From NCBI GenBank assembly GCA_965262915.1, contig OZ253564.1, positions 1,824,001 through 1,888,000 on the forward strand: DNA of 64,000 bases, in the 5' to 3' direction. Positions 1-64,000 of this stretch are shown here, one piece after another (the first letter of the stretch is position 1; every line of letters starts with the position of its first letter). This stretch comes from Candidatus Spongiisociaceae bacterium (GTDB lineage: Bacteria > Actinomycetota > Acidimicrobiia > Spongiisociales > Spongiisociaceae). The position numbers and the translations under genes are program-made. The notes beneath the pieces are model-generated. The model ran no database searches, was not told the DNA's origin, and saw only the letters and a program-made list of their open reading frames with translations.

Positions 1-2
1 CG

Positions 3-1007
3 CAGACCGCCACCCGCCGCATCCGCGAGACTCTGGTGGGCGCCGGCCTTACCGAGGCGCAGACCCTGAGCTTTTTGGGACAGGCCGACTTGGACGCCCT
101 GCGCCTCCCCGAGGACGACCCCCGCTGGAAGGGTATGCGGGTCAAGAATCCTTTACGCGAAGAAGAGTCCGTCCTACGCACGACCCTGGTACCTGGGCTG
201 ATCAAAGCGGCATTGTGGAACCTGGCTCAAGGGCTCGCGGACGTACGGCTGTTCGAGACGGGCCGCGTCTTCCGATCTACGTCCGACCCGAACGATCCCC
301 GGATCCCGCATCAGCCGGTGCAGCTGGGGATGATCCTGGTAGAGGACGACTTAGCTGTGTTCTCGAGGCAGGGTTTCCCCCAGGAGACGCGACGGCGTTT
401 GGAGCAGGAGTCGAGCTCCGACGGCCGCAGGCTCCTATTCGAGAGTACGGGTCTCATCGACTTGCTCGGTAGGGTCACGGGACTACGGTTGGAACTAGTG
501 CAGGAGACCCTTCCGATGCTCCATCCGGGGCGGGGTGCCATGGTTCTCTGCGAGGGGACGCCGGTCGGTCTGGTTGGCGAACTGCATCCTCTACTGGCCC
601 GGCACTTCGCGAGCACCCAAGACTTCTGGTTGCAGAAGCAGCACTTCGTGGTGGCCGAACTGGATCTCGCTCCGCTCGTATCGAGATCTTCGGAGTGGGA
701 GCTCAAGGAGGTTTCCGCCTACCCGCCACTGTACTTCGATATGGCATTCATAATCCCCGACTCGACGCCCGCCGGCCGCCTGCTCGAGGTGATCGGGAAG
801 AGCGCCGGTTCTCATCTGGAGCAATTGGATCTCTTTGACGAGTTCCGGGGAGGGTCGATTCCAGAGGGTCACCGAAGTCTGGCGGTACGGGTCACCCTGC
901 GGGCCATGGACCATACCCTCTCCTACCGCGAGACGGCTCCCATCATGAGAGGTATCGCAGCTGTGGTGGAGCGGGAACTCGGCGGGATCCTGCGGGGCAG
1001 CGTGTGA
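3..1007 (+). CDS. pheT: Phenylalanine--tRNA ligase beta subunit, C-terminal part (5' truncated by window)
   Basis: NPL..E.SVLRTTLVPGL, RLFETGRVF, C-terminal FDX-ACB motifs (FDMAF, LFDEFRG..IPEGHRSLAVRVTLRA.DHTL); frame open from base 3. Confidence 0.97.
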   Translation, partial: QTATRRIRETLVGAGLTEAQTLSFLGQADLDALRLPEDDPRWKGMRVKNPLREEESVLRTTLVPGLIKAALWNLAQGLADVRLFETGRVFRSTSDPNDPRIPHQPVQLGMILVEDDLAVFSRQGFPQETRRRLEQESSSDGRRLLFESTGLIDLLGRVTGLRLELVQETLPMLHPGRGAMVLCEGTPVGLVGELHPLLARHFASTQDFWLQKQHFVVAELDLAPLVSRSSEWELKEVSAYPPLYFDMAFIIPDSTPAGRLLEVIGKSAGSHLEQLDLFDEFRGGSIPEGHRSLAVRVTLRAMDHTLSYRETAPIMRGIAAVVERELGGILRGSV

Positions 1008-1888
1008 TCGACTTCCTGGGGATCGCCGACCTGGATCCGGTCTCTCTCGAGAGACTGGTGGAGTCGGCGGCTCGAATCAGGCGGGACCGCACCCTTCACA
1101 GGCGGGCCCTGGCCGGTCGGCGGATCGGGCTGTTCTTCGAGAAGCCCTCCACCCGCACGCGGGTGTCGAGCGAGATCGCCGTTCTCGAGATGGGCGCCCA
1201 CCCGGTGGTACTCGGTCAGGACGAGGTCGGGCTCGGTACCCGCGAGGCGGTTGGCGACGTGGCTCGCGTGCTCGACCGATACCTGGATCTCCTGGCGCTG
1301 CGGGTCTTCGACCACTCCAATCTGGTCGAGGTTGCGGAGGCCGCCCACGCACCGGTGGTGAACCTGCTGTCCGATCTCGAACACCCCTGCCAGGCCGTGG
1401 CCGATCTGCAGACCATCGCCGAGCACCGACCGGTCGACCGGGCGGTGGTGGCCTACGTCGGCGACGGCAACAACGTCTGCCATAGCCTGATGCTGGGTGT
1501 CGCCCTTCTCGGCGGCGAGATGCGCGTCATCTGCCCTCCCGGTTACGAGCCACGGGAGGACCTCGTCGGTCGGGGAGGGAGCCGTATCACCGTTTCTCCG
1601 GATCCGGCGGCTCTCGAGGGCGCCGATGTGGTCTACACCGACGTGTGGACATCGATGGGCCAGGAAACGGAGGCAGCCGATCGTGCAACGGCCTTCTCCG
1701 CTTACCGCGTCGACGGGGCGACGTTCGCCCGTGCCAGGCCGGATGCCGTCTTTCTCCACTGCCTGCCCGCCCACAGGGGGGAGGAGGTGACCGACGAGGT
1801 GATCGACCACCCGAGGTCACGCGTGTTCGAACAGGCGGAAAACCGGCTACATTCGATGAAGGCGATCCTGCTCGAACTGCTGGCTTGA
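1004..1888 (+). CDS. argF: Ornithine carbamoyltransferase
   Basis: FEKPSTRTRVS, HPCQ..AD, YTDVWTSMGQE, HCLPAHRGEE motifs; GTGA overlap with pheT. Confidence 0.97.
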   Translation: MIDFLGIADLDPVSLERLVESAARIRRDRTLHRRALAGRRIGLFFEKPSTRTRVSSEIAVLEMGAHPVVLGQDEVGLGTREAVGDVARVLDRYLDLLALRVFDHSNLVEVAEAAHAPVVNLLSDLEHPCQAVADLQTIAEHRPVDRAVVAYVGDGNNVCHSLMLGVALLGGEMRVICPPGYEPREDLVGRGGSRITVSPDPAALEGADVVYTDVWTSMGQETEAADRATAFSAYRVDGATFARARPDAVFLHCLPAHRGEEVTDEVIDHPRSRVFEQAENRLHSMKAILLELLA

Positions 1889-2427
1889 TGGCGCCCGACC
1901 TGTCGGGACCCGTGGAGCACGTGGCCCGGCGCCTGCTGGGCCACCACCTCGTCTCTGATTTGGGAGCAGTGACGGCGGTGGTGGTCGAAGAGGTGGAGGC
2001 CTACGGCGGCGGCGCCGATCCCGCTTCCCACGCCTACCGCGGGCCGACCGCCCGGAACGCCTCGATGTTCGGGCCCGCCGGGACGCTCTACGTCTATCGC
2101 TCCTACGGGATTCACTGGTGCGCCAACGTCGTCACCGGCTCCTCCGGAGAGGGGCAGGCGGTGCTGATCCGAGGAGGCAGGGTGGTCGAAGGACTGGAAA
2201 CCGTCGTCTGCCGGCGTGGCCGCAGCGACCATCTGGCGGACGGGCCCGGCAAGCTCGCCCAGGCTCTGGGGATCACAGGGCGGCTCGACGGAACCTCGGT
2301 GTTGACCGGACCGGTGCACCTGGAGCCCGGAATCGTTCCGGATCCGGCTTCGGTGCGCACCACTTCACGGATCGGCATCACCAGGGAGGTGGATCGCCCG
2401 TGGAGGTTCGTGGTCCGTGGTCCGTGA
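1888..2427 (+). CDS. mpg: 3-methyladenine DNA glycosylase (AAG/MPG family)
   Basis: EVEAY.G..DPASH, MFGPAGTLYVYRSYGIHWC.NVV, GPGKL.QALGI, RIGIT..VDRPWRF; ATG 1888 overlaps the argF stop (TGATG). Confidence 0.95.
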   Translation: MAPDLSGPVEHVARRLLGHHLVSDLGAVTAVVVEEVEAYGGGADPASHAYRGPTARNASMFGPAGTLYVYRSYGIHWCANVVTGSSGEGQAVLIRGGRVVEGLETVVCRRGRSDHLADGPGKLAQALGITGRLDGTSVLTGPVHLEPGIVPDPASVRTTSRIGITREVDRPWRFVVRGP

Positions 2428-2534
2428 CCCGTGGTCGGTGGTTTTTCTCTCGGATCTGAGCTCGAGACTGACATACCCCGCCTCGTGGAACACCGGCGCC
2501 GGGACCATCCGGCACTGTCGCTAATCTCGAACTC

Positions 2535-3749
2535 ATGACTGCCACGCAAGACAAGAGCCCGGAGCAACAGGCCGAGGAACTCCTCCGGGATGTCGACACC
2601 TTCCTACCCAAGGACGAACTGGCCGCACGAATCGCCGAAGGTCGGCCTCTGCGTGCGAAGCTGGGCGTCGATCCGACCGCCTCGTCGGTAACGCTCGGTT
2701 GGGCCGTGGTGCTTCGCAAGTTGCGCCAGTTCCAGGATCTCGGCCACACCGCGGTGTTGATCGTGGGGGACTTCACGACCCAAGTGGGCGATCCGAGCGG
2801 GCAGTCCGAGACGCGGAAGCCCCTGTCGGCGGTGGAGATCGACCGTCATACGCGGGCGGTTCTCAAGGACTTCGGTCGGATCCTCTCGCAGGACAACCTC
2901 GAGATCAGGCGCAACTCCGCGTGGCTTCGTCCCTTGGACATGGGTGACGTTCTGGAGCTGACCGCCACATCCACGCTGGCCCAGATGCTGGAGCGGGACG
3001 ACTTCGCCAAGCGACTGGCCGCTCGCCGGCCCATCTCGATGATGGAGTTCATCTATCCACTCCTCCAGGGTTACGACTCGGTAGCTGTCGAGGCGGACCT
3101 GGAACTCGGCGGGAGAGACCAACTCTTCAACCTGATCATGGGCCGCCAGATCCAGCAACGCTATGGGCAGCGCCCACAGATGGTTCTGACCATGCCGCTG
3201 CTGATCGGAACAGACGGGCAGAAGAAGATGTCCCAGTCTCTGGGCAACTATGTCGGGATCGACGACCCGCCGGCCGAGATGTTCGGCAAGACGATGAGCA
3301 TCCCGGATGCGATAATGCCCCAGTGGTTCATGTTGGCCTCCGGTCTCGAGTGGAAGGAGGTCCGGGGTGTCGTCTCGGATCTCGGCGCCGACCGTATCCA
3401 TCCGGGGAAGGCAAAGCGTCGGTTGGCACGCTCGATCGTGGACCTCTACCACGGGTCGGGTAGCGGTATGGAGGCGGAGGCGGCCTTCGACCGCCAGTTC
3501 AAACTACGTCGGGCCCCGAAGGATGTTCCGACCCATCCGGTGGATACGCAGGATCAGGTTTACATCCCCGGTCTGCTGGCCGCCGCCGGCCTAGTGGCTT
3601 CCAACAGCGAGGGCAGACGTATGCTCGCTCAGGGGGCCGTGAAGATCGATGGCGGCAAGATCACCTCTGATGTCTTACCGCGTGCGAAGTTGTTGGACAC
3701 GGTGATCTCGGTCGGTAAGCGTAGGTTTGCCAGGCTGGTCGATCGCTAG
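2535..3749 (+). CDS. tyrS: Tyrosine--tRNA ligase
   Basis: KLGVDPTA, YPLLQGYDS, ELGG.DQLFN, KMSQS (KMSKS-like), C-terminal S4 domain. Confidence 0.97.
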   Translation: MTATQDKSPEQQAEELLRDVDTFLPKDELAARIAEGRPLRAKLGVDPTASSVTLGWAVVLRKLRQFQDLGHTAVLIVGDFTTQVGDPSGQSETRKPLSAVEIDRHTRAVLKDFGRILSQDNLEIRRNSAWLRPLDMGDVLELTATSTLAQMLERDDFAKRLAARRPISMMEFIYPLLQGYDSVAVEADLELGGRDQLFNLIMGRQIQQRYGQRPQMVLTMPLLIGTDGQKKMSQSLGNYVGIDDPPAEMFGKTMSIPDAIMPQWFMLASGLEWKEVRGVVSDLGADRIHPGKAKRRLARSIVDLYHGSGSGMEAEAAFDRQFKLRRAPKDVPTHPVDTQDQVYIPGLLAAAGLVASNSEGRRMLAQGAVKIDGGKITSDVLPRAKLLDTVISVGKRRFARLVDR

Positions 3750-3800
3750 CCCGCCGGGCCCCGCGGTCCAGTCCGGCAACCCCTACCTTGACAGACTTGC

Positions 3801-4109
3801 TCAGCAGCCCAGGGCATAGCCCACCGCCCTGCACACGTTGCGCATCGTGATGTCGTCCACGGCGCCGACAGGGCCGGAAAGGGATGACCGCGCAACGGTG
3901 TGCAGACCATCACAGTTGATGACCGACGGGCGGTCGAGACCGGCCCTTCGATGATCGAGATCGACCTCGGCGGCAAGACCGCGGATGGATGTGGTCACCT
4001 CCGCCACTGTGACGAACCGCCGCACATCGATGATCTCGGGGCGGGTGAGGATCAGAACGGGCCGGACCTTACGACCGGCTCGCGCCATCCAGATCTCCCC
4101 TCGGGTCAC
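3801..4109 (-). CDS. Type II TA toxin, PemK/MazF family endoribonuclease
   Basis: RGEIW...KVRPVLILTR...VTVAEVTTSIRG...SVINCD; GTG start overlaps the antitoxin stop. Confidence 0.9.
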   Translation of the reverse strand: MTRGEIWMARAGRKVRPVLILTRPEIIDVRRFVTVAEVTTSIRGLAAEVDLDHRRAGLDRPSVINCDGLHTVARSSLSGPVGAVDDITMRNVCRAVGYALGC

Positions 4110-4315
4110 TCCTTGCCCCACGCTTCGGCTTCGTCCCAGAACTGATCGGCCTGCTCGGGCATGCGCCGGTACGCGGCCCGATCAGACTCGGCAAGCGCGG
4201 CGCGGACAGCCCTAGCGACACCGTCGCGCGCGGCGGCCGAGATGTTGACGTTCAGCCTACGAGCTTGATCGAGCAGTCTCCCGTCCAGGGTAAAGGTGGT
4301 TCTCCTACTAGCCAT
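4106..4315 (-). CDS. Type II TA antitoxin, CcdA-like/RHH
   Basis: RTTFTLD..LL..AR.LNVNISAAAR; acidic aromatic tail (FWDEAEAW); directly upstream of the toxin; TAGCAT -10 six nt before ATG suggests leaderless mRNA. Confidence 0.8.
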   Translation of the reverse strand: MASRRTTFTLDGRLLDQARRLNVNISAAARDGVARAVRAALAESDRAAYRRMPEQADQFWDEAEAWGKE

Positions 4316-4394
4316 ATCCTAATGCTATCACTAGATGCTAGCCTTCCTGTCTGGATCCGGCACGTGCCTCCCTGTGGGCACATGCGGGAACACC

Positions 4395-4403
4395 TGCTAT
4401 AGT
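4395..4403 (+). promoter_or_regulatory. Candidate extended -10 promoter of the rRNA operon
   Basis: TGcTATAGT upstream of the rrn leader. Confidence 0.5.
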
Positions 4404-4529
4404 TATGCGGCTAGCTGCTTTAGCTACCTCTCCGGTTCCGCAGCCCGGTTACAGTCTTGACTGTCCACCGGTGCGGCGTCTGGGTCGGAGAGGTGGATGG
4501 AGCGGCTGACCGCAGGAGCTGCGGATCGG

Positions 4530-4555
4530 GCTCCTTGACAACTGAACAGCGTGTC
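4530..4555 (+). promoter_or_regulatory. rrn leader boxA-like / 16S processing stem arm
   Basis: ctccttgacaactgaacagcgtgtc is complementary to spacer gacacgctgtttagtcgtgaaggag (6601-6625); the analogous 23S arms are ~6735-6763 and ~9898-9926. Confidence 0.7.
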
Positions 4556-4832
4556 AAAAGCCGAATGTCCATTCCTGGGCGGGTCGGTCTTGCTCACCCG
4601 TGTTCCCTCTATGAGGTTCCGCGGGAGGATGCTTGACATGGCCCGGCCAATGGGAATGTACTCCCGGCCGTCGGAACCAACCGGCGGCCAGGGATTGAAC
4701 TATCGGGTCCGGCGGGACGCACCCCAAATGGTGCCGTCTCCCTGATCCGAGAACACTGACAGGATTCAGTCCGGGTTCCATTCCGGGCGGGCCTCGGGTC
4801 CGTTCCGTTCTGCGATCCCGGTCGAAGAACTG

Positions 4833-6362
<1,530 letters not shown>

Positions 6363-6784
6363 TAAGGAGTACGGAGGGACGGGGAACGACTCTTCCGCTT
6401 AGCGGAGGATGAGTTCTCGAAAGCGTCCCAAAGTCCGGGGCTCACGACAGCCCCGGGAGGAGTTCCAGGCTATATGCTTGGTACTCTGCTCTTAGTTGAT
6501 CGTTCGGTTACTCGGCCGTAGGCCATTATCTCAAGAAGTTGAGCCATTCCCCGTTTACGGGTGATGCAAGCTCCTTTGACGGATACGGGCCCGGCGGTCG
6601 GACACGCTGTTTAGTCGTGAAGGAGTCCCCGCCCCCTCCGCTACATGTGGATGGGTGCCGGTGGTCCTTGTGACGGCGATCCCTGGTTCGTGCTTGTGTC
6701 CTTGTGACATTTGCATGTGTCGGGTGAGAGTCGGGCTCTTTGAGAACTGCATAGCGAGCATGAATTGTCTTGAATTCTCTATAT

Positions 6785-9878
<3,094 letters not shown>

Positions 9879-9970
9879 TAATCGCAGAATTCAAGCATCA
9901 TGCTCGCTATGGAGTGCTCCAAGAGCACCCCTCGTTCGGTGTACGGGGGCAGTGAGAACTGAATAGAAGC

Positions 9971-10090
<120 letters not shown>

Positions 10091-10098
10091 CGATCGTG

Positions 10099-10124
10099 AG
10101 GGCCGCCCGAACCGGGCGGCCCTC
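10099..10124 (+). terminator. Stem-loop after 5S (likely rrn terminator)
   Basis: agggccgcccg-aac-cgggcggccct hairpin; weak U tract. Confidence 0.6.
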
Positions 10125-10183
10125 CTGTATGACCGACCAGGGTTCCCTTGTCGGCACCGGTCGGAGGGGAAGGACCGGTCGGG

Positions 10184-10290
10184 CTAGGAGAGGGCTCGAG
10201 AACCCCTCGTTGGCCTGACGGTCGGTCACCGAGTGCCACGTCAACGGACGACGGGCCAACCGTTTTCGCCGTTATTGAGCCTCCTCCTAG
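10184..10290 (+). mobile_element. MITE-like family A copy 1 (~107 bp)
   Basis: CTAGGAGAGGGCTC...GAGCCTCCTCCTAG imperfect TIRs; internal gccacgtca.cggac...gggccaacc shared with copies at 17012 and 19229. Confidence 0.75.
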
Positions 10291-10299
10291 GATGGTGCT

Positions 10300-10550
10300 C
10301 ACATATAGCTCACATCAAAACAGACAAGGCCGATGAAGCGTGACGATGGACGGACCTCGAGAAGGTAGAGCGGCAGGCTCGGAGATTCCGACGCCCGAGC
10401 CGTAGCCGGAAAGGCACCGGAGCCGGGGAGTCTCCGGTGCGGTCGGTCCCTGGCCGTCTGCCCGGCGACCAGTGAGTCGGTGCCCGGGTGCCGACCCCTT
10501 CCGGGACTATCCCGAGCAGGGGCCGTCGTGTGGCGCGCAGCAGGGCTGTG
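10300..10550 (+). ncRNA. Candidate structured RNA or long leader upstream of rny
   Basis: ~250 nt without a convincing ORF, several GC hairpins, preceded by TTCGCC-17-TAGGAT; family not identified. Confidence 0.3.
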
Positions 10551-10568
10551 ACCTTGGAGGTCGCGATC

Positions 10569-12101
10569 ATGGATACAAGTCTGCTTGCGATAAGCGCAGT
10601 AGGGATTGCGCTTATCGGCTTGTCGGTTTCGGTCCTGATCATGCAGAGGCGCGTTCGCCGGCAGGTACTCGCTCCCCGAGAAGGGAACGTCGGTTCCGCC
10701 CGCCGGGAGGCGCAGCGGATCCTGAGTCGGGCCGAGGACGAGGGACGAGCACGGGCCGAGGCCTATCGGGAGCGTGAGGAGGCCCAACTCGACCATCGCC
10801 GGGTGGAGTTGGCATCGGCCGAAGAGCGCCTGATCCAGCGTGAGAAGACACTCGAGCAGCGGGCGTCCAACCTGGCCCAGAGGGAGCAGTTACTGCTGCA
10901 GCGGGAGGCGGCGGTGTCCGAGTCGCGGGCCGATGTGGAGCAGCTCACCGAAGATGCGCGGTCGAATCTCGAACGGATCAGCTCGCTCGATGCCAAGGCC
11001 GCCAAAGAGGAGTTGGTCAACCGGGTACGCGACGAGGCCCGTCGGGAGGCGATGTTGCTGGTTCGTGACAGTGAGATGCGGGCTCGCGAGGAAGCCGATC
11101 GCCGAGCGCGCCGCATCCTGGCCACGGCCATCGAGCGACTGTCCGCGCAAGTGGTCATGGAGACAACGGTCTCGGTCGTCGAGCTCCCGAGGGAGGAGAT
11201 GAAGGGCCGGATAATCGGGCGCGAGGGTCGGAACATACGCGCCTTCGAAGCGGTCACCGGAGTCAATCTGGTGGTGGACGAGACCCCGGAGGTAGTGGTG
11301 GTCTCGTCCTTCGATCCGGTACGGAGGGAGGTCGCCCGGATCACGCTGGAGAAGTTGATCGCCAACGGGCGCATCCATCCGGCCGCTATCGAGGAGCTCT
11401 TTGCCAAGGCGAAGGTCGAGGTCGAGCAGTCGGTACGCGACGCGGGCGAATGGGCGATGCTCGATGTGGGTATATCCAGGATGCACCCCGAATTGGTCAC
11501 GCTCCTCGGGCGGCTGAAGTACCGCACTTCGTACGGGCAGAACGTGCTCGGTCACCTGGTGGAATCCGCCCACATCGCCGGCATGCTCGGCGTGGAGCTC
11601 GGCGTGGACCCCGCGCCGATCAAGAGATCCGCCTTCCTCCACGACATCGGCAAGGCGGTGACCCATCATGTGGAGGGAGCCCATGCGTTGATCGGTGCCG
11701 AGATCGCCCGGAGATTCGGGGAAGAGCCGGCCATCGTCCACGGTATAGAGGCCCATCACAACGACGTGGAACCGCGTACGTTGCTGGCCATCATCGTCCA
11801 GGCTGCCGATACGGTGTCGGCAGCCCGGCCCGGAGCCCGGCGGGAAGCGTTGGAATCGTACGTACGGCGTCTCGTACAGATGGAGGAGCTGATAAAGGGG
11901 TTCGGCGGGGTGGAGCGGGTCTTCGCCATGCAGGCCGGTCGTGAGGTACGGGTGGTGGTGGACCCGCGGGCGGTGGACGATCTGGAAGCCGCTCACCTCG
12001 TCCGGCGTATCTCCCGCCGTCTCGAGGAGGATCTGCGTTACGCCGGGCAGATCGAAGTGACGGTGATCCGCGAGTTGCGGGTCACCGACTATGCCCGCTA
12101 G
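10569..12101 (+). CDS. rny: Ribonuclease Y
   Basis: N-terminal TM helix and coiled coil, KH motif MKGRIIGREGRNIR, HD motif LHDIGKA, RPGARRE; GGAGG SD before ATG 10569. Confidence 0.97.
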   Translation: MDTSLLAISAVGIALIGLSVSVLIMQRRVRRQVLAPREGNVGSARREAQRILSRAEDEGRARAEAYREREEAQLDHRRVELASAEERLIQREKTLEQRASNLAQREQLLLQREAAVSESRADVEQLTEDARSNLERISSLDAKAAKEELVNRVRDEARREAMLLVRDSEMRAREEADRRARRILATAIERLSAQVVMETTVSVVELPREEMKGRIIGREGRNIRAFEAVTGVNLVVDETPEVVVVSSFDPVRREVARITLEKLIANGRIHPAAIEELFAKAKVEVEQSVRDAGEWAMLDVGISRMHPELVTLLGRLKYRTSYGQNVLGHLVESAHIAGMLGVELGVDPAPIKRSAFLHDIGKAVTHHVEGAHALIGAEIARRFGEEPAIVHGIEAHHNDVEPRTLLAIIVQAADTVSAARPGARREALESYVRRLVQMEELIKGFGGVERVFAMQAGREVRVVVDPRAVDDLEAAHLVRRISRRLEEDLRYAGQIEVTVIRELRVTDYAR

Positions 12102-12265
12102 TGGTCTGTCTGCAAGATGATTCGCCGTGTCCTGCTTGGCATCGACGCCCCTCGCTGCGTTCCGCTTCCTCGACGTATGCTCCCGGCATGCCTTCGCCGG
12201 CTGGCCTCGCGAGGAACGCTGTTGCAGGCGCATGCCACACCGCTATTTCACAGACAGACCACTAG
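12098..12265 (+). mobile_element. MITE-like family B copy 1 (168 bp)
   Basis: Perfect 15-bp TIRs CTAGTGGTCTGTCTG / CAGACAGACCACTAG; interior similar to 19367-19532; begins in the rny TAG stop. Confidence 0.8.
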
Positions 12266-12279
12266 CCGATCGGTGTGAC

Positions 12280-13668
12280 ATGAACCAGACCGTCCTTCTC
12301 GATCTCCCCACCCGCCGATCGGCCGAGAAGAGGGTGCCGACCCGCGCCGGACGTAGCTACTTCCTGCGCACCTTCGGGTGCCAGATGAATGAACACGACA
12401 GCGAGCGGGTGGCGGGTCTCTTCGAGGCGGACGGCATGGTGAAGGCGGATCGCATCGACGAGGCCGATGTCATATTCATCAATACCTGCACCATACGGGA
12501 GAAGGCCGACAACCGGTTGTACGGCAACCTCGGCCAGCTCAAACCGCTCAAGGAGATGCGGGCCGGTCGGATGCTGGTGGTCGGGGGATGCGCCGCGCAG
12601 AAGGATCGCGAGCTGGTACGGGAGCGCGCGCCCTGGGTGGATGTCGTGCTGGGTACGCACAACCTCGACCGGGTAGTCCACCTGCTGGACCAGGCCGAGG
12701 AGTGGGGTCCGGTGACCGAGATCATCGAGTCCCTGGCCACCATGCCCTCCGATTTGCCGACCCGGCGTGAAGTGGCCCATGCGGCGTGGGTCACCATCCA
12801 GATCGGGTGCAACAACACATGCACCTTCTGCATCGTTCCGGCCGTGCGGGGTCGTGAGATCAGCCGACGCCCGGGCGACATCATCAGGGAGATCGAGCAA
12901 CTGGCGTCCGAGGGCGTGATCGAGGTGACGCTGCTGGGACAGAACGTCGATACCTACGGTCGTGACCTGGCTATCGACGGTCGCCGGCGCCCCATCTTCG
13001 GCCAGTTGCTGGCACGGCTCGGCCAGGTGGAGGGCATCAGGCGGATACGGTTCACCAGCCCCCACCCCAACGACTTCCGCCCGGAGGTCGCAGAGGCGAT
13101 GGCTCGGACCCAGGCGGTATGCGAGCAACTGCACTTTCCGCTCCAGTCGGGTTCCAACCGGATCCTCGCCGCCATGCACCGGGGCTATACGGCGGAGAAG
13201 TTCCTGGCGCGCCTCACCATGGCCAGGGAGGTGATACCGGACCTGACCGTGTCCACCGACGTGATCGTCGGCTTTCCGGGAGAGACGGAGGACGACTTCC
13301 GTATGACCCTCGAGGTTATGGAGCGGGCTCGTTTCGATCAGGCGTTCATGTTCATCTTTTCGCCACGGCCGGGTACCCGCGCCGCGTCCATGATCGACCG
13401 TTTCGTTCCTGCCGCGGTGGCCCGCGAACGGTTCGGACGTCTGGTGGAACTCCAGACCAGGATCAGTGCGGAGTGCAATCAACTCCACCTCGGCCAGAGG
13501 ATGGAGGTGCTGGTCGAGGGACCGTCCAAGAAGAATCCTCGCGTCGCCACGACGCGCACACGCGGCAACAAGGTGGTTCATGTGGATGGCGAGTTCGCTC
13601 CCGGAACCCTGATGGATGTCGTCATCGAACGGGCGGCGCTCCACTATCTGGTCGGTATTCCCGCCTGA
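12280..13668 (+). CDS. miaB: tRNA-2-methylthio-N6-dimethylallyladenosine synthase
   Basis: TFGCQMNEHDSE, NTCTIREKA, radical SAM GCNNTCTFC, LQSGS, IVGFPGETEDDF, TRAM domain. Confidence 0.97.
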   Translation: MNQTVLLDLPTRRSAEKRVPTRAGRSYFLRTFGCQMNEHDSERVAGLFEADGMVKADRIDEADVIFINTCTIREKADNRLYGNLGQLKPLKEMRAGRMLVVGGCAAQKDRELVRERAPWVDVVLGTHNLDRVVHLLDQAEEWGPVTEIIESLATMPSDLPTRREVAHAAWVTIQIGCNNTCTFCIVPAVRGREISRRPGDIIREIEQLASEGVIEVTLLGQNVDTYGRDLAIDGRRRPIFGQLLARLGQVEGIRRIRFTSPHPNDFRPEVAEAMARTQAVCEQLHFPLQSGSNRILAAMHRGYTAEKFLARLTMAREVIPDLTVSTDVIVGFPGETEDDFRMTLEVMERARFDQAFMFIFSPRPGTRAASMIDRFVPAAVARERFGRLVELQTRISAECNQLHLGQRMEVLVEGPSKKNPRVATTRTRGNKVVHVDGEFAPGTLMDVVIERAALHYLVGIPA

Positions 13669-13687
13669 GAGCCCCGGTGGGAACGCC

Positions 13688-14689
13688 ATGCCGGATACCT
13701 CGCCTGTTAGACGGCAACCCGGCCGGCGCTTGGCGGACCCTCGGGCGGTGGCGCCTGCTCGGATCCTGAAGCCGCTCGTCGCCATTCTGGGGCCCACCGC
13801 TTCGGGCAAGAGCGATCTGGCCATGTGCCTCGCTCGCGGCTGGGGCGCCGAGATCCTCTCGGTGGATTCCATGCAGGTGTACCGGGAGATGGACATCGGA
13901 ACGGCCAAGCCTTCTCCGGCCGACCAAGCTGAGGTCGCGCATCACATGATCGATCTGGTGCCCCCCGAGGCCGACTATTCCGTAGCGGACTTCCAGAGGG
14001 CGGGCCGTCGGGTCATGGACGATGCAGTATCCCGACATGTTCCCCTCGTCATGGCCGGCGGCTCGGGCCTGTACTTCCGGTCCCTGGTGGATCCGCTCGA
14101 GTTCCCGCCCTACGACCCGTCTGTACGCTCGGAAGTGGACTCCATGGGTCACGAGGCGACAGTGGCCGAGTTGCTGTCCGCCGATCCGGATGCCGGTGCT
14201 CATATCGAACTGGCCAATCCTCGCCGGGTGCTGAGAGCCGTGGAGATCCTCCGGCTGGGAGGTGGGACCCCTTCCCTCCGAGCGGCCCGGAACGAGGCCG
14301 GCCGGGTCAGGAACTACCAGGCCGACGTACCTTTCGTCGCGGTTGCTGTCGACCCGGGGAACGGGCTGGCGGATCGGGTCGGCCGCCGGATGGATGCCAT
14401 GATCGGCGCGGGTCTCCTCGATGAGGTAGCGGGACTCGATGCCAGGTTGGGCCGCACCGCGTCACAGGCGGTGGGTTACCGCCAGTTGATCCCGGTCGTA
14501 CGGGGCGAACTCGACTTGGAGCAGGGGAGGGTCGATGCTGTCAGAGCGACTATGGCGCTGGCTCGCCGCCAGCGAACCTACTTCGGGCGAGACCCTAGGA
14601 TCCGGTGGCTGGTCTGGGACGAGAGTCCGCAAGCGCGATGCAGGGCGGCGCGCCGTGTGATCGAGGAGATGCATCCGTGGAGTTCTTGA
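13688..14689 (+). CDS. miaA: tRNA dimethylallyltransferase
   Basis: GPTASGKS, DSMQVYREMDIGTAKP, GGSGLY, ARRQRTYF; start uncertain. Confidence 0.95.
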   Translation: MPDTSPVRRQPGRRLADPRAVAPARILKPLVAILGPTASGKSDLAMCLARGWGAEILSVDSMQVYREMDIGTAKPSPADQAEVAHHMIDLVPPEADYSVADFQRAGRRVMDDAVSRHVPLVMAGGSGLYFRSLVDPLEFPPYDPSVRSEVDSMGHEATVAELLSADPDAGAHIELANPRRVLRAVEILRLGGGTPSLRAARNEAGRVRNYQADVPFVAVAVDPGNGLADRVGRRMDAMIGAGLLDEVAGLDARLGRTASQAVGYRQLIPVVRGELDLEQGRVDAVRATMALARRQRTYFGRDPRIRWLVWDESPQARCRAARRVIEEMHPWSS

Positions 14690-15441
14690 AGGTAGAGGGT
14701 CTGGGAAACGACTTCGTGCTGTTCGAAGGACCGGCGCCGTCGGCCGAGCAGGTCCGGGAATGGTGCGACCGGCGTACCGGAATCGGCGCCGACGGCGTAC
14801 TGTGGGTGACCCGGAGCGATCACCCGCAGGCGGTTGCCCGCATGGGGTACTGGAACTCGAACGGATCGGCGGCCGCGATGTGCGGGAACGGGCTCCGGTG
14901 CGTGGCGCGCTACGTTTTCGAGCAGGGTTGGACCGCCAGGCGGTCCTTCACGATCGAGACCGCAGTGGGCTTGAATCGGGCCCGGATACTCGCAGACGGG
15001 CTGGTGCGGGTGGAACTCGGTCCTTACCGGGTCGGGTCACGGTTGGAGATCGGAGGGCGGTGTTTCACGACCGCCGACATGGGGAATCCCCATGCGGTGA
15101 CCTTTGTCGAGCACCGGGCGGCACTCGAGGATGCCCCGCTGGGCACGCTCGGTCCCTCGTTCCAGGACCACCCTTCGTTCCCGGACGGTGTCAATGTCGA
15201 GTTCGCCCTCGTGACCGAAGGCGGGTTTCGGGTGAGGGTCTGGGAACGTGGAGCAGGCGAGACACGGGCCTGTGGAACCGGCGCTGCGGCTGTGGCGGCC
15301 GTGGCCGCACGCGACGGGCGAGCCGACCCGGCGACCGGCGTCGAACTTCCCGGCGGGTCGCTCGGTGTGCAGTTGACCGACGGAGTCGCTTGGATCAGCG
15401 GCCCGGCTCTGGTGGTGTTCAGCGGAAGGATCCCCGCCTGA
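14677..15441 (+). CDS. dapF: Diaminopimelate epimerase
   Basis: GLGNDF, GIGADG, MCGNGLRC, MGNPH, NVEF, WERGAGETRACGTG. Confidence 0.96.
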   Translation: MEFLKVEGLGNDFVLFEGPAPSAEQVREWCDRRTGIGADGVLWVTRSDHPQAVARMGYWNSNGSAAAMCGNGLRCVARYVFEQGWTARRSFTIETAVGLNRARILADGLVRVELGPYRVGSRLEIGGRCFTTADMGNPHAVTFVEHRAALEDAPLGTLGPSFQDHPSFPDGVNVEFALVTEGGFRVRVWERGAGETRACGTGAAAVAAVAARDGRADPATGVELPGGSLGVQLTDGVAWISGPALVVFSGRIPA

Positions 15442-16138
15442 GCCCCGACCGTGGTCGGGACAGCGTGCGTAGAACCGTCACAACCTTTCCGAGTACCTCG
15501 ACCCCCGACGTGAAGACCATGGGTTCGTATGCCGGGTTCTCGGAGTGGAGGACAACCTCCCCGTTCCTCCGTTCTAATCGCTTGACAGTGGCCTCCTCAT
15601 GGTCGACCAGGCAGGCTACGATCTCTCCGTTCTCGGCATGAGGCTGGCTGCGTACCACCACCATGTCGCCGTCGAGGATCCCGGCGCCGGTCATGGAGTC
15701 ACCCCTTACCTCAAGCATGAACAATGGTCCCGATCCGACCAGGGACTCGGGTAGGGGCATCACGTACTCGATGTGTTCATCGGCGAGGATGGGCGAGCCC
15801 GCCGCGATGCGTCCGACCACCGGCACTTCCCGGGTCGGTTCCGATCGTGTGGGAATGGACGCCGGTGCGGGGTCCCGAAGGTCAGCGATCACCTGGATAG
15901 CCCGTGGCTTGGCCGAGTCCCGCCTGATGAACCCGGCCTTCACCAGGGCCGTCAGATGGCTATGGACGGTTGCCGGTGAGCGGAGTCCCAGGTGCTGGCC
16001 GATCTCCCTTACCGACGGTGGGTAGCCCCGGGTTGCCACCGCTTGCCTGATGAAGTCCAGGACCTGTAGCTGGCGGGGGCGCAGGTCAGCCGGGTCGGGG
16101 GGAATGCGGGTATCTGAACGGCTTTCGGCGGCGTCCAA
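15419..16138 (-). CDS. lexA: SOS repressor LexA
   Basis: GYPPSVREIG, AAG cleavage site, V.GDSM, EATVK; TTG start with AGGAGG SD. Confidence 0.96.
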   Translation of the reverse strand: MDAAESRSDTRIPPDPADLRPRQLQVLDFIRQAVATRGYPPSVREIGQHLGLRSPATVHSHLTALVKAGFIRRDSAKPRAIQVIADLRDPAPASIPTRSEPTREVPVVGRIAAGSPILADEHIEYVMPLPESLVGSGPLFMLEVRGDSMTGAGILDGDMVVVRSQPHAENGEIVACLVDHEEATVKRLERRNGEVVLHSENPAYEPMVFTSGVEVLGKVVTVLRTLSRPRSGLRRGSFR

Positions 16139-16193
16139 TGTCAGGCCTCCTGTGAGTCGTAGGCAAGAACCTACCCGTTTGCGGCCATCGATA

Positions 16194-16207
16194 CAAACAT
16201 ATGTTCG
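16194..16207. promoter_or_regulatory. LexA (SOS) box 1
   Basis: cAAACatatGTTCg, one mismatch to GAAC-N4-GTTC, upstream of lexA. Confidence 0.8.
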
Positions 16208-16311
16208 AAGGAGTCCGCCGGCAGCCGCCGGGCTCTCCTGTCTCGATCCAGGTTTCCTCGAAGCCGTCGAGCCGGGCTTGGCCGGCAAGATCTCCGCTCC
16301 GGCAACGTCCC

Positions 16312-16340
16312 TTGACACCGAACATCTGTTCGTGCATAAT
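16312..16340 (+). promoter_or_regulatory. SigA-type promoter of the LysM gene overlapped by SOS box 2
   Basis: TTGACA-17-CATAAT with cGAACatctGTTCg (16319-16332) in the spacer. Confidence 0.85.
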
Positions 16341-16354
16341 GGACCGTACCGGAC

Positions 16355-16368
16355 CGAACATATGTTTG
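16355..16368. promoter_or_regulatory. LexA (SOS) box 3
   Basis: cGAACatatGTTTg. Confidence 0.8.
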
Positions 16369-16421
16369 TCATTGGCGGTCCGGCCTGTGTCTCAGTAGCA
16401 ACCGGTCTGCAGGAGGTAGGG

Positions 16422-16982
16422 ATGATGTCTCATGCATACGCCCCTCATGACGAGTTTGATCTGCCCGTCCACCCGCTGTTCGCCCCCCCACGGGTCCTCG
16501 ACCAGCACGAACTCGACCGGATAGCGCATCCTCGACTCGGCGAGCGCGGCTACGGACCGGCCACCCGGCACCCCGGGCCGGCCGACCGCCGCCGGCCTGT
16601 CCGGGCGGGACGGAAGGAAGCGGCGCGCGGGCCGAATGATCCTTCCGGCCCGCTTGGAAACGACAGGTTCCTTACTGTGCGGATCGCCTTGCGGGTCGCG
16701 CTGGGCGCGATGATGGTGGCCGTCCTGCTGTTGCTGCTGTTCATGCCGAGCGCTGATGCGGGCCGCGGGCCGGTACCGCCGGTTCCGCACGTCGTGCAAC
16801 CGGGGGACACGTTGTGGTCGCTGGCGCAGGACTACACGCGTCCCGGCGGCGATGTGCGGGCTACGGTTGCGGTGATCCGTGCCGGCAACGAGATGTCCTC
16901 CGGTCAGCTGGTCGTGGGCGATGTCATCGAGGTGCCGGTGGGCGAGATTCCCGGGTGGCGTTCCCCTACGGAGGGTGGGTAG
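16422..16982 (+). CDS. SOS-induced membrane LysM protein (YneA/ChiZ-like division inhibitor)
   Basis: Divergent from lexA; TM helix then LysM HVVQPGDTLWSLA...L.VGDVIEVP; AGGAGG SD. Confidence 0.85.
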   Translation: MMSHAYAPHDEFDLPVHPLFAPPRVLDQHELDRIAHPRLGERGYGPATRHPGPADRRRPVRAGRKEAARGPNDPSGPLGNDRFLTVRIALRVALGAMMVAVLLLLLFMPSADAGRGPVPPVPHVVQPGDTLWSLAQDYTRPGGDVRATVAVIRAGNEMSSGQLVVGDVIEVPVGEIPGWRSPTEGG

Positions 16983-17011
16983 TCAACCCGCGACGGCCGT
17001 TCGTCGAGCCT

Positions 17012-17116
17012 CTAGGAGAGTGGTCAAGAACCCCCGGTTGGCCCGGCGCTCGATGGCAAGACGCCACGTCAGCGGACCAGGGGCCAACCATTTACCCGTT
17101 CTTGAGCACCCTCCTA
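17012..17116 (+). mobile_element. MITE-like family A copy 2
   Basis: CTAGGAGAGTGGTCAAGAAC...GTTCTTGAGCACCCTCCTA; right end overlaps the stop of the 17114 gene. Confidence 0.75.
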
Positions 17117-18727
17117 CGTGGAGATGATCAACTCGATCTCCTCGACCGTGCTGTGCAGTTGGGCGATCTCTGACATGGCCCAGGTCTGTACCTGCGCGAG
17201 CGGTACCGCCAGCTTCTCCTGCAAGCCGGCGATCGAATCGTGCATCAGGGCGGTCACATCGGCAGCCCTCGTGGTGTCCCCGTCGCGGAGAGCGATGATG
17301 TAGTCGGCTTGGGCTCGTTCCACCGTGGTCACCGTATCGGAAGCCTGCTGCCTGAAGGTTCCGAAGAACGGATCGTCCGGAAGTGTGGTGAGATCATGGC
17401 GCGTCTTCGCAATGGAGTAACTGAACTGCTCGGCGATACCTGCTACTTCGGTGAGGGACGCCTCGGTCGGAACGGCCGGAAGCTGGAACGCGGTGGACAG
17501 CGTGATGGAGTAGTTCATCGCGTTGTCGATCCGTTGCACGACTCCGAGTGCCTGGCTCGAAGCAGATCCGAGGAGCTGTCTTGGAACTACCAGGTCGTCG
17601 GCCGGGAGCCTCGTGCCGATGATCGGCACCCGCGGCAGTTCCTCGGAGGCCACCGCCGCCGCGGTCCTCGCCGCGCCGTCTAGGGCGTAGAGTTGACCCG
17701 TAAGCGTGGACAGTCCCGAATCGTTGAGCAGCAGCCCTTCGGCACCGAGCGACTCTTCGATCGGAACGAGGGCGCCGGATAGTTGCCGAGCCGCCGCCGT
17801 GTACCGTACTTCCCGGACTTCGGCTTCCCGTGCGGGAAGATTCCTGACAATCTGTACGGTCACACCTATGAGAGCGGCGAGAACAGCCAGGCTCACCACC
17901 AAAGACCAGCGAATACGGCGGAACGAGCGGGACGGGTCCGCCATGTTCGGGAGGTCGCTGAACACCAATCCGCTGTCCATGTCCATTTCGGAGGCTGCGT
18001 CCCACAGCCGCTTGACGGCGTCCCCGGTATTGCCCGGGCGATCCAGATCCCCTGCCACCGCGCTGAGCGGAGGGAGGCGGTTCCACGGGTCGTCGACCGG
18101 CTCGGCTTCCGGATACGAGCCGTTACCGTCCACCCGGTCCCCACCGAACGACGCTTCGGTCTCGCCGAATCCGAGGAGCGCCGCGAGGGACGAACCGTCG
18201 GCGGGATGGGCGAGTGGGAGCACCTGGGTCTCGGTCAACTCGGTCATGATCGGACGTGGACGGTTCAACCCGAGAACGGTTGCCGGCGGGCTCTGCAGCG
18301 GTGCTCGGATGGGTAGCCCCGTGGGTGGAGCCACTGACGCGACGGGCGGGTTCTTCCTGTTGCCGTTTGACAGGATCTCCAGCTCGCGTCCTCTGGAGCC
18401 CCCCTCCTTCATAGGGACCGCGCCGGGAATGGCATCGGAGGAAACCCCATTCGGAGTCGGCGTAGCGGCTTCGATCGACGGCGCAGGATCCGGTACGGGA
18501 TCCGGTCGGACTGTTCGGTAACGCCAGGAGGGCAGGTATCGGGCCAGGCCACCGGTCTCGGGATTGCCGTGGGCCGGTTGGTGGAGAAGCCAAGCGGTTC
18601 GGGCACGGCGCCGACCCCGCCTAGGGATGTTGACGACCGACTCGCGCGAAGCGCCGTTATCGGCAGTGCCGTCCAGTGGGCGGGCTGAAGCTATCGAATG
18701 TGGATGATCGGGTCTGAGAGTGACCAT
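17114..18727 (-). CDS. Hypothetical membrane protein (Pro-rich disordered N-terminus, one TM helix, helical C-terminal domain); start uncertain
   Basis: Long ORF; TM WSLVVSLAVLAALIGVTVQIV; no recognised motif. Confidence 0.65.
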   Translation of the reverse strand: MVTLRPDHPHSIASARPLDGTADNGASRESVVNIPRRGRRRARTAWLLHQPAHGNPETGGLARYLPSWRYRTVRPDPVPDPAPSIEAATPTPNGVSSDAIPGAVPMKEGGSRGRELEILSNGNRKNPPVASVAPPTGLPIRAPLQSPPATVLGLNRPRPIMTELTETQVLPLAHPADGSSLAALLGFGETEASFGGDRVDGNGSYPEAEPVDDPWNRLPPLSAVAGDLDRPGNTGDAVKRLWDAASEMDMDSGLVFSDLPNMADPSRSFRRIRWSLVVSLAVLAALIGVTVQIVRNLPAREAEVREVRYTAAARQLSGALVPIEESLGAEGLLLNDSGLSTLTGQLYALDGAARTAAAVASEELPRVPIIGTRLPADDLVVPRQLLGSASSQALGVVQRIDNAMNYSITLSTAFQLPAVPTEASLTEVAGIAEQFSYSIAKTRHDLTTLPDDPFFGTFRQQASDTVTTVERAQADYIIALRDGDTTRAADVTALMHDSIAGLQEKLAVPLAQVQTWAMSEIAQLHSTVEEIELIIST

Positions 18728-18803
18728 CGGACCAGGTTCGCTCCTGCTTGCCGTACTCCGCCCGGCTTCGAGAGCCCCGATTTATCTTGCTTGAATTGTG
18801 GGT

Positions 18804-19232
18804 ATGCACATTAGCCTGCTCAAACTCGATCGGGAACTACCCACACCGTGCCGGGTTCATCCGGGCGATGCCGGTCTCGACCTGCATGCGCGCTTCGCCG
18901 CTGAATTGGCGCCTGGGGAACGGGCCACCATTCCCACCGGTATTGCGGTGGCCATTCCCCGCAACCATGCAGGGTTGGTTCTGGCCAGGAGTGGTCTGGC
19001 AGCCCGGTACGGGATCGGCCTGGTCAACAGTCCGGGTCTAATCGACGCTGGCTATCGGGGAGAGATCCGGGTATTGCTGGTGAATCACGGGAACGAGCGG
19101 TTCGAGATCGCCCGGGGAGATCGGATCGCCCAACTCGTGATCGTGCCCGTTGCCATGGTCGATGTCGACTTGGTGGAGCATCTCGATGTCACCGACCGCG
19201 GCTCCGGAGGTCTCGGCTCCTCCGGACGCTAG
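18804..19232 (+). CDS. dut: dUTPase
   Basis: GDAGLDL, RSGLA, GLIDAGYRGEI, GDRIAQL, RGSGGLGSSG. Confidence 0.97.
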   Translation: MHISLLKLDRELPTPCRVHPGDAGLDLHARFAAELAPGERATIPTGIAVAIPRNHAGLVLARSGLAARYGIGLVNSPGLIDAGYRGEIRVLLVNHGNERFEIARGDRIAQLVIVPVAMVDVDLVEHLDVTDRGSGGLGSSGR

Positions 19233-19334
19233 GAGAGTGCTGAGAAACCCCCCGTTGGGCCGGCGGTTGATGACAAAATGCCACGTCAGCGGACGACGGG
19301 CCAACCAATTACCCGTTTTTCGGCATTCTCCCAA
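19229..19334 (+). mobile_element. MITE-like family A copy 3
   Basis: CTAGGAGAGTGCTGAGAAAC begins in the dut TAG stop; same interior as copies 1 and 2. Confidence 0.75.
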
Positions 19335-19373
19335 TGGTCGGCATTCTCCTAATGGTCGGCATTCTCCTAATGG
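19320..19373 (+). repeat. 3 x 18-bp tandem repeat at the MITE A/B junction
   Basis: tcggcattctcc(c/t)aatgg x3. Confidence 0.9.
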
Positions 19374-19532
19374 TCTGCTTGAAGACAACTTGCCGTGCCC
19401 TGCTCGCCACCGGCGCCCCTCGCTGCATCCCGCCTCCTTGACGTACGCTGTCGGTACGCCTTCGTCGACGGGCCTTGCGAAGAACGCCGCTGCCGGCGCA
19501 TACCACGACGCCTTTCACAGACAGACCACCAG
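19367..19532 (+). mobile_element. MITE-like family B copy 2
   Basis: ctaaTGGTCTG...tttcaCAGACAGACCAccag; collinear with 12098-12265. Confidence 0.75.
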
Positions 19533-19568
19533 GTTCCGGCCACTGTTTTCCCATGCATCGGGGAACCG

Positions 19569-19675
19569 CTAGGAAACTACTGACCAATGACGTTTGCTCC
19601 TGGCCCATCGCCCCCTGACCGGGCCATTCTGAGGTGAGCGACGAGCCGCTGGCGGATTGCTCAGCACTCTCCTAG
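19569..19675 (-). mobile_element. MITE-like family A copy 4 (inverted, diverged)
   Basis: 107 bp between two CTAG; minus strand starts CTAGGAGAGTGCTGAG. Confidence 0.6.
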
Positions 19676-19689
19676 ACTGGTGGACCCAC

Positions 19690-19762
19690 GCGGAAGTAGC
19701 TCAGTCGGTAGAGCGCAACCTTGCCAAGGTTGAGGTCGCGGGTTCGAACCCCGTCTTCCGCT
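19690..19762 (+). tRNA. tRNA-Gly(GCC)
   Basis: GCGGAAG/CTTCCGC acceptor stem, anticodon arm caacc-ttGCCaa-ggttg, GGTTCGAACCC. Confidence 0.97.
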
Positions 19763-19850
19763 CGCAGATTCGGGCGGCCCTTCCCCGTGGGGGTCCCCAT
19801 GGATGGGAAACCGCAAAAGGGAGTTCCACCCGAGATCCTCCAGAACATGT

Positions 19851-19921
19851 GGCGACGTGGCCGAGTGGTTAGGCACAGCTCTGCAAAAGCTGCTACACCG
19901 GTTCGATTCCGGTCGTCGCCT
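19851..19921 (+). tRNA. tRNA-Cys(GCA)
   Basis: GGCGACG/CGTCGCC acceptor stem, cagct-ctGCAaa-agctg. Confidence 0.96.
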
Positions 19922-19964
19922 CCTTGGGGCGGTGTACGGCTCGGTGCAATGCACCGTGTGCACT

Positions 19965-20036
19965 GGGCGCTTAGCTCAGGGGAAGAGCGCTTCCTTGACG
20001 CGGAAGAGGTCACAGGTTCAAATCCTGTAGCGCCCA
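19965..20036 (+). tRNA. tRNA-Val(GAC)
   Basis: GGGCGCT/AGCGCCC acceptor stem, cttcc-ttGACgc-ggaag. Confidence 0.96.
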
Positions 20037-20251
20037 CACAGGACTTGCGATACATCGGGTCGGGAATTGGCCGGCCTCGGTGGCTTATCTATTGACCGGC
20101 TCGCATTCGTCGGTTCGTGAATCCGTAGAGTGTGTGACATAATACCGTCCATATGTCCATCCTGTGAGCTTTGAGGTTACGCTGGCGTTGTGTTTATATA
20201 TGCCGGAGAAGTTTGGCCAAGAATTGGCTCACTACACAGAAGGGATCGTTG

Positions 20252-20647
20252 ATGTCCTTGAGCGATGACCACAAGGCAGCTCTTGCAAGGGGTAGGAGTG
20301 AGGCTCGCACGGTCAGGGCGTATCTTGATGCGCTGACTACCAAGAAGCCTCGTGGAGCTGCGAGCGCTGCGGCGTTGCAGGAACGCTTGGACCGGTTGAC
20401 CAGCCAGATCGACGCAGAGCAAAACTCGCTGAAGCGACTACAGCTCATCCAGCAGCGCTTTGATGTTGAGGACAAGCTCAAGGCGGTTGATGACAGCGTT
20501 GACTACGAGGCGCTGGAGACAGCTTTTGTGGCGGCGGCGGCTTCATATTCCGGACGTAAAGCCATCACCTACAGTGCCTGGAGAGCGGCCGGCGTGGCAC
20601 CCGACGTATTGAAGGCAGCCGGGATTCGGCGGACCCGGAGGACGTAG
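20252..20647 (+). CDS. Small basic helical hypothetical protein
   Basis: MSLSDDHKAALARGR...coiled coil...ITYSAWRAAGV..VLKAAGI; AAGGGA SD; relatively AT-rich upstream region. Confidence 0.8.
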   Translation: MSLSDDHKAALARGRSEARTVRAYLDALTTKKPRGAASAAALQERLDRLTSQIDAEQNSLKRLQLIQQRFDVEDKLKAVDDSVDYEALETAFVAAAASYSGRKAITYSAWRAAGVAPDVLKAAGIRRTRRT

Positions 20648-20844
20648 CCTTACCCTTCCTCCGGTCTGATCAGGAGCTTATCCGATCATGAGTTACACCT
20701 GTTCAGGGCGGGTTTTCCCACGCTTCGTGGGTGGCTTAAACGTAAGTCTCGGGTAGTCCTTCGTAAACGAGGCCCGTTACTCCCGTTGCCCTTTCGGTGC
20801 AGGGCGGGCCTTTCCGCATGGTTGCGGTTTCGGTCCGCGACGGA

Positions 20845-20955
20845 CTACGGGCCCGGAACAACCGGCATCGTTCAGTGGCCCGTCGGTCATCCGGGGAATC
20901 CCCGATCGGCGGGCGACGGGCCAACAGCAACCGTCCTTGTTGAGCACCCTCCTAG
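20845..20955 (+). mobile_element. MITE-like family A copy 5 (left end degenerate)
   Basis: Right end TTGAGCACCCTCCTAG as in copy 2; internal tggcccgtc...gacgggcca hairpin; overlaps the stop of the 20952 gene. Confidence 0.55.
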
Positions 20956-21290
20956 CCCCATCCGAGTTCGTGTAGGCGTCGGTCGCCGATGCCCAAGTGG
21001 TGGGCGATCTCATGTAGCACGGTTCTGCGTATCTGCTCCGCCGTCCCTGCCCGGTCGAGTCCCATCGCCAGATGGCTGTCCATGAAGATCGATATCCGAT
21101 CAGGCAGTACCCCCGCATAGTCGATGCCGCGATCGGAAAGCGGGATTCCCTCGTATAAACCCAGAAGCCCTTCGTCATAGGGGTCTTGCTCCTCGACCAC
21201 CACGATGACATTGTCGAGTCGCTCGACAATGTCCCGGCGTATCTCTTCGAGCGCGCGGTCCACTACCCCTTCGAATTCCTCCCGGGCCAT
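20952..21290 (-). CDS. Zincin-like metallopeptidase (DUF1025 type)
   Basis: LLGLYEGIPL, LPDRISIF, TVLHEIAHHLGI (HEXXH). Confidence 0.92.
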   Translation of the reverse strand: MAREEFEGVVDRALEEIRRDIVERLDNVIVVVEEQDPYDEGLLGLYEGIPLSDRGIDYAGVLPDRISIFMDSHLAMGLDRAGTAEQIRRTVLHEIAHHLGIGDRRLHELGWG

Positions 21291-21480
21291 GCGGGAGGCG
21301 ATACCCCGATCACAACTCACCGTATCATCGCGCCGCACTCCGGTTCTCGTGATCCTCTCGACCATTCCAGATAGCAGGAGCATGGCATCGCTCACATCAT
21401 ATCGCTGCCGGGACCGAACTCGTTATATGCTCCTAATCGGGTGGGGAACTACTGTGAAGCGGCTAGACTCGCGGTCTCCG

Positions 21481-21552
21481 GGGCGCTTAGCTCAGCGGGA
21501 GAGCGCTGCCTTCACACGGCAGAGGTCACTGGTTCGATCCCAGTAGCGCCCA
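21481..21552 (+). tRNA. tRNA-Val(CAC)
   Basis: GGGCGCT/AGCGCCC acceptor stem, ctgcc-ttCACac-ggcag, GGTTCGATCCC. Confidence 0.96.
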
Positions 21553-21567
21553 CACCAGGCGCGCCAC

Positions 21568-21882
21568 ATGCGACTATCCGGTTCACCCTCCTCTCTGACC
21601 CCGATACTCCTGTTCCTTCTTGCAGGGGCAGCCTGTGGCGGGTCCGAGGAGGAGATCCCGGCTTCGACTGTCGCGTTAACCGGTACCCCCGTTACCGTTG
21701 CCGCGGCTTCTTCCTCCTCCACCGCCACGCACGTCGACGCCGGTACCACGGTGACTGCGACCGGAACGGATGCACCTTCGCTGATCCTGGCTGTAGACAT
21801 CCTTGACGGGCTGGTAGTGGTCGCCGAACTGGTTCGACACGTACTTCCCCCACTACGGGGATGTGGCGAGGTTGGACAGTGA
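21568..21882 (+). CDS. Short lipoprotein-like ORF, possibly a truncated remnant
   Basis: Hydrophobic stretch plus lipobox-like AGAAC-GG and Thr/Ser-rich linker, no domain after it. Confidence 0.4.
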   Translation: MRLSGSPSSLTPILLFLLAGAACGGSEEEIPASTVALTGTPVTVAAASSSSTATHVDAGTTVTATGTDAPSLILAVDILDGLVVVAELVRHVLPPLRGCGEVGQ

Positions 21883-22050
21883 CGGCGATGGGGAGGCATG
21901 CGAAAGCCTGTCCTGAGGGGTTGGCGGATGAACTATGCGATCCGCCGGTCGTCGGCCTCGGTCCCCGGTTTTCGATCATCGACCGCCGTTCGGGGTGCAA
22001 AATCCGCCGAAATGTGCTGAAATCTCACCAGACTCCCGGGGAGCTGCCGC

Positions 22051-24321
22051 GTGGTACTGGAATCACCGACCTTCGTCAGGGCCGACGGGCCTGACAAGGT
22101 GACTGGAAGCGGTCGCTATGCGGCCGACCTCACCCTGACCGGAATGCTCGTCGCCAAGTTCCTCTATGCGGAGTTCCCGCACGCCCGGATCGTGGATCTG
22201 GATACGTCGGCCGCGCGCGCGATCCCGGGCGTCTTCGCCGTTCTTACCCACGAGGACGTACCCGATGTGCTCTACGGCTCTATTCAGGACCGGCGGCTGT
22301 TCGCCAAGGATGTAGTGCGATTCGAGGGTGAGGTGGTCGCGGCGGCGGCTGCCATCGACGAGAGCACCGCCGACCGGGCCCTCGATGCCATAGCGGTACG
22401 CTACGACCCTCTTCCGGCGGTGGCCGATATCGAAGCGGCCCTCGAGCCCGGCGCGCCTCTGATCCACGAGGAATGGAAGTCCTACGAGGCGCCGAGCGTC
22501 GAGCGGGACGGCAACGTGGCCTCCTTCACATCCCTGCGCCGCGGTGACGTGGACGAAGGGTTGGCCGCCGCGGATGTGGTCGTGACCAGCCGCTACGTAG
22601 CCGACGCCTCGCACGCGGTGCCGATCGAGCCACGCGCCATCCTGGCCCAATGGGAAGGTGACAAGGTCACCATCTGGTCGTCCACGCAGGTGCCTTTCGC
22701 AGCCCGTGACGGAGTGTGTGAGACGCTGCGGCTTCCCACCAACCGGGTGCGAGTGATCGTGCCCCACCTCGGCGGTGGTTTCGGAGGCAAGTGCGGGTTC
22801 CATTACGAAGCGCACGTAGCTGCCCTGGCCAGGGCAGCGCGACGCCCGGTCCGGCTGGTCTTCTCCCGGCGAGAGGAGTTCATCGCCCCCGACCGCCGCC
22901 GCGAGGGCATGATCGTAGAACTCACCAGCGGCGCCCGGATGGACGGTTCCCTGACGGCTCGGAAGGTAAAGGTGCTGATCGACAACGGTGCCTACGCAGC
23001 CGACTCCGCCGGCTTCCCCCAACTGGCGGCCATGCACGCGCTCGGTCCGTACAAGATCGAGAACATCGGGGTGGAGGCTTACGCCGTCTACACCAACTGC
23101 CAGCCGTCCGGATCGGTGCGAGCGCCCACTGCTCCCCAAGGGTGCTGGGCGGTGGAGTCGCACAGCGACGAGGTGGCGGCCGCGCTCGGGATGGATCCGG
23201 TCCATTTCCGCAAGCTGAACACCCTGGATACAGGGGACACCGGGGTGACGGGCCAGCGATACGACGAGATCGGGCTCCAGGAGTGCATTGATGCGGCGGT
23301 GGCGGGCATCGGGGATCGCCACGACCTCCCGCCGGACGAAGCGGTCGGTGTGGCCGTGGGGTGGTGGCCCAGCTTCGCCATGCCGTCCGGCGCATACCTG
23401 AAGATCGACCACGATGGCAAGGGAGTGATAATCACCGGTGCCCAGGAGTGCGGCACCGGTGCGGTCATGACCCTTCCCTACCTGGTGGCTGCAGAGTTGG
23501 GGATGCAGCCCGAGGACTTCCAACTGGTCTACCAGGACACCGGCGCCGCCCCTTACGACATGGGGGCCAGCGGCTCCCAGACGCTCTTCAACAACGGGCG
23601 CGCCACGCTGGCCGCCGCCCGGGAGGTCGCCTCCCAGCTCAAGGACTTGGCGGCCGGCGAACTGGAAGCGTCGCCTGAGGACATCGTGCTGACGGACGGG
23701 AAGGCCCGTATCGCGGGGGACCCGGAGTCGGCTGTCACCATAGAGAGGCTGGCCGCGATCGCCTCCGGAGGCGCCATGCTGCTCGGGCGGGGTTCGGGCG
23801 AACCTCCGGAGTGGCCGTCGATGTCGGGGGTTTCCTGCGTGGGTGACCACGGTCTCGGCGCGTGGGTGGCACCCCAGTTCTCGTGTCACGCAGTCCGGAT
23901 TCGCCTTGACCGGGAGACCGGGGTGGTGCGCGTTCTGGATGTCTCCACCGGTCATGACTCCGGCACGATCATCAACCACCGTGGTGCTCGGGGCCAGGTC
24001 GAGGGCGGTGTGTTGATGGGCATCGGCCAGGCCCTGACGGAAGGGGTGACCTTTGACGACGAGGGCCGGCAACTCAATCCGGCGCTGCTCGACTACAAGC
24101 TGCAGACCATCGCCGACGCCCCCGGCATCAGGACGCATTTCGCCCAGGTGCCTGCGGCGGCAGGCGGTCCCTACGGTTCCAAGGGCATTGCCGAGGCCCC
24201 CAACGTGCCCACCGCGGCTGCTATCTCCAACGCCCTCGCCAGGCTGGTCGGCAGCCCGGTTCGGCAGATGCCGATGACCGCTGAGCGGGTCTGGGAGGCG
24301 ATGGAGGAGGCCGGGCCATGA
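22051..24321 (+). CDS. Xanthine dehydrogenase family molybdopterin-binding subunit
   Basis: KVTG...YAAD, IEPRA, STQVP, GGGFGGK, GQVEGG..MGIGQAL.E, GSKGIAE. Confidence 0.93.
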   Translation: MVLESPTFVRADGPDKVTGSGRYAADLTLTGMLVAKFLYAEFPHARIVDLDTSAARAIPGVFAVLTHEDVPDVLYGSIQDRRLFAKDVVRFEGEVVAAAAAIDESTADRALDAIAVRYDPLPAVADIEAALEPGAPLIHEEWKSYEAPSVERDGNVASFTSLRRGDVDEGLAAADVVVTSRYVADASHAVPIEPRAILAQWEGDKVTIWSSTQVPFAARDGVCETLRLPTNRVRVIVPHLGGGFGGKCGFHYEAHVAALARAARRPVRLVFSRREEFIAPDRRREGMIVELTSGARMDGSLTARKVKVLIDNGAYAADSAGFPQLAAMHALGPYKIENIGVEAYAVYTNCQPSGSVRAPTAPQGCWAVESHSDEVAAALGMDPVHFRKLNTLDTGDTGVTGQRYDEIGLQECIDAAVAGIGDRHDLPPDEAVGVAVGWWPSFAMPSGAYLKIDHDGKGVIITGAQECGTGAVMTLPYLVAAELGMQPEDFQLVYQDTGAAPYDMGASGSQTLFNNGRATLAAAREVASQLKDLAAGELEASPEDIVLTDGKARIAGDPESAVTIERLAAIASGGAMLLGRGSGEPPEWPSMSGVSCVGDHGLGAWVAPQFSCHAVRIRLDRETGVVRVLDVSTGHDSGTIINHRGARGQVEGGVLMGIGQALTEGVTFDDEGRQLNPALLDYKLQTIADAPGIRTHFAQVPAAAGGPYGSKGIAEAPNVPTAAAISNALARLVGSPVRQMPMTAERVWEAMEEAGP

Positions 24322-25217
24322 GGTTCACGATTGCCCGGACTCTCGAAGAGGCGATCGAGGCGTTGGCTGCAGGGGCCCGCCCGATTGCCGGAGGGACCGA
24401 TCTGGTAGTCGGCGCCCGGCAAGGGAAAGCCCCGCTTCCGTCCTCTTTGGTGGCGATCGACCGGCTGGACGGGTTGGCCACCATCGACCGAGGACCCACC
24501 GGTACGCGGCTGGGCGCCATGGTGACCCACGCCACGTTGATGAGCGACCCGAGGGTGGTCGAGCCTTACACGGCTCTGGCGGACGCGGCGGCCCTGGTCG
24601 GCTCACCGGCTACCCGTAACGTTGGAACTCTGGGAGGCAACGTGATGAACGCCTCGCCCGCCATGGATACCGGCGCTCCTCTCGTCGTGTTCGGAGCGAC
24701 CGCCGAGTTGCGGTCGCTGGCCGGTCGCCGGGTGCTGCCGGTCGGCGACTTGTGGACCGGTCCGGGCAACACCAGCGCCACTCCGGAGGAGATGCTGGTC
24801 GCGCTGCACCTCGAGTCCCGGCCGGAGCGCTCGGGGAGTGCCTACGTCAGGTTGGAGTATCGCCGGGCTATGGAGATCGCGGTGGTTGGCGCGGCTGCGT
24901 CGATCAGTTTGGACGAGGACGGAGCGATTACCACCGGCCGGGTGGCCCTCGCTGCCGTTGCCCCTACAATCATCGAGGTGTCAGGAGTGGCTGATCTCAT
25001 CTCCGGTAAGTCGCCCGCCGAGGCTGGACCCTCAGTGGCGGAAGCGGCTGTTCACCAGGCCCTTCCGATCAGCGATTTGAGGGGGAGCGATCGGTACAGG
25101 CGTCACACGGTCGGAGTCATGGCCGGACGGGCGGTCTCCGCCGCGGCCCGGCGGGCTGCCGGGGAGTCGATCGCCGTACCGGTCAACCGGGCCATCGGGG
25201 TGGGATCTGCGCGATGA
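24318..25217 (+). CDS. Xanthine dehydrogenase family FAD-binding subunit
   Basis: IAGGTDL, RNVGTLGGN..NASPA.D, PISDLRGS..YR. Confidence 0.93.
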   Translation: MRFTIARTLEEAIEALAAGARPIAGGTDLVVGARQGKAPLPSSLVAIDRLDGLATIDRGPTGTRLGAMVTHATLMSDPRVVEPYTALADAAALVGSPATRNVGTLGGNVMNASPAMDTGAPLVVFGATAELRSLAGRRVLPVGDLWTGPGNTSATPEEMLVALHLESRPERSGSAYVRLEYRRAMEIAVVGAAASISLDEDGAITTGRVALAAVAPTIIEVSGVADLISGKSPAEAGPSVAEAAVHQALPISDLRGSDRYRRHTVGVMAGRAVSAAARRAAGESIAVPVNRAIGVGSAR

Positions 25218-25678
25218 CCGTGTCGCTGGTCCTCACGGTGAACGGTGTCGGCTACCCGGTGACGGTGGATCCATCCCGCAACCTCTTGGGTGTGCTGCGT
25301 GACGAACTGGGCCTTACCGGTACCAAGGAGGGCTGTGACGACTGCGAGTGCGGCGCCTGCATGGTGCTGGCGGACGGCGGGCCGGTGAACTCCTGTTCCT
25401 ACCTCGCCGTCCAAGCTCAAGGACGGTCCATCACCACCATCGAAGGGATCATGGCAGGGGACCGGCTGCACCCCCTCCAGCAGAACATGATCACCGAGGG
25501 CGGTGTCCAGTGCGGGTTCTGCACGCCCGGGATGATCGTGTCGGCCCATGCCCTGCTGGCTTCCAACCCGTCACCTACCGAAGAAGAGATACGCATCGGC
25601 TTGTCGGGCAATCTGTGCCGGTGCACAGGGTACGCGGGAATCCTCGCCGCGGTGGCCCGGACGGCTTCCGAGGCCTGA
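25214..25678 (+). CDS. Xanthine dehydrogenase family 2Fe-2S subunit
   Basis: GTKEGC...ECGAC, QCGFCTPG, GNLCRCTGY. Confidence 0.95.
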   Translation: MTVSLVLTVNGVGYPVTVDPSRNLLGVLRDELGLTGTKEGCDDCECGACMVLADGGPVNSCSYLAVQAQGRSITTIEGIMAGDRLHPLQQNMITEGGVQCGFCTPGMIVSAHALLASNPSPTEEEIRIGLSGNLCRCTGYAGILAAVARTASEA

Positions 25679-25850
25679 AACCCGGATCGGTCCACCGGCT
25701 CGAAAGGCTGGAGGAGGAGAACGAAATCCCCTACTTGGGGGCGATAGTGCCGTAGGCTGGTGCCGTATCGGTGTCGATGGGTGAGATGACGGTGTCCTGC
25801 GTCTTTGGTAAGAGGGTCCGGGGTTGTCGTTCCTGCCTGAAGGAGCTGCC

Positions 25851-26576
25851 ATGAGGAAGCTGGTTTTGCTGGTGGCGGGGCTGGTGCTGACTGCGGTTGC
25901 GTGTGGCGGCGATGACCAGTCCGAAGAGACGACTACCACCAGCCGCCGCACCACTGCTACCACCAGAGCCGCGCCGGTGGTGGAGAGTGAACCTACCACC
26001 ACCGCGATCCCCTTCGAGGATGAGGTTGTCGAGATCTCCCCCACCACTCTGCCCGAGGATGAGGAGTCCGTCACCACCACCGGCGGTGCGATGCAGGAAG
26101 AGACCGTGTTGACGATCGATGCCGTGGTCACGCTGCGAGCTCTGGGCCCGGTACGGATCGGTATGACGGTGGACGAGGCGTCGGCCGCGGCCGGTGCGCC
26201 GCTCCGTAAGGACTTCGGTCGGCAATCGACCGGCAGTTGTCACTACGTGACCGCCGGGGAGGCGTTGCGAGGCGTGGCCTTCATGGTGGTGGACGGTCTA
26301 ATCGCCCGTATCGAGGTGGACCGTCCCAGCCCGGTGGGCACAAGGTCGGGTGTCAGGATCGGGACCTCCGCCTCCGACCTGCGGAGCGTCTATCCCGACA
26401 ATATCCAGAGAGCCAACGACGCGGTGGCCGGCGGTGAGGCGTTGGCGTTCGTGCCTAACGACGAATTCGATGCCAACTACCGGATCTATTTCGAGATCGT
26501 GGACGGAGCGGTGGCCCGTTACCGCCTCGGAATCAAGCCGGCGGTCGACTTCCTGAACGGATGCGCGGAGGAATAG
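25851..26576 (+). CDS. Lipoprotein of unknown function
   Basis: AAGGAG SD, lipobox LTAVAC, Thr-rich linker, LGPVRIGMT...GVRIG domain. Confidence 0.8.
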   Translation: MRKLVLLVAGLVLTAVACGGDDQSEETTTTSRRTTATTRAAPVVESEPTTTAIPFEDEVVEISPTTLPEDEESVTTTGGAMQEETVLTIDAVVTLRALGPVRIGMTVDEASAAAGAPLRKDFGRQSTGSCHYVTAGEALRGVAFMVVDGLIARIEVDRPSPVGTRSGVRIGTSASDLRSVYPDNIQRANDAVAGGEALAFVPNDEFDANYRIYFEIVDGAVARYRLGIKPAVDFLNGCAEE

Positions 26577-26607
26577 TCAGGTGTCAGACACCCCAGGCGC
26601 GTAAATG

Positions 26608-27829
26608 TCAAGCTGCGGCTCGGTCGATGGTGGTTCGGTGTGCCCAGGCGGTGTGTTCGTTGTGGGGGGTTTGGTGTTTGAGGCAGCCGTGGAGGATGCC
26701 GACGAGTCGGTTGGCTAGGGCTCGGAGTGCTTGGTGGTGGAGGTCGCCGGCTGCTCGTTTCTGGTCGTAGAAGGCTCGGGCTCCTGGGCTTGGGGTTAGG
26801 GAACAGAACGCCCATTGGTCCAAGGCGTCGTAGAGACGCCGCTTTTCGGACGTGGCGGGCCAGGACAGCACGTTTGCGGCCCGACGCCACGGTGATGGGC
26901 GACGTTCCGGCGTAGTTCCTGCGAGACTTGGCGCTGGTGTAACGGTGGGGGTCGTCCCCGAACTCACCGAGCGCCCGGGCGCCGAGCACAGTACCGAGTC
27001 CTGGCTGGGAGTGGTAGATGACGGCGTCCGGGTGCTGCTCAAAACGGGTCTGGAGGGTTGCTTCGAGTTGGCTGATCTGGCGGTTGGCCTCCCCAATGAT
27101 GCTCACCAGTGCCCCGACAGTCGCTCCGAAGGCGTCCTCAACCGGCCCCGGTGCGGCGAGGTGAGCAGCTCGGAGGCCCGCTTGGATACGGCGGGCGACC
27201 GGATCGAGGTTGCGTCGCCGTCCGCCCCTTTTGAGCGCAGCTCGGATCTGGGGCAACGTCAGGCGAGCGCCCATGCTGGGGGTGGGTGCCCGACCCAGTA
27301 CGGCCACAGCGTCGGAATGGGCCAGGTCAGCGAACGTTTCCAGCGCTGCGGGATAGTACTCGCGCAGAGCGTTGCGGACCTGGTTGGTGTGACGAGTCCG
27401 AGCCCAGATCAGGTTCTGATGGGTTCTGGCCACGATCTTGATACCTTCCGATTCGGGGCTGTCACCGGCCACGGGACGGTGGTTGTGACGGTCGGTGCGT
27501 ACCAGATCAGCTAACACCTTGGCATCACCGCGGTCTGATTTAGCTCCGCCCAGGCTGTGACGGTCCCGGTAGCGGGACACCGCCCTAGGGTTGATCGCAT
27601 ACACCACATAGCCCGCCGCGACCAGCGCACCGACCCACAGCCCACGATCGGTCTCGATGCCTACCACTACCTCAGCCGCATCCGATGCGTGCTCGGCGAC
27701 CATCTGGTGGAACCTGGCTATACCTTGGATCCCTTCCGGTATACGGGCGAACCCCAGCCGGGTCCCACCCTCGTCCAGCAGATACACATCGTGGTGGCCC
27801 TCAGCCCAGTCGTTACCCACAAAAATCAT
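26608..27829 (-). pseudogene. IS110 DEDD recombinase/transposase with a frameshift near 26845
   Basis: FVGNDWA..HHD, GIET, KSDRGDA..LA, YAGTSPITVASG; C-terminal RRLYDALDQWAF...ALANRLVGILH lies in another frame. Confidence 0.88.
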
Positions 27830-27873
27830 CTTCGCCTCCCTCGTGCGGATCGATTCTTGCCGAGCTGTGGAGA

Positions 27874-28062
27874 ACGCCTGGCGGCGACCTAATGGATCAG
27901 TGCTCTGTGGCACGCCACCCCATGAGCGCTACAAGCGGCCCTCGCGAACCGGCCGGGGTACGATCTGACACTAGGAATCAGCGTTCCGGGTGCCACCAGT
28001 ACTCACCGGCCGGCCAGCTCAACCACCACACCCTCCCAGACAAACCGGCAGAAGTGGTGGAC
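27874..28062 (-). ncRNA. Putative bridge RNA of IS110 copy 1
   Basis: 5' hairpin plus two hairpins with internal loops; loops carry TGGCACC / GTGTCAG (target) and TGGGGTG / CCATTAG (donor). Confidence 0.8.
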
Positions 28063-28091
28063 CCCCATTAGGTGTCCCACTGTATTAGCAC

Positions 28092-29726
28092 CTAGCTATG
28101 TCTGTACCAGTCGACGTGTTCCGGGGGGAGTTGGGGGTTGCCGAGGATCATGTCGGCGGCCCGCTCGGCGATCATCATCACCGGGGCGTAGATGTTGCCG
28201 TTGGTGATGTTCGGCATGACCGAGGCATCGACCACCCGCAGGCCGTCGATACCGTGGACCCGTAGCGAGTCGGGATCCACCACCGCCATCCTGCCGGCTC
28301 CCATCCTGGCCGTGCCGCACGGATGGAGGGCGGTCTCGGCGTCCTTGGCGACCCAGGCGAGGATCTCCTCGCCGGTTGTCACGCCCGGCCCGGGTGACAA
28401 CTCCCCTCCGTTGAACTCCTCGAGTGCCGGCTGGTTGAGAATGCGGCGGGTGAGGCGCACGGCTTCCACCCATTCCTTGCGGTCCGTCGCGGTCGACAGA
28501 TAGTTGAAGCGCAGCCCGGGTTTGTCGAACGGATCAGCCGACTTGAGGAAGATCTCGCCGCGGGCGTCCGAGTACATGGGTCCTGCATGTACCTGGTAGC
28601 CGTGCCCACCGGAGGGTACGGACCCGTCGTAGCGGATGGCGATCGGGAGGAAGTGGAGCATCAGGTTCGGGTAGGTCACCTCGTCGTTGCTCCGGATGAA
28701 CCCCCCTCCTTCGAAGTGGTTGCTGGTTCCGGGACCACGGCGGAACAGCCACTGGAGCCCGATCCAGGGTTTCCGCCACGGGGCCAGATGAGGCTGGAGC
28801 GAGACCGGTTGCTTGGAGGCGTACTGGATGTAGACCTCCAGGTGATCCTGGAGGTTCTGCCCCACGCCGGGCAGGTCGGCGACCACATCGATACCCAGCC
28901 CCTCGAGGCGCCCGGCGGGACCGAGGCCGGACAGCATCAGGAGTTGGGGCGTGTTGATAGCGCCTCCGCAGGCGATGATCTCGTTGCCGGTCACCCTGCG
29001 CAGGCTCCGGGCCTTGCGGTATTCCACCCCGATGGCCCGCATGCCGTCGAAGAGGATCCTGGTGGCGTGGGCCCTCGTCGTCACGGTGAGGTTCGGTCTT
29101 GCGATCACCGGATGAAGGTAGGCACGGGCTGCGCTGAGGCGGCGTCCCCGGTAACGGTTGGCGTCGAAGGCGGCGAAACCCTCCTGCCGGTAGCCGTTGA
29201 CATCGGTCGTGCGTGGGATTCCGGCCTGCTCGCCGGCCGCGAAGAACGCCTGGAAGAGGGGGTTGGTGGCCGGGCCCCTCTCCAGGATCAACGGTCCCGA
29301 TCCTCCCCGGTAGCGGTCGGTTCCCGCCAGGGTGGTCTCGAGCCGTTTGAAGTAGGGGAGGCAGTGGGCGTAGTCCCAATGGGACATCCCCGTCTGCGAC
29401 GCCCATTTCCGGTAGTCCAGGGGATTACCCCGCTGGAAGATCATCCCGTTTATCGAGCTCGATCCTCCGAGTACCTTCCCCCGGGCGTGATATACACGCC
29501 GTCCACCCATGTGCGGCTCGGGCTCCGATTCGTACTTCCAGTCGTAGAACCTCGACCCGATGGGGTAGGTGAGGGCTGCCGGCATGTGGATGAAGACGTC
29601 CCAGCGGTAATCGGGCCGGCCCGCTTCCAGAACCAGGACCCGGTTGGAAGGATCGGCGCTCAGCCGGGCGGCGAGGGCGCATCCCGCCGAGCCCCCGCCG
29701 ACGATGATGAAGTCGTAGGCGCTCAT
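28092..29726 (-). CDS. betA: Choline dehydrogenase (GMC oxidoreductase)
   Basis: [55 protein letters not shown]. Confidence 0.93.
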
Positions 29727-31042
29727 GGGTAGCGGTCCGGGGGGGTGTGGTTCCGGCGCCTTCTCTCACCCGGCCGCCGGACCCGCCGGGCCGCATGGAG
29801 GATGACCGTACCGGCCCGGGCAGGCACCATCGTGAAAGCCCGCCGGTCCCTGACCGGAACTCCCTCATGGGTGAGGACCCGGAGGAGGGCGAAGGCGGTG
29901 ATTCCCAGATAGGTCACTCCGATGAACCAGAAGAGTCCTTCGGGACCCGTTCTGTCCATCATGAATGCGGCGGCGATCGGACCCGTTATGGCGCCCACAC
30001 CGGTGACGAAGGACACCACGCTGCTCACCCCCACCGCGGAACCGGGGGGAACGCGGTCGTTGATGTGGCTGAGCGCCAGCGGGTACATCGGGAGGGCCAG
30101 ACCCCCTACCAGGAAGGAGATGATCAGTGCCCACCAGCTTAGGGGGTCCGTGTTGACCATCGCCAGGCACGCGCCCGCGCCCAGGAAGGCCGTCACCATG
30201 ATCAGCCGTCGGCGCCCCACCCGGTCCGAGATCACGCCGATGGGTCCCTGCAACAACACGCTCCCGACGATGGAAGCGGTCATGAACACGGCGATGCGGT
30301 CAACGCTCATCCCGACCCGGCTACCGTACACCGCTGCCAGGCTCAGCAGGGCCGCCACCCCCACCCCCTGGCCGAAGGCCGCCACCAGCCCCAGCGGGGC
30401 GGCTTCCCAGACCCGCCTGACCGGTAACCTGTCGGAGAGGGCCAGGCGGGGTCCCGGGGAAGTGGACAGGGTTATCGGTATCACCGCCACCGACACCAGG
30501 ATCGACGAGACGATGAACAGGACTATCCCGGACGGATCGGCCAGGGTGATGAGCATCTGGCCGAGGGCCAGCCCGCCCATCGACACCAGCATGTAGACGG
30601 CCAGCAGGCGGCCCCGGGTCCGGTTGGTGGTGGCGTCGTTGAGCCAGCTTTCCGCCACGATGTACAGGCCGGACATCGAGAACCCGGTGACGAGCCGGGC
30701 GGCGCTCCACACGACCGGGGATGGTGTGAGGATGTAGATGAGGGTGGCTGTGGAGGCGAGCGAGGCGAGTGCCGCATACACCCGGATGTGGCCGACCTGG
30801 ACCACCAAGCCGGGGGTCACCGAGGCGCCGGCCAGGAACCCGACGTAATAGAAACCCAGCACCACTCCGATGGTGGTCGTGGAGAAACCCTCGAGCTCGG
30901 CCCGGATACCGAGCAGGGGGCTCAATACCCCGTTTCCCAGCATCACGAGGAGCACGGCGATGAACAGTCCCCACGCGCCGAGCACGGTGTGCGTGGTGGT
31001 ACCGGGGGCGGCGGCGCCCGCCGGCTTGAAAGGCGATCTCAT
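29723..31042 (-). CDS. MFS transporter (YcaD-like)
   Basis: About 12 TM segments; VGHIR.YAA, AESWLN....RGR, SDRVGRR. Confidence 0.9.
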
Positions 31043-31245
31043 GGGAACTCCACCTGCACGGCCCCAGGCCGCAAGGTATCGAGAGCCGCTCGGGTTCGTT
31101 CCGAACGGTGGGCGAGTCGGATTCGGGGGTCATGGGACTAGCCCTGTGACCGACGCCCGTATGGTACCAGGACAGGCCCGCTACAAAGACAGGCCCGATG
31201 GCGGACAGACCCCTCCGGCTCTGCCAACCGGTGGCGCGCACGGGG

Positions 31246-32028
31246 TCATCGCCCCATCCATCGCGGCCGGCGTTTCTCGGCGAAGGCCCGCGGACCTTCC
31301 ACCGAATCCTCGGATGCCAGCATTCGCCGGTAGGACTCGATGTTGCCCGAACGCATGAGAGCCAGCCCTTCCCGGACGGTCAGGCTCTCCGTCTGCCGGC
31401 GTATGTCGAGGATGGCGGCCACGGCCAGCGGGGCGAGGGCGGTGATCCTGTCGGCCATGGCCCGCGCCGCATCCATGAGCTCCCCGCCGGTCACCACCTC
31501 GTTGACCAGACCGAATCGGAGGGCTTCGGCCGCGCTGAGCCGGCGCCCGGCGATCAGGACCTCGGTGGCTACGGGTCCGGGTAGCAGCCTGGGAAGCCGT
31601 ATGGCGCCCGCATCGGGGATCACGCCCACCGCAGCCTCGGGGAGGAAGAAGGTTGCATGGTCTGCCGCCACCACGAGGTGGGCGGACATGGCCAGCTCGA
31701 AGCCTCCTCCCACTGCCATCCCGTTCACGGCGGCGATCACGGGCTTGCACAGATCGGGGAGTTCGGGGAAGCCGCCGAACCCCCCCGGCCCGAAGTCGCT
31801 CTCGTAGGCTTCTCCCTCGGCGGCGGCGGCCAGGTCCCATCCCGCCGAGAAGAACCGCTCCCCGGCGCCGCTGAAGATCGCCACCCTGAGCCGTGGGTCG
31901 TCCCGGAAAGCGGTGAACACCTCTCCCAGCACCCGGCTGGTTGCGGCGTCGATGGCATTGGCTTTGGGCCGGTCCAGGGTCACCTCGAAGGTCGATCCGC
32001 GCCGGGTAGTCCTGACTGTTTCGTGCAT
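31246..32028 (-). CDS. caiD: Crotonobetainyl/carnitinyl-CoA hydratase (CaiD-like crotonase)
   Basis: LDRPKANAIDAATS, FSAGWDL.AAAEGEA...DFGPGGF, AVGGGFE; cluster context. Confidence 0.8.
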   Translation of the reverse strand: MHETVRTTRRGSTFEVTLDRPKANAIDAATSRVLGEVFTAFRDDPRLRVAIFSGAGERFFSAGWDLAAAAEGEAYESDFGPGGFGGFPELPDLCKPVIAAVNGMAVGGGFELAMSAHLVVAADHATFFLPEAAVGVIPDAGAIRLPRLLPGPVATEVLIAGRRLSAAEALRFGLVNEVVTGGELMDAARAMADRITALAPLAVAAILDIRRQTESLTVREGLALMRSGNIESYRRMLASEDSVEGPRAFAEKRRPRWMGR

Positions 32029-32035
32029 GTCCAGC

Positions 32036-34099
32036 CTACGGTGAGGTGGTTACCAGGGCGTCGACCGCCCAGACCGAGCCGGTCGTGACGATCAGCGGGT
32101 TGATCTCGATCTCCAACAGTTCGGGATGGTCGGTCATCAGGGTGATGAGCCGGTGGACCAGGCTATTGAGCGTGTTCAGGATGGCACGGGGTCCACCCCG
32201 GATTTCGAGGAGTCTCCCGCCGATGCGCAGGCGGCCGACAGCCTGATGAAGAACCGGGGTGAGGGCGGGGAGCAGGATGGTGGCCGTGTCGGCGAGGAGT
32301 TCCACCAACTCGCCGCCGGCGCCTACCGTGAGCACCAGCCCGATCGGAACCTCCCGCCGGACCGACACCAGCAACTCGGCTACCGCCCCGGTTACCTCCT
32401 GCTCGACGAGGACGGGCCGTCCTTGGTCGCCGAGTTCCCTGAGTGCCGATCTCAACTCGTCCGGGGTCCGGATGCCGGTTACCACGCCGCCCACTTTGGC
32501 CTTGTGGTCGGGACCCACCGTCTTGGCAACCAGCGGGAAACCGAGACCCATCGACTCCTCGAACGCCGCGGCCGGGCTCCGGCTGCTCAGCACCACACCG
32601 TCGGGCACGTCTATCCCGGCTTCCCGAAGCAGGGCCTTCGCCGAGGGTTCGTCGAGCGTGGAGTCTGGCTCGCCGGACCGTGGGGACGGTGGTCCACCCG
32701 GCGGCAGATGCAGCGGCGGCGCCTCAGCGTCGAACCACCGGCCGGTGGCCGCGAGGGCCGCCAGGCCGCTGAGGGCCTCGTCGATCGAGTAGGCAACGCC
32801 CAGGCCTCGCTCGGCGAGATGGTCCCGGATCCGGGCGGGGAGGTTCTCCGCCAGACCGGCCACGACCAGCCCCGGTTTGCGGACCGCGGTGGCGGCAGCC
32901 TCGAAGGCGCGGAGAGTGGGCCACCAGGTGGTGTCGTCGTTGTCGCCCGAGGGCCAGTCGAGCACCAGCATGGCGGCGTCGAACGGTCCGGTCAGCACCT
33001 CCGTGAAGCACCGCGAGAGCGCCGCGGCGTCTCCCCAGATGAACGTGTGGTAGTCGAGAGGGTTGGTGATCGCCACTAGCTCGGACAGGGTCGCCCCCAC
33101 CCGCGCTCGGTGCTCCGCGAGGAACGGCTCGAACACGACCGGATGGTGGACCGCCCGATCCGCCACCAGGGCCGCCTCGCCGCCCGAGCACGACAGCGAC
33201 ACGAGCCGATTGCCGGGTAGGGGACCGACCGTCGCGAGGAGACCGAGCGTGGTGGTGAACTCGGGCAGCGAATTCACCATCACCACCCCGTAACGCTCGA
33301 AGAGCGCGTCGTACGAAGCAGCGGGCGCGGCCAGCGCCGCAGTATGCGACGCGGTGATCCTCCCCGCCCGGGCGGTGCGTCCGGTCTTGAGCACCACCAC
33401 CGGGGTTCTGCTCTCGTGGCAGGCGAGGGCGGCCCGGCCGAAGGCGAGAGGTTCCATGATGGACTCCAGATAGAGTCCTACCGAGGTCACCCGGGCGCAG
33501 TCGGCGAAGGCTAAGAGGCACTGCTCGGCCGTAACGGAGGCCTGGTTGCCGAGCGAGATCACGTGGCTGAAACCCACGCCCCGGCTGTTCATGGTGAGGT
33601 TCAGGGCGATGTTGCCGGACTGGCTGATCAGCGCCGGTCCCGAGTCCACCCTCCGGCAACCGTGGATATCCGGCCACAGGACCGCGCCGGTCACCGCGTT
33701 GATCGTTCCGTAACAGTTGGGGCCCACCAGCGGCATGTCGTGACCGGCGGTGAGCTGTCTCTGGAGCGCGGCGCCTTGCGAGCCTGCCTCGGCGAAGCCG
33801 GACGCGTACAGCACCGCACCCCCGCATCCCATGCCGGCCAGCTCGAGCACGATGTCCAGCGTGAGCCGGCGGTTGACGGCCACGAAGGCGGCGTCGGGTA
33901 CGCCGGGCAATCTGTCCAGGGAGCGGTAGACCCGATGCCCGGCCACAGAGCGCCGGCTCGGGTGAACCGGCCAGACCGGGCCTTCGAAGCCGAGCCGGTC
34001 GGATTGCCGGATGGCTTGTTCGGCCGCATCGCCCCCTATCGCGGCGATCGAGCCGGGTTCGAGAAGGCGGCTAAGGCTACGGTCGGCTGCCATGTTCAT
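32036..34099 (-). CDS. NDP-forming acyl-CoA synthetase (acetate--CoA ligase family); probable butyrobetaine-CoA ligase
   Basis: ASGFAE, GPNCYG, SQSG, SLGNQA, SHTA, NPLDYHT, ATP-grasp EIEINPL; ATGA overlap with upstream gene. Confidence 0.85.
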   Translation of the reverse strand: MNMAADRSLSRLLEPGSIAAIGGDAAEQAIRQSDRLGFEGPVWPVHPSRRSVAGHRVYRSLDRLPGVPDAAFVAVNRRLTLDIVLELAGMGCGGAVLYASGFAEAGSQGAALQRQLTAGHDMPLVGPNCYGTINAVTGAVLWPDIHGCRRVDSGPALISQSGNIALNLTMNSRGVGFSHVISLGNQASVTAEQCLLAFADCARVTSVGLYLESIMEPLAFGRAALACHESRTPVVVLKTGRTARAGRITASHTAALAAPAASYDALFERYGVVMVNSLPEFTTTLGLLATVGPLPGNRLVSLSCSGGEAALVADRAVHHPVVFEPFLAEHRARVGATLSELVAITNPLDYHTFIWGDAAALSRCFTEVLTGPFDAAMLVLDWPSGDNDDTTWWPTLRAFEAAATAVRKPGLVVAGLAENLPARIRDHLAERGLGVAYSIDEALSGLAALAATGRWFDAEAPPLHLPPGGPPSPRSGEPDSTLDEPSAKALLREAGIDVPDGVVLSSRSPAAAFEESMGLGFPLVAKTVGPDHKAKVGGVVTGIRTPDELRSALRELGDQGRPVLVEQEVTGAVAELLVSVRREVPIGLVLTVGAGGELVELLADTATILLPALTPVLHQAVGRLRIGGRLLEIRGGPRAILNTLNSLVHRLITLMTDHPELLEIEINPLIVTTGSVWAVDALVTTSP

Positions 34100-35256
34100 C
34101 CGCCGAGGGGTCGGAGTATCGACCGGGAGATGATGTGGCGCTGGATCTCGGAGGTGCCGTCCCAGATGCGGTCCACCCTGGTGTCGCGCCAGAGCCTCTC
34201 GAGCGGTAGCTCGTCCATCAGGCCCATCCCGCCGAAGATCTGGATGGCCTCGTCGGTGACGAACTGGCACATCTCGCTGGCGTACACCTTCGCCATCGCC
34301 GCGTCGACATCGGTCATCGTGCCCCGCCCCTCCTTCCAGGCTGCCCGGAGGGTGAGCAACTCGGCTGCCTCGTAGCGGGTCTGCATGTCTGCCAGCTTGA
34401 AGGACACCCCTTGGAACTTGCCGATCGGCCTCCCGAACTGGGTGCGGTCCACCGCCCATCCGGTAGCCAGCCGGATGGCGCGCCGGGCTCTACCCAGGCA
34501 GACGGCCGCGACCTGCAGCCGGGTGGATCCGAGCCATTGGTTTGCGACGGCGAACCCCTGGTGCTCCTCTCCGAGAACGGACGATTCCGGGACTCGGCAA
34601 CCATCGAAGTTCAGGATGAAGTTGTGGTAGCCCCGGTTGGATACGGCCGTGTACCCGGGACGAACCTCGAAGCCCGAGGTACCCATGTCCACGAGAAAGG
34701 CGGTGATCCTCTTGCGGGATCCCCTGGGACCGGTCTCCTCGCCGGTGGCTGCGAACAGGATCACGTAGTCGGCGAGGTCGGCGTGGCTGATGAAGTGCTT
34801 GGTGCCGCTGATGACGTATCCGTCGCCCTCCCTCACCGCGGAGCACTTCATCCCCCGCAGGTCGGAACCGGCGTCGGGTTCGCTCATCGCCAGGCACTCG
34901 ACCCGTTTCCCTTGGACGGTCGGGAGCAGGTACCGCTCGACCTGCTCGCCCTCGCACGCCCGGAGGATGTTGGACGGCCTGGCCACTATGTACTGGAGGG
35001 CGTAGGAGGCTGCGCCGAGCTCCCGCTCAACGAGCGCGAGCGTGACGGGATCCAGGCCCGCGCCCCCATACTCGACGGGCATGTTGGCGGCGTACATGCC
35101 TGCATCAATGGACCGGGATCTGATCTGCTCCACCAGCTTCGAGCGAACCCGGCCGGTGCGCTCCACCTCGCCCTCGTAGGGGAAGAGTTCCCGCTCGGTG
35201 AACTCGCGGGCCACCTCGACGATCAGTCTCTGCTCGTCGGTGAGTCCGAAGTTCAC
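34096..35256 (-). CDS. Acyl-CoA dehydrogenase; probable butyrobetainyl-CoA dehydrogenase
   Basis: MSEPDAGSD, GTKHFIS, RTQFGRPIGKFQ, QIFGGMG, RIWDGTSEIQR. Confidence 0.9.
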   Translation of the reverse strand: MNFGLTDEQRLIVEVAREFTERELFPYEGEVERTGRVRSKLVEQIRSRSIDAGMYAANMPVEYGGAGLDPVTLALVERELGAASYALQYIVARPSNILRACEGEQVERYLLPTVQGKRVECLAMSEPDAGSDLRGMKCSAVREGDGYVISGTKHFISHADLADYVILFAATGEETGPRGSRKRITAFLVDMGTSGFEVRPGYTAVSNRGYHNFILNFDGCRVPESSVLGEEHQGFAVANQWLGSTRLQVAAVCLGRARRAIRLATGWAVDRTQFGRPIGKFQGVSFKLADMQTRYEAAELLTLRAAWKEGRGTMTDVDAAMAKVYASEMCQFVTDEAIQIFGGMGLMDELPLERLWRDTRVDRIWDGTSEIQRHIISRSILRPLGG

Positions 35257-36740
35257 GATCCGCCCTTGGTTGCCATGACCCGACCGAGATGCTTGGGCGC
35301 AGGCATTTGCCTGTGTACCTCCCGGATGGCTCGGAGCGCGCGGGCCGGTAGTCCTTCTATGGGTGCCGGTCGCCCCGCACCGGTATCCATGTGGAGCAAC
35401 ATCTGCTCGGTGGCGGCGACCAAGTCGCCGTTTCCGGCATCGAACATCTCATGGTGCAGGTGGAGCCGCTTCTCGTCGAGACCCACGAGCCTGGTGGAGA
35501 AGCGCAGCGATTCGCTTGCGGTCACCTCTCGCAGGTAGTTGATGTGCGTCTCCACCGTGTAGAACGAATGCCCGGCTGCCCGGTAGGCCTCGTCGTCGCC
35601 GATATATCGGAACAGGGCGTCCGACGCCCATCCGAAGGCGGTCAGGTAGGCCGCTTCGGTCATGTGATCGTTGTAGTCGACCCACTCGGGTTCAACGTCG
35701 CAGCGGAACAGTTCCAAGGGTGCGGGAACGTCGTCGCCTTCGGACCACGTCATGGCTTCCTGGCCGAAGCGGCGGGCTTCCCGGCGGGCCAGGATCTCGC
35801 CGGCGCCGACACCCACGGAACGCAGGGATCTCATCGTGGCGATCAGGTAGTCGTCGCGCACCCGCTCCAACTCCTCCACCGACCTTCCCGCTGCCTGCTC
35901 GGCGGTTCCCGTCACCATGGCGTCGGTCAGGGACTCGGTGAGTTCGGGCGCTGCCATCCTGGTCCAGGGAAGCTCCAGGGCGGGACCGAACTGCTCCAGC
36001 ATGTGTTGCATGCCTCCGAGGCCGCCGGCCAGATGGAACGTCAGGTTGGTGCCCATCCCTACCCAGCGCAGACCGGGACCGTAGACGATGGCGTTGTCGA
36101 GTTCGCCGGTGGTGGCTACGCCGTCGTTCACCAGATGGAGGATCTCACGCCACAGCGCTTCCTGCAGCCGGTCGGACAGGTAGCCGGGAACCTCGTTTCG
36201 AACGATCAATGGATACATGTCCAGGTAGTCGTACACCTCGGCGGCCCGTTCGACGGTAGCCCGGGAGGTATGCATCCCACCGACGATCTCGCAGAGGGGG
36301 AGAAGGTAGACCGGGTTGAAAGGATGCCCGACCACCAACCGCTCGGGATTCGCGCATCCGGATGCAATCCGAGTCGGAAGCAGACCCGATGAACTCGAAG
36401 CGATTATCACGTCGGTGGGAGCGGCGGCGTCTAGCCGCTCGTGCAGGCTTACCTTGAGTTGCTCGTCCTCCGGAGCGGACTCCTGTATGAAGTCGGCGGT
36501 CCTGCAGACCTCCTCCGGGCTGTCCACGAACGCAACTCGATCGGGTCTGGCGCCCGGATAGAGGCCCAACCGCTGGACGCTCGGCCAGGCACGGCTGATC
36601 GCATTCCCCAGCCGTCTGCCGGCACCGGGTTCCGGATCCCAGGCCACCACATCGAGGGCACGGCTCAGCGCCCGGACGGTCCAGCCGGACCCGATGACTC
36701 CGGTTCCGATCACGCCGAACAGCTTCGGGGGGAAGGTCAT
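35253..36740 (-). CDS. Fused L-carnitine 3-dehydrogenase / betainyl-CoA thioesterase
   Basis: GTGVIGSGW, GHPFNPVYLLPL.E, DRLQEALWRE, GPGLRW, then hotdog domain WVDYNDHM..AY, YTVETH. Confidence 0.88.
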   Translation of the reverse strand: MTFPPKLFGVIGTGVIGSGWTVRALSRALDVVAWDPEPGAGRRLGNAISRAWPSVQRLGLYPGARPDRVAFVDSPEEVCRTADFIQESAPEDEQLKVSLHERLDAAAPTDVIIASSSSGLLPTRIASGCANPERLVVGHPFNPVYLLPLCEIVGGMHTSRATVERAAEVYDYLDMYPLIVRNEVPGYLSDRLQEALWREILHLVNDGVATTGELDNAIVYGPGLRWVGMGTNLTFHLAGGLGGMQHMLEQFGPALELPWTRMAAPELTESLTDAMVTGTAEQAAGRSVEELERVRDDYLIATMRSLRSVGVGAGEILARREARRFGQEAMTWSEGDDVPAPLELFRCDVEPEWVDYNDHMTEAAYLTAFGWASDALFRYIGDDEAYRAAGHSFYTVETHINYLREVTASESLRFSTRLVGLDEKRLHLHHEMFDAGNGDLVAATEQMLLHMDTGAGRPAPIEGLPARALRAIREVHRQMPAPKHLGRVMATKGGS

Positions 36741-36800
36741 CTCCCGGTACCTTCGATGTTGGTCGTGTCCGCGGCCGTACGGCACCGGATCACCCCGATA

Positions 36801-37730
36801 TCAGAAGCCAACGCGGTCCAGGCCTTTGAGGGCCAGTCTCTCCCTGGTCTCGGCCGGGGTTGCGGGCTCCCGGGACAGTTCGCGCAGGATGCGCACGATC
36901 TTGGCCACCTGCTCGGCGTTGGACTCGGCCAGCTTCCCCTTCCGCAGGTAGAGACCGTCCTCCAAGCCCACCCGGACGTTACCTCCCAGAGTGGCGCCCG
37001 CCGTGACGATGTCGAACTGGTAGCGACCGCCCCCGAGGATCGACCACTCCAGATCGTGACCGAACAGGCGATTGGCCACCGTCTTCATCGCGACCACGTT
37101 CTCGATCTCAGGTCCGATACCCCCGAAGGTACCCATTACGAACTGCATGAAGATAGGGGGCTGGACCAATCCTCGGTCCGCGAAATAGGCCAGCGTGTAG
37201 AGATGGCCGATGTCGTAGGCCTCGAACTCGAAGCGGCAGCCGGTCCTCTCGGCTAGCACCGTGAGCATGTACTCGATGTCGCCGAAGGTGTTCACGAACG
37301 GTTCCCACTTGGTGCTCTCGAGGTAGGGCTCCTCCCAGTCGTACTTCCAGCGGCCCTCGTAGCGGGGGATCATCTGGAAGAGCCCGTAGTTCATGGTGCC
37401 CAGGTTGCAGGTGGCGAGTTCCGGCTTGAGCACTTCGATGACCCGCAGGCGTTCCTCGATGGTCTGGCCGGTAGCTCCCCCGGTGGTGATCGAGATGACC
37501 GCGTCACACCCGGCCTTTATACCGGCGCAGTACTCCCTGAAGATGCCGGGGTCCGATACCGGGCGGCCGTCGAGGGGGTCCCGGGCATGGATGTGGATGA
37601 CGCTCGCCCCCTCCCGGGCCGCATCCACCGACTGCCCCACGTGGTCCTCGATCGTGACCGGTATGTCGCTGTTCATGGTGGGGGTGTGGGAAGAGCCGGT
37701 CACTGCACAAGTGACTATCACGCTGCCCAT
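36801..37730 (-). CDS. BKACE (DUF849) beta-keto acid cleavage enzyme; candidate dehydrocarnitine cleavage enzyme
   Basis: TCAVTG, HIHARDP, ITTGG, EFEAYD.GH, NVRVGLED, SNAEQV. Confidence 0.88.
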   Translation of the reverse strand: MGSVIVTCAVTGSSHTPTMNSDIPVTIEDHVGQSVDAAREGASVIHIHARDPLDGRPVSDPGIFREYCAGIKAGCDAVISITTGGATGQTIEERLRVIEVLKPELATCNLGTMNYGLFQMIPRYEGRWKYDWEEPYLESTKWEPFVNTFGDIEYMLTVLAERTGCRFEFEAYDIGHLYTLAYFADRGLVQPPIFMQFVMGTFGGIGPEIENVVAMKTVANRLFGHDLEWSILGGGRYQFDIVTAGATLGGNVRVGLEDGLYLRKGKLAESNAEQVAKIVRILRELSREPATPAETRERLALKGLDRVGF

Positions 37731-37810
37731 CTCTTCGCTCCTTCGTCGTCGGATCTGTCGGGAACCACCCCGTCGCCATCATCCGGTGCAGTCCCCGGAC
37801 GGTGCAGGGT

Positions 37811-37844
37811 GTTTCATTATGCGGAACGTTCTGCTATACAGAAC
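37811..37844. promoter_or_regulatory. Two tandem 17-bp IclR-type operators in the divergent promoter
   Basis: gtttca-ttatg-cggaac followed by palindrome gttctg-ctata-cagaac; overlaps a minus-strand CATAAT. Confidence 0.65.
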
Positions 37845-37925
37845 GATCATACGATAACCTGCCCCTACCGGGGCGTCAACAGGCACCCGATCCGCCGGAA
37901 GGCGAGGGTGCGGGGATGAGCAACC

Positions 37926-38687
37926 ATGAGGCGATCCTCCAACATCCAATCGGTCGAGCGGGCTTTTGCAGTCCTGCGCGCTCTGCATCCCAACGGCCAG
38001 GCCGTTTCGCTGGCGACCATCGCGAACTACACTGGCTTGCCCAAGAGCACTGCCAGCCGGCTCCTGTCAACCATGGTCGGGATCGGGGTGGTGGAGAAGG
38101 TCTCGGAAGCAGGGTACGCGGTGGGCCGCGAGTTGCGGGCGATCGCACACCCCGGGGTGGGCCCCTCCGATCTGGTCGGGATTTCAGCTACGTACCTGCG
38201 GGACCTGGTCCACGAGATAGGGGAGGATGCAGGGCTGGCCATACCCGACCGCGACCATGTTATGTACATCGACCAGGTGCAGAAGAGCCGGCCGGTACAG
38301 GTCCAGGACTGGACGGGTGAGCGGTTCGAGAACCACACCACGGCGGCCGGTTACGTATTCCTTGCCTCGTGGGACGACGAGGACCTCGATACATACCTGG
38401 CTCGTCCTCTTGCCAAGTCGAGTCCTACCACCGAGACCGACCCGGTACGGTTGCGCGAGTACATCGACATGGCCAGAAGCAACGGTTATGCCTGGACATT
38501 CGAGGCGTGGCTGGAGGGCGTGAACGGCGCCGCCGCACCGATCGTCGACGCCGCAGGTGGGGTTGTCGCGTCCATCAACCTGTACGGTCCGGCCTACCGC
38601 TTCCCGGGCGATACCGACCCGGACGCCATCGGCAAACGCCTGGTCGAGACAGCCGCCCAGATATCCCGCTATCTGGGAGCGACCTAG
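37926..38687 (+). CDS. IclR family transcriptional regulator
   Basis: QSVERAF.VL, TGLPKSTASRLL HTH, HTTAAG, GV...AAPI. Confidence 0.93.
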   Translation: MRRSSNIQSVERAFAVLRALHPNGQAVSLATIANYTGLPKSTASRLLSTMVGIGVVEKVSEAGYAVGRELRAIAHPGVGPSDLVGISATYLRDLVHEIGEDAGLAIPDRDHVMYIDQVQKSRPVQVQDWTGERFENHTTAAGYVFLASWDDEDLDTYLARPLAKSSPTTETDPVRLREYIDMARSNGYAWTFEAWLEGVNGAAAPIVDAAGGVVASINLYGPAYRFPGDTDPDAIGKRLVETAAQISRYLGAT

Positions 38688-39040
38688 CGATCGACTTCGC
38701 AAGATGAGTTGTATATTCGGGATTCGTAGTAGAGGTTGATCGTCCGCGTCGGGCCGACGTGTGGGTGATGGCCTGCCCATCGACCGGAATCCCTTCTCGA
38801 CGGCCGATACATTCGATCTTTCCGGGTTGTTGCGTTTCACCCCGCGGCCTACCCTCAGGAAAATATCTTCCCGAGGCGCATCCACCCGATGCCGTCGCCG
38901 TTGGAGGGTCTCGGCACCATCACCCAGGCCACAGACGACAGGTACCGGCCGCGCTGGACGATCTTGTGAGCATTGAGACCCTGCACCCATATGATCTGCT
39001 CACCTCGCAGGACATTGACGTGCTTCGGCACTATTCGCTC

Positions 39041-39385
39041 TCATACTCCCCGTACTTCCCGCGCGAGTACGAGGAGGCAGTCGTGGTCGGCCAGCATCCG
39101 GCGGAGCGGGGGGAGGTTCTGCAGAACGCGAACCTTCGCCTCGATCGGATCGGTTGCTTCGACGGCCACCAGAACCAAGCCCTTCTCGGAGGCGATCCTG
39201 CGTAGTTCCGGTTGCTCCAGCGAGTCCCGTTCGTAGAACAAGACACCGCGATACCCTCGGTGTGCCGCGGCGCGGATCAGAGCTGTGTCCTGCTCGTCAC
39301 CGCCGTCCCATCTGTCCAGAGTCACGCCGGCCGGAGCTTCCTCAGCCAGGCTCTGGGGCAGGACCGAGTCGTACAAGAACCGCAC
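39041..39385 (-). CDS. PIN-like domain protein (DUF5615/VapC45-like), divergent
   Basis: MRFLYD..LP..LA, D..LI..AA..GY..VL..ERD; directly downstream of a DUF433-like gene. Confidence 0.65.
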   Translation of the reverse strand: MRFLYDSVLPQSLAEEAPAGVTLDRWDGGDEQDTALIRAAAHRGYRGVLFYERDSLEQPELRRIASEKGLVLVAVEATDPIEAKVRVLQNLPPLRRMLADHDCLLVLAREVRGV

Positions 39386-39388
39386 GAT

Positions 39389-40834
39389 TCAGGGAGCCGA
39401 CAGCAGCTGGTGACCGACTCTCACGGTGTCATCGAAGGAGGCGTTCTCCAGCTCGGGGTAAGCCGACAGGATCAGCTGACGGCCGTTGCGCCGGTCCAGA
39501 CCGGCCAAGCACTTCGCACTAATACGGTGGCCTTTCAGATGAGGCGTACCGTGGAGCACGGCAGGATGTAGCCTCGTATTCTGACTCGCATTCAACAAGG
39601 GAAGGGTCTTTCCGCCGCCGTATGGGAATGGACGAAACACGTCGTCGACGTCTGTGATGTCCAAGCTGAGGGGACGTTGGCCGGTTTCCACGTTCGCCCA
39701 GCCGTCCCCGCGGTCCACGAAAACCGCCCCCTCCGACGTGACTCTGAGCTTGACGGCTTTCTCGTCACCTGCAAACCGCGACAGCGCGGGAACCACATTG
39801 CTCGAAACCCTTCGAGGCGAGACCGACCTGAGATACGACCAGGTGCGGAACGCCACCAGGTCTCGAAAGGCCCATCGGATCGCGCCGGACGAGAGCGGGG
39901 TCAGCAGTTTCTGCTGTCGCAGGTAGTCCAGCGACGACCGAGCGGTTCCTGAGAGGAAGGCTACTTCCTTGGTCTGGTAGACGCCGGCCATGAAGACATC
40001 GGGTTCCCACAGCTTTGTGGTCACCTCGACAGGGAAGTCCTTGAACCGCAGCTTCTGGGGGCCGGGCAGCGCGGCGTCGACCCGGCGGAGCAGTAAGCCG
40101 AGTCGACGCTCGTCCTCCGGGAGGGACTCCGCGATGATCTGCGCCTCGGAAAACCCCGGGTATGTGCTCAACACCCGAGTCCGGGTCTGTGGCCGGCACA
40201 CCAGGACGGTCTGGGATCCGAACCACAACGGGATGTCGGCCTCCGGCGCCAACCTACGCACCACGGCGCCAGCCTGGTCGAGACGGACGGCAAACCGCAA
40301 CGCTCGAAGCGCGTCGAAGCCTCGATCGAGCACCACGACGGGGGCGAGGGGGAACGGGATATCGTCGGTGCGGGCACCGGGCCAGCACTGCCAGTAGAGA
40401 CACTTCTCGTCGGCCGTCACGGGAACTGTGTGGGGATCGATCCGGATCAACCCGGTAAGGTCGTTACCCAGCATATCGGCGACCCGCTTTCTGAGGGACT
40501 GACCGACCGCCGGATTGCCGCACAATGTCGCCGCAGCCAGCGACAAGTCTCGGTCGTCGGTGGAACTGGCAAGGTCGGCGACCGAGCGTGCCACTTCGAA
40601 GAGGTCCAGCCGAGTCGCGATCTCAGCGGCGAAGCGCAGCCGCTCGATGTCTCCCCGCAATAAAGGTAGGACCTCGCCGATAGCTCGGGGGAGGCACTCG
40701 GCATGGGCGACCGTCAGCCCTGTGGCGAGATAGTCCATGGTCGAAGCAAGCGACCGCGAACGAGGTGCCGTGCTGCTCAAGGCGTGAAGCACCGCAGCGA
40801 ACAGACCGGGTGACGGTTGCCTCACGGTCGCCAC
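39389..40834 (-). CDS. 481-aa protein: unknown N-terminal ~280 aa plus MerR-like HTH and DUF433-like C-terminus
   Basis: YQTKEVAFLSG....LDYLR...LL.P...WAFRDLV, then HPAVLHGTPHLKGHRI...ILSAYPEL. Confidence 0.7.
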   Translation of the reverse strand: MATVRQPSPGLFAAVLHALSSTAPRSRSLASTMDYLATGLTVAHAECLPRAIGEVLPLLRGDIERLRFAAEIATRLDLFEVARSVADLASSTDDRDLSLAAATLCGNPAVGQSLRKRVADMLGNDLTGLIRIDPHTVPVTADEKCLYWQCWPGARTDDIPFPLAPVVVLDRGFDALRALRFAVRLDQAGAVVRRLAPEADIPLWFGSQTVLVCRPQTRTRVLSTYPGFSEAQIIAESLPEDERRLGLLLRRVDAALPGPQKLRFKDFPVEVTTKLWEPDVFMAGVYQTKEVAFLSGTARSSLDYLRQQKLLTPLSSGAIRWAFRDLVAFRTWSYLRSVSPRRVSSNVVPALSRFAGDEKAVKLRVTSEGAVFVDRGDGWANVETGQRPLSLDITDVDDVFRPFPYGGGKTLPLLNASQNTRLHPAVLHGTPHLKGHRISAKCLAGLDRRNGRQLILSAYPELENASFDDTVRVGHQLLSAP

Positions 40835-41424
40835 TCGATACCCCCGAGCGCAGCGGTCGGAATATCCTGGTCTATGCGCTCATCGGGCACATCTCCAGAC
40901 GACCACTGCAGTAGCCGACTCGGTATCATGTCGATCCCGCGCGGTTCACGTACCTCGAGCCCGGCGGCGCACATCCTCTCCACCGGGAAGACCATCACGA
41001 TGTAGGGCTGCTCATCGTTGATCCGCAGCCGAGTCCTCGTTCCTACGCCGTCCAGATCAGAAATCCTGAAGACGGGCACCAACCAGGAGTGATCCGGCGG
41101 TACCAGTACTGTGTCATCTCGCAGATCGTTCCATATCGCTTCTACGGGGTTACCCAGGGATTCGAGATAACGCCGGTATAGCTCGCCGGTGCGGAAAACC
41201 CCTCGTCGAGCCGGACGGAGGTGGTAGCGCCAGAACACCTGGACCGAGACACAACGGGAGTAGTCGATAGTTGGTGACACCAGGGCTAAGTCGGGAAGGA
41301 TCTCCCGACGCACTTCCTTGAGTCGCTCCCAAACGAGGTCTGGTTTGGTGGTGACCAGCGAATTCCAGGTGAGCGACCTTGCGTCTGATGTACCTGGGCA
41401 AGCGCCAATCGTCGGCCACGACAC
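40822..41424 (-). CDS. Hypothetical protein, first gene of the operon; start uncertain, possibly frameshifted from ATG 41461
   Basis: ORF overlaps the next gene's start; no confident family. Confidence 0.6.
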   Translation of the reverse strand: MSWPTIGACPGTSDARSLTWNSLVTTKPDLVWERLKEVRREILPDLALVSPTIDYSRCVSVQVFWRYHLRPARRGVFRTGELYRRYLESLGNPVEAIWNDLRDDTVLVPPDHSWLVPVFRISDLDGVGTRTRLRINDEQPYIVMVFPVERMCAAGLEVREPRGIDMIPSRLLQWSSGDVPDERIDQDIPTAALGGIEWRP

Positions 41425-41555
41425 GGATCATCTGGCGCGCCTCCGATGCTGCATCAATCATGCAGTGTGAGCGTAGTAACCACCGCTTGGTCGGAGCGGT
41501 TTCATAGCCGTCGGAAAGGAGCAGCGGCCGCCTTCCGCTGCCAGGCTGGTAGCAT

Positions 41556-41574
41556 GAACATATGTTCGATTATA
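41556..41574 (-). promoter_or_regulatory. TATAAT -10 immediately followed by a perfect SOS box
   Basis: Minus strand TATAATcGAACatatGTTC. Confidence 0.7.
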
Positions 41575-41695
41575 GTCCCCTGGGCGGGTAACAAAGCAAG
41601 ATGCAACCTATTGCCAAACCCATATAACTACTCTTTCCAGGCCGAATCTCGGGATCAGAGTTGTCACCACCTCATGTGGTTTGTCAAGGACCCAT

Positions 41696-42415
41696 TCATG
41701 GGTCTGGTCCGGCGCGGGGTTGGGTCTGGTAGCCGTGGGGAGTTCGCCGCACTATGAGGTCTTGGGTTTCGAGCCACTTGTGGTGGCGGCGGCAGACCGC
41801 GACGAGGAGGTTAGCAATGTCCGTCTGGTCTCCATCACGGTGCCATTCCTCCATGTGGTGGAGTTCGCATTGGTGTATGGGGGCACCGCATTCGAAGCAT
41901 CCACCGTCGTGGATGGCCACCGCGAGGCGTTGGGCGGCGTTGCCGAGCCGTTGGTTGCGGCCTAGCCACAGGGGCCGGCCGGTCCGGTCGAAGATCATGG
42001 CGGCCAGTTGGTGTCCGGGGTGAGGGTTTGCATGATCGGGCGGGGTACCGGTCCGACACCGATGATCTCGACGGCCCCGTCGGGATCGGTTCCGTCCACT
42101 ACACCCAAGGGGGCGGTGAGGATCAGCTGGGTGGCGGCCTTGGCCTTGATCGATACGGCTTCGGTAATGAACTGGCCGGTGACCGCATCGCGGTTGGTCA
42201 ACAGTTCGTACACCACATCCGCCAAGCGCTGTTTGGGAGTACGGACCTCATCGGGATCCCGGCTGTCGGCACCATCTCGGTGGCGTCGGTGCTTGTACCG
42301 TTGGTCAACGGCTTGGCGGAGGTGTTCGAACTGGGGCCGAGGGACCTTGGCCATCAGCACACCGAGCCCGGTTTCTTTCTCCACCCACAGCTTGGCTTCC
42401 CGGGCCCGCCGCTGA
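41696..42415 (-). pseudogene. DUF222/HNH endonuclease remnant (frameshifted, 5' truncated)
   Basis: RTPKQRLAD, LWLGRNQRL..AQRLA...DGGC..CG....CELHH..W, NL...CRRHH split over two frames. Confidence 0.8.
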
Positions 42416-42438
42416 CGTCCGAGAGGATCGACACCTCA

Positions 42439-42612
42439 AATAGGAGATAGTCGGTCGGACCTGAGTCGGTGGGCACCTCCCGTACGGCCACCTCCCGTAC
42501 GGCCACCCCAGAGCCTCCGCCACCGCGGCATGCTGGTAATCCTGCACTACCCAACCGCATGCCACAAGTTGCTGATCGACTTCGATGCGAGCGCGATTCT
42601 CGGCGTTTACGT
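42439..42612 (-). pseudogene. N-terminal fragment of a type I restriction HsdR (EcoEI-like)
   Basis: E..ARIEVDQQL..CGW.VQD, then GVAVRE(VAVRE)VPTDSGPTDYLLF in a shifted frame; 15-bp duplication. Confidence 0.7.
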
Positions 42613-42739
42613 AGTCAAGAAGTCGATTGTCCTGACCCGCCACGGATTCGGCCGCTGCGCTCATCAACGATGAGGTTACACGGCAGGTGTGACACGACCG
42701 ACAGGCCTGCTCAGCGGCGTGTAGTGGCCAGTTACCGCC

Positions 42740-42937
42740 TTACGGGAGTCGCGCCAGTATTGCTGTACCCATGGCGAACACAGCCCCCAGAGTGGCCAAT
42801 CCTATGCCGGCGGTCCACTGAGTCATTCGCAGCATGTCCCGGCGGAGGTCCGCCACGGCTTTCGCCATCTCCGTTTGCAGTTCGCCTCTTACTGCGTCGT
42901 CCTTCGCGTCCACCAAGGACTCGGTGAGTGTGGTCAT
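42740..42937 (-). CDS. Short coiled-coil plus C-terminal TM protein (DUF1640/CCDC90-like fragment)
   Basis: ELQTEMA....DLRRDM...TQW.AG plus hydrophobic tail. Confidence 0.5.
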   Translation of the reverse strand: MTTLTESLVDAKDDAVRGELQTEMAKAVADLRRDMLRMTQWTAGIGLATLGAVFAMGTAILARLP

Positions 42938-43053
42938 ACCGTGGTCCCTGTTGTGATTGTCGAAAGCCGAAGCGTCTTGCTCTTGCCGGCAGCCCTGTGA
43001 CGCGGCAGCGTATACGTCTCTCCGGGTAGGTCACGTATTACTACGTTTGACAT
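42934..43053 (-). pseudogene. FitA/Arc-like RHH antitoxin remnant (39 aa, not in ORF track)
   Basis: Manual translation MSNVVIRDLPGETYTLPRHRAAGKSKTL...; CATAAT six nt before the ATG. Confidence 0.5.
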
Positions 43054-43108
43054 AGTTGTATTATGACACTGCTCCGTTCTGAGCACAAGCGTCAGGAGTC
43101 ATCGCCGG

Positions 43109-44329
43109 TCATACCGGATAGTTGCTGGCGTGGGGTCGGGCCAGGGCTGCAGCGACGAGCGTGATCGCCGAGAAGACGATTACCACAACGCCGAAGGCCT
43201 TGGGGGTTCCGTCGTTGAACAGGCCAACCGCGGCACTGCCACCGGCCCCTATGGCGAAGCGGGCGAAGGTGGAGAACGCGGAGGCGCTGCCCGCCATGTC
43301 GGGGAACTCGTCCAGCACCCCGGCGAGGGTGCCCGGCGTCACCAGGTGCGTCAGGGACACTACGATCGCCGAGGCACACACCAGGCCGGCCAGACCCCCG
43401 AAGTCGGTCCGGGTCACCCACCAGAGCACTGCAGCACACCCCGCAAGGCACACGCTGCCGACCAGGACCACCCGGTGATATCCGATCCTCAGAACGTATC
43501 GGATGTTGAACGCCTGGGCCAGCCAGGCGCCGACCACGCCGACGCCGAACAGCGCCCCGAACCACTGCTTATCGAAGCCGTAGTAGTCGATGAAGATGAA
43601 AGGACTGGCCGCCAGGTAGGAGAACAACACGGCCGCCGCCGCGCCGCCGGCGACCCCATTCGCCACCGCCACCCGCGATCGGACTATGGACGCGTAGCTG
43701 CGCAGGCCGGTGGCCAGGTCGAGCGGGCGGCGACGGTCCGGTGGAAGGGTTTCCGGGAGCCAGGCCCACGCGGCTACGAACATCAGCCCTCCGATAACTG
43801 CCAGCACCACGAAGATGGCGCGCCAACTCCAGACGAGGAGCAGGAACCCGCCCAGGAACGGGGCGACGATCGGCGCGCCGAGTATGACCACCGTCAGCAC
43901 CGACATGGCGCGTGCCAGGGCGTTGCCGGAGAGGATGTCACGGAACATACTCCGCGCCAGAGCTACCGACGTCCCGCCGCAGGCTGCTTGTGCAAGTCGG
44001 AGCCCGATCATCATCTCCACCGATCCGGCTGCCGCGATCAACAGGCTCACCAGCGAGTAGACGACCAGCGCTCCCAGGATCAGCCCGCGACGTCCTATCG
44101 CGTCCGAGACCGGGCCGAACACGATCGGCCCGATGACCAGGCCCAGCAAGAATATGGTGACGGTCATCTGTGCGGTCCCGTCGGATGCGCCCAGTGAAGA
44201 GGCCAGCTCGGGAAGCGCGGGCAGGTACATGTCGACCGAGAGCGGCCCCAGTGACGATACGAAGCCCAATATGAGGTAGAGGCCGAGGCTCACGTCGACC
44301 TGCCGCGACTTTCCGGCGCCAAGACTCAT
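43109..44329 (-). CDS. Bcr/CflA family multidrug efflux MFS transporter
   Basis: PLSVDMYLPALP, GPVSDAIGRR, APFLGG, WRAIF, LPET. Confidence 0.93.
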   Translation of the reverse strand: MSLGAGKSRQVDVSLGLYLILGFVSSLGPLSVDMYLPALPELASSLGASDGTAQMTVTIFLLGLVIGPIVFGPVSDAIGRRGLILGALVVYSLVSLLIAAAGSVEMMIGLRLAQAACGGTSVALARSMFRDILSGNALARAMSVLTVVILGAPIVAPFLGGFLLLVWSWRAIFVVLAVIGGLMFVAAWAWLPETLPPDRRRPLDLATGLRSYASIVRSRVAVANGVAGGAAAAVLFSYLAASPFIFIDYYGFDKQWFGALFGVGVVGAWLAQAFNIRYVLRIGYHRVVLVGSVCLAGCAAVLWWVTRTDFGGLAGLVCASAIVVSLTHLVTPGTLAGVLDEFPDMAGSASAFSTFARFAIGAGGSAAVGLFNDGTPKAFGVVVIVFSAITLVAAALARPHASNYPV

Positions 44330-44575
44330 ACGGCGTGTCCCGGGCGAGGCTCTACCGGCCGGGCCGGCAGCGGAGCTCGACGGTCGAACCCTCGAGTGAT
44401 GAGGCCTGGTGGTAGCGCCTGATCCCGAGATGACCCGTGGAGAGGGTGCCCGGAAGGAGTCGGGTGACGTTCTCGGGCATCATCCTCGTCTTCTCCGGCC
44501 ATGCTCGCTCGATGCCGGCGACGGATCCACCCCACTCGGTTCGGAACGGGCGGTTGTCTGGCTCGAAGTCGGGGA

Positions 44576-46138
44576 TCACCACCGGGTGCCTTGGCCGGTC
44601 ACCTCTTCGACGGGGAGCTTGATCGGGTAGTGGTTTCGGATCCACTCGTCCTGGGCGCGCGTCACGTGGGTGGGAAAGTGCGTGCGCATGACTCTGCTGA
44701 CGTGTTCGTTGGCGCGCTCGGCGGCGTTGGTGGCGCCCAGGTCCTTCCAGTCGTCGGGGTTGTTGCGGTCTCCGATCATCGGGTAGACGTACTCCCGCTG
44801 CATCAGATGGAGGGTTTGAGCGCTTCCGAGGAAGTGGCCCGGGCCGAAGATCGTATCCTGGATGACCTGGGCGGAAAGGGTCGAATCGTCGATGTCGACG
44901 CCCCGGATGGTGCGGTTGACGGACCCGAGCATGTCGTTGTCGATCACCAGGGCGTCCAGAGAGAAACCCAGCAGTGACGCCAGCATCCCAGCCGACTCGT
45001 ACACGAGGTTGGCGCCGGCCTGACCGGCGAGGAGCGTTGTTATGCCCTTCTCGTAACCGGCCTGGTTGTCGGGGAGCTTGGAGTCGGCCATGCCCGCCGC
45101 CACGCCGGAAGGCAGGCCCAGCCAGTTGGCCATCTGGGCGGCGGCGGCGTTGAGGACGGCCTCCTCTCCCGAGCCGCCGCTCATGGCACCGGTGCGGAGG
45201 TCCGACACGAACGGCCACAGGCCCATCACGCACGGATGCCCGGGGCTGATCAGGTTGACGCTGGTCAGGCCGGCCAGGCATTCGGCCAAGGCTTGGACCA
45301 GCGATCCTCCCAGGGCGGCGGGGGAGGTGGCGCCTGCTTGGCCGGCGGAGAGCAGGTTGATGGGCATCCCGGTCCGGATCTGGGCCACCATGCACTCGGT
45401 GGATTCGTAGGCGAAGCGAAGGGGCGGCACGACGAAGGTGTTGTTGGCGCACACGAAGGGGCGCCGGCGGAACTCTCCTTCGCCCCCCAACACGTAGTCG
45501 TACATGTCGACCACCTGGTAGACATGCTCGGGCCGGAAGAAGGAGGTTCCCTGTGGCTTGTCGGTGCCCATCATCGTGGCGTAGGCGGTGTTGATGTCGA
45601 CTTCGCGGGATGTCTTGAGATCGCGGGTCACGATGGTCCGCACGAAGAAGTGGATGTGTTCGAGGGTGTCGATCAGGCGGGCGGCGTCGTAGAGGTCGAG
45701 AGTGGTGGTGGGGCGGAACTCGCGGGTGTGGTAGTCCAGCATCAGGACGGCTGCGCCGGCGGTGCCGAAATGGACCTTCGTACCGGACAGGTCCATGCTC
45801 TTATCCTCGTCGAGCCCATGCCAGACCCAGGATTTGGCGGCCACCTCCTCGACGACCCGTTCCACGACTGCTCGCGGATAGTGGAGCCGGTTCCCGTCGT
45901 CCAGATGCCCGCCCGCCGCGGTCACCGCTTCCGCGAACTCGGGGATCGGGTCCCCCATTCCGATCTCGTCGATCAGCCCGAGAGCCGTCTCGTAGACCCG
46001 CTGCATATCGGATTCGGTCAGTGGAGCGTAGGCACCCCCCTTGAAACCGGGACGTACGGCGCGCTCGTCAGCCGTGGGACCCGCGGCCCGCGCAGCCACT
46101 CGGGCGGCGCGACCTCCAGCTCGTCTGCGTCGCGCCAT
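44576..46138 (-). CDS. Trimethylamine methyltransferase (MttB) superfamily, non-pyrrolysine; candidate quaternary-amine demethylase
   Basis: GATSPAAL.G.L....AE.LAG, DLRTGAMSGG, DSK.PD.QAGYEK, GPGHFLG; no in-frame TAG. Confidence 0.9.
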   Translation of the reverse strand: MARRRRAGGRAARVAARAAGPTADERAVRPGFKGGAYAPLTESDMQRVYETALGLIDEIGMGDPIPEFAEAVTAAGGHLDDGNRLHYPRAVVERVVEEVAAKSWVWHGLDEDKSMDLSGTKVHFGTAGAAVLMLDYHTREFRPTTTLDLYDAARLIDTLEHIHFFVRTIVTRDLKTSREVDINTAYATMMGTDKPQGTSFFRPEHVYQVVDMYDYVLGGEGEFRRRPFVCANNTFVVPPLRFAYESTECMVAQIRTGMPINLLSAGQAGATSPAALGGSLVQALAECLAGLTSVNLISPGHPCVMGLWPFVSDLRTGAMSGGSGEEAVLNAAAAQMANWLGLPSGVAAGMADSKLPDNQAGYEKGITTLLAGQAGANLVYESAGMLASLLGFSLDALVIDNDMLGSVNRTIRGVDIDDSTLSAQVIQDTIFGPGHFLGSAQTLHLMQREYVYPMIGDRNNPDDWKDLGATNAAERANEHVSRVMRTHFPTHVTRAQDEWIRNHYPIKLPVEEVTGQGTRW

Positions 46139-46139
46139 G

Positions 46140-48557
46140 TCAGGCCCTCAACCTTTCGCTCCGGGGGTCCCAGACCGCCTCTGCCAGCACCGTGGCCGCT
46201 CGGCGGCGGTTCATCACGTCCACTTCGAAGGTCGAACCGGGAGCTTCGAACTCCGGGTCGACGTAGGCGAACAGGATGCTGCGGCCCACCGAGTGCGCCC
46301 ACGTTCCGCTGGTGGTAATTCCCATGATCCGGTCTCCGTCATAGGTCGGTTCGTTGCCCAGGCAGTCGGCATCGCCCTCGTCGAGCTCGGCGTACACCAG
46401 GACCATAGTGAGCGGCTCGGTCTGGTCCCGCCGGGCCACGGTGGCTTGCTTGCCTTGGAAGGTCCCTCGATAGTCCACGAAGCGGCCCAGGCGGGCTTCG
46501 ACCGGGGTGATCTCGGTGGTGAGCTCGGAACCGAACGCCTTGTAGGCTTTCTCGAGACGCATCACGTTCATGGCTCGGCTTCCGAAGTCGACGATTCCGT
46601 AAGGGGCGCCGGACTTGTGAATTGCTTCGTATGCCTCCACCAAGTGCTCCAGAGGCATGTGCAGCTCCCATCCCAGTTCCCCGACGTAGGAGACCCGCAA
46701 GGCGATGCAGGGGACGCCCGCCACTTCGATCTCCTGGCCCGTGAGCCAGCGGAACGCCTCGTTGGAGAGATCGGCCTCTGTGAGCCCGGCCAGCACCTCC
46801 CTGGAGTGGGGCCCGGTCACAGCCAGGATACCGGTCTGGTCGGTCACATCGACCACCGATACGTCCTCACCTTCCAGGATGTGGAAGGTGAGCCAGTCGA
46901 AGTCGTGCTGCTGGCCGACGATCGCCGAGTTCAGGTAGAAGCGGTCGGGGGCAAGGCGGGTGATAGTCATCTCGGTCTCGATGCCCCCCAGCGTGGTGAG
47001 CATGTGCACCAGCCGCATCCCCCCGTCGCGCGCGGGAAGGCGGTTGGCCGACAGGCGGTCGAGCAGGGTGGCGGCGTCGGTTCCGGTCACCTCGAACTTG
47101 GAGAAGGCGGTGAGGTCTGCGATCCCCACCCGGTCCCGGATAGCCCTCACTTCGCTCCCTACCTCGTCGTGGGCCGAGGAGCGGCGGAACGAATACATCT
47201 CCGGATCGGGAGAGAAGTACATGGCCCGTTCCCAACCCCACACCTCCTGCCAGCGAGCGCCCTTCGCGTCGAGGATGTCGTAGAGGGGGGTCTGCTTCAT
47301 CGGGCGGCCCGCATCCCGGTACTCGTTGGGCATCCGCACCTGGTACATCTCGTGGAATTCGTCGATCGAGCGCTCGTGGGTGTAGCGGCCGGGCGCGTAG
47401 GGGCCGAAGCGGCGGGGGTCCATCGCGGCCACGTTGATCTCGGTCTGGCCGTGGACCATCCACTGCGCCAGGTACTTGCCGGCCCCGGGTCCTTGGGTTA
47501 TGCCGATCGAGGCGCCCGCGCAGTACCAGTAGTTACGTAGCCCCGGAGCCGGGCCCATCAGGTAGCCGGCGTCGGGAGTATGGGTGATCGGCCCCGATAC
47601 CACCTGCTTGATGCCGGCACCGGCGAAGCAGGGGAGCCTCTGCGAGGCCAGGTCCAGCCAGGGCAGCAGGCGGTCCAGTTCCACCGGGGTGAGGTGGAAG
47701 GTGAGACCCCAGTCGATACCCTCCACACCGTACTCCTTGGCCTCGGCCCGTTCGTAGGGCCCGATAAGGAGACCGTCGTGCTCCTGGCGGTAGTAGCAGG
47801 AAGCCCGGGGATCGCGCACGACGGGATGCTCGGTCTCCAGCGCCGCCACCTCCTCTATACGCTCGGTGACCAGGTACTGGTGGATCACCGACTCTATGGG
47901 GACCTCGAGGCCCACCATGGCCCCCAACTGGGGAGCGTAGGAGCCGGCCGCGTTGACCACGTGCTCTGCAACGATGCGGCCTTTCTGGGTGATGACCTCC
48001 CAACGCCCGTCGGGAAGCAGGTTCATGTCGGTCACCCGGTTCTTGCGGCTGATTTCGGCGCCCAGGTTGCGGGCCCCCACCGCCATGGTGTTGGTGGCGG
48101 CGGAGGGATCGGTCCAACCGTCGCCCGGGGTCCATATGCCCAGCTTGATATCCGGCTCGACGTCGAGGAGGGGCGCCACCTCGGTGATCTCCGCCGGGCT
48201 CAGGAGGTGGCACTCCACCCCGATCAACTCCAGCATGCCCTTGACGTAGTAGAACCAGTCGACCTCGTTGTCGTATCTGGCCAGGCGCACCGCTCCGCAC
48301 CCGTGCCATCCCGAGTGCATTCCGGTCTCCTGTTCGATCACCTTGTAGAGGTCGGCGGTGTCCCGGTGGACCTTGGCCGTGTTGAGGTCGCCGATGAAGT
48401 GGGGTATCAGGCCGGCGGCATGCCAGGTGGAGCCTGAGGTCAGTTCGTCCTTCTCGATGAGGATGGTGTCGGTCCAGCCTTCGTGGGCGAGGAAGTAGAG
48501 GAGACCGACGCCCATGGCGCCCCCGCCTACGATCGCGACCTGGGCCTCGTCGCGCAT
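46140..48557 (-). CDS. GcvT-family FAD oxidoreductase (dimethylglycine dehydrogenase-like)
   Basis: GGGAMG, LTSGSTWHAAG, GPITHTPD, GWERA, RVSYVGELGWELH, RLEKAY; GGAGG SD. Confidence 0.9.
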   Translation of the reverse strand: MRDEAQVAIVGGGAMGVGLLYFLAHEGWTDTILIEKDELTSGSTWHAAGLIPHFIGDLNTAKVHRDTADLYKVIEQETGMHSGWHGCGAVRLARYDNEVDWFYYVKGMLELIGVECHLLSPAEITEVAPLLDVEPDIKLGIWTPGDGWTDPSAATNTMAVGARNLGAEISRKNRVTDMNLLPDGRWEVITQKGRIVAEHVVNAAGSYAPQLGAMVGLEVPIESVIHQYLVTERIEEVAALETEHPVVRDPRASCYYRQEHDGLLIGPYERAEAKEYGVEGIDWGLTFHLTPVELDRLLPWLDLASQRLPCFAGAGIKQVVSGPITHTPDAGYLMGPAPGLRNYWYCAGASIGITQGPGAGKYLAQWMVHGQTEINVAAMDPRRFGPYAPGRYTHERSIDEFHEMYQVRMPNEYRDAGRPMKQTPLYDILDAKGARWQEVWGWERAMYFSPDPEMYSFRRSSAHDEVGSEVRAIRDRVGIADLTAFSKFEVTGTDAATLLDRLSANRLPARDGGMRLVHMLTTLGGIETEMTITRLAPDRFYLNSAIVGQQHDFDWLTFHILEGEDVSVVDVTDQTGILAVTGPHSREVLAGLTEADLSNEAFRWLTGQEIEVAGVPCIALRVSYVGELGWELHMPLEHLVEAYEAIHKSGAPYGIVDFGSRAMNVMRLEKAYKAFGSELTTEITPVEARLGRFVDYRGTFQGKQATVARRDQTEPLTMVLVYAELDEGDADCLGNEPTYDGDRIMGITTSGTWAHSVGRSILFAYVDPEFEAPGSTFEVDVMNRRRAATVLAEAVWDPRSERLRA

Positions 48558-48698
48558 GCTCGTTCCTCCGACGACTCTGAGTACGGGATGCCTCGGCACC
48601 CCGCCTGTTCCGGGTGTACGGTACTCCCCCGAGGGACGAGGATAGTGCCTAGCGGGGGTGTTATTACCCACATCTGCGGGATGTTCTCGGCGGTGTTC

Positions 48699-49610
48699 CT
48701 AGAGTCGGGTCAGGAGGTATTGGGCGGCCATCAGGTCGAGGTGACCACCGCCGGCGTTCTTGAAGAAGGTGATGTCGTCTGCATGGGTCCGGCCTGGAAC
48801 TGCGCCGGTCACGAGTTGGCGGTGATCGCCGAGTACGTCCCCCGCTGTTATGGCCCCGGTGTTCATCGGGATTCCGATCTCGCCGGTATCGAAGGCGGAG
48901 TCCCGCGAGTCCACGAACACGCGGGATCGTGCGATCGCGTCGTCGTCCGCTTCGCGCATGTGAGGTAGGTAGGCGCCGACCAGGTCGAGGTGGGTTCCGG
49001 GACGCAGCCATGCCCCCCGGATGAGCGGTTCCACCGTCATCGTCGCGCACGACACGATGTCGGCCGTCTCGACCGCCACCTTGAGGTCGGCGGTCACTCT
49101 CACATCGAGATCGGCCAACTCTGCTGCCAAGGCTTCCGCTCGATCAGTCGTGCGGTTCCAGATCGTCACCTCCTGGATCGACGGGCGGGCCGCCATATGT
49201 GCCCGGATCAGATGCGGCGCCATGGCCCCAGCCCCCACCATCAACAAACTGGCGGCCTCGGACCGGGCGAGATACCTGGATGCCAGCGCAGAATCACATG
49301 CGGTTTTGAACCAAGTGAGGGCGTTGCCGACTATCACGGCGCGCTCCTGGCCGGTGACCGGGTCGAACACGACATAGACAGTGTGGATGGAAGGGAGGTC
49401 GATGTTCCCCGGAAATATCGTGGCCAGCTTTATGCCCAGACCGGCTCGGGCCGCGAATCCGGCTCTGGCCAGCAGGCCGTTACCGTCGCTGTCATCCGTG
49501 TAGAGGTCGGCTACCCGGGCCGGAGTCAATCGGTGACAAGCCTCGAAGAAATCGATGAGAGGTTCGTACTCCAGCAACTCCAAGGCGTCTTGATGGGATA
49601 AGACCTTCAT
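48699..49610 (-). CDS. Ornithine cyclodeaminase / mu-crystallin family protein
   Basis: K..TIFPGN, LT..KTA.DSALA..YLAR, GAGAMA, IWNRT, PGTHLDLVGA, ITFFKN.G....DL. Confidence 0.9.
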   Translation of the reverse strand: MKVLSHQDALELLEYEPLIDFFEACHRLTPARVADLYTDDSDGNGLLARAGFAARAGLGIKLATIFPGNIDLPSIHTVYVVFDPVTGQERAVIVGNALTWFKTACDSALASRYLARSEAASLLMVGAGAMAPHLIRAHMAARPSIQEVTIWNRTTDRAEALAAELADLDVRVTADLKVAVETADIVSCATMTVEPLIRGAWLRPGTHLDLVGAYLPHMREADDDAIARSRVFVDSRDSAFDTGEIGIPMNTGAITAGDVLGDHRQLVTGAVPGRTHADDITFFKNAGGGHLDLMAAQYLLTRL

Positions 49611-49631
49611 CGCCGGCCACGCTAGCGGCAA

Positions 49632-49853
49632 GTGTCGGGTGTCGGGTGTCGGGTGTCGGGTGTCGGGTGTCGGGTGTCGGGTGTCGGGTGTCGGGTGTTT
49701 TCGGGTGCCAGGTGCCAGGTGTCAGGTGTCAGGTGTTTTCGGGTGCCAGGTGCCAGGTGCCAGGTGCCAGGTGCCAGGTTTCAGGTGCCAGGTTTCAGGT
49801 GTCAGGTTTCAGGTGTCGGGTTTCAGGTGTCGGGTGTCGGGGGTCGGCTGTCA
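49632..49853 (+). repeat. Heptameric tandem repeat array (about 30 units; GGTGTCG/GGTGCCA/GGTGTCA/GGTTTCA)
   Basis: Directly visible; further units at 26578-26587, 28070-28095, 49949-49957, 51451-51487, 51714-51744. Confidence 0.97.
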
Positions 49854-49964
49854 GTGGTGACTGGCGGGACTGAAGGATGCCCGGTGCCGCTTATCTGTGT
49901 CGGTCACTCGCCCGTTCCGTAGCTGGCCACAGAACCCATCATCAAGGACTGACACCTAATGGGG

Positions 49965-50153
49965 GTCCACCACTTCTGCCGGTTTGTCTGGGAGGGTGTG
50001 GTGGTTGAGCTGGCCGGCCGGTGAGTACTGATGGCACCCGGAACGCTGATTCCTAGTGCTAGAGCGTACCCCGGCCGGTTCGCGAGGGCCGCTTGTAGCG
50101 CTCATGGGGTGGCGTGCCATAGAGCACTGATCCATTAGGTCGCCGCCAGGCGT
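49965..50153 (+). ncRNA. Putative bridge RNA of IS110 copy 2
   Basis: 5' hairpin 49967-50004; target loop TGGCACC (50032-50038) / GTGCTAG (50056-50062); donor loop TGGGGTG (50105-50111) / CCATTAG (50132-50138). Confidence 0.8.
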
Positions 50154-50204
50154 TTCCTCTGCAGCTCTGCTGAGAGTAGACCCACGCAAGAGGGAGGCGA
50201 AGGG

Positions 50205-51428
50205 ATGTTGTTTGTTGGTAACGACTGGGCTGAGGGCCACCATGATGTGTGTCTGATGGACGAGGGGGGATCCCGGCTGGGTTTCGCCCGTCTCCCGGAA
50301 GGCCTGGCGGGTGTGGCCAAGTTGCATGAGATGATCGCCGAGCACGCATCGGATCCGGCTGACGTGGTGGTAGGAATCGAGACAGATCGTGGGCTGTGGG
50401 TTGGTGCGCTCATTGGGGCCGGCTATCAGGTGTATGCGATCAACCCTAGGGCGGTTTCCCGTTACCGGGACCGTCACAGCCTGGGCGGAGCGAAATCAGA
50501 CCGCGGTGATGCCAAGGTGTTAGCGGATCTGGTACGCACCGACCGTCACAACCACCGCCGGGTGGCCGGTGACAGTCCCGGGGCGGAAGGTATCAAGATC
50601 GTGGCCAGAACCCACCAGAACCTGATCTGGGCGAGGGTGCGTCACACCAACCAGTTACGCAACGCTCTGCGCGAATACTACCCCGCAGCGCTGGAAACGT
50701 TCGCTGACCTGGCCCATTCCGACGCTGTGGCCGTACTGGGTCGGGCACCTGTCCCCAGCATGGGCGCCCGCCTGACGTTGCCCCAGATCCGAGCTGCGCT
50801 CAAAGCGGGCGGACGGAAACGCAACCTCGATCCGGTCGCCCGCAAAATACAGAACGGCCTCCGCGCCGCTCACCTCAGCGCACCCCCGGCGGTCGCCGAC
50901 GCCTTCGGAGCGACCGTGGGGGCACTGGTGAGCATCATCGCGGAGGCCAACCGCCAGATCAGCCAACTCGAAGCAACCCTCCAGACCCGTTTTGAGCAGC
51001 ACCCGGACGCCGTCATCTACCACTCCCAGCCAGGACTCGGTACTGTGCTCGGCGCCCGGGCGCTCGATAAGTGTTCGGGGACGACCCCCACCGTTACACC
51101 GGGGCCAAGTCCCGCCGCAACTACGCCGGAACGTCGCCCATCACAGTGGCGTCAGGCCGCAAACGTGCTGTCCTGGCCCGCCACGTCCGAAAAGCGGCGT
51201 CTCTACGACGCCCTGGACCAATGGGCGTTCTGTTCCCTAACCCCAAGCCCAGGAGCCCGAGCCTTCTACGACCAGAAACGAGCAGCCGGCGACCTCCACC
51301 ACCAAGCACTCCGAGCCCTAGCCAACCGCCTCGTAGGCATCCTCCACGGCTGCCTCAAACACCGAACGCCCTACAACGAACACACCGCCTGGGCACACCG
51401 AACCACCATCGACCAAGCCGCAGCTTGA
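50205..51428 (+). pseudogene. IS110 recombinase; full-length ORF with an internal out-of-frame segment (two offsetting frameshifts)
   Basis: DEDD domain intact; FGDDP...YAGTSPITVASG is read only in another frame (about 51070-51190). Confidence 0.85.
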
Positions 51429-51751
51429 CATTTACGCGCCTGGGGTGTCTAGCACCTGTGGTCGGGTGTCAGGTGTCAGGTGTTAGGGGGGCTGGCGGGG
51501 CGGCAAGGTCCTCGGTCTCTTTAGCCTCTGGCGGTGGCGGGAGACAGGTGCAGGGTGTCTTGAGCCATAGCGGTGACCCGATCAGCCCGTAGTGGCCTCA
51601 GTTCCATCATCCTGGCGCCTAGCAACGGACAACCGCCACCAGCCACGCCTCTTCTCATGGCTACTGACCTGCTCGGAGGGCCCATGGCATTCCGAATGCT
51701 GTCCGGTCGCCCCCTAACACCTAGCACCTAACACCCAACACCTGGCCGGGG

Positions 51752-54460
51752 TTATCCGGTGTTGCGCATGCCTGCCGCGATGCCGTTGATGGTCATCAGC
51801 AGGCCGCGCTGGTACTTGTGGGGGTCACCTGAACGGGAACGCTGTAACAACTCGACCTGCAGCACGTTCAACGGGTCGAGATAGGCGTCTCTTACCGCAA
51901 GCGTGCGGCGCAGGAGCGGGCGATCCGCCAGCAGGTCGGTCCGGGTGACCCGCCGGATAGCGGCGATGGTACGGGCGTACTCCGCGGTGATCATGTCGAA
52001 CAGACTGCGGTGTTCGGCAGGTACCAGGTTGTCCACGTAGTGGCGGGCGATGGACAGGTCGGTCTTGGCCAGGGTCATCTCGACGTTGGAGACGAAGGTC
52101 CGGAAGAAGGGCCATTCTCGGTACATCCGAGCCAGTTCCTCACCGTCCCCGGCCGCGAATGCCGCCTCGAATCCGCTGCCCACCCCGTACCAACCCGGAA
52201 CGATCTGGCGTGACTGCGTCCAACCGAACACCCAGGGGATAGCCCTCAGATTGCTCACGCCGATCTTCTCCCTGTTTCTCCTGGCGGGGCGGGAGCCGAT
52301 GTTGAGGAGGCTCAACTCCTCAACCGGGGTCGATGTCGTGAAGTACTCGACCAGGCCGGGCTTCTCGATGAGCTGACGGTAGGTCCTGAAGGAGGCGGCG
52401 GATACGAGGTCCATTACGCGGTACCACCGTTGAACGTCCTCGATGGCGTGGTCCGGGGTGCGGCGGGCCAGAGATGCCTCGACCAGTGCCGACAGGCCCA
52501 GTTCGAGGTTCTGGGAGGCCAGACCCGCCAGCCCGTACTTGTCGGCGATCACCTCACCCTGCTCGGTGAGCTTGATGACGCCATCGAGGGCCCCGTAGGG
52601 CTGGCTCAGAATGGCGGCGTGGGTGGGTCCCCCACCCCGTCCTATGGATCCTCCCCGTCCGTGGAACACCTCGATGCGAATCCCGGTCCGGCGGGAAAGG
52701 TCGCGGATGGTCAGCAGCGCCTTGTGGATCTCCCACTGGGAAGTGGTGATCCCCCCGTCCTTGTTCGAGTCGGAGTACCCGACCATCACTTCCTGGGCGT
52801 TGCCCCGTAGTCCCAGGAGCCGGCGGTAAGCGCGCACCTCGAACAACTCCCGGAGGATGGGACCGATGGAAGTCAGATCGTCGATCGTCTCGAACAGGGG
52901 GACGAAGCCGAGTCGGGCCACATCCCGGGCCGGATCCACCAGACCGACCTCGCGGGCCAGCAGCACCGGTGCCAGGATGTCGTCCAGCCCACGGGTCATG
53001 GAGATGATGTACGACTCGACGACTTGGTCCCCGTGCGCATCCAGGAGTTGGCGAAGCAGCCGGAACAACTCCAGCGTGTCGTCACCGGGATCGTTGCCCG
53101 GCGGTGCGACCGGACGGGAACCCGACAACTCGTCGACGAGGAACCGCGTTCGCTCGTTGCGGTCGAGGTCGCCGTACTCGATGTCAAGGCAGGCCGTAAG
53201 GGCGGCGATTGCTCGATGGTGGTGGTCGGTGTGCTGGCGGATGTCGAGTGCTGCTAGGTGGAACCCTATCGTCGCTGCCAGACCCCTGGTCCGGGCGAGC
53301 CGGCCTGTGGCCATTAGCAAGCCTCGGTTCTCGCGCAGGGAAGCATCGATGAGAGCCAGGTCAGCGAGTAGTTCCGTCGGGTTGGAGTAGGCGTGGGGAC
53401 CACCGTCGCGCGTGTCCATCAGCCGCGAGCGGATGATCGTCAAGGCCTGACGGTATGGCTCGAGCTCCCTGGCCTCGGACAGCGAATCGCGGTGGGTGTC
53501 CCGGTGCCGGGCGATGAAGTCCACGAGCGCGGCCGACGCGTCAGTCACGGTGGCACTGATGCTCAACTCGGCCGCCAGCTCGGTTATCTCGGCGGTCAGG
53601 ATGTCCAGAGCGGTCCTGCGCTGCTGGTCGAGCACAGTCCGGGTCGTCGCGGGCGTGACGTTCGGGTTTCCGTCCCGGTCGCCTCCCACCCACGAACCGA
53701 ACCGGATCGGGCTATGGTTCCCGTCGAGTTCGCCCCCGATCAGCCGAACCGCTGCTGCGATGTTGTCCAGCAACCCGGGTATAGCCTCGCGGATGGTCTG
53801 TTCGAGGTAGTGGCGGACAAATCGGGCTTCGTCGATCGGGTCCGGTCGCTCGTCGCGTATCTCGTCGGTCTGCCAAATGACCTCTATCAACTCGGCGACC
53901 CGCCTGTCGATCTGTGCCTGGTCGGATGCGGACACCCGGGGGTTGCTCCGGGACGCCGTGGCTTGAGCGATCGCGGTCAGTTTCTCGAGGATGGTAGGTC
54001 GTGTCGCCTCGGTCGGGTGGGCGGTGAAAACCGGCTTCAGGATCGCCCGGTTGACCAGGGCGGCCACTTCGCCTGGTGATATACCCCCTTCTACGAGGGC
54101 GATAAGGCAGTCCTCGAATCCCTGTTCTGGAGTATGCCCCTCGACGTTGAGGTCCTCGACACGATGCACCTGCTCGATGATGTTGGCCAGATGGAAGTAG
54201 ACGGTGAAGGCCCGCACCATCTGCACGGCGAATTCGAGGTCCATGTTCCGGAGAAGCGCGGCCAGTTCATGGGACACCTCCGCCTGTTCGAGCCGTAACC
54301 GGCGCGAGAGGGTCCGCACCCGTTCCACCGAATCGAGCAGCCCACGGCCATGCTGGTGGACCAGCGTGGTGCCCAACTGCCGAGCGAGTCGCCGGATGTC
54401 GGCGCGCAGACCGGCGTCGATTGCATCCAAGGGGTAGATGTGGGCGACAACCTCCGGCAT
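51752..54460 (-). CDS. ppc: Phosphoenolpyruvate carboxylase
   Basis: VFTAHPTE, SWVGGDRDGNP, QEVMVGYSDSNKDGG, FHGRGGSIGRGGGP, LRAIPWVFGWTQSR, MRNTG. Confidence 0.97.
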   Translation of the reverse strand: MPEVVAHIYPLDAIDAGLRADIRRLARQLGTTLVHQHGRGLLDSVERVRTLSRRLRLEQAEVSHELAALLRNMDLEFAVQMVRAFTVYFHLANIIEQVHRVEDLNVEGHTPEQGFEDCLIALVEGGISPGEVAALVNRAILKPVFTAHPTEATRPTILEKLTAIAQATASRSNPRVSASDQAQIDRRVAELIEVIWQTDEIRDERPDPIDEARFVRHYLEQTIREAIPGLLDNIAAAVRLIGGELDGNHSPIRFGSWVGGDRDGNPNVTPATTRTVLDQQRRTALDILTAEITELAAELSISATVTDASAALVDFIARHRDTHRDSLSEARELEPYRQALTIIRSRLMDTRDGGPHAYSNPTELLADLALIDASLRENRGLLMATGRLARTRGLAATIGFHLAALDIRQHTDHHHRAIAALTACLDIEYGDLDRNERTRFLVDELSGSRPVAPPGNDPGDDTLELFRLLRQLLDAHGDQVVESYIISMTRGLDDILAPVLLAREVGLVDPARDVARLGFVPLFETIDDLTSIGPILRELFEVRAYRRLLGLRGNAQEVMVGYSDSNKDGGITTSQWEIHKALLTIRDLSRRTGIRIEVFHGRGGSIGRGGGPTHAAILSQPYGALDGVIKLTEQGEVIADKYGLAGLASQNLELGLSALVEASLARRTPDHAIEDVQRWYRVMDLVSAASFRTYRQLIEKPGLVEYFTTSTPVEELSLLNIGSRPARRNREKIGVSNLRAIPWVFGWTQSRQIVPGWYGVGSGFEAAFAAGDGEELARMYREWPFFRTFVSNVEMTLAKTDLSIARHYVDNLVPAEHRSLFDMITAEYARTIAAIRRVTRTDLLADRPLLRRTLAVRDAYLDPLNVLQVELLQRSRSGDPHKYQRGLLMTINGIAAGMRNTG

Positions 54461-54748
54461 GGTCTCGGAGGGTACTGAAAAAGTCCCGTACAAAGGATTC
54501 GCTTGCTAGCCCACAACTCTCAGATCAAGTGGTTTGCCGACCAGCGAACCCCGCAAGATCCGTTTTTAAGTACCCTCCTCGGACCTTCTCGATTCCTCGG
54601 CCCATGTAGTAGGGGCCAAGTGGGCGATAAGTTTCCACTCCCGGTCGATGATTCCGGCCCGCGGTCGGCCTTCCACTCAATATATTCCGACCTATACAGG
54701 CATACGGTCAAACCGAGATCGAGTAGCGGCAAGGGATCGGGAGGGTAA

Positions 54749-55111
54749 ATGCGGGCATGCCGGACGCTGAGCGATCTCGTGGCGGAGATCGAGGATGGCG
54801 GGGGTCGGGGATCCCGGCACGTTGCCACACGAACGGGCCGAACCACCCCCACGCCGAAAGACAGGGAGGCGTACTCGCTGGGACGGTTGCGCCTGTCGCG
54901 CAACGTCACCCAAACCGAGCTGGGTCGCCGTCTCGGCCGCGCCCAGTCGGCGGTGTCGATCATGGAGAGCAGCGAGGACCATCTGATGTCTACGGTCAGG
55001 TCGGTCGTTGAGAGCCTCGGTGGAAGTATCGAGGTCGCGGCGGTCTTCGGCGATGAGCGGATTCCGATTGCGGTGCCTGTCCGGTCCGGTCGCCCCCCGG
55101 GATCCGGATGA
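54749..55111 (+). CDS. XRE HTH protein (HigA-like antitoxin), probably orphan or degenerate; start uncertain
   Basis: L..LR....VTQ.EL...LG..Q..VS..E...D...ST.R..VE.LGG..E..A.F.D. Confidence 0.7.
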   Translation: MRACRTLSDLVAEIEDGGGRGSRHVATRTGRTTPTPKDREAYSLGRLRLSRNVTQTELGRRLGRAQSAVSIMESSEDHLMSTVRSVVESLGGSIEVAAVFGDERIPIAVPVRSGRPPGSG

Positions 55112-55130
55112 CCCTCGCCCCTTGGAAGGG

Positions 55131-55159
55131 CCGGAGGGCGCCTGACAGGCGCCCTCCGG
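55131..55159. terminator. Stem-loop between convergent genes
   Basis: ccggagggcgcct-gac-aggcgccctccgg, 13-bp perfect stem. Confidence 0.7.
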
Positions 55160-55185
55160 GTAGTTCTTCGGTTGACAGGTTGGAT

Positions 55186-56607
55186 CTAGGCGGCGGCCAT
55201 CGCCTCCGCGATCCACGCGTCCACTTGTGCCTGGTTGTCGGCGATCCACTGCGTGACGAGCGCACCGACATCTTCGCCGGCATCCTGCCTTACGATCTGG
55301 AGCGACACGTCCACGACGTTGAGCTTCACGACCTCGAGCAGCTTGGCGGCTGCCGGGTGATTGGCCAGCATGTCGTGGCGGGCCGAGGCGAGGACATCGG
55401 CTGCCACCCAACCGATGTCGCAGACGCCGTCGTCGGCTGCACTGGGGCAGGAGTCGGCACCGATCGCAGGGGAGATGCCGGGCCGCTGGTCCCACTCTTC
55501 GCCGCCTTCACGGCCGAGAGGGTTGGAGTCGTCGAGCGGGATCTCTACACCGACCCACACGACGTTGTCGCCAGGACGGAGGTCGGTGATGTAGGAACTC
55601 GGGGTCCATGTGTAGGCGACCATCGGTTCGCCGGCGTCTGCCTTGGCAGTAGCCTCGGCGAACATAGCGTCGTAACCTGCGAGTACCTGGTCGATGTTCT
55701 CCCATCCCGAGAACGCGATCTGGCTCTGGATGATGTCGTCACATGTCCAACTCTCCGGACACCCGTAGATGTCGGCAATGCCGTTGCCCGGGTTGGGGTC
55801 TTGGGCGTCGTAGGCGGCGAGAGCGTCAGGGTTGTTGTTGAGATCGTCGAGCGTACTGATGCCGTATTCGGCTGCGAAGGACTTGGTCATCAAGTATCCC
55901 TGCAGGCCGCCGGCGAGCATCATCTCGCCCACCCGGCGTACGTGCTCGCCGACCAGGGAGCCATCAGCCAATTCAGCCGCTAGCCAGCTGTTGTGGCCCG
56001 GGTACCAGCTGTTGACCCAGAAGTCGGCCTCGCCCTGGGCCATTGCCAGGTAGGCCAGGTTGGGACCCAACTCGAGATCGGACGGATCGCTCACCTCGTA
56101 CCCCAGCATCTGCATGAGCTGCCGGACGAGTTCGGCCTGGAAGTAGCCGGTCGACCAGTTGGCGCGGGCCATCGTCAAGCTGACGCCCTCGCCGGGAAGC
56201 ATCATGGCTGCCGCTTCCATCTTGGCCGCTTCCTCGGCTGCCATGGCCTCGGCTTCTGCCGCTGCTGCGGCGGCCTCGTCCATCATGGCTTGGGCCTCGT
56301 CCATCATGGCCTGGGCCTCGGCTTGCGCCTCGTCCATCATGGCCTGGTCCTCGTCGGACATGGCCTCGGCCTCGTCGGACATGGCCTCGGCTTCTGCCGC
56401 TGCGGCGGTGGCCTCGTCCATCATGGCTTGGGCCTCGTCGATCATGGCTTGGGCCTCTTCCATCGCGGAGTTGTCCACCATGGCTTGCGTTGTGGGGGGT
56501 GCCGTCGTGGCCGGCGGCTGGGTGGTTTGCGGCTCATCGTCTCCGCATGCAGCAGCCACCAGAGTGAGGACTGCCAGCACCGCGATGATCCTGGTACTGA
56601 GTTTCAT
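55186..56607 (-). CDS. Glycine betaine/carnitine-type ABC substrate-binding lipoprotein (ProX-like)
   Basis: Lipobox VAAAC, EAQAMMD repeats, ARANWSTGYFQA, GCP.SW.C, YTWTPS. Confidence 0.88.
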   Translation of the reverse strand: MKLSTRIIAVLAVLTLVAAACGDDEPQTTQPPATTAPPTTQAMVDNSAMEEAQAMIDEAQAMMDEATAAAAEAEAMSDEAEAMSDEDQAMMDEAQAEAQAMMDEAQAMMDEAAAAAAEAEAMAAEEAAKMEAAAMMLPGEGVSLTMARANWSTGYFQAELVRQLMQMLGYEVSDPSDLELGPNLAYLAMAQGEADFWVNSWYPGHNSWLAAELADGSLVGEHVRRVGEMMLAGGLQGYLMTKSFAAEYGISTLDDLNNNPDALAAYDAQDPNPGNGIADIYGCPESWTCDDIIQSQIAFSGWENIDQVLAGYDAMFAEATAKADAGEPMVAYTWTPSSYITDLRPGDNVVWVGVEIPLDDSNPLGREGGEEWDQRPGISPAIGADSCPSAADDGVCDIGWVAADVLASARHDMLANHPAAAKLLEVVKLNVVDVSLQIVRQDAGEDVGALVTQWIADNQAQVDAWIAEAMAAA

Positions 56608-56686
56608 AGTACTCCTTATCTTCTCTAATTGTGCACAGAGGGCTACATGAGAGCCCGAGCGCTTGACCTTTGGGGGAATGGGATGC

Positions 56687-58855
56687 TCACATAAGCACCT
56701 CGACCATTGCCTCGGTAGTGGCATCTGCCGTGGCAACCTCACCGAGCGGATCGCCGTACACCTTGGATCGCCGGAATTCCTTGAGTACGGCCATAGTGGA
56801 AGCCAGAATGAACAGTCCACTGACCATGGTGAGGAAGACTCCGATTCCGGTCAGGAACTGCATGTCGCCGGAGCGAACATGCGTGAATATCCATGCGAAG
56901 GCGATGCATGTCACACCGCTTCCCAACCCGGCGGTCGCTGTGCTCCATCGCCACCTCCACTGCTCGTCGCCGCCGAATACTCCCGCGGCGGGAAGGCCGG
57001 TCAACATGGCCAACAGGCCAGCAATCAGTGTCCAGAGGCCGAGCTGCGGGCCGGTGTTCGTAAGACCGTTGGTGAACGACGGTTGCCTGGATTGGGCCTC
57101 CAAGACAAGGAGATCGGCCGCGTATACGGCTTGATTCTCCGGATCCTCATCGGCCCTGCGCTTGAGTTCCTCGATCTCCATGGTCCGCGCTTCGGCTCCT
57201 GCCAGCACCTCGGGTGTAAGAGCTCGATCTGGACGGCTGTCAGCACTCCAAGCAGAGAATACGCCGAGAAGGAGAGTGAGGATTGCGATCCCCAGGCCAA
57301 TGATCCTCCCCCAGTGTATTCCCAACGGAAGCGGGTGGAGTGGCGAGTGCTTTGCGGCCCTCATCCACAGAATCGCTCCGATCGAGGCGATTAGCCCTCC
57401 TGCAATCGCAAGGTACACACCGATGCCGTGGCCGGGATCCACGGCGCCAGTCGCGATTCCGGCGTCGGTCACCGACTGGGCCAGTAAATGAGCGGACGCG
57501 ATAACCAGTGTGGCGATTGCTGCAATGACTGCCCCGTCGGCTGCTAGCCATCGGGGCGCTCGGCCCGGTCGGGCGCCAAAGGCTATCACCGTAAGTATTA
57601 CGAACAGACCCAGCGCCAATAGCGTGATACCGAACCAGGATCCTCCGGAGGCCGACAGTCCGTTGAAGACCTGACCATCAAGTTCACCTTCGACAGAAGC
57701 GTCCACCCACCTTCCCCACGCGCTGATCTTGCCGGCATTCGATGTCCACGGGAGGAAAGTGCTCACCACTGTTGCCAGGCCCCCGATAAGCGCCAGTAAC
57801 ATCGGGAGACGTTCGCCGGTGGAGACCGGCGCGTACTCCTCGGCTTCCTGGTACTTGACGACGGCCGATGGTTCGGTATCGGGGAGCAGCATCTCAGGAT
57901 CCCGGCGATGTTTCCAAGCCAGTTGGACCCGTTTGAACAGGTTGATGGACTCGGTGCCCTCGCGCTGCGACATCCGGTCGAGCACGACTGCTACCAGAAA
58001 GAAGGCCAGGCCCCCCGCCGCGCCTTCGCCGACATCCTGGTTGTTTATCGCCCGTAACAACACGCGCCCGAGACCGAACGAACCCATGATCGCGGCGACG
58101 CCGAGCATCGAGATGGCCAGCAGGAGGGTCTGGTTGATGCCGGTCATGATGGCGGGCCGGGCGAGTGGGATTTGAACGTCGAAGAGGACGCGGGCCTCCG
58201 AGGCGCCGTAGGCGCGGGAAGCCTCGACGACATCGGAGGGTACCTGCCGGATTCCCAGGTTGGTCAGGCGGATCAATGGAGGGAGGGCGTACACCATCGT
58301 CACCATCGTGGCTGAGACCTCGCCGAGTCCGAAGAACCAGATGAAAGGCAACATGTAGACGAAGGAATGGACCACCTGCATAGCGTCGAGGATTGGTCGC
58401 GTGACCTGCCAGACGCTGTCTACCCGACCACAGGCGATACCGACCGGAACCCCGATCAATACGCAGAGGATGACCGCCACGCCGATGAGACCGATCGTGG
58501 CAGCGGTCTCTCTCCAGAATGCGTCGTCCAGCAATCCGCAGAGCGTTAAGGCCACAGCTACGAAGGCAGCAACCTTCAAATTACGGGTGAGCCAGGCTAC
58601 CAACGCCATCGCCAGTACGATCCAGACCCACGAGATCTCGATCAGGAAGTCGCGGACCAGATTGCGGACCATGATCTCGAATGGCCAGGCCAATATGTCG
58701 AGCAGAACCTCGAGATTGACCGCTATCCACCTGGTTGCCTGTTCCATCCAATCCCCGAAGGGGACCTTCCACTCGTCGAGGACGGCGTTCTCCCAGATCG
58801 GTATACGTTCCGACGCTTGAGCGAGGATTGCGATGACGGGAGTCGGTATGGTCAC
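56687..58855 (-). CDS. ProW-like ABC permease with a long C-terminal membrane extension
   Basis: PILDAMQ..HSFVY..P, PPLIRLTNLGIRQV...VVEASRAYGA, QIPLARPAIM.G.NQ; ~400 extra residues. Confidence 0.9.
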   Translation of the reverse strand: MTIPTPVIAILAQASERIPIWENAVLDEWKVPFGDWMEQATRWIAVNLEVLLDILAWPFEIMVRNLVRDFLIEISWVWIVLAMALVAWLTRNLKVAAFVAVALTLCGLLDDAFWRETAATIGLIGVAVILCVLIGVPVGIACGRVDSVWQVTRPILDAMQVVHSFVYMLPFIWFFGLGEVSATMVTMVYALPPLIRLTNLGIRQVPSDVVEASRAYGASEARVLFDVQIPLARPAIMTGINQTLLLAISMLGVAAIMGSFGLGRVLLRAINNQDVGEGAAGGLAFFLVAVVLDRMSQREGTESINLFKRVQLAWKHRRDPEMLLPDTEPSAVVKYQEAEEYAPVSTGERLPMLLALIGGLATVVSTFLPWTSNAGKISAWGRWVDASVEGELDGQVFNGLSASGGSWFGITLLALGLFVILTVIAFGARPGRAPRWLAADGAVIAAIATLVIASAHLLAQSVTDAGIATGAVDPGHGIGVYLAIAGGLIASIGAILWMRAAKHSPLHPLPLGIHWGRIIGLGIAILTLLLGVFSAWSADSRPDRALTPEVLAGAEARTMEIEELKRRADEDPENQAVYAADLLVLEAQSRQPSFTNGLTNTGPQLGLWTLIAGLLAMLTGLPAAGVFGGDEQWRWRWSTATAGLGSGVTCIAFAWIFTHVRSGDMQFLTGIGVFLTMVSGLFILASTMAVLKEFRRSKVYGDPLGEVATADATTEAMVEVLM

Positions 58856-60075
58856 AGGTAGGTTTCTCGTTCGAACCCGTCGATGAGTTGTTCGACCCGT
58901 CCCATTTCTTCCATGATCAGGCGTGGATCCAGGTTGCCTACGAGGCGGCCGTCGTTGTCTACGACGGCGATCGGTAGCCCGCGTCCGGCGGCTGCGTAGA
59001 CGGTGTTGAGGGTGGTCTCCGGTGTGGTCGTTTCGAAATCGGTTCGGAGAGCGACGGACATGTTGACCGAGCCCATGCTTGCTACCCGGACGCAGTCCGC
59101 GATGGTCAGCAGCCCCGTGGGGCGCCCGCTGCCATCGCAGGCGAAGGCTCCGGCCCGGTCACCGATGTGGTCGAAGGCTTCGGCCAGCGACAGGTCGGGA
59201 TCGACCGGTTTTGGAGCCGACATGACCTCGGAGCATTCGATGACGCGTCCCTGGTCTACGTCCTGCACGAACTCGGCTACGTAGGCGGTGGCGGGTTCGG
59301 TGAGTATCTCGTCGGGGGTTCCGATCTGGACCACTGCCCCGTCCCGCATGATGCATACGCGGTCGCCGATTCGCAGGGCCTCGTTGAGGTCGTGGGTGAT
59401 GAACAGGATCGTCTTGCGGAGTTCGTCCTGGATGTCCATCAACTCGTCCTGCATCTGGCGGCGGATGAGGGGGTCGAGGGCCGAAAACGCCTCGTCCATC
59501 AGCAGGATGTCGGGATCGGTGGCCAAGGCCCGAGCCAGTCCGACCCGTTGCTGCATCCCGCCTGACAGTTCGCGCGGGACGTTGCGCGCGTACGGTTCGA
59601 GACCCACCAACGACAGGGCCTTCATCGCGGCGGCGTCCCGGTCTTCCTTGCCGACTCCCTGGACCTTGAGCCCGTAGCCCACGTTGTCGATCACGTTGCG
59701 GTGGGGGAAGAGGGCGAAGTGCTGGAACACCATTCCCATCTTCTCGCGGCGGAAGGCTTGGAGTTGGGCGCCCTGCAACGACTGGACATCGGTTCCGTCG
59801 ACCCACGCTTGGCCGGCTGTAGCTTCGAAGAGCTTGTTCACCGTACGAAGAGCAGTGGACTTCCCAGAGCCGGAGAGGCCCATCACCACGAATATTTCGC
59901 CTTGGGACACAGAGAAGTTGACGTCCCTGATGCCTATCACATGGCCTGACTGCCGCTGGACCTCGTCCTTGCTCACACCCGCCCGAGCGAGGTCAAAAGC
60001 TCGGCCGTGCGGTTGGGGACCGAAGATCTTGTAGACGTTCTCAAGGCGTATCAGTTCGTTGCTGGCATCCGCCAC
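58852..60075 (-). CDS. proV: ProV-like ABC ATPase with CBS domains
   Basis: MGLSGSGKS, LSGGMQQRVGLARAL, LMDEAFSALDPLIR; GTG start with GGAGGA SD. Confidence 0.92.
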   Translation of the reverse strand: MADASNELIRLENVYKIFGPQPHGRAFDLARAGVSKDEVQRQSGHVIGIRDVNFSVSQGEIFVVMGLSGSGKSTALRTVNKLFEATAGQAWVDGTDVQSLQGAQLQAFRREKMGMVFQHFALFPHRNVIDNVGYGLKVQGVGKEDRDAAAMKALSLVGLEPYARNVPRELSGGMQQRVGLARALATDPDILLMDEAFSALDPLIRRQMQDELMDIQDELRKTILFITHDLNEALRIGDRVCIMRDGAVVQIGTPDEILTEPATAYVAEFVQDVDQGRVIECSEVMSAPKPVDPDLSLAEAFDHIGDRAGAFACDGSGRPTGLLTIADCVRVASMGSVNMSVALRTDFETTTPETTLNTVYAAAGRGLPIAVVDNDGRLVGNLDPRLIMEEMGRVEQLIDGFERETYL

Positions 60076-60271
60076 TGCCGTTCCTCCCCATGGCTTGTCC
60101 TCTTTGAGCCGTGCCGCAGGAACCTGTGGGTTGCCCAAGCCTCTTCCGATGACCTTAGTAGGGGTTTATGAGGCTCCGCCGGGCCAACTACTACTCTCTG
60201 TTTCACGATACGGGACCGTTCCGCATCGTAGCACAGAGCCGAGTGGCGTGACTGCTCGACCAGCTCCTATA

Positions 60272-60302
60272 AGGAGGGGTGCCCGTTTGGGGCACCCCTC
60301 CT
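60272..60302 (-). terminator. Stem-loop after the tandem-domain proX-like gene
   Basis: aggaggggtgccc-gtttg-gggcacccctcct. Confidence 0.65.
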
Positions 60303-60326
60303 CCGTTTCGGTAGCCTGTCGTCGGG

Positions 60327-62681
60327 TCAGCCGGTCAAGCGCGCCGCGCGGAGCCAGGAATCCGCGAGATCGCGGTTGTCGGCGATCCATTCGGCGGCGT
60401 GGCGTTTGATGTCCTCCTCAGTGGCCTCACCGCCCTGCATACGGACGTTCTGGAGGGCCACGTCGACCGGGTTGATGGTGAACAACTCGAACAGTCGGGC
60501 CGCGGCCGGGTTAGCGGCCAGGAAGTCGTTGTTGGCGGTCACCCTGATATCGGCCGCGTCCCAGCCCAGCAGGCACGGGTCGGAGGTGCACCGGTCACCG
60601 AGTGATGACGGGCCTTCTATCTGCGTGGGCGAGATCGACGGATCTTCGTGGATGGAGACCCATACCGCATTGTCGCCCGGACGCAGATCGCTGACGTAAT
60701 GAGACGGCGCCCAGGTGTAAACCAGGTAAGGCTCCCCGGCTCCGTCCCTGGCGATAGCATCCGCGATCATCGCGTCATAACCGCCGACATCGAACTGCTC
60801 GATGTTGCCCCAGCCGGCATTCTCGATCCAGGAGTTGATGTTGACGTGGCATCCCCATCCATCCGGGCAACCATATATCTGAAGTATGCCGTCGCCCGGC
60901 GAGGGGTCAGCCGCCTCGTACACAGCGAACTGGTCCGGATCGGCGAGCAGGGCATCGAGAGTGGTCAGCCCGTGTTCGTCAGCGAAGGCCTTGTTGGTGA
61001 TCAGCCCTTGCACTCCCGATCTGGCCATCTCCCGGCCCAAGCTGGTGACGTGTTCACTCACCAACGAGCCATCGGGCATCGCAGCGGCCAGGAACTGGTC
61101 GTGGTTCGGGAACCACGAGTTGACCCAGAAGTCGAACTCACCGTTGGCCATCGCCACGAAGGCGTTGGACGGCGCCAACTCCAGATCCTCGGGGTCGCTC
61201 ACCCCATACCCCAGCTCCTCCAACAGAGCCGCGTAGATAGCAGCCTGCAGATAACCGGTCGACCAGTTAGCCCGCGCCATCGTCGCCGAAACCCCCGAAC
61301 CGGGCGTCTCGTCAACCGGGACCCTGGCTATCGCCAGCCATACATCGACGGTGGCGCGGTTGTCGGCGATCCATTCGGCGGCGTGGCGTTTGATGTCCTC
61401 CTCAGTGGCCTCACCGCCCTGCATACGGACGTTCTGGAGGGCCACGTCGACCGGGTTGATGGTGAACAACTCGAACAGTCGGGCCGCGGCCGGGTTAGCG
61501 GCCAGGAAGTCGTTGTTGGCGGTCACCCTGATATCGGCCGCGTCCCAGCCCAGCAGGCACGGGTCGGAGGTGCACCGGTCACCGAGTGATGACGGGCCTT
61601 CTATCTGCGTGGGCGAGATCGACGGATCTTCGTGGATGGAGACCCATACCGCATTGTCGCCCGGACGCAGATCGCTGACGTAATGAGACGGCGCCCAGGT
61701 GTAAACCAGGTAAGGCTCCCCGGCTCCGTCCCTGGCGATAGCATCCGCGATCATCGCGTCATAACCGCCGACATCGAACTGCTCGATGTTGCCCCAGCCG
61801 GCATTCTCGATCCAGGAGTTGATGTTGACGTGGCATCCCCATCCATCCGGGCAACCATATATCTGAAGTATGCCGTCGCCCGGCGAGGGGTCAGCCGCCT
61901 CGTACACAGCGAACTGGTCCGGATCGGCGAGCAGGGCATCGAGAGTGGTCAGCCCGTGTTCGTCAGCGAAGGCCTTGTTGGTGATCAGCCCTTGCACTCC
62001 CGATCTGGCCATCTCCCGGCCCAAGCTGGTGACGTGTTCACTCACCAACGAGCCATCGGGCATCGCAGCGGCCAGGAACTGGTCGTGGTTCGGGAACCAC
62101 GAGTTGACCCAGAAGTCGAACTCACCGTTGGCCATCGCCACGAAGGCGTTGGACGGCGCCAACTCCAGATCCTCGGGGTCGCTCACCCCATACCCCAGCT
62201 CCTCCAACAGAGCCGCGTAGATAGCAGCCTGCAGATAACCGGTCGACCAGTTAGCCCGCGCCATCGTCACCGACACCCCCGCCCCGGGGCCTTTGCCAGC
62301 CTCTTCCAGCGCCATTTGAGCCTCTTCTGCGGCCATTTGAGCCTCTTCTGCGGTCTTCTGAGCCTCTTCAAGCCCCATTTGAGCCTCTTCTGCGGTCTTC
62401 TGAGCCTCTTCCAGCGCCGTTTGAGCCTCTTCGCCACCTTCCTCGGCCGCCGCTTCAGCTTCCGCCAGCGCGGCCTGGGCCGCCTCCAACTCAGCTTCGG
62501 CTCCGGCCAGAGCGGCGTTAGCTGCCTCTTCCGCGGCCTTGGCTGCCTCTTGGGCGCTGGTGTCGATGACGGTGACGGGAGGCTGCGTCTCGGTCGGGGC
62601 CTCCGGTTCGTCGTCCCCGCAGGCCACAGCCAGCAGTGCGAACACCGCCAGCACCGCTAATGCATTTCTCATTCGAGTCAT
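60327..62681 (-). CDS. ProX-like substrate-binding lipoprotein with two tandem binding domains
   Basis: Lipobox LAVAC, Ala/Glu coiled coil, MARANWSTGYLQA...WIADNR occurs twice; AGGAGG SD. Confidence 0.88.
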   Translation of the reverse strand: MTRMRNALAVLAVFALLAVACGDDEPEAPTETQPPVTVIDTSAQEAAKAAEEAANAALAGAEAELEAAQAALAEAEAAAEEGGEEAQTALEEAQKTAEEAQMGLEEAQKTAEEAQMAAEEAQMALEEAGKGPGAGVSVTMARANWSTGYLQAAIYAALLEELGYGVSDPEDLELAPSNAFVAMANGEFDFWVNSWFPNHDQFLAAAMPDGSLVSEHVTSLGREMARSGVQGLITNKAFADEHGLTTLDALLADPDQFAVYEAADPSPGDGILQIYGCPDGWGCHVNINSWIENAGWGNIEQFDVGGYDAMIADAIARDGAGEPYLVYTWAPSHYVSDLRPGDNAVWVSIHEDPSISPTQIEGPSSLGDRCTSDPCLLGWDAADIRVTANNDFLAANPAAARLFELFTINPVDVALQNVRMQGGEATEEDIKRHAAEWIADNRATVDVWLAIARVPVDETPGSGVSATMARANWSTGYLQAAIYAALLEELGYGVSDPEDLELAPSNAFVAMANGEFDFWVNSWFPNHDQFLAAAMPDGSLVSEHVTSLGREMARSGVQGLITNKAFADEHGLTTLDALLADPDQFAVYEAADPSPGDGILQIYGCPDGWGCHVNINSWIENAGWGNIEQFDVGGYDAMIADAIARDGAGEPYLVYTWAPSHYVSDLRPGDNAVWVSIHEDPSISPTQIEGPSSLGDRCTSDPCLLGWDAADIRVTANNDFLAANPAAARLFELFTINPVDVALQNVRMQGGEATEEDIKRHAAEWIADNRDLADSWLRAARLTG
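60371..62268. repeat. 914-bp direct repeat (60371-61284 and 61355-62268; period 984)
   Basis: Identical translations in the ORF frames compared; no mismatch seen by eye. Confidence 0.9.
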
Positions 62682-62751
62682 TCCGGACCCTCCTCTTCTC
62701 GTCTCGGTTCTGGTTCTCTGTCTTTCTACGTACGGCGGTGTGGGTTCATTG

Positions 62752-63999
62752 TTACGTTCCCTGCGCAACCAACTCCTCTAGTTCGGTCTTCGCGGAATCC
62801 TCGGCCTGATCCATCAGGCTCCTTTCCCCCGCGTACACCTTGGTCCTCCGGAACTCCCTCAGCACCCAGCGGGAGGAGGCGAAGAGGAAAAACCCGGCCA
62901 GCAGGCACAGGAACGAGCCCGGCCCGCTGACGAAATTCGGGTCGGAGACGCGTACCAGCGAAGCGATCCATCCCGCCGACACCAACATCACTCCTACCCC
63001 GAGGGCGGAGACCGCCACGCTCGACCTCCAGCGCCGTCGCTCGTCGCGGCCCAACAACCCGGCTGCCGGTAGGTTGAGCAGAAGAGCCACCACGCCTAGC
63101 CACATGGTCAGGTATCCGAGGCGGGGTCCTGCCTCGTCGAAGCCGTCGGTACGGATGGGATTCTTGCGTTGCGCCTCGGCGGCCAGCGCCGCGATTTCTG
63201 TTGCGTTAAGCGCAGCCTTGGAGGGATCCGCCCGCGCTTCCTGTTCGAGGCGGTCCATCTCGGCCTGCAATTCGGGGGTGATAACCGACGCTACGCGCGT
63301 GTCGACCGACCAAGATGACAGTCCGGCCGCCAACACCATCCCGAAGATCCCCACCGACAGGAGGATACGGGTGATGGACACGGTGGACCGCAACGGACGT
63401 AACGGGCTGTAGGGGGCGTTTCGCATCCATACAGCGGCGCCGGCCACGGCGACTATCCCACCACCCAGCGCCATCCACACCCCGATGCCGTGGCTGTGGG
63501 ACACGGCGTCTGTCGGCGGATCGATCCACAGGTAGCCGACCGCCGAAGCCAGCAGGCCCGCGGCGAACATCAGGGCCCCGTCGGCCCCGAACCAGCGGGC
63601 CACCTCGCCCGGTTTGGTCAGCGTGGTCAGCGCGGAGCCCACAATCAGCAGGCTCATGGCCAGCACGGCGATCCCGAGGAAACTACCTCCCTCGGCGGCC
63701 AAGCCGTTGAAGGTCATCCCACCTAGGTCCAAGTCGAACTCCCGGCCGTAGGCCGAGATGCGGCCCGAGTCGCGTCCCCACGGTAGGAACACCGAGACCA
63801 GCCCCACTACCGCCCCCACCAGGGCGATCAGCACCCCCGCCCTCTCCGCGTTCTCCACTGGCGCCGGAGTCCCTTCCACAGCTAGATCGGTGATGATGTC
63901 CTCAGCAGGGGTCTCGTCCAGCAAGACTTCCGGATCCCGCCGATGCGCCCATGCCGCGCGGATGCGGGCGAACAGGTTGGCGCCCTCTCCGGCCTCGGT
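62752..63999 (-). CDS. Second ProW-like permease, C-terminal extension only (5' truncated by window)
   Basis: Collinear with the C-terminus of 56687-58855 (AW.HRRDPE.LL, FLPW, FNGL.A.GGS, EFRR.KVY). Confidence 0.85.
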   Translation of the reverse strand, partial: TEAGEGANLFARIRAAWAHRRDPEVLLDETPAEDIITDLAVEGTPAPVENAERAGVLIALVGAVVGLVSVFLPWGRDSGRISAYGREFDLDLGGMTFNGLAAEGGSFLGIAVLAMSLLIVGSALTTLTKPGEVARWFGADGALMFAAGLLASAVGYLWIDPPTDAVSHSHGIGVWMALGGGIVAVAGAAVWMRNAPYSPLRPLRSTVSITRILLSVGIFGMVLAAGLSSWSVDTRVASVITPELQAEMDRLEQEARADPSKAALNATEIAALAAEAQRKNPIRTDGFDEAGPRLGYLTMWLGVVALLLNLPAAGLLGRDERRRWRSSVAVSALGVGVMLVSAGWIASLVRVSDPNFVSGPGSFLCLLAGFFLFASSRWVLREFRRTKVYAGERSLMDQAEDSAKTELEELVAQGT

Positions 64000-64000
64000 C

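Follow-up and report, generated by a model that had tools for sequence, protein, structure and literature searches.

The window, by which we mean the whole stretch of 64,000 nt analysed here, carries two copies of an IS110-family element of ~1.48 kb: copy 2 at 49956-51450 on the forward strand, and copy 1 at 28071-26586 on the reverse strand. Copy 2 consists of a long non-coding left end, a broken transposase gene and a short right end, and it lies 100 nt from an array of 31 heptamer units (Table 1).

Table 1. Features of copy 2 and its surroundings, with copy 1 for comparison (window coordinates).
Feature	Position	Strand	Basis or remark
Copy 1, core to core	26586..28071	-	right guide GTGTCAG 27971-27965; right flank GACAC 26585-26581; one late transposase frameshift
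Heptamer array, 31 units, adjoining copy 2	49632..49852	.	TRF; shorter array at 51461-51487
Left target half (LT) TGACAC, copy 2	49950..49955	+	equals left guide save one G:T wobble
CT core, left copy (element boundary)	49956..49957	+	single CT at unoccupied paralogous sites
Non-coding left end, candidate bridge RNA about 49967-50153	49958..50204	+	covariance model matches relatives upstream of transposase
5' hairpin	49967..50004	+	folding; length varies among relatives
Target-binding domain	50009..50083	+	outer stem 50009-50028 / 50066-50083; inner hairpin 50040-50053
Left target guide TGGCAC + core CC	50032..50039	+	flank match rates
Target-domain inner stem GGAA/TTCC	50040-43 / 50050-53	+	folding
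Right target guide GTGCT + AG (core complement)	50056..50062	+	reverse complement of CT+AGCAC 51449-51455
Putative target-loop handshake dinucleotide AG (AT in copy 1)	50063..50064	+	position by IS621 analogy
Donor-binding domain	50090..50152	+	tentative closing stem 50090-50095 / 50147-50152; inner hairpin 50114-50127
Left donor guide TGGGGTGGC	50105..50113	+	matches right end TGGGGTG; TGGGRTGTC in relatives
Right donor guide CCATT, then AG (core complement), then GT (putative handshake)	50132..50140	+	reverse complement of CT-AATGG
Transposase gene, copy 2, broken	50205..51428	+	two indels near 51067 and 51190; Pfam; alignment
-35 hexamer TTGACA of predicted junction promoter	51425..51430	+	-10 TCTAAT only in the circle: 51448-51450 + 49958-49960
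Right end GGGGTGT + right CT core copy	51442..51450	+	sequence; copy comparison
Right target half (RT) AGCAC, copy 2	51451..51455	+	target sequence at unoccupied paralogous sites

Copies, transposase and relatives of the element

In the genome, a single contig of 5.06 Mb (G000), we found 23 matches to the element, 11 of which are full-length copies at 84-100% identity. All 11 start with CT-AATG and have CT at both ends, one of them with an atypical right end. Both window copies begin with CT-AATGGGGG and finish with GGGGTGT-CT. The element has neither terminal inverted repeats nor a longer target duplication, and unoccupied sites contain one CT. The non-coding left end is long (about 247-249 nt before the start codon) and the right end is short, with only 22 nt from the stop codon to the end of the right CT in copy 2. 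These are features of the IS110 group of the IS110 family, and we assign the element to that group on the grounds of its sequence.

The protein evidence is consistent with this assignment. An intact paralogue (L002:1750-2967, 406 aa) matches the Pfam domains PF01548 (DEDD_Tnp_IS110, RuvC-like, 2.3e-33) and PF02371 (Transposase_20, 7.7e-9); PF01548 alone was detected in the product of copy 2. The sole solved structure matched was that of the IS621 transposase (8wt6, E = 1.3e-7), with the serine motif …ESG… aligned to …ASG… here. The aligned serine probably corresponds to the catalytic S241 given for IS621 in the available part of its description. The original prediction of an IS621-type element with a CT core is thus borne out by both domains, the structural match, the CT at both ends and the two guide-bearing internal loops described below.

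The 406-aa frame is intact in six of the 11 full-length copies, for example that at G000 1359844-1361321, and broken in both window copies. One frameshift allele, at one site, is common to five copies of different lineages (copy 1, copy 2 and three others), and copy 2 has a second indel; in this copy ~40 codons are scrambled, including the SG serine motif. Since their transposases are frameshifted, copies 1 and 2 would now be relics, or movable only with recombinase from the six intact copies. The copies are also mosaics. Over alignment columns 0-600, copy 1 shows 100% identity with the copy at 1359844, and over the rest with the copy at 2093376. Segments, and with them the shared frameshift allele, have therefore moved between copies by recombination, and because of this mosaicism we dropped an argument for mobilisation in trans drawn from the frameshifted copies.

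Several incomplete or embedded copies were seen along with these. The copies at G000 4420448-4421929 and 3638550-3640031 are embedded in a larger repeat, with ~1 kb upstream and ~150 nt downstream at 96-100% identity, and represent one insertion into another repeated, probably mobile, sequence. At 2736780-2737482 there is an internally deleted copy, made of ~90 nt of left end and ~350 nt of right end, between GGCAC-type target halves. Solo left ends at 2945852, 4518974 and 4967433, together with a 5'-truncated copy at 1035314, are fragments of further lineages. These four fragments sit in a GC-rich repeated motif present in both orientations, and their flanks (…CACC(C/T)CTC-CT…) are the target type of the closest relatives elsewhere, among the best 80 of 242 related loci (L026-L031, L039-L042). 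Within the window, an 18-nt tandem repeat (19320-19375, 3.1 copies) has a unit containing CTC-CT-AATGG, which resembles the left junction of the element family; it lies ~60 nt from the GC-rich motif that is also found beside solo element ends elsewhere in the genome.

A protein-guided scan detected these 242 related loci, the best 80 of which were analysed. Judging by record titles, relatives at 80-83% amino-acid identity among these 80 come from Acidimicrobiia sponge-associated MAGs, and those at 60-74% identity from Rhodococcus, Mycobacterium, Nocardia, Gordonia and other Actinomycetota, in agreement with the actinobacterial lineage that had been proposed. A covariance model of the left end gave 79 matches over the best 80 of 242 loci, upstream of the transposase. 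Across these loci hardly any variation is seen in the donor loop (TGGGRTGTC … CCATTAG) or the CTAATGG end, and the target loop is hypervariable.

Fold and guides of the non-coding left end

The left end folds as the original prediction described, with a 5' hairpin, a second hairpin with the inner stem GGAA/TTCC and a third with GTGC/GCAC. On a single sequence the signal is modest, the fold of copy 2 being weakly better than shuffles (z = -1.71). The outcome of comparative folding depended on the sequences compared. With RNAalifold, compensatory changes were found in 0 of 57 pairs among 12 left ends of this genome, because the copies are too similar; across the 79 relatives' sequences (best 80 of 242 loci), such changes appear in 12 of the 20 consensus pairs, every one of which belongs to the outer or the inner stem of the target domain. 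A conserved secondary structure is thus indicated, with covariation support for the target domain. In the same alignment, 76 of the 79 sequences have an unchanged donor inner stem, GTGC/GCAC. For the donor closing stem, cognate arms pair slightly better than non-cognate ones (means of -17.6 and -16.2 kcal/mol, 0 of 2000 shuffles as good), a small effect with relatedness uncontrolled, and this stem (50090-50095 with 50147-50152) is tentative. A scan of 49700-50400 against Rfam 15 matched no family, giving two chance-level hits only.

The third hairpin carries the predicted donor guides. TGGGGTG (50105-50111) and CCATT+AG (50132-50138) match the right end GGGGTGT-CT and the left end CT-AATGG, that is, both sides of the circle junction, as had been noted for these motifs. 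The donor guides are complementary to the circle junction in 8 of the 11 copies, and three copies have a right donor guide that does not match. In the second hairpin, the left guide TGGCACC agrees with the left flank but for one G:T wobble, also as predicted; at its core position copy 2 reads CC, not CT. By analogy with IS621, dinucleotides 3' of the core complement are candidates for handshake pairing, in which they would pair with positions 6-7 of the non-cognate DNA once strands are exchanged. The donor-loop dinucleotide, GT, complements the AC with which the heptamer left flank ends. The target-loop dinucleotide begins with A in all 38 distinct guide pairs (defined below), complementary to the final T of the right end, and its second position is often unpaired.

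A second donor-loop allele was observed, with GAG for CAT before GGGGTG and CTGCT for CCATT (equivalent to 50102-50104 and 50133-50135). It is carried by the left ends at G000 721289, 288789 and 291612, and partly by that at 3640031, which represent three otherwise divergent lineages. The CTGCT allele mismatches the element's own CT-AATGG left end in three copies. It is absent from all related loci, among the best 80 of 242, whose alignment covers that part of the donor loop. The two copies in the duplicated segment differ solely by the left half of this allele change, which suggests short-patch gene conversion. We also searched for another donor that would fit the variant loop (left-flank motif + CT-AGCAG), and rejected this candidate: it had three genomic matches, none continuing into the conserved left-end sequence of the element.

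The ends of the element would form a promoter when joined. At the right end, TTGACA is followed by 17 nt and T-CT, and joining with the left-end AAT gives TCTAAT, a 5/6 match to the -10 consensus. Among the best 80 of 242 loci, all 31 distinct right ends of relatives have a -35 hexamer with at least 5/6 matches, 23 of them perfect, at 17-18 nt from the split -10. Transcription would be expected to start ~7 nt past the -10, on the first base of the 5' hairpin. Such an arrangement is compatible with the excised circle being the main source of both RNA and transposase expression. Among the sequencing runs that turned up are two sponge metatranscriptomes with small shares of the sequence words, which speak neither for nor against expression.

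Guides, flanks and unoccupied sites

Copies 1 and 2 differ at exactly five positions in the first ~195 nt (50031, 50059, 50060, 50064 and 50120), and about 9% beyond them; four of the five differences fall within the 22 target-loop bases (hypergeometric P = 5.8e-4). Our alignment thus returned precisely the differences, and their placement, that had been counted at first. The one at 50064 is the second position of the putative target-loop handshake. In copy 2 the right guide with the core complement, GTGCTAG (50056-50062), is the reverse complement of CTAGCAC (51449-51455), and in copy 1 GTGTCAG (27971-27965) is that of CTGACAC (26587-26581), both as originally reported. Retargeting by a 2-nt guide change had been proposed from this pair. 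The two guides do differ by 2 nt, but the guide of copy 2 is only 1 nt from the GTGCCAG guide of two other copies.

An alignment was made of the 11 left ends, a further left-end fragment and the flanks of each. There are five forms of the right target guide and three of the left, and each form matches its own flanks. On the right, GTGTC (4 copies) is followed after the CT by GACAC, GTGCC (2 copies) by GGCAC, GTGCT (copy 2) by AGCAC, CTGAT (3 copies) by ATCA(A/C), and AACAT (1 copy) by ATGGT, the last with 3 contiguous matches. On the left, the guides GGCAC+CC, AGGCTC+CT and ATGCTC+CT go with the flanks G(A/G)CAC-CT, AGGCTC-CT and ATGCTC-CT. The left and right target guides complement one half of the insertion site each, and do so on opposite strands. 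Variation is unevenly spread, with 14 of 22 columns variable in the target loop and 24 of 176 elsewhere (Fisher P = 1e-6).

Counting the two copies within the larger duplicated segment as one event leaves 10 independent insertions. Over these, guide and right flank agree at 47 of 50 bases (30.6 on average in shuffles, with 4 of 100,000 shuffles as good), guide and left flank at 54 of 70 (35 of 100,000), and the seven heptamer-targeting copies alone match at 35 of 35 right-flank bases (938 of 100,000); these shuffle tests overstate independence, because the copies are related and exchange segments.

The same relation was then measured on relatives. Of the 79 matches, 52 had one right end that could be identified unambiguously; the other 27 were dropped as truncated, without a right-end match or with more than one. 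The 52 related elements and the 10 events of this genome make 62 events with 38 distinct guide pairs, from each of which one event was taken. Left-flank match rates at -6 to -1 are 0.68-0.97, compared with 0.25-0.59 in shuffles, and right-flank rates at +1 to +5 are 1.00, 0.95, 0.92, 0.82 and 0.66. Matches are at background level at -9, +6 and +7, and at -8 and -7 they are only about 0.1 above it. In total, 366 of 456 positions match, against 157.1 +/- 11.5 in shuffles, with 0 of 2000 shuffles as good. From these rates by position we deduce a pairing footprint of 6+CT on the left and CT+5 on the right. The original prediction that right-side pairing extends 5 nt beyond the core, made from two copies, holds at these clade-wide rates, and the guide follows the right flank in nine more copies and in the 52 related elements. 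The predicted CT+5 pairing is a property of the whole clade.

Matches of this kind could in principle arise by chance between short motifs in a GC-rich, repeat-rich genome: the motifs have only 5-7 nt, and similar heptamers flank seven of the copies. This explanation is refuted by the shuffles just given (4 in 100,000 for the genome copies, none in 2000 for the 38 guide pairs), and the lineages with unrelated targets (GGCTC-CT-ATCA and ATGCTC-CT-ATG) also fit their own guides. We give it practically no weight.

The internal motifs could instead be DNA sites bound by the transposase, such as subterminal repeats, with no guide RNA involved. We consider this very unlikely, as the compensatory changes in the stems indicate that an RNA fold has been under selection, and the left and right guides match different strands, like those of IS621. 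Moreover, the transposase is a homologue of a recombinase with demonstrated RNA guidance, and the conserved junction promoter is placed to transcribe exactly the segment of the predicted bridge RNA.

The heptamer repeats are the family at which this lineage is directed. The genome contains 54 arrays of at least three G(A/G)CACCT units, and heptanucleotide arrays reach 23 perfect units by regular expression and 31 by TRF. The motif …GATCATCAAG(G/T)ACTG(A/G)CAC-CT-AGCACCT… was observed to recur at the borders of some arrays. Unoccupied sites in the genome number 93 for the GACAC guide and 235 for the GGCAC guide, and there are seven unoccupied G(A/G)CAC-CT-AGCAC sites. One unoccupied site shares 18 nt of the left flank of copy 2, a single CT, and 8 nt of its right flank. 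Since unoccupied paralogous sites already hold CT-AGCAC, AGCAC is target sequence and is not carried by the element; insertion adds only the element and one CT. When empty sites were sought in other genomes, the closest of them reached only about 84% identity in the adjacent ppc gene and gave no alignment in the intergenic region; the single match in genome G022 was weak, and we base no claim on it.

These sites bear on a further explanation, in which the element itself includes the five bases that follow the right CT and they were inherited with it, so that the match between loop and flank would be an internal repeat by descent and not targeting. It draws on the arrays themselves, where taking out 7 extra bases preserves the phase, and the boundary is unreadable from array sites alone. 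However, CT-AGCAC stands next to the same left flank at the unoccupied paralogous sites, and the copy with the GGCAC guide lies in an array whose upstream units are also GGCACCT. In addition, the flanks of relatives that share a guide cease to agree immediately past +5, and the donor loop sets the end of the element at GGGGTGT-CT. Inheritance of these bases is already largely refuted, and we regard it as highly improbable.

Some copies and loci depart from the common ends or core. In one lineage the right end reads GGG(G)ATGCTC-CT instead of GGGGTGT-CT (G000 290131, for the copy starting at 291612, and a solo right end at 4804817). The final six bases are those of this lineage's own left target half, ATGCTC, and of its left guide, and not those of its donor guide. 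The same end is found at two separate insertion sites, which makes it a trait of the lineage rather than a chance local event. At about G000 3392150-3392185 the genome reads GGATGCTC-CT-GGGGTGT-CT-ATGTC, which is the target of the ATGCTC lineage with the last 7 nt of the right end and a second CT between its halves. This could be the footprint of an excision that used a CT 9 nt inside the right end. Finally, two related Acidimicrobiia loci (L059 and L061) start with CC-AATGG, have GG for AG at the core complement in both loops, and CC at the core of the left guide. It seems that the core dinucleotide has here changed naturally from CT to CC and that all guides have changed with it.

Proposed mechanism and comparison with known systems

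We conclude that the region is very probably (roughly 0.88) the left end of an IS110-group element encoding a bridge RNA, with the guides of sister copies diversified to matching sites. Transcription, RNA-guided recombination and any current activity of the element are here deduced from sequence comparisons. In outline, the excised element would circularise, so that the right end (…TTGACA-17 nt-T) joins CT-AAT, and the junction would create a sigma-70-type promoter with transcription from about 49967. Folding of the transcript would give the 5' hairpin and two loops, one binding the target and one the donor. The latter would pair with the circle junction (TGGGGTG / CT-AATGG), and the DEDD/serine recombinase would exchange strands at the CT. 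As the target loop would be free to mutate, sister copies of this genome have gained different guides and occupy matching sites: GTGTC at GACAC, GTGCC at GGCAC, and GTGCT (copy 2) at AGCAC, all of them unit variants of the heptamer family. Two further lineages have unrelated targets.

A more ambitious combination of these elements is possible, though we think it rather unlikely. One bridge-recombinase lineage might be co-diversifying with a heptanucleotide microsatellite family within one genome, with single-base guide steps (GTGTC, GTGCC, GTGCT) opening array variants (GACAC, GGCAC, AGCAC) as landing pads. Broken copies would have moved in trans under their own guides, and the donor-loop allele GAG…CTGCT, probably spread by gene conversion, could be a re-specified or interfering bridge RNA rather than a product of decay.

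Under the bridge-RNA reading the element offers a compact natural data set, made of 11 copies in one genome and about 50 close relatives (from the best 80 of 242 loci), in which bridge-RNA retargeting would be readable in single-base steps. The predicted junction promoter, the putative handshake positions and the unoccupied target sites are all visible in it. It should be useful for picking new bridge recombinase orthologues and for studying natural changes of target.

Both the bridge-RNA principle and the natural covariation of guides and targets have already been published (Durrant et al. 2024). As given in the available part of that report, IS110-group orthologues have a variable target loop and a conserved donor loop, and bins of guides yield concordant target motifs; IS621 has a left guide of nine bases and a right guide of four, with longer right guides in some orthologues.

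The closest system for comparison is IS621 of E. coli (Durrant et al. 2024; Hiraizumi et al. 2024), compared here through the portions of these reports that were available. Like IS621, our element has a DEDD and serine Tnp recombinase with a CT core, and a predicted left-end-encoded RNA with a 5' hairpin, a target loop and a donor loop. The left guides would likewise read the bottom strand and the right guides the top strand, and the target is again a repeated extragenic sequence; the candidate handshake dinucleotides of our element are placed 3' of the core complement by analogy with IS621. Unlike IS621, the protein is distant, aligning in only two short stretches at the E-value given above, and it has 406 aa against the 328 residues of the solved IS621 chain. 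The predicted footprint is 6+CT / CT+5, in contrast to the guide lengths of IS621, and the target is a heptamer microsatellite, as opposed to a REP element.

The natural orthologues of Durrant et al. 2024, again as far as the available part describes them, share with our element the variable target loop, the conserved donor loop and the targets concordant with guides. Here, in contrast, the diversification is a radiation within a single genome, in single-base guide steps that follow variants of the repeat unit. The IS1111-group seekRNA elements and the REP-targeting ISPpu9 and ISPpu10, to judge from the accessible parts of their descriptions, belong to the same transposase superfamily and also show RNA-guided, sequence-specific insertion into repeats. 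However, those elements have a long right end, downstream of the transposase, and it is there that the guide RNA is located, whereas ours would lie in a long left end, with only the short stretch of 22 nt after the stop codon. Since the mechanism and its natural covariation were already published, the system is of a known kind and leaves the known mechanism unchanged: it is a clear natural case of within-genome guide diversification by that mechanism, and not a new system.
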